In this document: piece by piece, positions 1-64,000 of the stretch | Numbering within the stretch: position 1 is the stretch's first letter | Layout: every line of letters begins with the position of its first letter | Source of the DNA: Eledone cirrhosa | Lineage: Eukaryota | Assembly: GCA_964016885.1 (NCBI GenBank) | Contig: OZ024763.1 | Location: 18,848,001 to 18,912,000 of the forward strand | Direction: 5' to 3' | DNA: 64,000 nucleotides | The notes under the pieces: generated by a model | What the model was told of the DNA's origin: nothing | The model's database searches: none | The model's input: only the letters and a program-made list of their open reading frames with translations | Position numbers and translations under genes: made by a program

Positions 1-269
1 TCTATATATACTATTGTATTTTCACAGTAGAGGCTTTATCACATAATATCTCACATAACATTTACATTACTCTATATATACTATTATATTTTCACAGTAG
101 AGGCTTTATCACATAATTATTTTACATAATATTGAATCTATGAGATTTTGATATTATTTATTTTGAGTATAATACCTTAACATCAGTATGAGTGACCAGT
201 TGCAGCCGGTTTGAACAGAAAGACGTGAGAGAATTCTGGCCAGATATAGCCGGTTTATATGCTAAAGCG
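1..269 (-). mobile_element. piggyBac-like MITE, partial (same family as 5035-7235 and 63078-63362)
   Basis: Reverse complement begins TTAA-CGCTTTAGCAT..., matching the TTAA-CCCTTTAGCATT terminus and internal sequence of the other copies; ~70-bp internal duplication at 1-130. Confidence 0.7.
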
Positions 270-422
270 TTAAGGTCGTCTTGGTTGAGTACTACTTGGT
301 GTAGGGTCCCACAGGTGGATGTCATGGAGCCAGGGTACACCTAGGTTGAATGTCTGAAGAGAGTTCCCCTGTTTTTGGTTAGTAAAGGTGGACATGTTTA
401 GTGAAAGCCCCTGTACTGTCTG

Positions 423-819
423 GAAAGTTTGTCTCAAGCCATGAGGCTCATTAGGCAAGTGTTTATCCTTGTTTCCGTGACGTGAAGCGACTCAGAGTAC
501 AATACTCTCCCTGGACAGGATGCCAGTCCATCGCAGGGTTAAAGTCTGTCTCAAGCCCAGAGGTTCACCAGGTCGGTGTTTATCCTCGTTTCTGTGGCAT
601 GAAGTGACTGAGCGTACAAGACTTCCCCTGGGCAGGACACCAGTCCATCACATGGTTAAACCCCTAGCTATTACCGGTACTCATTTTCAGCTGAGTATAC
701 TGGAGCAACATGAAATGAAGTGTTTTGCTCAAAAACACAATACACAACCGAGTCCAGGAATTGAACCCATGACATTATGATCGTAAGTCCAACACCCTTA
801 CCACTGGGCCACGTGCCTC
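423..819 (-). mobile_element. tRNA-derived SINE family A with duplicated 3' segment
   Basis: Minus strand has A-box GTGGCCCAGTGG, B-box GGTTCAATTCC and a CCCTGCGATGGACTGG..CCTGTCCAGGG core; further copies at 15427-16400 and 34338-34710. Confidence 0.85.
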
Positions 820-907
820 TGCAGTACTGGGTTGATTTATAAATGGCATAAGATACACACACCCACACCCACACACAACTAGCTTGTGATTGATTTGTTC
901 TTTACAG

Positions 908-1162
908 AATATTTATCCTCTGAAAAAACAACTCGTTTGGGGAACTTAGCTTTGAGGGCCTCACGATTCTTTGAAACCCTCAACTGGAGACGGTACTCCA
1001 AAAAAGATGCAGATTTGAAGCTAAGCCGATTCTCATTGAATTCCCTGCCAAGGAAAATCAACTCCACTACCCCTGACACATCCCCTGATATTCCCAAGTC
1101 CGACAAATTGGTTTCCTTATCCGAACCGAGCTGGCGGGAAGACTCTAAAGTCTTGTGCAAAA
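908..1162 (+). CDS. Internal exon of PH-domain/coiled-coil adaptor gene (AFAP1-like); upstream exons lie outside the window
   Basis: tttacag| acceptor and |gtaagt donor; YLSSEKTTRLGNLALRASRFFETLNWRR...KVLCK; phase-1 end joins the next exon in frame. Confidence 0.8.
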
Positions 1163-1901
1163 GTAAGTATTTTCTGCCTCCTGTGTTACTGTTGTTGTTT
1201 CTGTGAAGCTGGATGTTCAGCATGTGGGTTTACTTCCAGAAACGGGGGGTGAGATGGATGTCCCTTCTCTTTCTTTTCTTTGACATAATCTTTGGTTTTT
1301 TTTTCTTTGCCTGTGTTTTGTTTCTTAACTGGGAGTTTTGTGGTTTCTGTTGGGCTGGGGATGGATGTATTTCTTGGGGGTTCTGCTTCGAGAAAAATCC
1401 TGGAATAGGATGGTAGTGACCCCTTTGCCTTTTCTTTTCTTTGTTTTGTTATTTGGTATTTCTGCCTGTGTCCCCTAAAATGAGGAGAGGTTTGTCGTTT
1501 CTGTGGGGTTGGATGTACTGCATGTGGTTCCATTCTGGGAAACAATCGGAGAAGAGAAATGATAGTCCCTGCTTCCTTATTCTTTGGTGTTTTTGTTTGT
1601 ACCCCTTCTTACATAGTAGTGGCAGGGGTTGTCATTTTTAAGGGGGGTTGGACGTACAGCATGTGACTCCACTTTCAGAAATATAATCAGATGGGTGTGA
1701 GATGGGTGTACCGCTTTCTCTTTTTCTTCCTCATCATCTTGTTCTTCATCAGAAAACCTCACCTAGGCAACAACTACTAAGTAGATGATGTAGAAAGTAT
1801 GCATGGACCCTAGGGGTATGTTTTGGCAGCCCCCAACCCCATATTAATGCATCAATGTCCTTGCAAATTGTTTAATAAAGTTGTCTTGCTTGCATGCCAC
1901 C

Positions 1902-1903
<2 letters not shown>

Positions 1904-1964
<61 letters not shown>

Positions 1965-2026
1965 TAAAATAACAGATTAAAGTTTAAGCAAATATATATA
2001 TATATATACACATATATATATATATA

Positions 2027-2081
<55 letters not shown>

Positions 2082-2084
2082 ATG

Positions 2085-2135
<51 letters not shown>

Positions 2136-2190
2136 GTATCTGTATATATATATATATGTATATATATGTATGTATATACACATATATATA
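1904..2190. repeat. (TA)n microsatellite
   Basis: Direct inspection; contains a 30-bp stub of the element seen at 50416. Confidence 0.95.
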
Positions 2191-2460
2191 TTTAGACTTA
2201 TATTTTCTTTCAATCAAGTACAAGGAGCCATTGTTTTTCTTTCTTTCTCTCTTTCTCCCTTCTTTCTCTTTCTTCTTTTTTTTTCTCTCATCCTTCCTTC
2301 CTTGTCTTTTCCTTCCTCCCTTTCTTCCTCCCTTTCTTCCTCCCTCCCACTCACTCTCCCCCCTCTCACCACCACCACCACTAACAATACCTCTACACTT
2401 AATAAGCCACTAAGCCCTTTCACCCCTGCATGAGACTCAACTGCATGTTTCCCCTGTTGC

Positions 2461-2905
2461 ACCTACACCAGGTATTGAGTACTCTATATAGAGTTCCTAC
2501 TTATCCTGCATGTCATCCCTACACCAGGTATTGAGTACTCTATATAGAGTTCCTACTTATCCTGCATGTCATCCCTACACCAGGTATTGAGTACTCTATA
2601 TAGAGTTCCTACTTATCCTGCATGTCATCCCTACACCAGGTATTGAGTACTCTATATAGAGTTCCTACTTATCCTGCATGTCATCCCTACACCAGGTATT
2701 GAGTACTCTATATAGAGTTCCTAAATATCCTGCATATTTCCCCTACACCAGGTATTGAGTACTCTATATAGAGTTCCTACATATTCTGCATGTTATCCCT
2801 ACACCAGGTATTGAGTACTCTATATAGAGTTCCTACTTATCCTGCATGTCATCCCTACACCAGGTATTGAGTACTCTATATAGAGTTCCTACTTATCCTG
2901 CATGT
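2461..2905. repeat. 56-bp minisatellite, ~8 copies
   Basis: GGTATTGAG recurs at 2471, 2527, 2583 ... 2863. Confidence 0.95.
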
Positions 2906-3064
2906 TTTCCCTGCATCCTTTGTTTATATTGATATTGTTGTTACTGCTGTTGTTGTTACTGTTGTTGTTGTTACTACTATTGTTGTTGTTACTGTTGCTA
3001 TTGTTACTGTTATTGTTGTTACTGTTATTGTTGTTACTGTTGTTGTTAATGCTGTTGTTACTGT

Positions 3065-4003
3065 CTAGGGTGGGTAAAATTCCTGAGATCCATGGACGAG
3101 TTCTCTCCAGCGGTCTCTGTCCCTCATTATCGCTGCCATGTCCTGCGTCTCCAACAGACCAGTGTCTGTCCTTAGGGCATCAACATACGTTAACCTTGGT
3201 CTTCTTCTTCCAGTGTGTCCATACAGGGGCTCCCACAGGAGCACTGAGTGCAATATCAACTCTGGATGTCGGTGAGCATGTCCAGCTAACCTCAGTCTCC
3301 TCTGTGTCACTTTTGAGCTGACTTTTGGGAGGCTCCCATACAGCTCTGAGTCTTTCATCCTCAGTGTATACTGATTAATATTGTGAGCCATCCTCAGCAT
3401 TCTCATGTAGCTCCCATCCACCATCTGAGTGAGTTTCTTGATCAGTGTCCAAGTCTCAGACCCGTACAGCAGCACAGACTCCACTACAGCAATGAAGAGG
3501 CGGATTTTCAGGTCTCTACGAAGGTCCGACTTCCACACCTATCTCAAACTGTGGCACGCCGCCCAGGCTTTGCTCTTCCTCTCAACCACATCATCTTCCG
3601 TATTCCCAATCTTTGCTCCCAAATACAGGAAGTCCTCAACTAATTCTAGCGGCTTCCCGCCTACATTAGTGATCCCCTCTGGCTTCTCAACATTCTCTAC
3701 CAGATACTTAGTCTTAGTCTCATTCATTCTCAGCTCCACACTCATCGACACCGTCTCAACCTCCTGCATCAAATCCTCTGCCTCCTTCACTGTATTTGTC
3801 ACCAAAACTATGTCGTCGGCAAATTCAGCATCCGATACCTTTTTCGCCCTAACTCTCCTGCTCTGAGCCGGTGCTACAGTAAAGCCAGGGTCCTGGTGTT
3901 TCTCCAGTGCAAGGTGCATACAATAGTCCACTACGATGATAAAAAGGTAGGGAGCCAATGTATCTCCCTGGAGTACTCCAGTCGGTATCTCAAAGAACTC
4001 TGT
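3065..4003 (-). mobile_element. 5'-truncated RTE-X/RTE-clade LINE fragment (RT C-terminal half), intronic
   Basis: GVLQGDTLAPYLFIIVVDY, EFADDIVL, FLYLG, VESVLLYGSETW, RRLRLAGH, DRDRWR; premature TAG at 3539-3541; flanked by (GTT)n on both sides. Confidence 0.92.
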
Positions 4004-4680
4004 TGTTACTGTTGTTGTTGTTATTGTTACTGTTGTTGTTGTTATTGTTACTGTTGTTGTTGTTATTGTTACTGTTGTTGTTACTGTTGTTGTTTTTACT
4101 ATTGTTGTTGTTATTGTTGTTATTGTTGTTATTGTTACTGTTGTTGTTACTGTTGTTGTTACTGTTGTTGTTGTTGTTGTTGTTACTGTTGTTACTGTTA
4201 CTGTTGTTGTTGTTACTGTTGTTACTGTTACTGTTGTTGTTGTTACTGTTGTTACTGTTGTTATTGTTGTTGTTGTTGTTACTGTTGTTATTGTTGTTGT
4301 TGTTGTTGTTACTGTTGTTAATGCTGTTATTGTTGTTGTTATTGTTACTGTTGTTGTTACTGTTGTTGTTACTGTTGTTGTTGTTGTTGTTACTGTTGTT
4401 GTTGTTGTTGTTACTGTTGTTAATGCTGTTATTGTTGTTGTTATTGTTACTGTTTTTATTACTGTTGTTGTTACTGTTGTTGTTGTTGTTGTTACTGTTG
4501 ATGTTACTGTTGTTGTTGTTGTTACTATTGTTGTTGTTGTTGTTGTTGTTGTTAGTATTGTTGTTGTTCTCATTATTCTAATTATCATTATTATTTCTAC
4601 TGTTGTTAGTATTGTTGTTGTTGTTGTTGTTACTATTGTTGTTAGTATTGTTAGTGTTCTTATTACTACTACTACTGTTA
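4004..4680. repeat. (GTT)n/(GTTACT) trinucleotide array (also 2930-3064)
   Basis: Direct inspection. Confidence 0.95.
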
Positions 4681-4725
4681 CATCTCTACTAACCAATGTC
4701 ATACCTTTCTCCCCCCCCCCCACAG

Positions 4726-4946
4726 GTTACCTCAATATCTACAGCAGCTTCAATAAACGACGGTGGGGTAAACGCTGGTGCCTTATCAAGATGAATGCCT
4801 TTGAGTGCTACATGAACCAAAAAAGTAACATCTGTGAGCTGAGTTTCCCCCTCGTCGACTGTATTGTGCGCTCAGCCAAGAAGGAGACCAAAAGTGACCT
4901 TGGTCTCATGATTTTGAAAGATGGTATTGAAAAAATCACAGTTGAG
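4726..4946 (+). CDS. Exon encoding PH-domain beta strands (AFAP1-like PH2)
   Basis: cacag| and |gtgaga; SYLNIYSSFNKRRWGKRWCLIKMNAFECY...LSFPLVDCIV...KITVE resembles the AFAP1-family GYLN..RW..RWC pattern. Confidence 0.88.
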
Positions 4947-5030
4947 GTGAGAAAAATATACTGTTTGATAAACCTAATGAATTATAAAAGTGGTTTTGTG
5001 TGGCAGCGGAGGTATGAGTAGGGTTAGGGT

Positions 5031-7097
5031 TTAACCCTTTAGCATTTAAACTGGCTGTATCCGGCCAAAATTCTCTCATCTCTTTCTGTTTAACCCTCTA
5101 GCATTTAAACTGGCTGTATCCGGCCAAAATTCTCTCATCTCTTTCTGTTTAACCCTCTAGCATTTAAACTGGCTGTATCCGGCCAAAATTCTTTCATCTC
5201 TTTCTGTTTAACCCTCTAGCATTTAAACTGGCTGTATCCAGCCAAAATTCTCTCATCTCTTTCTGTTTAACCCTCTAGCATTTAAACTGGCTGTATCCGG
5301 CCAAAATTCTCTCATCTCTTTCTGTTTAACCCTCTAGCATTTAAACTGGCTGTATCCGGCCAAAATTCTCTCATCTCTTTCTGTTTAACCCTCTAGCATT
5401 TAAACTGGCTGTATCTGGCCAAAATTCTCTCATCTCTTTCTGTTTAACCCTCTAGCATTTAAACTGGCTGTATCTGGCCAAAATTCTCTCATCTCTTTCT
5501 GTTTAACCCTCTAGCATTTAAACTGGCTGTATCCAGCCAAAATTCTCTCATCTCTTTCTGTTTAACCCTCTAGCATTTAAACTGGCTGTATCCGGCCAAA
5601 ATTCTCTCATCTCTTTCTGTTTAACCCTCTAGCATTTAAACTGGCTGTATCCGGCCAAAATTCTCTCATCTCTTTCTGTTTAACCCTCTAGCATTTAAAC
5701 TGGCTGTATCCGGCCAAAATTCTCTCATCTCTTTCTGTTTAACCCTCTAGCATTTAAACTGGCTGTATCCGGCCCAAATTCTTTCATATCTTTCTGTTTA
5801 ACCCTCTAGCATTTAAACTGGCTGTATCCGGCCAAAATTCTTTCATATCTTTCTGTTTAACCCTCTAGTATTTAAACTGGCTGTATCCGGCCAAAATTTT
5901 CTCATCTCTTTCTGTTTAACCCTCTAGCATTTAAACTGGCTGTATCCGGCCAAAATTCTCTCATCTCTTTCTGTTTAACCCTCTAGCATTTAAACTGGCT
6001 GTATCCGGCCAAAATTCTTTCATATCTTTCTGTTTAACCCTCTAGCATTTAAACTGGCTGTATCCGGCCAAAATTCTCTCATCTCTTTCTGTTTAACCCT
6101 CTAGCATTTAAACTAGCTGTATCCGGCCAAAATTCTCTCATCTCTTTCTGTTTAACCCTCTAGCATTTAAACTGGCTGTATCCGGCCAAAATTCTCTCAT
6201 CTCTTTCTGTTTAACCCTCTAGCATTTAAACTGGCTGTATCCGGCCAAAATTCTCTCATCTCTTTCTGTTTAACCCTCTAGCATTTAAACTGGCTGTATC
6301 CGGCCAAAATTCTTTCATCTCTTTCTGTTTAACCCTCTAGCATTTAAACTGGCTGTATCCGGCCAAAATTCTCTCATCTCTTTCTGTTTAACCCTCTAGC
6401 ATTTAAACTGGCTGTATCCGGCCAAAATTCTCTCATCTCTTTCTGTTTAACCCTCTAGCATTTAAACTAGCTGTATCCGGCCAAAATTCTCTCATCTCTT
6501 TCTGTTTAACCCTCTAGCATTTAAACTGGCTGTATCCGGCCAAAATTCTTTCATCTCTTTCTGTTTAACCCTCTAGCATTTAAACTGGCTGTATCCGGCC
6601 AAAATTCTCTCATCTCTTTCTGTTTAACCCTCTAGCATTTAAACTGGCTGTATCCGGCCAAAATTCTCTCATCTCTTTCTGTTTAACCCTCTAGCATTTA
6701 AACTAGCTGTATCCGGCCAAAATTCTCTCATCTCTTTCTGTTTAACCCTCTAGCATTTAAACTGGCTGTATCCGGCCAAAATTCTTTCATCTCTTTCTGT
6801 TTAACCCTCTAGCATTTAAACTGGCTGTATCCGGCCAAAATTCTCTCATCTCTTTCTGTTTAACCCTCTAGCATTTAAACTAGCTGTATCCGGCCAAAAT
6901 TCTCTCATCTCTTTCTGTTTAACCCTCTAGCATTTAAACTGGCTGTATCCGGCCAAAATTCTCTCATCTCTTTCTGTTTAACCCTCTAGCATTTAAACTA
7001 GCTGTATCCGGCCAAAATTCTCTCATCTCTTTCTGTTTAACCCTCTAGCATTTAAACTAGCTGTATCCGGCCAAAATTCTCTCATCTCTTTCTGTTC
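5031..7097. repeat. 59-bp minisatellite, ~35 copies
   Basis: Unit TTAACCCTCTAGCATTTAAACTGGCTGTATCCGGCCAAAATTCTCTCATCTCTTTCTGT. Confidence 0.97.
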
Positions 7098-7235
7098 AAA
7101 CCAGTCATACTGACATTAAGGTATTGTTCTCAAAATAAATAATATGTGAGATAATTATGTGAGATAATTACGTAAAGTAAAGCCTTTACCATGAAAGTAC
7201 AATAGTAAATATAGAGTAATGTGAATGCTAAAGGG
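5035..7235 (+). mobile_element. piggyBac-like MITE with tandemly amplified left end
   Basis: TTAA|CCCTTTAGCATT ... AATGCTAAAGGG|TTAA; extra right-end copy ends at 7401. Confidence 0.8.
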
Positions 7236-7410
7236 TTAAATCGACTGTAACTAGCCACTCATACTGATGTTAAGGTATTGTTCTCAAATTAAATAATATC
7301 AAAATCTCATAGATTCGATGTTATGTGAGATAATTATGTGAAGTAAAACCTTTACCACAATAAAACAATAGTAAATATAGAGTAATGTAAATGCTAAAGG
7401 GTTAAATATA

Positions 7411-7570
7411 TACAGGTAAAATTCCGTTATAAAGAATACCATTATGATGAATTTTTTTCAATCCCTGGCCACACGCTCGATGTGTTAGGTCGATCTCGTT
7501 ATAAAGAATTTTTCATTACAACAATATTTTTTTATACTTCGTGAATTTTGTTATAACGGAATTTTACTAT
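7411..7570. mobile_element. Tc1/mariner (pogo/Tigger-type) MITE
   Basis: TIRs GTAAAATTCCGTTATAA / TTATAACGGAATTTTAC with TA flanks. Confidence 0.7.
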
Positions 7571-8176
7571 ACATGTATGTAGAGCACAGAAATGGTGGCT
7601 TTCACTTAATAATTCTTGTGAAACAGATTTAAGTCTGTCTGGGTATCAAAGGCTGTTGCCCGATATAGGTTTGTTATTTTTATTGATTTATTACTTTAAA
7701 TCGAGTCAGGCAAACCATATTATATTAAGTTAGTATTTTTTTCAACCTAGTTAACTTGGTCCTTTGCAGTTGGAACACATGTATAGTTATATCTGTGTTC
7801 ATCTCTCATATATTCAATTATATTATGTTACATGGCTTGGAAAGATTCCATTCTTTGAGCTATTTAATTGTAAAAGACTATTTTGAGTTTCTAACTCAAT
7901 CTATGATATATATATATATATTTATTTAAGTTTGGTGCAAACAGACCTACTTGTGTACTTCGTCGAGGGCTCTACCCAGCATACTTAAGTATTGGTGATT
8001 AACTAACACATACTCTGATTAATTATATATATATATATATTATGTAAGGTAAAGCTTTTACCATGAAAATATAATAGTAAACATAGAGTAATGGGTTAAG
8101 TCGTAAGACTGTGGCCATACTGGAGCATCACTTTGTTTTTATTTAAACTGTATGGTTTTCTTCTTGTCCTTGTCAG

Positions 8177-8341
8177 CCATTGAATGAAGATGAGATGCAA
8201 TGTTGGTTGGCAGTGTTGATGTCTGAGACATCCACAGAGGAAGTTCCACAAGGTTTGGAACAGTACTTTGAAGAGACACCTTATTCCGATATCCCTGTTG
8301 TCAGACAACCCAGTATGAAGAACCCCAAAGGTCTTAATAAA
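8177..8341 (+). CDS. Exon encoding the PH-domain C-terminal helix
   Basis: tgtcag| and |gtaagt; PLNEDEMQCWLAVLMSETST carries the conserved PH Trp (cf. AFAP1 SSEDMGRWIGILLAET); phase 0/0. Confidence 0.88.
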
Positions 8342-8451
8342 GTAAGTATGTCTCTAGTTTGGACAGGATGTGTGTTCAGGCGGTGTGTTACAGCTGGAAA
8401 CCCTTCCTGACACCAACAAACATTTTTAGTCTTTTCTTACAACATGAGAAT

Positions 8452-8793
8452 GATATCATCATCATCATCATTTTACGTCCGCTTTTCCCTGCTTGCAAGG
8501 GTGGGATGGGAACTGATTCTGGCTTGATTTCTACAGCTGGATGCCCTTCCTAACACCAACCTCATTTACAGTGAGTGCTGGGTGCTTTTTTGCCATGGCA
8601 CCTCCACGACCACTTTGTAGTGGAATGATAGGGACCCCAGTCCCTATCATCTCATTTCTACAGATGAGTAAACTGGAGCAATGTGAAATAAAGTGTCTTG
8701 CTCAAGGAAACAACACATGACTCGGTCTGAGAATTGAACTCACAACCTTTCGATTGCAAGGCCAATGCTCTAACCACTAAGCCATATGCCTCC
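8452..8793 (-). mobile_element. tRNA-derived SINE family B with (TGA)n tail
   Basis: A/B boxes, GGTTGGTGTTAGGAAGGGCATCCAGCTGTAGAAA, GACGTAAAATGATGATG tail; near-identical copy at 14458-14852. Confidence 0.85.
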
Positions 8794-8802
8794 ATATATA
8801 TA

Positions 8803-8968
8803 TCCCATATTTCTCCGGCGTCGAAGACGCTACTTTTTTCCTAAAATAAGTCTCAAAAATCTGCCGTGTGTCCCGGAGGCCGAAGGTTGTTTATTATTTT
8901 TTTTCAAATTTTTGGTTGTCAAAATTTGGGTGCATCGAAACATCTTCGATGCCAGGAAATACGGTATA
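8803..8968. mobile_element. pogo/Tigger-type MITE (partial second copy 9180-9250)
   Basis: Imperfect TIRs CC(G/A)TATTTCTCCGGCGTCGAAGACG / CATCTTCGATGCCAGGAAATACGGTA. Confidence 0.6.
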
Positions 8969-9770
8969 TATGACAAAAAAAGAACATTACAAGAAATCCC
9001 ATATTAGGAATGTACACTATACCATCACCGACTACGCCCCCACCATTTATCCCCCCATCCCCGCTTATAAGAATTTAAGTAAATGTCCAACATCTCCCTT
9101 GCTTATTCCAACCCTCTGCCCTATTATTTAGGACCCGAGAATAGATGAATTTCATATATGACATATTATCATAGGCTCAAACTTTTGGTTGTCAAAATTA
9201 GGGTGCATCCTCGAGGATGATGCGTCTTCGGCGCCGAGGAATATGGTACTCTGCTCCTTTACATATACCACTAGATCTACCTCCCCCCAACTCAAGTCCT
9301 CATTACCTGTGTCATTGTAATAATTGTATATTTCTAAAAATAGTTTTTTCAAAGAATCCCTGTTCTTTAAAATCCCTCAAGATATGTTCCGGGCCTTTCT
9401 CAGCATCTGGGGGAATGTACTATTAATCCTTTTTGTGAGAGTTTTTGTTAGTGTCCATGACTAAGACTGCAGAGGAGAATGGACTCAACCGCTGTTTTAA
9501 ATAGCCTCGTTTTTGTGGTTTTCTTGATAGGAGACACACACATCTTTGATAAGGAAGTTGAGAACCCCCTTCCAACCCCACCCCATGCCAAAATATTTGT
9601 TGCTTTTTTTTGTTTGTTTTTTCTCAATTTTTATTTTTGGAGAATAGAATTTTGTTCACTTTGAAAAATAAAAAAAAATATATTTTAGAAAATTAAAGTT
9701 GAAGAAATAATTTTAATTTTTATTTAATTTTAATTTTAATTTTTATTCTTATTCCTGTTTCATATTTCAG

Positions 9771-10659
9771 AAACCTGACGTTGTCGACGGAGCTAAAGAG
9801 ACTGAGAAAGAATGTATTAGCGAAGATGTGGTGGACAATGTGTCGTCTTCGTTATCAGATCAGGTGAGCAAACTTACAGATGGAAGCTCACCTGATCTGA
9901 AGGACGAGCCGCTGCTGATAGCCGACACAGACACGTGTAATCAGGGACAGACGCAAGAGAATGAGGAGGAGATAGTACAGACCAGCAAGGAAGTGTTACT
10001 GTGGAACGTGAACAAGAGAAACTCTGTGAACAACTTGTACAGCCAGGTGGAATACAAGGACAGTTTAGCTGGTTTCTCTGGCAGTGGGACAGACTTTGGT
10101 AGTGTTAGTATCTCTGATGACCTCTCCATCAAGTCTGGTTCCCTTGATTTCAGTCTGAAAAGGAGTTTCTCGGAAAAGCATTACAAGGATGCAAGCAGTT
10201 CGGCGAACTCTTACAGCGAGCTGAACAGCTCCTGCACCCGAATGTCGTCGCATGGCAACCTGGACAAGCTCTCGGCTGCCAACTCCAACGACACCTTCAA
10301 CGACCTGTTCTATTCCTGGAACCACAACAACCGGCGTCGGAGCAGCGAACTGCTCTCCGAGATGGACATCGAGACGCTGATGCGCTCATGGGACGTGAAG
10401 ACGAAGATCTCGATGATCGAGGATAAGAACCAACAGAACAAAGCACATTCCCGGTCGGAAATTCCACAAAAAAATGGCAGTTCCCGTCATGTGACCCCAA
10501 ACAAGAAACCATTCTCTGTAAACTCCATATCTGCTAACATTTTAAATGAATGTGTCTTGAAGAATGACCCCAACACCCCAGCCCTCTGTTCACGGACTAA
10601 AAGTTTAAACAGCGCCCGTATGTCCCGCAATAAATCAACACCAAATGGTTTGTCTAATG
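9771..10659 (+). CDS. Large Ser-rich low-complexity exon of the AFAP1-like gene
   Basis: tttcag| and G|gtaaga; open frame KPDVVDGAKETEKEC...NGLSN; phase 0/1 matches neighbouring exons. Confidence 0.85.
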
Positions 10660-10679
10660 GTAAGAGAGTTTTTAATTAT

Positions 10680-11300
10680 GTCTCTCCTCTCCATCGTCTC
10701 TTTCCACCATCTCACCTCCTCTCTCTCTCATCTCTCTTCCTCTCTCATCTCTCTTCCTCTCTCTCTCATCTCTCTTCCTCTCTCTCATCTCTCCTCCTCT
10801 CTCTCATCTCTCCTGCTCTCTCTCATCTCTCCTGCTCTCTCCTCCTCCTCTCTCCACCATCCCTCCTCTCTCTCCTCCTCCTCTCCCCACCATCCCTCCT
10901 CTCTCTCTCCTCCTCCTCTCTCCACCATCCCTCCTCTCTCTCCTCCTCCTCTCTCCACCATCCCTCTCTCTCTCTCCTCCTCCTCTCTCCACCATCCCTC
11001 CTCCTCCTCTCTCCACCATCCCTCCTCCTCTCTCTCATCTCTCCTCCTCCTCTCTCATCTCTCTTCCTCTCTCTCTCATCTCTCCTCCTCTCTCTCATCT
11101 CTCCTGCTCTCTCTCCTCCTCTCTCCACCATCCCTCCTCTCTCTCCTCCTCCTCTCTCCACCATCCCTCCTCTCTCTCTCCTCTCTCTCTCCTCCTCCTC
11201 TCTCCACCATCCCTCCTCCTCCTCTCTTTCATCTCTCCTCCTCTCAACCATCTCTTCTCCTCTTCATCATTTCTCTTTTCTGTCTCTCTCTCCACACCCC
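10680..11300. repeat. CT-rich polypyrimidine low-complexity tract
   Basis: (CT)n/(CCT)n/CCACCATCC motifs. Confidence 0.9.
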
Positions 11301-11302
11301 AC

Positions 11303-27939: not shown

Positions 27940-29108
27940 TCCGTGATATTCCGTGATGACGTCCCTCATGCCGGACACGTCGCCCGGTTCACCGATAATC
28001 GGTGGAGCCGCGCAGTTGCCGAGTGGTACCCGTGCGAGCGGAAACGACCACTCGGAAGGCCTCCACGAGGGTGGAGTTAGGATTTTAAGAATACGATTGG
28101 GACTACATGGATGAGGAAAGCACGATCCAGAGAGGAATGGATGGCGTGCTGTGACCAGCGGCGCTGAGTGGACGGCGTGTTGTGACCAGTGGAACTGAAT
28201 GGACGGCGTGCTGTGACCAGCGGCGCTGAGTGGAGGGCGTGCTGTGACCAGCGGCGCTGAGTGGACGGCGTGTTGTGACCAGTGGAACTGAATGGACGGC
28301 GTGCTGTGACCAGCGGCGCTGAGTGGACGGCGTGCTGTGACCAGTGGCACTGAGTGGACGGCGTGCAGTGACCAGTGGCACTGAGTGGACGGCGTGCAGT
28401 GACCAGTGACACTGAGTGGACGGCGTGCAGTGACCAGTGGCACTGAGTGGACGGCGTGCAGTGACCAGCGGCACTGAGTGGACGGCGTGCAGTGACCAGC
28501 GGCACTGAGTGGACGGCGTGCAGTGACCAGTGGCACTGAGTGGACGGCGTGCAGTGACCAGTGGTTCTGAATGGACGGCGTGCAGTGACCAGTGGCGCTG
28601 AGTGGACGGCGTGCAGTGACCAGTGGCACTGAGTGGACGGCGTGCAGTGACCAGCGGCGCTGAGTGGACGGCGTGCAGTGACCAGCGGCGCTGAGTGGAC
28701 GGCGTGCAGTGACCAGCGGCGCTGAGTGGACGGCGTGCTGTGACCAGCGGCGCTGAATGGACGGTGTGCTGTGACCAGCGGCGCTGAATGGATGGCGTGC
28801 AGTGACCAGCGGCGCTGAGTGGACGGCGTGCTGTGACCAGCGGCGCTGAATGGACGGTGTGCTGTGACCAGCGGCGCTGAATGGACGGCGTGCAGTGACC
28901 AGTGGCACTGAGTGGACGGCGTGCTGTGACCAGCGGCGCTGAGTGGACGGCGTGCAGTGACCAGTGACACTGAGTGGACGGCGTGCAGTGACCAGCGGCG
29001 CTGAATGGACGGCGTGCAGTGACCAGTGGCGCTGAATGGACGGCGTGCAGTGACCAGTGGCACTGAATGGACGCCCGACAGACTGGTCGGTCAAGGTGAT
29101 CAAGGTGA
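27940..29108 (+). mobile_element. RTE LINE 3' end containing a 31-bp array (~30 copies, 28135-29072)
   Basis: AGHVARFTDNRWSRAVAEWYP..KRPLGRPP..W..AR.REEW; TCAAGGTGA tandem tail; inserted in (TA)n. Confidence 0.85.
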
Positions 29109-29284
29109 TATATATATATATGTATATATATAATATATAAGATCAAAAGATGGTTAAAAGAGTTCCATGTATTTTACTATGCACATATTATGTATACTCC
29201 AGTCCTACAAACTGTAGAGTGCTTCTTATCCGATATCTGCATTGCTTTATTGTACTACAATAAATCTCACCTCCTACATATATG

Positions 29285-29341
<57 letters not shown>

Positions 29342-29445
29342 CAAAAAACATGCATACACACTTCAACAATCTCCTAATAAATATTGCCTGTACAGGTAAT
29401 CAAAGTGTGTATACAATTTTGGTGGACACCCTGTATATATATATG

Positions 29446-29482
<37 letters not shown>

Positions 29483-29497
29483 GTATGTATATATATG

Positions 29498-29532
<35 letters not shown>

Positions 29533-29579
29533 GTATGTATATATATATATATATGTATGTATATATATATATATGTATG

Positions 29580-29612
<33 letters not shown>

Positions 29613-29707
29613 GTATGTATATATATATATATGTATGTATGTATATATATATATATGTATGTATGTATATATATATATATATGTATGTATATATATATAT
29701 ATGTATG

Positions 29708-29742
<35 letters not shown>

Positions 29743-29779
29743 GTATGTATATATATATATATATATAATTTGACATTTG

Positions 29780-31000
29780 TGACAATGATAATGATAAGAA
29801 TCATAATGTTGGTGGTGATGGTGGCAATGGTTGTTGTGATGGTGATGATGATGGTTGTGATGTTGATGGTAGTGATGTTGATAGTAATTGTTGTGATGAT
29901 GGTGGCAGGGATATTGATTGTGATGGTTGTGATAGTGACGATGTTGATGTATATGATGATGATGATGACGATAATGGTGGTGGTGTCGGCGGTGAAGATG
30001 GTAATGGTAAGGATGGTAATGAAGGTGGCTGTATTTGTCATGGATGATGATGATGATGGTGATATTAATGGCACACTCACACACACACACACACACATGT
30101 ACACATACAGATGCACATATACACATACTGTTACCTCATGCTCACACACAAACTCACTCACACTGCCACCCTCACACTCAACACCACCACCACCACCACC
30201 ACCACCACCACTAACAACACCACCACCACCACCACAACCACCACAACACACCACCACCACCAACACCACCACCACCAACACCACCAACACCACCAACACC
30301 ACCACCACCACCAACACCACCACCACAACACACCACCACCACCAACAACAACACCACCACCACCACCACCACCACCAACACCACCACCACAACACACCAC
30401 CACCACCAACAACAACAACACCACAACACACCACCACCACCACCACCACCACCACCACCACCAACACCACCACCACAACACACCACCACCACCAACACCA
30501 CCACCACAACACACCACCACCACCAACACCACCACCACCACCACCACCACCAACACCACCACCACCACCACAACACACCACCACCACCACAAACAACAAC
30601 ACCACCACCACCACCACCACACCACCACCAACACCAACACCACCACCACCACCACCAACACCACCACCACCACCACCAACACCACCACCACACCACCAAC
30701 AACAACACCACCACCACCACACCAACACCAACACCAACACCACCACCACACCACCACCAACACCAACACCACCAACACCACCACCAACACCACCACCACA
30801 CCACCAACAACAACACCACCACCACCACACCAACACCAACAACACCACCACCACCACCACCACCAACACCACCACCACCACCACAACACACCACCACCAC
30901 CACCACACCACCACCACCACCAACACCATCACCACACCACCAACACCACCACCACCACAACACACCACCACCAACACCACCACCACAACACACCATATTC
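29780..31000. repeat. (GAT/GGT)n followed by (CAC/CAA)n trinucleotide arrays
   Basis: Direct inspection. Confidence 0.92.
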
Positions 31001-31550
31001 AATGGCACCAAAGATTCTCCTGTGTTCAGGGCTCACCCATATTTTCAATTGTTTAATTTTGAAAATAAAATAAAATAAAATAAAATAAAATAAAATAAAA
31101 TAAAATAAAAAAAAAATAAAAAAAAAAAAATAATAATAATGACCATGACCCTATTGACTAATATGACCTTTGACCTCTAACATACAGGTTAAATATTCCT
31201 GATTTATTTTGGGAGGGAGTAAAAAAAGCAAAAGACTTAAAACCTAAAAAGCAGCGCCTCCCACGGTGGGAAATAAAATAAATGGACACACATATATTAC
31301 CACAGAGACAGTTCAAGTCTTCTCTCAGTTCTGCAGATATTATTGACAACTGACCAATTATGGTGAGCAAATAAAGAAAATGTGTGTGTATGTATGTATG
31401 TATGTATGTATGTATGTATATATATATATAATATATTTATAGATGTATATATATATAATATATTTATAGATGTATTTATATATAAAATATGTATAATATA
31501 TTTATATGTATATATATTTATATATATATATATGTATATATATTTATATG

Positions 31551-31587
<37 letters not shown>

Positions 31588-31896
31588 TATAATGTTTAAA
31601 TATATATATAATGTTTAAATATATATATATATATAATATATTTATAGATGTATTTATATATAAAATATGTATAATATATTTATATGTATAATATATTTAT
31701 ATATATATATATGTATATATATTTATATGTATATTATATATATATATATATATAAATATATAATGTTTAAATATATATATAATGTTTAAATATATATATA
31801 ATGTTTAAATATATATATATATAATATATTTATAGATGTATTTATATATAAAATATGTATAATATATTTATATGTATAATATATTTATATATATAT

Positions 31897-31944
<48 letters not shown>

Positions 31945-31979
31945 GTATATTATGTATAATATATATATTTATAGATAAA

Positions 31980-32011
<32 letters not shown>

Positions 32012-32709
32012 AAATAAAACAGAAAAAACTGGAGTTTTTTGTGGAGTGGAGTATAGGAGTGGAGGAGGAGGTGGATATTTTTTGTATTGAGAACTGATCA
32101 ATGTTTTTAAATTGATTTCTTTATATTTCTCAATAATCGGTCCAATCAATTATTGAAAATGATACTTTGATGATTGATAAAAACAAAAAAAAAAGCGAAA
32201 AATGACAAAAATGTAATAAAGTGTATTTAATTAGTGAGAGTGTCATTTAATTTATCAACTGATAATGATAATTAATTAATATTATTAAAACAAAAAGATT
32301 TTGAAATGATAATGATAATAATGACACAGTTTTTAAATTTAAAGTAAAGAATTATTTTAAATTGTTTGTGTTTTTATTTATTTTATATGAAATTGTTGTG
32401 TTTTTGTTGTATTTTCTGTTTTACTTTATATTATGTTGTTGTTGTTTTTCTTCTTTGCCTTCTTCTTCTTCTTCTTCTTCTTCTTCTTTGCCTTCTTCTT
32501 CTTTGCCTTCTTTGCCTACTTCTTCTTTGCCTTCTTCTTCTTCTAGGAGTTGTGATTCAGCAATGGAGACCTCTGGCTGATCTAATGACTCACTCCTTCT
32601 CTCTTTCTACACACACACACTCACAATTAAACACATGTGTATACACACACACACACATATATATATATGTATATACACCAACACCCAAACACCCCAACAC
32701 TCTTTTGCC

Positions 32710-34125
32710 AGCAGGAGTTGTGACCAGCAGATAGTATCAGCAATATACAGACCAATGGAGTCATTATTTCCTTGGTCTGATCTGATACCCAGCTTCTTTC
32801 CTATACACCACCCAGACACTTCTGCCAGGAGTTATGACTGGTAGAGATTATCAGCAATGGAGTCATTATTTCCTTGGTCTGATCTGATACCCAGTTTCTT
32901 TCCTATACACCACCCAGACACTTCTGCCAGGAGTTATGACTGGTAGAGATTATCAGCAATGGAGTCATTATTTCCTTGGTCTGCTCTGATACCCAGCTTC
33001 TTTCCTATACACCACCCAGACACTTCTGCCGGGAGTTATGACTGGCAGAGATTATCAGCAATGGAGTCATTAATTCCTTGGTCTGATCTGATACCCAGCT
33101 TCCTTCCTATACACCACCCAGACACTTCTGCCGGGAGTTATGACTGGTAGAGATTATCAGCAATGGAGTCATTAATTCCTTGGTCTGATCTGATACCCAG
33201 CTTCCTTCCTATACACCACCCAGACACTTCTGCCGGGAGTTATGACTGGTAGAGATTATCAGCAATGGAGTCATTATTTCCTTGGTCTGATCTGATACCC
33301 AGCTTCTTTCCTATACACCACCCAGGCACTTCTGCCGGGAGTTATGACTGGCAGAGATTATCAGTAATGGAGTCATTATTTCCTTGGTCTGATCTGATAC
33401 CCAGCTTCTTTCCTATACACCACCCAGACACTTCTGCCGGGAGTTATGACTGGTAGAGATTATCAGCAATGGAGTCATTATTTCCTTGGTCTGATCTGAT
33501 ACCCAGCTTCTTTCCTATACACCACCCAGACACTTCTGCCGGGAGTTATGACTGGCAGAGATTATCAGCAATGGAGTCATTAATTCCTTGGTCTGATCTG
33601 ATACCCAGCTTCCTTCCTATACACCACCCAGACACTTCTGCCGGGAGTTATGACTGGTAGAGATTATCAGCAATGGAGTCATTAATTCCTTGGTCTGATC
33701 TGATACCCAGCTTCTTTCCTATACACCACCCAGGCACTTCTGCCGGGAGTTATGACTGGCAGAGATTATCAGTAATGGAGTCATTATTTCCTTGGTCTGA
33801 TCTGATACCCAGCTTCTTTCCTATACACCACCCAGACACTTCTGCCGGGAGTTATGACTGGTAGAGATTATCAGCAATGGAGTCATTATTTCCTTGGTCC
33901 GATCTGATACCCAGCTTCTTTCCTATACACCACCCAGACACTTCTGCCGGGAGTTATGACTGGCAGAGATTATCAGCAATGGAGTCATTATTTCCTTGGT
34001 CCGATCTGATACCCAGCTTCTTTCCTATACACCACCCAGACACTTCTGCCGGGAGTTATGACTGGTAGAGATTATCAGCAATGGAGTCATTAATTCCTTG
34101 GTCTGATCTGATACCCAGCTTCTTT
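32710..34125. repeat. 102-bp minisatellite, ~14 copies, related to the SINE D 3' end
   Basis: ATGGAGTCATT every 102 bp; similar to 35092-35175 and 51937-52010. Confidence 0.92.
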
Positions 34126-34337
34126 CCTTTCTTCTATCCTCCCTCTTTCCAGCAACAAAACCTAAATTCTGTATATATTTACTTACCAAAATCTTAACAT
34201 TCAGCAAGTTAAAGTGAAGGTCATATTTCTGGGTTGACCAAACCTGTGAGAAGGAGAACTAGTGTTTTCTGTATACTCTCACTCTCACTGTAAAATTAGA
34301 AATGATAAAATAAAAAAAAAACCCATATCAGTTGTCA

Positions 34338-34710
34338 TAGGGGTGTGTGGCCGAGTGGTAAGGGTGGTCATGTCCAGAGGAAAGTCTTGAACTCTATGTC
34401 GTTTAACGCCACAGAAACCGGGATTAAACACCGGCCTGATTAGTCTCTGGGCTCGATATAGACTTTAAACCTGCGAAGGACTGGCGTCCTTTCCAGTGGG
34501 GAGTATTGTACTCTCAGTCGCATAATGCCACAACAATCGGGTATAAGCACTGGTCAGATGAGCCTTTTGGGCTCAATATAGACTTGAACCCTGCGATGGA
34601 CTGGCGTCCCGTCCAGAGGGGGGAGGGGGATCTTGTATTCTTTGTCTCGCATAACGCTACGGAACCTGGGATAACCTGATCTGCCTTCAGGCTCGAGACA
34701 AACTTTAGAC
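34338..34710 (+). mobile_element. SINE family A with triplicated 3' segment
   Basis: GTGGCCGAGTGGTAAG head; three ...CCTGAT..GGCTC..AGACTTT segments. Confidence 0.8.
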
Positions 34711-34981
34711 TTTAATTGTAAATTCAAGTTATCTCCCCTGTTTAAACAATCCACGAAAGATAACTCTGTTTTGCTTGTTTCATTTTGCCATTTGTTTACA
34801 GTGAAAGATTTCCACAGAAAAATTACGAATAAACAACGACGAGGTTTGAATTTCATTTTAAATCGTTTTTTAATGTTTCATACTAATTGTTGTTTATTTT
34901 TCATTTACAACTTGTAGGAAAGTCTATTTTCTCGTTAATAAGTCACGCCATATTGGTTTTTCATTTTAGTGTTATGTTTCA

Positions 34982-35185
34982 GCACGTGGCTTAGTGGTTA
35001 AGAGAATTGGATTCGGAATTGTGAGGCTGCGAGTTCGATTCCCGAACCGGGCGATGAGCAAGATACTTTATTTCACGTTGCTTTTTCTGTCAGGAGTTGC
35101 AGCCAGTAGATAGAAGATGATACCAGTAATTGGAAAGACCAATGGAAACATTGTTTCCCTGCTCCGATTTGACAAGTTCTGCCTT
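34982..35185 (+). mobile_element. tRNA-derived SINE family D (second copy 51812-52025)
   Basis: GTGGCTTAGTGGTT A-box, GAGTTCGATTCC B-box, GGAAAGACCAATGGAAACATTG 3' region. Confidence 0.8.
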
Positions 35186-35226
35186 ACTCGGTATATATAT
35201 ATATGACAAAATGCCAGACCTCATTT

Positions 35227-35536
<310 letters not shown>

Positions 35537-35663
35537 ATATATTTATATATGTGTGTGTATATATATGTGTATATGTATATATATATGTATATGTGTGTGT
35601 ATATATTTATATATGTGTGTGTATATATATGTGTATATGTATATATATATGTATATGTGTGTG

Positions 35664-35696
<33 letters not shown>

Positions 35697-36441
35697 TTAT
35701 ATATACATGTGTATATATATATGTGTGTGTATATATATATATATATGTGTGTATATGTATATATATGTGTATATGTATATATATGTGTATGTATATATGT
35801 GTATATGTATGTGTATATGTATATATATGTATGTGTGTATGTATGTATATGTATATATATATATATGTGTGTATGTATATATATATATATATATGTGTGT
35901 ATGTATATATATATATATATATGTGTGTATGTATGTATATATATGTATGTATGTATATATATATATGTATGTATGTATATATATATATGTATGTATGTAT
36001 ATATATATCTGTATGTATGTATATATATATATGTATGTATATGTAGGAGGTGAGTTTTATTGTAGTACAATAAAGCAATGCAGATATCGGATAGTATGTA
36101 TATATATATATGTATGTATGTATATATATATATGTATGTATGTATATATATATATGTATGTATGTATGTATATATATATATGTGTGTATGTATGTATATG
36201 TATGTATGTATGTATGTATATATATATATGTGTGTATGTATGTATGTATATATATATATGTGTGTATGTATGTATGTATGTATATATATATATATATGTA
36301 TGTATGTATAGGATTACCCAAGATGTAGTACTGGTTAATTACTACACTGGATATGGTTGACGTACGGTGAGAGGTTACTCTACGAGTTACGGAAGAATTG
36401 TTGAAGAAACTTAGTTCCTGATCCTTCTGTATTCCGGAGTG

Positions 36442-36751
36442 TATATAAAGAATGAATAATAACAGGTAGACATCAGAAAAGGTAATTTATTCCGTGTGCT
36501 TACAAATGTTTCCACGGTGGTACTACAGCCTAGTTATGCTATGTGCAAATTTACAAGTATTTGCAGAACTCAAATATCCCAGAATGCTCTGAGGTTACAG
36601 TGGTCACAGCATTGGATATTTGAGTTCTGCAAATACTTGTAAATTTGCACGTAGCATAACTAGGCTGTAGTACCACCGTGGAAACATTTGTAAGCACACG
36701 GAATAAATTACCTTTTCTGATGTCTACCTGTTATTATTCATTCTTTATATA
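36442..36751. mobile_element. Inverted Penelope-like pseudo-LTR pair (138-bp arms, 34-bp spacer) with an extended hammerhead motif
   Basis: Arms 36442-36579 and 36614-36751 with one mismatch; TGCT-CTGAGG(T)...GAAA-CATTTG-TA-AGCA then AATAAA. Confidence 0.7.
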
Positions 36752-36819
36752 TATGTATGTATGTTTGTATATATATATGTATATATATATATATGTATGT
36801 ATATATATATATATGTATG

Positions 36820-36852
<33 letters not shown>

Positions 36853-36929
36853 GTATGTATATATATATGTATGTATGTATGTATGTATATGTATGTATGT
36901 ATGTATGTATATATGTATGTATGTATGTA

Positions 36930-36962
<33 letters not shown>

Positions 36963-37136
36963 ATATGTATGTATGTATGTATATATGTATGTATGTATGT
37001 ATATATATATGTATGTATGTATATGTATGTATGTATATATATATGTATGTATGTATGTATGTATATATATATGTATGTATATATATATGTATGTATATAT
37101 ATATGTATGTATGTATATATATATGTATGTATATAT

Positions 37137-38145
37137 GTTTTCTCTTTCTCTTAATTTCGAGTATATTTTTTTGACCGGCCACCTTCTTGGTGGCAAGGTT
37201 GTAAAAGAAAAGAAATTGTCATCCCTTGAATCACAAGAATGTTTTGCAAATTTTGAAGGTGCCAGCTATCGCAGCCATTTGTAGACTATGAATTAGGGAG
37301 CTGCGCTTTTTGTCCGCAAATCCAAGTTCGGTCATACTTTGGTCCAAGCGGGTTGGTATATAACCCGTAGCACCAATAATGATGGGTATGAAGATAAGGG
37401 TGTATCTTGGATACTGGATTTGTAAACTCCTCATCAATGGTCCGTAGATGTCCTCCTTCTCCTGTATTTTTCTGACAACGTTTACATCAAGTGGGCAGCT
37501 GATCTCCACAACAGAACACGTTTTCAATGTGTGGTCCCAAACTACAATATCAGGCCGGTTGTGCTTTAATTTGGTGGCAGTTTTTATTTTCAGGTTCCAC
37601 CAGTATTCCTTAGTGCCATCTGTCTCAATATATTCTTCCTCGTTTGTTGTTAATTTTGTTTTCCGAAGTGCGTTCCAGATAGTTCTAGCTATCCCATCGT
37701 GTCTCATGGGGAGGTAGTAGCGAGATGACATTCTTTCGCAGCTGGCAACAATGTGGCTTACATCCTCGATCTTTGTTTTACATAGCCTACATTTATTGTC
37801 AGCTGCTGGCCCTCCTCTTTTGTGCAGCAGATATTTGGTAGGGAGTTCTTGTTCCTGTATTGCATAGAGATATCCCTCAAGGTGTGATGTCATAAACTTG
37901 TCGGAACTCCATGCCAGGCTTTTTGAGTGGTTTATCCCCTCTATGGTCTGTGTTTTACGCCTCAAGTATCCATGCACAACTTTCTCTGTAAATTGGTCAA
38001 TTTTTTTTTCTTGTTTGAACATTGAATAGGATCTTCCGATTTCTCTGGGTGAGAGATTTATATCAGGCTTTATTCCATATCTCTCCTCCAGATCAGTCGC
38101 TATTCTAATGATATTTCTTTTTTCATGGTCATAAACCTGGGCAAT
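37137..38145 (-). mobile_element. 5'-truncated R4/Dong-clade LINE (CCHC knuckle + RLE endonuclease)
   Basis: [52 protein letters not shown]; flanked by (TATG)n. Confidence 0.92.
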
Positions 38146-38214
38146 ATGTATGTATATATATATGTATGTATGTATATATATATGTATGTATGTATATATA
38201 TATATGTATGTATG

Positions 38215-38245
<31 letters not shown>

Positions 38246-38426
38246 GTATATATATGTATGTATGTATATATATGTATGTATGTATATATATATATATGTA
38301 TGTATATATATATATATGTATGTATATATATATATATGTATGTATGTATATATATATATGTATGTATATATATATATATATATGTATGTATATATATATG
38401 TATGTATATATATATATATATGTATG

Positions 38427-38496
<70 letters not shown>

Positions 38497-38518
38497 TGTA
38501 TGTATATATATATGTATG

Positions 38519-38558
<40 letters not shown>

Positions 38559-38801
38559 TATATATATGTATGTATATATATCTATGTATGTATATATATA
38601 TATATGTATGTATATATATATATATGTATGTATATATATATATATGTATGTATATATATATGTATGTATATATATATATATGTATGTATGTATATATGTA
38701 TGTATATATATATATATGTATGTATGTATATATATATGTATGTATGTATATATATATATGTATGTATATATATATATGTATATATATATATGTATGTATG
38801 T

Positions 38802-38835
<34 letters not shown>

Positions 38836-38942
38836 GTATATATATATGTATGTATATATATATATGTATGTATATATATATATGTATGTATATATATATG
38901 TATGTATGTATATATATATATGTATGTATATATATATGTATG

Positions 38943-38983
<41 letters not shown>

Positions 38984-39090
38984 GTATGTATATATATATG
39001 TATGCATGTATATATATATATGTATATATGTATGTATGCATATATATATGTATATATATATATATATATGTATGTATGTGTATATGTATG

Positions 39091-39178
<88 letters not shown>

Positions 39179-39210
39179 TATGTATGTATATATATATATA
39201 TATATGTATG

Positions 39211-39241
<31 letters not shown>

Positions 39242-39264
39242 ATATATATATATATGTATGTATG

Positions 39265-39361
<97 letters not shown>

Positions 39362-39382
39362 ATGTATGTATATGTATGTATG

Positions 39383-39417
<35 letters not shown>

Positions 39418-40162
39418 ATGTATGTATGTATATATATGTATATATGTATGTATATATATATATGTATGTATGTATGTATATATATGTATATATGTATGTA
39501 TATATATATATATATGTATGTATGTATATATATGTATGTATATGTATGTATGTATATATATATGTATGTATGTATATATATATGTATGTATGTATATATA
39601 TATATGTATGTATATGTATATATATATATATATGTATGTATATGTATGTATATATATATATGTATGTATATGTATGTATATATATATATGTATGTATATG
39701 TATGTATATATATATGTATGTATGTATATATATATGTATGTATGTATATATATATATATGTATGTATATGTATATATATATATATATGTATGTATATGTA
39801 TGTATATATATATGTATGTATATGTATGTATATGTATGTATATATATATGTATGTATATATATATATGTATATATGTATGTATGTATATATATATATAGT
39901 GTGTGTGTGTGTATGTATATGTGTGTGTGTATATATATATGTATGTGTGTGTATATATATATATATGTATATATGTGTGTGTATGTATGTATGTATGTAT
40001 GTATATATATATATGTGTGTGTATATATAGATATGTATGTATGTATATATATATGTGTGTGTGTATATGTATGTATGTATATATATATATGTGTGTGTAT
40101 ATATATATATGTATGTATGTATATATATATATGTGTGTGTGTATATATATGTATGTATATAT

Positions 40163-40210
<48 letters not shown>

Positions 40211-40222
40211 CTATATATATAT
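38146..40222. repeat. (TA)n/(TATG)n microsatellite (also 36752-37136)
   Basis: Direct inspection. Confidence 0.97.
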
Positions 40223-40980
40223 GTGGAGAGAGATACTGGTAAATAGCTAGATAGTTACACAGAGAAAAACGTTGCAACAACAACAACAAATATATTTATT
40301 GTCTCGAAGATGTTTGTGACACTTATAAGGAACAACAACTACAATATAATAAATATAAACAACAGAAATAACAACATCAATACTACTACTATTACTACTA
40401 CAACTACTACTGCTACCACCACTACTACTGTTACTACGAGTACTACTACCACCACCACTATTACTATTACTACTACCACCATCACCACCACCATCACTAC
40501 TACTACTACCACCACTATCACCATCACCACTACTACTACTACTACTACTACTGTTGTTGCTATTACTACTACTGTTAATACCACAACCACCACCAACACT
40601 ACTACTACTAACAACAACAATAGTAGGAAGTGCTAAGTGAGTAGCCAGACACGATTATCCTTATTTGCCTAGGGTGTGTATGTAGCTTTACACAGACTAA
40701 TTTTTTTCAAAATGGCACTTCAATGGCTGTTCGTCTCTTATAAACAAACGCTGGCTTTGTCTGCCATTTTGTATTACAGAAAAGCTACAAATATTTCGCT
40801 TGTTTTCCAGCTGTTTGTATTATTTGTTTGTCTGTCTTTAATGCTGGGTCTATATTTTGTTTTAGTTAATGTAGTTTGGTAGCTTGACTAGAAAATAACT
40901 GGTTAAAAAATGGACATTAGTAAATAAATATGTCTGACACGAGATTTATTTATTAACACACGCACGCACACATTCACACA

Positions 40981-41069
<89 letters not shown>

Positions 41070-41104
41070 ATGTACAAATATATGTGTGTATAAATATATA
41101 TATA

Positions 41105-41300
41105 TAGGAACAAGTATGACCCTGACGGCAGAGCTCAAGCCGTTTCGACGGCTAATTCTGGGTCCAGAATTATCCGTCGAAAGGGCTTGAGCTCTGCCGT
41201 CGGGGTCATACTTGTTCCTTTTACCCACTCTACTACCCCAAGTATTGAGTACTTTGGTGCGTTATGGTCCATCAGGTTCCTTACCACATTTCCTTCGATA
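41105..41300. mobile_element. Penelope-like pseudo-LTR with ~55-bp inverted 5' duplication
   Basis: AGGAACAAGTATGACC...TAATTCTGG|GT|CCAGAATTA...GGTCATACTTGTTCCT. Confidence 0.65.
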
Positions 41301-41506
41301 TTATATATATATATTTGTGTGTGCGTATGTACTAATATATGTGTGTGTGTATATATATATAATTTGTGTGCATATATGTGTATGTATATACAACTATATA
41401 TGTATATGTATGCACATATATATATATGTGTATGCTCATGGATATGTTTATACATATATTTGTATGTACATATACATGTATATATGTGTATATATATATA
41501 TATATT

Positions 41507-41624
41507 TATTAAAATAACAGACCAAAGTCCAAGCAAAGAATCGCTGCCCTCACCCCCAACGGAATCCTCTGAAACTAACAAAGTCAATCTGTGAACGTAG
41601 AAGTGAATATTTCAAAAAACGTTG

Positions 41625-41626
<2 letters not shown>
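41507..41626 (-). mobile_element. Hypermutated copy of the (TA)n-inserted element seen at 45838, 50416 and 60782
   Basis: 9 T>C differences in 60 nt relative to the other, nearly identical copies. Confidence 0.8.
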
Positions 41627-41677
<51 letters not shown>

Positions 41678-41731
41678 AACAAGTAAGACCCCGACGGCTG
41701 AGCTCAAGCCGTTTCGACGGCTAATTCTGGA

Positions 41732-42314
41732 CTGAACGTCTGCCAGAACGGGGCGATCTGCCTGGACTTGGTCGCCGCCTTCAAGTGCGTCTGCGTCGGC
41801 GGCTGGACGGGCCGCACCTGCGCCGAACGCGACCTCTGCCTCGGAAACGACTGCGGCCCGAACGCGACGTGCGTCGAGCGAGTCCGGGAGGAGAGCTACG
41901 AGTGCGTCTGCTCCCCCGGGTTGGGGGGAAGCCCCATTGCGACGTGCCCATGGTGCCGTGTGTCGTGAACGCCTGCTCAAATAACGGCTCTTGCTACCAG
42001 GAGAAGGACCCTGAGGCCAACAGCCAAGGGCGCTTCACGTGCACCTGCACGGAGGAGTGGACCGGTCCGACCCGTGAGGCACCCATGTCACTCTATCTGC
42101 AATCCACACCTCAACCACCAGATTCCAACTCGGCCGAGATCTTCCTGAGATTGGCCGAGATCTTCCGAGATCTTCCTGAGATTGGAGAAGTAGATTCCAT
42201 AGACGAGGACATTGTCAAAGAGGAACTTCGCTGTCTCTTGTGACACCAGGCCGAGGTGGACAAGAGCCACGTGGAGCTACAGCTGGAAATTAGCAAAGCT
42301 TCTATGGATGATGA
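41732..42314 (+). pseudogene. EGF-repeat membrane protein gene fragment (3 EGF-like repeats + juxtamembrane region), disrupted
   Basis: CQNGAICLDLVAAFKCVCVGGWTGRTC; CGPNATC..YECVCSPG; CSNNGSC..FTCTCTEEWTGPT(R); frameshift in the G run near 41925, Cys>Arg, TGA at 42241; no 5' acceptor. Confidence 0.8.
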
Positions 42315-42777
42315 GTGACTTTTTCATGGTTTCTGTTTTTGTTGTTGTTGTTGTTGTTGTTACTGTTGTTGTTGTTGTTTGTGGTGTGGTGGTGGTGGTT
42401 GTTGTTGTTGTTGTTGTTGTTTGTGGTGTTGTTGTTACTGTTGCTGTTGGTGGTGTTCTTATTGTTTGTGGTGTTGTTGTTGTTGTTTGTGGTGTTGTTG
42501 TTATTGTTGTTGTTGTTGTTGTTGTTGTTGTTTGTGGTGTTGTTGTTACTGTTGTTGTTGGTGGTGTTCTTATTGTTTGTGGTGTGGTTGTTGTGGTTGT
42601 TGTTGTTTGTGGTGTTGTTGTTACTGTTGTTGTTGTTACTGTTGTGGTTGTTTAGTGTTGCGGTGGTGGCGGTGGTTGTTGTTGTTACTGTTCGTGTGGT
42701 GGTGTTCGTGTTGTTGTTTGTGTTGTTGTTTGTGTTGTTGTTGGTGTTACTGTTGTTGTGGTGGTGTAGAAACAGTT

Positions 42778-43505
42778 ATTGCGGGGTCGATGGGGTAAAG
42801 TACCAGTGGTGCGCTGGGGACGATTGCTGGCCTTGTGCCCCCCAAAGGTGGAGGCAATTATTGCGGGGGTCGATAGAATAGAGTACCGGTGGTGCACTGG
42901 GGTGGTTGCTGGCCTTGTTCCCCCGGAAGTGGAGGCAATTATTATGGGGTTGATGAAATAGGGTACCAGTGGTGCACTGGAGGTGACTGCTGGTCTTGTG
43001 CCCCCTAAGGTGGAGACAGTTATTGCGGGGTCGATAAAATAGGGTGCCAGTGGTACACTGGGGTGACTGCTGCCCTTGTGCCCCCTAAGGTGGAGACAGT
43101 TATTGCGGGGTTGGTGAAATAGGGTGCCAGTGGTGCACTGGGGTGATTGCTGCCCTTGTGCGCCCTAAGGTGGAGACAGTTATTGCGGGGTCAATAAAAT
43201 AGGGTGCCAGTGGTGCACTGGGGTGATTGCTGCCCTTGTGCGCCCTAAGGTGGAGACAGTTATTGCGGGGTCAATAAAATAGGGTGCCAGTGGTACACTG
43301 GGATGATTGCTGGGCTTGTGCCCCCTAAGGTGGAGACAGTTATTGCGGGGTCGATAAAATAGGGTGTCAGTGGTACACTGGGGGGTGATTGCTGGCCTTG
43401 TGCGCCCTAAGGTGGAGACAGTTATTGCGGGGTCGATAAAATAGGGTGCCAGTGGTACACTGGAGGTGATTGCTGGCCTTGTGCCCCCTAAGGTGGAGAC
43501 AATTG
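42778..43505 (+). repeat. 80-bp tandem array (~9 units) of the SINE C 3' end, A>G hypermutated
   Basis: Aligns to 27626-27700 with ~10 A>G changes per unit. Confidence 0.88.
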
Positions 43506-43553
43506 TTATATTTTATAGTTTTTGTTGTTGTTATCTTTTCCTGCCTCCTACAG

Positions 43554-43931
43554 TGTCAACGTTGTCCGAGTCGTAGCCACGGCCACCTCGGACACCCCCG
43601 AGGAGCAGGCTAGCCTGGAAAATCTACAGCAGTCCTGGGAAGATATCTCGAGGGTCGTTCTCCAGCGCGATCTCACCTACCCTGTTTACTTCGGACACAT
43701 CAAGGACAAAAACCCAGAAAATGCACCGACAGAGAACTGGGCCAAGTCCAATCGGTACATTATCCTGTTGGTTATTATTGTCAGCTTGATTGTAGCATTC
43801 GTTGTCCTGGCGGCCATCTTGATTGTAGCATTCGTTGTCCTGGTGGCCATCTTGATTGTAGCATTCGTTGTCCTGGCAGCCATCTTGATTGTAGCATTCG
43901 TTGTCCTGGCGGCCATCTTGATTCTAAGACG
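43554..43931 (+). pseudogene. Transmembrane exon of the EGF gene fragment with a 33-bp unit repeated 4x
   Basis: cctacag| phase 2 (fits GA|gtgact at 42314); VNVVRVVATA...YIILLVIIVS(LIVAFVVLAAI)x4 LILRR |gtatgt. Confidence 0.75.
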
Positions 43932-44150
43932 GTATGTAGTGTTATATATATTATCTTAATATCTTAATATCTATGTATGTATATATGTGTATGTATGTAT
44001 ATGTCAAAGGGCAAAGGAGCTCTTAAGAGTCAATGGCCATCCAAAATCACCGGGAGAGATGACTTCTTAGCCTTTGTGAGAGATTAAACCTGGAAGATAG
44101 GATACAAAGATAGGGAGAGAGATAGAAGGGTGGAGTGATGATAGAGAGAG

Positions 44151-44198
<48 letters not shown>

Positions 44199-44199
44199 G

Positions 44200-44233
<34 letters not shown>

Positions 44234-44234
44234 G

Positions 44235-44290
<56 letters not shown>

Positions 44291-44292
<2 letters not shown>

Positions 44293-44875
44293 CAAGTATC
44301 CCAGTACAACCTGTCTGATGGTCGGGTCGTTGGTGACTAAACTGGCAACCCCACCAAGGTTTCTTGGTGAGGAGGGTGACTTTGGACATCCTGCAGGACT
44401 AAAAACAAAACATCTCAAAGGGCAAAGGAGCTCTTAAGAGTCAATGGCCATCCAAAATCACCGGGAGAGATGACCCCTTAGCCTTTGTCAAGGCAGAATT
44501 CTAGGAGAAGGAAAACTCTGATATAACACCGGCAACCCTGATGGTATCCAATGATGTTGACTTGTTCTTCTTTTTGGTAAATATCATCTTGGTTAAGAGA
44601 GTGGGACTGGCTTTGCTCAGTGCCTTTACTCACTATAAAAGCTTCACGGCACAGGCATTGCTTTATATCTGGAGATCTCTCTGCACTTGTCGTCACATGC
44701 TACCATGGGCCCAGCACTATGTGTCAATAATTGTCACAAGTGTAGTGTTTGTACCAGAGATTTCAAGTCGCTGGCTGGACTAAAAAGTCACTCGTTCAGC
44801 GCATCGGTGGGGGTTCCCTTACATGGATATAAAGTAGTGGCCGTACTCGAAAACGAGTTGGCAGCCACCACCATA
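44291..44875 (+). mobile_element. Internally deleted RTE-type element (5'UTR-like part + C2H2 3' end); partial duplicate at 44003-44080
   Basis: GAAGGAAAACTCTGATAT motif typical of RTE 5'UTRs; HKCSVCTRDFKSLAGLKSH zinc finger; ACTCG-AAAA-CGAGT stem before the tail. Confidence 0.55.
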
Positions 44876-45383
44876 TATGTGTATATGTATGTACATATAT
44901 ATGTATATACGTGTATATCTAAGTACATATATGTATATGTGCATGCATATATATATGTATATGCACACACACACATATATGTGTGTATGTGTGTGTGCAT
45001 GCATATATGTATACATATGTGAGCATGTACATATGTTTATATATGAATACAGATGTATATATATGTATGTATATATTTATGTAAATATTTATATAAGTAG
45101 GAAACAGGTTTTTTTTCAAACATGTTGAAAAAAATATGTGATGGTTATGTCATCATATTTATATGCATCCGTATGTTGAAATATGAATGACAGCTGTGAC
45201 ACGCTAAGCCATCAAAAATTAAGTAAGAATTATTTAATAATGAATAACGAAACGATGTTAAGGCTTCTACAGGCCAATAAGCTGTGAGCGGAGTGGGATG
45301 AGGTTTCTAGGAGTTTTCATACAACATAGCGCATGCGTTAAGGAAAGCTACTGCAGATCTGTATTTTTCAAAAAGATAGAGCG

Positions 45384-45446
<63 letters not shown>

Positions 45447-45698
45447 AGAGGCTTAGCTCTGTTTCTTGAACGCTGTATCACGTGATAAGTTCCCCCTCCG
45501 CCTTTCGGGATTTTATCTACGGACGTGTTTTGAAACTCTAAATGAGGTATTCTCTTGATAAGTCGGCAAACCTCACAAAAATACTGCATCTCTATGATGT
45601 AATGTTTTTGCATAATAGCCACGAAACTACGTAGTCGAGGATAATGAAGGAATTTAGTTATATTATATCTTTTTATTTATATCTAATGTTTCTTCTTT

Positions 45699-45752
<54 letters not shown>

Positions 45753-45767
45753 AAATGTGTATATATG

Positions 45768-45813
<46 letters not shown>

Positions 45814-45915
45814 AATGTGTATATCTGTATATATATATATTAAAATAACAGATTAAAGTTTAAGCAAAGAATCGCTGCTTTCACCCTTAACGGGATCTTC
45901 TGTATGTATATGTAG

Positions 45916-45945
<30 letters not shown>

Positions 45946-45946
<1 letters not shown>

Positions 45947-48900
45947 GTTCTTCTGGTTTTATAATTTCACAAAGTTTTACCAATAGAGAGAGAGTCGGTT
46001 TCTAACATAGACACAAGACTCTCTCATTGGAATTTACTCAACATCAACTAGGTAGATATGTCTGCATGCATGCATGTGTAGATATGGATGTTATTGTATG
46101 TGTGGATGTGTATGTTTTGAGTTGTATGTGTGCATGTGTATATGCTTTGTATCTGTACATGTGTATATGCAATTATTAGATGTAAAATTTTTGGAATGTT
46201 TTACATATTTTTACTGTTCCATTAATGGATTGTACTTGTAATTTCCTAACTAGTTGTGTTTTTTCTGTTCCTGTGAAGCCTAGCTTCTCAAGATTTGTAT
46301 TGAGGCAGTTACTAACATATCCCAGTGCCCCAATAATCACAGGCATAAATCTGAAGGTGTAATCAGGGTGGAGTCTCTGCAGATTTCTCATCAGTTCTGC
46401 ATAAATATTCTCCTTTTCACTAATCTTTGATATTATATTGGCATCTGCTGGACAGCTAATTTCCACTACTGTGCATGATTTCTTCTCCCTGTCCCATATC
46501 ATAATATCTAGTCTGTTGTGCCTGCATTTTATTGGGTTTTTTACTGGAACATTCCACCAGTACTCTTTCATATTATGTACATGGATGTCTTCCACATTGT
46601 TGTAGCTTTTAATGTGTTTATTATCGGGGCTATCTTTTTTACGAACTGCATTGTACAGTGTTTTGGCCACTACATCATGCCTCATAGGTAGATAGTACCG
46701 CGATGACATCTTTGGGCAGCTGCTGATGACATGGGTGATATCCTCGATGTGAGTTCTGCAGAGTCTGCACTTGTTATCACATCTAGGTATTTTGCCTGCA
46801 TCCCTATCTCTTTTGTGAATCAGGTATTTCGTGCTAATCTCCTGTTCTTGGATTGCAAAAGCGTATCCTTCAAAGTGGGAGCCAATATAGCGGTTGTTGG
46901 TCCAAGATAGACTACTTTCCTTATCTATATTACTCTCACTCTGGAGCTTCCTGGCAACATATCCATGCATGATTTTTTGCTGATAGGCATGCAGTTTTTC
47001 ATCCATGGATTCGCTGCGATACTGCTGAGCGACATCCCTGGGTGTGAGGTTTTGATTATCACACAGGGAATATCTCTCAAGGAATTCCTTCCCAACTCTC
47101 ATGATCTTATCTGTTTCGTGCAGATAGACTTGCTCGAGAAGCGGGCTCCTACGCTTCGGGGTTCGTAGATGTTGTCGGAGAGATATGATGCGACATTCAA
47201 ATGTTGTCTGGACTGATGTTAGGCCTCTGCCTCCCTGCTTACGTTTCAAGTAAAGGCGGTCTATGTCACTGTTGATGTGGAAGTTTCCGGTGTTGTTCAG
47301 TATTTTTCGTGTTCCAACATCAACTGCTCGGATTTCGTCTATCGTCCAATTGAGTATTCCAAACGTTGGTGTTAGGACAGGCACATCAAACACATTGTGA
47401 GCCACTGTTTTGTTTTGCGCAGAGAGTTCCGATGACCAGATCTTTCTTAATCGGGTGTAGTATTCCCTGGTTACGCGTTCTTTATTACAGATACCATTAT
47501 AGGATATGTTCTCATCTATCCCCAGGTATCTGTAGCAGTCCTCATCAGATATCGGTGAAACAGTTAGACCATTGACGACAATGTTACTAGATTGGGTTGT
47601 TGTTTTTCCCCGCTTTACAGTCATGTATGAGCATTTATCTTGGCCAAACTCCATTCCTATATCCTTTGAGAACGTTGTAACCAGGTCAAGATTTTTCTTC
47701 ATCCCATCCATGTTCTTGGCATAGAGTTTCAGATCGTCCACAAAGAAGTTATGGGTTAGGTTCGTATTTCTGTCCTCCTGTGAGCCAATGATGTATCCCT
47801 CACATTTCTTGAGCAGAAAGGACAAGGGGTTTAATGACAAGATGAACAATATCACAGAGAGACTGTCCCCCTGAAATATACCTCTGCAATATTTTATTTT
47901 ATCAGTGAAAATAGAGTCCTCCCTCTCTGTCTTTAACCTTAGGATAGTAGCCCAAGAAGAAGACAGCCTCTCTATGGCTCTGACAATAATGTCTGGGACT
48001 TTAGAAAGTTGGAGGGCCTTTATCATCCAAGAGTGGGGAACAGAATCGAAAGCTTTCTTGTAGTCCAGCCAGACTGTAGTCATATTCCTCCTAAGTTGTC
48101 GCACCTCCGACATCGCAGTTTTGTTGATTAGGAGTTGTTCAGCACATCCCCAAATCCTTTTCTTTCCAGCTGCTTGTTCATCTGTGATGATGTTATTATT
48201 TTCACAGTGATCTTGGAGGAATAGGTTGAGGCAGGCTGTATACATCTTATACATCAGGTTCTGGCATGCAATGAGTCGGTAGTTTTTTGCCAAGTGGGTG
48301 TCTTTGTTCTTGGGGACCAGTAACGTTTGTGCTAATGTCAACCATTCTGGTATAAGTGTATCTCCCTTAAGAACTTGTTGGTAGAGGTCAGTAAGATACC
48401 TCCGATAGAATATTAGTTTTTTGTACAAGTAGCCGACAATCATGTCTCTTCCTGGTGTTTTCTTATCTTGGAGTTTTCCTATCACAGTCTCAAGGGTACC
48501 CTCACTTATTTCGTATGTTTTTGTTGTAGTGTAGGAGCAATAGTTCTTTCGGATTTCTCTTAGCCACACTGCATCTTGGTTGAAATTCTTCTTTTCACCC
48601 CATATTTTTCTCCAAAAGGAATCTATATCTTTCTGGGATGGGGCCTCAGTGACACTTATTATTTTTCCCTTCATATCTCTATAGACTGATGTTTAGTTTC
48701 GTCTGAATCTTTTATTAAGCATTTTTCTCTCATCTACCTTCTTTAGGTATCGGCGTTTTTCGCTAACAGCTCTCAATTCTTGTTTGAGGGTGATCAGCTT
48801 ATATTGGAGAGTTCTGGTTCTACTGTTACCAAACATCGTCTCTATTTTATTTTTCACTCTTTGTTGGTGAGGAGTGAGGTTTTTTTGTGTTTGTTTGCAT

Positions 48901-50052
48901 GTAAGGAGCATAAACACATGTCCTATGTTTTTTGTAGGTCAGCAGTATTTTTTTCTATTTTAGTTATATATGGTATTTTTGGTGGTGTTTTGTTCTTGTT
49001 AATATCTCTACTATCACCAAGATAATGCTTCACTGTCGTTGCTAAGGCATATAAACAGGCGTTGATTTGCCAAAATGTTGGGGTTTTTATCCGTCGTAAA
49101 TATTCATCCCCTATTTCGTCAATAACACGTAGTATTTCATTATTTGGTTTTTTATTCACCATTGTCATTTTAACACGTTCAGCCAGAGAGATATTTATAC
49201 ATGAGTTAATTTCTCTCTGGAAGATTTCGTTGGGGGAAACTTTCAATTGTTTATACTTTTCATTATCATTATCGATAGTATTTTCCACAACAGTCGAGGT
49301 AGACTCGGATGGTACACGTGGTGTCACATTTATTCGATTATTATTATTATTTCTTCAATTATTATTATTATCGATAGTGTTTTCCCCAGCATTCGAGGTA
49401 GACTTAGATGGTACAGTCATAGTTATTTCAAGGCGCTGTTCGACCTGGCTGCTAGGAAGTCCAGTAGCATGGCGATCTGTAGCACGTGTTGTTGATTCCA
49501 TGTTTGTTGTGAGGGACTTACAATTAATAATATTTATCTTATTTTTACGTTCAACAAACGTCGCTTGTTGGCGTAATTGTTTCGCTGTGAAATAATTTAG
49601 CTCTGGGTGCATTTTGTCCCAGTGTAGCTTCATTCTATTCATATAGCCAATGGAGGGATTGTTTTTTGCCATTTTATAACAATTAAATAAATCATCATTA
49701 AGTTCGCAACTCCAAGAGAAATGCGATTTATAATTTCGGTTTCTTCTGTAGCTACAACTGAATAAAGTTTGATTACCTTCTTTGTTATTTGTCTTCGATA
49801 CTTCCTTAATTTTCTTGTTGATGTGTTCAGCCATGCTGTTTGTAGCAAATCCTTGTAAAATGAATTATGTATTTAGTCAGATATCTCTACGAATTCGAAT
49901 AAAAGGTGTCTTCAGAAGGGATAGTTAGAAGAATAACCAGTTATTCAACCTGGCTGTAGTTGTGGCATTACTGTCGGAGATAGTATTCATCTTAAATTTA
50001 ATAAATAGTCTCCCACGCCAAAATATGCGACTGATCGCGTTGACTGATGGAA
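45946..50052 (-). mobile_element. Near full-length R4/Dong-clade non-LTR retrotransposon (RT + RLE), decayed
   Basis: N-terminal W...N..L..CY...GYMNRMK..W...HP; RT motifs WLDYKKAFDSVPH, GIFQGDSLS, FFVDDLKLY, YRYLG; CRLC..H..SSC; RLDIMIWD..VEISCP; the N-terminal third is broken by stops/frameshifts; (CATA)n at both ends. Confidence 0.95.
46176..48674 (-). CDS. 832-aa open remnant of the Dong/R4 ORF (reverse transcriptase, CCHC, restriction-like endonuclease)
   Basis: Uninterrupted ORF in the track with the motifs above; endonuclease PD is changed to LD. Confidence 0.85.
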   Translation of the reverse strand: MKGKIISVTEAPSQKDIDSFWRKIWGEKKNFNQDAVWLREIRKNYCSYTTTKTYEISEGTLETVIGKLQDKKTPGRDMIVGYLYKKLIFYRRYLTDLYQQVLKGDTLIPEWLTLAQTLLVPKNKDTHLAKNYRLIACQNLMYKMYTACLNLFLQDHCENNNIITDEQAAGKKRIWGCAEQLLINKTAMSEVRQLRRNMTTVWLDYKKAFDSVPHSWMIKALQLSKVPDIIVRAIERLSSSWATILRLKTEREDSIFTDKIKYCRGIFQGDSLSVILFILSLNPLSFLLKKCEGYIIGSQEDRNTNLTHNFFVDDLKLYAKNMDGMKKNLDLVTTFSKDIGMEFGQDKCSYMTVKRGKTTTQSSNIVVNGLTVSPISDEDCYRYLGIDENISYNGICNKERVTREYYTRLRKIWSSELSAQNKTVAHNVFDVPVLTPTFGILNWTIDEIRAVDVGTRKILNNTGNFHINSDIDRLYLKRKQGGRGLTSVQTTFECRIISLRQHLRTPKRRSPLLEQVYLHETDKIMRVGKEFLERYSLCDNQNLTPRDVAQQYRSESMDEKLHAYQQKIMHGYVARKLQSESNIDKESSLSWTNNRYIGSHFEGYAFAIQEQEISTKYLIHKRDRDAGKIPRCDNKCRLCRTHIEDITHVISSCPKMSSRYYLPMRHDVVAKTLYNAVRKKDSPDNKHIKSYNNVEDIHVHNMKEYWWNVPVKNPIKCRHNRLDIMIWDREKKSCTVVEISCPADANIISKISEKENIYAELMRNLQRLHPDYTFRFMPVIIGALGYVSNCLNTNLEKLGFTGTEKTQLVRKLQVQSINGTVKICKTFQKFYI

Positions 50053-50119
50053 TGTATGTATGTATGTATGTATGTATGTATGTATGTATGTATGTATGTA
50101 TGTATGTATGTATATGTAC

Positions 50120-50310
50120 CGGCCCCCAAAGCACCCAATCCACACTGTAAATGTGGTTGGCGCTAGGAAGTGCATCCAGCTGTAGAAAACCAGCCAGAAA
50201 CAGTCCTATATGAGTGAGATACGGTCACCCGACCCAACTTGCCTCTAAATGGGACAAACTTGTCTAATCCATGCTAACGTGGACAAAAGACAGTAATCGA
50301 TGATGATGAT
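50120..50310 (+). mobile_element. SINE family B 3' part
   Basis: GTGGTTGGCGCTAGGAAGTGCATCCAGCTGTAGAAA; (GAT)n tail. Confidence 0.75.
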
Positions 50311-50415
50311 ATATATATATATATATATATATATAGTAATAATAATAAATTTGAAGACTGAAATCCAAAGAGGATAAATATATATCAAATATATAAGAAC
50401 CGTAGAGCAAATATT

Positions 50416-50552
50416 TATTAAAATAACAGATTAAAGTTTAAGCAAAGAATCGCTGCTTTCACCCTTAACGGGATCTTCTGAAACTAAAGAAGATTCAGAA
50501 GATCCCGTTAAGGGTGAAAGCAACGATTCTTTGCTTAAACTTTAATCTGTTA

Positions 50553-50560
<8 letters not shown>
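50416..50560. repeat. 67-bp-arm palindrome of a (TA)n-inserted element
   Basis: Arms 50416-50482 and 50494-50560, one mismatch. Confidence 0.9.
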
Positions 50561-50598
<38 letters not shown>

Positions 50599-50938
50599 TT
50601 TTGAGTTTATGTTGGTTGTATACCAACACCTCAGTCTGCAGGCTGGAGCACTCGACGAAGTACGCAGGTTGGTGTTCCTTTAACACCTTGTCCCTTCTAC
50701 CATTTTATCAATTTTTAAGCTAACTCCAACAATAACAACACTTAGAATGAGGAATGTTCTAATAACTGACCAATGAGAGGAGAAGAGGACCTTTAGCACT
50801 GAAATTCGTTTGTTTGAATTCATATGACTCCAGTTCCTCAGTGAATTAACAACCCAACAAGGAACTGGGCATATCAGAGTATTGACAATATCATACACCT
50901 AAACAACATATGTACTTGTCTATACCATACTAATTCAA

Positions 50939-50993
50939 ACTGCCTGAAGAGGTCACAGCCAAAGATGGCTGTCACTGAAATATATATAGCAGT
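50939..50993 (+). ncRNA. Type I hammerhead ribozyme motif at the 3' end of a probable Penelope remnant (~50597-51040)
   Basis: ACTGC-CTGAAGA-GGTCACAGCC-AAAGAT-GGCTGTCACT-GAAA-TATATA-TA/GCAGT, immediately followed by AATAAA. Confidence 0.8.
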
Positions 50994-51037
50994 AATAAAC
51001 GAAGCTAAATTTTAATCATTTGACTTTTATTTAACTT

Positions 51038-51077
<40 letters not shown>

Positions 51078-51079
<2 letters not shown>

Positions 51080-51430
51080 CAAAGTAAGTGTGGTAAGGAA
51101 CCAGATGGACCATAACGCACCAGAGTACTCAATACTTAGGGTAGTAGAGTGGGTAATAGAAAAATGTTTAACCCCGACGGCAGAGCTCAAGCCGTTTCGA
51201 CGGCTATTTCTGGACCTTTAAAAAGGTGTCCTGTTTGTCCTCAATATCCCTGAACCTTGATATGACTTCCTGGGTGCTGACTCAAAGGCCAAGTCTCGCG
51301 TTTTGCTTAACTTTAGGTATAATGCGGTCTAGGATCTTTTTACTGATTCTCCCTGTCCGACTTTGGACATAGGGAGAAATAGCCGTCGAAACTGCTTGAA
51401 CTCTGCCGTTGGGGTTAAACATTTCCCTAT
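51078..51430 (-). mobile_element. Penelope-like element remnant: RT fragment between inverted pseudo-LTRs
   Basis: Minus-strand GRISKKILDRIIPKVKQNARLGL*VSTQEVISRFRDIEDKQDTFLK resembles the PLE RT segment GRISK.ILD.IN...QW.NT..VI.WF. Confidence 0.7.
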
Positions 51431-51713
51431 ATATATATATACAAATATAAATTTAGCGAGAATCGCATTTCGGCGGGTAGAAATTGGCGAAACGCAACTT
51501 CTGTATTGTGCAGACAAGCGCTCCATGGACATGAAGATACCAGAGCTATAAACATAAGTTAAAATGGTGATACAAACTGAAATGATGGTTAAAGAAGCCA
51601 TTAACCACCCTAGCCAAAAAAGCGAACAAGCTAACCGGGTTATTCCGGGTTGAGTCGGAAGTAACCACAGTAAGTAAGGTACTCAATACATAACAGAGTA
51701 TAAATGTTTTAGT

Positions 51714-51805
<92 letters not shown>

Positions 51806-51811
51806 GTGTGA

Positions 51812-52025
51812 AGGCGTGTGGCTAAGTGGTTAGAGAATTGGATTCGCAATCGTAAGGTTGTGAGTTCGATTCCTGGACCAGGCGATGCGTTATGTCCTTG
51901 AGCAAGACACTTTATTTCACGTTGCTCCTTCTATCTAGAGTTGCGACCGATAGATAGTATTAGCAATTGGAAAGACCAACGGAAACATTGTTCCCTCGGT
52001 CCGATTTGACGAAAGTCGATCGTTC
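51812..52025 (+). mobile_element. SINE family D
   Basis: A/B boxes; matches 34982-35185. Confidence 0.85.
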
Positions 52026-52067
<42 letters not shown>

Positions 52068-53024
52068 AGATTGACGGGTGTACCTATATATTTTCTTTCT
52101 GTTTGTGATTATGTGTATATATATATATATATACGTGTGTGTGTGTGTGTGTTCGTGCAAGTAAACTCCCTGACACAATCTCACATGTTTAGGTTTGACT
52201 CCATGATTAAATCTACGCCACGCCAGGCCTCGGCTACAGACAGGAAATCGTCGTCTCACTCAAACACATATATCAATAGACACATACACACAATCATACA
52301 CATACATACATATATCAATACCTATAGACACATACACACATACTGACATACACATATATCAATACCTATAGACATATACACACATACAGACGACACACAC
52401 ATATATCAATACCTATAGACATATACACACATACAGACACACACATATATCAATACCTATAGACATATACACACATACAGACGACACACACATATATCAA
52501 TACCTATAGACATATACACACATACAGACACACACATATATCAATACCTATAGACATATACACACACACAGACATATATCAAAGCCTATAAACAGACACA
52601 CACATATATCAAAGCCTATAGACACATACACACATACATCTACACATATATAAATATCTATAGACACATACACACATACAGACACACACATATATCAATA
52701 CCTGTAGACATATACACACACACACAGATATATATCAAAGTCTATAGACACATACACACATACAGACACACACATATATCAATACCTGTAGACATATACA
52801 CACACACACAGATATATATCAAAGTCTATAGACACATACACACATACAGACACACACATATATCAATTCCTGTAGACATATAGACACACACACACACAGA
52901 TATATATCAAAGTCTATAGACACATACACACATATCGACACACACATATATCAATACCAGTAGACATATACGCACATATATCAATACCCACATACACACA
53001 TACATCTACACTCATACACAAAAG

Positions 53025-53075
<51 letters not shown>

Positions 53076-53236
53076 GATACATACATACGTACATACATAC
53101 ATAAATATAAATATATATACACGCAAAAAAATGTATACACATTTTCATTATCTTTCAGGCAATATTTATGAGAATGCTGTTGAAGTGTGTATATATATTT
53201 TTGGGGACAACCTGTATGTATATATATATATATATG

Positions 53237-53310
<74 letters not shown>

Positions 53311-53375
53311 AGTGTGTTTGGGTATTGGGCTTTTATTGGTTTCGACAACAAGTGTTCCAGTTGTTTAAACAACGG

Positions 53376-53454
<79 letters not shown>

Positions 53455-53463
53455 TCTCCCACA

Positions 53464-53663
53464 CACGAGGGTAGGCTGAAAGGTTCATAGGCTGACTATA
53501 AAGAGTGATGCTAGAGCTGTGAAATCTTGCATGCATTAATTTCATCTCTTCTTATTAATAACTGCATTGTTTCTTTCCAGGGACTATGTTGAAAAATAAA
53601 CTTCATTTGGTCATTGCATGAGAGTATCTTGGTCAGACTATGAAGTTTTCAGCCGACCCTCAC
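53464..53663. mobile_element. mariner-type MITE
   Basis: TIRs GAGGGTAGGCTGAAAGGTTCATAGGCTGAC / GTCAGACTATGAAGTTTTCAGCCGACCCTC. Confidence 0.75.
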
Positions 53664-53761
53664 ACGCACACACATATATATATATAGGGTGTCCCCAAAA
53701 ATGTATGCATACTTCAACAGCAAAGTAATCAAAGTGTCGAAACCCTGTGTGTGTGTCTCTA

Positions 53762-53803
<42 letters not shown>

Positions 53804-53913
53804 TATATACACACACATACATACTTTTCACAGCCATACAACTTTTTCTCTCTCCACCCCTATTTCCCCCTCTCTCCTCCCCACCTACTCTCTGTCTGTC
53901 TGTCTGTCTGCAC

Positions 53914-54003
<90 letters not shown>

Positions 54004-54084
54004 TCTCTCTCTCTGTTGTAAAAACAAACCAGAGATAGCGCTATCACTAGACAACAGACAGCACAAGCGAAATACAATTTAACA

Positions 54085-64000: not shown

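Follow-up and report, generated by a model that had tools for sequence, protein, structure and literature searches.

A partly spliced retrocopy in the genome of the octopus Eledone cirrhosa, with a kept intron that probably records ADAR hyper-editing of a pre-mRNA

The array of SINE-tail units at positions 42766–43505 (+ strand) of the window, by which we mean the whole 64,000-nucleotide stretch of Eledone cirrhosa DNA analysed here (C24:18848001-18912000), sits in a 5'-truncated, partly spliced retrocopy of an EGF-repeat membrane-protein gene located on C1156. The array is A>G hypermutated on the mRNA strand, and we consider it highly probable (about 0.9, judging from sequence comparison) that the retrocopy is a semi-processed pseudogene whose kept intron preserves the trace of ADAR hyper-editing on one pre-mRNA that was then reverse-transcribed into the germline. 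The original prediction held that a hyper-edited SINE transcript had been written back into DNA and then amplified. Its core, the passage of ADAR-edited RNA into DNA with later duplication of some units, is borne out by the splice junctions and by the strand and context of the A>G changes; the template, however, appears to have been a partly spliced host pre-mRNA rather than a SINE transcript, and the array was already present, unedited, in the parent intron.

TRF delimits the array as 9.0 copies of an 80-bp unit at 42772–43501. The nine units start at 42766, 42848, 42929, 43010, 43090, 43170, 43250, 43330 and 43412, and a stub extends from 43493 to ~43505. As had been proposed, the units are derived from a SINE 3' end and align with the 3' tail of a SINE copy located at 27564–27720. 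Tandem arrays of this 77- to 80-bp tail are common in the genome, and numerous unedited ones are found, among other places, on C27 and C1156, so that the proper reference for the window units is an array unit and not a single SINE; the extra run of C by which they differ from a single SINE pre-exists in unedited arrays. ARAGORN reported no tRNA genes (0), and an Rfam scan for ribozymes and structured RNAs gave 44 matches, all below the gathering score and mostly in microsatellites. The window also contains long homogeneous minisatellites at 5029–7096, 11353–13072, 28138–29073 and 32753–34128, with units of 59, 132, 31 and 102 bp, respectively.

The retrocopy extends from 41736 to at least 44077. 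When the genome was searched with its flanking sequence, C1156 was the sole other non-repeat locus, and it matched in separate pieces, all of them on the + strand of the window. The copy begins at the centre of a palindromic MITE-like repeat, whose left half occupies 41655–41738; no right half could be located next to the retrocopy. The 3' part of exon A (41736–42078, corresponding to C1156:60336-60676), which encodes EGF repeats, is 5'-truncated and frameshifted and has lost a conserved Cys. It is joined exactly to exon B (42079–42121; C1156:63062-63104), a 2385-bp GC-AG intron being gone, and exon B is joined exactly to exon C (42122–42314; C1156:65795-65954) in place of a 2690-bp GT-AG intron. 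Exon C of the copy carries a 33-bp insertion and a stop codon. Intron C-D has been kept (42315–43553; C1156:65955-70985), with its donor, (TGT)n tract, SINE-tail array, polypyrimidine tract and AG acceptor. Exon D (43554–43734; C1156:70986-71166) is again joined exactly to exon E (43735–43931; C1156:77202-77299), which encodes the transmembrane segment and contains a later 33-bp tandem duplication; the 6035-bp GT-AG intron between them is gone. The unspliced start of intron E (43932–44077) runs into a 5'-truncated high-copy retro-like repeat and marks the minimal 3' end of the retrocopy. The loss of three introns (11.1 kb) at exact exon junctions (42078/42079, 42121/42122 and 43734/43735) implies an RNA intermediate, and the splice sites and reading frame identify the strand of that RNA as +, independently of any mutations. 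The exons show no clear recoding edits, and the copy is a dead pseudogene. Parent intron A-B (C1156:60677-63061) has a GC donor, yet it was spliced in the copied RNA.

Processed and semi-processed pseudogenes are recognized by exact intron loss, 5' truncation, decay and location on a chromosome other than the parent's, and the semi-processed ones keep an intron. The window copy shares with them exact intron removal, an intron-containing parent elsewhere, truncation and coding decay. It differs from L1-type processed pseudogenes in that neither a poly(A) tail nor a target-site duplication was found at either candidate 3' end (44077 or ~44870), the longest shared words being 8 nt and unrelated to the junction. 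It also differs from known semi-processed pseudogenes, its 3' end falling inside an intron and its kept intron being apparently hyper-edited. A fuller copy of the same high-copy repeat, with a zinc-finger-like reading near its 3' end, lies at 44292–44868 (+ strand) and possibly belongs to the retrocopy. Priming on the retro-like repeat of intron E as the source of the 3' end is not supported, since 44412–44868 lacks three private alleles of the parent copy. This repeat is present in very many copies (in the parent, at C1156:77355-77813), and its 3' part reads like a C2H2 zinc finger and ends in a microsatellite, which presumably recalls the end of RTE-type LINEs. A decayed LINE-like stretch with, by eye, a reverse-transcriptase-looking reading is found at ~46270–48760 on the - strand.

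The parent encodes a single-pass membrane protein with EGF repeats. Its exons span C1156:40871-77300 (tblastn), and the closest by identity among at least 120 homologues is 'fibropellin-1' of Octopus bimaculoides (66%). Parent intron C-D contains the same (TGT)n tract, 54 complete unedited tail units and the same acceptor. The idea that the (TGT)n tract upstream of the window array is an edited (TAT)n was rejected because the parent has the same tract. Divergence between copy and parent amounts to 5–10% in the exons (7–10% over exons A–D, with many transversions) versus 2–4% at the intron ends; at several residues it is the copy, and not the parent, that matches O. bimaculoides, and there are derived residues on both sides. 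The excess in the exons may mean that another allele was the donor or that the parent evolves fast and, because of this excess and the matches to O. bimaculoides, C1156 may not be the exact donor allele. With a rate borrowed from another octopus (0.0036 per million years, as quoted in PMC13282606), the 4–9% divergence from the parent would correspond very roughly to 5–13 million years.

For the analysis of substitutions, each window unit was compared with the best-matching unit of the parent array, A/G and C/T changes being scored alike in matching. The nine units together showed A>G at 100 of 236 A (10–14 per unit), T>C at 10 of 187 T, G>A at 4 of 164 G, C>T at 3 of 133 C, and 15 transversions; a single family polymorphism accounted for seven of the ten T>C changes. 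These figures agree with the initial claim of about ten A>G changes per unit and few T>C, and with only 4/164 G>A there is no sense-strand signature of the kind seen in APOBEC-edited retroelements. Parent units, for their part, vary without bias (A>G in 2 of 15 variant alleles). When each changed site was counted once over 70 unambiguous columns, 19 of the 23 A sites had changed to G and two of the 19 T sites to C, and after removal of three sites that are variable in the SINE family the ratios were still 16/20 and 2/19 (Fisher p = 1.7e-5). The sets of edited sites in units 1–3 overlap with those of any other unit by 0.27–0.69, versus 0.75–1.0 among units 4–9, so that the claim of distinct changes in the first three units and a common pattern in the later ones also stands. 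Units 4–9 have non-A>G changes in common as well, in mosaic fashion, and are near-copies of one another, which leaves about three or four independent units. In each unit, two or three of the changed sites are shared with a dispersed SINE variant that has 322 matches in the genome.

The exons surrounding the array provide a comparison within the same copy. In units 1–4, 46 of 106 A had become G, compared with 6 of 190 A across exons and intron end (p = 5e-18), with 1/57 in exon A, 0/14 in exon B, 3/46 in exon C and 1/49 in exon D. Two microsatellite-rich pieces were excluded from this control, the end of the (TGT)n tract (A>G 3/9 A) and the repeat of intron E, including its TA tract (A>G 19/200 A, T>C 15/216). 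The array changes are confined to the mRNA strand and end at the array edges. In units 1–4, A was changed at 20 of 38 sites after T, 23 of 46 after A, 3 of 14 after C and 0 of 8 after G (5' A/T vs C/G, p = 0.0015), which gives the order U/A > C > G typical of ADAR; the sample is small because only three or four units are independent. The reported sparing of A after G was thus confirmed (0/8 in units 1–4, 1/18 in all nine units). The reported preference for a following G (TAG), on the other hand, was not evident in this small sample: in units 1–4 the changed fraction was 9/18 before G, 21/46 before A, 10/22 before C and 6/20 before T, or 37/88 for the three non-G neighbours together.

A candidate for the double-stranded RNA (dsRNA) substrate can be found in the parent gene itself. 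An inverted array of the same tail, together with a full SINE, is located at C1156:42128-42727, ~24 kb upstream of the intron array, in another intron of the parent, bracketed by parent exons at C1156:40871-41885 and from 44646 onward. The predicted duplex between the inverted and intron arrays has an energy of -360 kcal/mol over 240 nt, which makes the inverted array a possible partner; antisense SINE RNA acting in trans is an alternative one. The proposed partner is absent from the window copy and lies 24 kb from the array in the parent. Folding of the array on itself is a weak source of dsRNA, being little better (-54 kcal/mol) than that of shuffled sequences (-47 +/- 4). At C1156:6982-9120, direct and inverted tail arrays lie side by side and, judging from their arrangement, are likely a present-day editing substrate.

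The origin of the window copy can be outlined as follows. The parent holds the unedited 54-unit array in intron C-D and the inverted array ~24 kb upstream. In a nascent transcript the former would have paired with the latter, or with other antisense SINE RNA, and ADAR would have deaminated ~40% of the adenosines. Introns A-B, B-C and D-E were spliced out, whereas C-D stayed in the RNA, as did the beginning of intron E. A reverse transcriptase, presumably that of a retroelement, would have read inosine as G, and the resulting cDNA would have entered C24 in the germline or early embryo. Shared private changes suggest that unequal exchange subsequently duplicated and mixed units 4–9, and the exons decayed.

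Traces of the same kind were found elsewhere in the genome. The original prediction had named a dispersed G-rich subfamily as an adverse outcome; we found the unit pattern confined to the array. A search with it gave 16 matches, eight in the array, five at other heavily changed loci with different G patterns and three with few changes, and the best DNA matches outside the array reached at most 89%. A degenerate pattern gave 20 matches, five of them in the array, six with at least six A>G in 28 bases (by eye) and nine with two or three. A further outcome suggested as evidence to the contrary was that, read in the sense of the SINE, clusters of A>G and of T>C would be equally frequent; this test is inapplicable, as both kinds occur in the genome, which would be expected if SINEs ride in either orientation inside longer RNAs. 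Three of the six heavily changed loci belong to a retroelement that has two SINEs in inverted arrangement within its 3' end, and five copies with this pair were found (C1:4542865, C2:230592990, C3:295242441, C6:71061225 and C17:943063); the retroelement family has 2456 pattern matches, and the inverted SINE pair was present in one of 30 sampled. In the five hairpin copies the two arms have their A>G changes on the same strand (54/119 and 64/130, together 118/249), with T>C at 1/246 and no A>G in the loop (0/92), and A is changed at 56/79 sites after T, 40/88 after A, 21/56 after C and 1/24 after G (C vs G, p = 0.002). A>G is accordingly confined to sequence able to form long dsRNA, namely to the SINE-tail array alone in the window copy and to the arms of the hairpins. 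The five copies differ partly in their edited sites; some sites are common to all five, so that part of the changes may descend from one edited source. No unedited retroelement copy with the SINE pair was found.

At C2:367005875-367007440 three SINEs, the first inverted and the other two direct, carry 13, 9 and 6 A>G, respectively, on the + strand, with one unedited tail between the edited SINEs and unedited SINEs outside. No unedited source copy turned up among the best 40 candidates scored per query, so that the locus could have arisen either by an insertion whose source has since been lost or by replacement of the original in place. It is the lead for write-back in place. It seems to us an unlikely generalization that germline reverse transcription in this animal routinely draws on edited nascent host RNA and sometimes replaces the original locus with the product, ADAR thereby acting as a targeted heritable mutagen on host genes. 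At L186:5075-6091, L187:4906-5086, L188:4679-5033, L189:4926-5035, L190:4865-5142 and L191:5002-5180 there are SINEs with one-directional clusters of 7–21 changes, often with two neighbours changed on the same strand. The GTGGT pattern was tried as a marker of edited copies and rejected: it has 322 matches, and the plus-strand ones among the 30 examined were ordinary SINEs with a local variant. This dispersed variant, which has AA>GG in the tail, might itself descend from an edited source copy. Among 381 SINE alignments, 24 were dominated by A>G or T>C, two by G>A and none by C>T; the loci were picked by A>G/T>C patterns, include one duplicate and leave out the window units, so that the tally gives no estimate of frequency.

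The G bases in the assembly are supported by reads, a check called for in the original prediction. Contigs from run X1, a run of unrecorded kind that behaves like DNA and is possibly the assembly's own sample, cover 41708–41991 (5' flank junction), 42717–43024 (units 1–3), 43434–43594 and 43565–43788 (D-E junction) with 0 differences. The contig over 41962–42323, which includes two junctions, has two parent-type bases, and a separate contig differs at 17 positions in exon D before diverging from the copy, which is the behaviour expected of the parent. Depth over the copy is 4–7, like that of the parent-type contig. RAD-seq runs X21 and X22 gave no coverage of the unique parts, and run X4, from organism B, covered simple repeats only. 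An artefact, in which edited cDNA or an error-rich read was built into the chromosome, would be favoured by the possible identity of X1 with the assembly's sample and by coverage coming from that run alone. We regard it as extremely unlikely, as the frameshifts, the stop codon and the 5–10% mixed substitutions in the exons are unlike present-day cDNA, and the X1 contigs reproduce the G-rich units and the flank junction without difference.

More substantial, though still very unlikely in our judgement, is the possibility that the retrocopy was made from unedited RNA and that the array was hypermutated later as DNA, by Pol eta-type WA>WG mutagenesis, or during reverse transcription. A preference for 5' A/T is also compatible with Pol eta WA>WG, and the array alone cannot separate 5' C (3/14) from 5' G (0/8); in the hairpin copies, however, A after C is changed far more often than A after G (21/56 and 1/24). 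The confinement of the changes to the mRNA strand and their end at the SINE-derived edges (flanks 6/190 A) likewise speak against it, as do the changes in both paired arms of the hairpins on one strand with the loop spared, since polymerase errors have no reason to track RNA pairing. Moreover, 40% of A changed is far above the rates of error-prone polymerases. Gene conversion biased towards GC, or the concerted evolution of a SINE variant rich in G, would fit the homogenized units 4–9, the 322 matches of a variant that shares two of these G bases and the abundance of unedited tail arrays. It would produce T>C as often as A>G, against the 2/19 and 19/23 sites seen, and leaves the different patterns of units 1–3 and the three exact intron losses unexplained; with eight of the 16 unit-pattern matches in the array and the pattern confined to it, this possibility is largely refuted and deserves almost no credence. 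Hardly any weight attaches, too, to the idea that the hyper-edited template was a transcript of the SINE itself, which was reverse-transcribed as such and amplified into an array. The changes are indeed A>G on the SINE sense strand, but the array has no SINE head and its flanks are the flanks of the parent intron, where an unedited array stands at the same place, which refutes this origin. Editing of the partly spliced pre-mRNA accounts for the observations best.

A-to-I editing is normally treated as non-heritable. In plant organelles, C-to-U edited transcripts overwrite genes via cDNA, often with intron loss; that retroprocessing replaces the gene in place, whereas here the editing would be A-to-I, the genome is nuclear and a second copy was formed. 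ADAR-linked A-to-G hypermutation has been reviewed for RAV-1 (Felder 1994), avian leukosis virus (Hajjar and Linial 1995) and HTLV-2/STLV-3 in culture (PMC8586724). Those cases resemble ours in having clustered one-strand A>G changes made on RNA and preserved by reverse transcription; they concern viral genomes in infected cells, whereas here we have a cellular protein-coding pre-mRNA and a chromosomal record in which exon junctions prove the RNA step. APOBEC editing of LTR retrotransposons, in which cytidine deaminases cause G>A changes on cDNA, has been reported to be absent from 19 invertebrate genomes (PMC4866542, PMC2873906); the term ADAR does not occur in PMC4866542. APOBEC scars are similar in being strand-biased deaminase hypermutation with a motif in genomic copies, detected against a less-edited relative. 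They are G>A, unlike the A>G changes in this invertebrate copy of a host gene, which are tied to dsRNA. In octopus RNA, 7.85 million hyper-editing events were counted in the CNS of O. bimaculoides, and in a comparison across animals 5' G is depleted throughout, while invertebrates, octopus among them, show a weak preference for 3' G (PMC5625713). The substrate class (repeats) and the 5' motif are alike, but octopus hyper-editing was reported there in RNA reads only, whereas the marks described here are in DNA. The literature covered, mostly open-access papers, did not yield any description of a retrocopy edited by ADAR in the genome of an animal, and no precedent was found in PMC7186786, PMC3820591 and PMC4758252, the first of which leaves room for an 'unknown molecular mechanism' that raises A>G at edited sites; two 2026 papers on octopus transposons contain neither of the terms 'editing' and 'ADAR'. 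The parts, then, are familiar; what the accessible literature did not show is their union in a host gene of the nuclear genome of an animal, where splice junctions give independent proof.

The locus is an unusually clean test case, in that splice junctions, rather than the mutations themselves, establish the RNA step and its strand, the unedited parent is available in the same genome and the flanking exons serve as a built-in control. If our reading is true, ADAR hyper-editing took place in the cephalopod germline or early embryo some millions of years ago, and one nuclear splicing intermediate has been preserved with its edited intron kept and the neighbouring introns removed. Comparison of retrocopies with their parents for A>G on the mRNA strand offers a recipe for a genome-wide screen in any animal, and RNA edits would, by this route, become heritable DNA.
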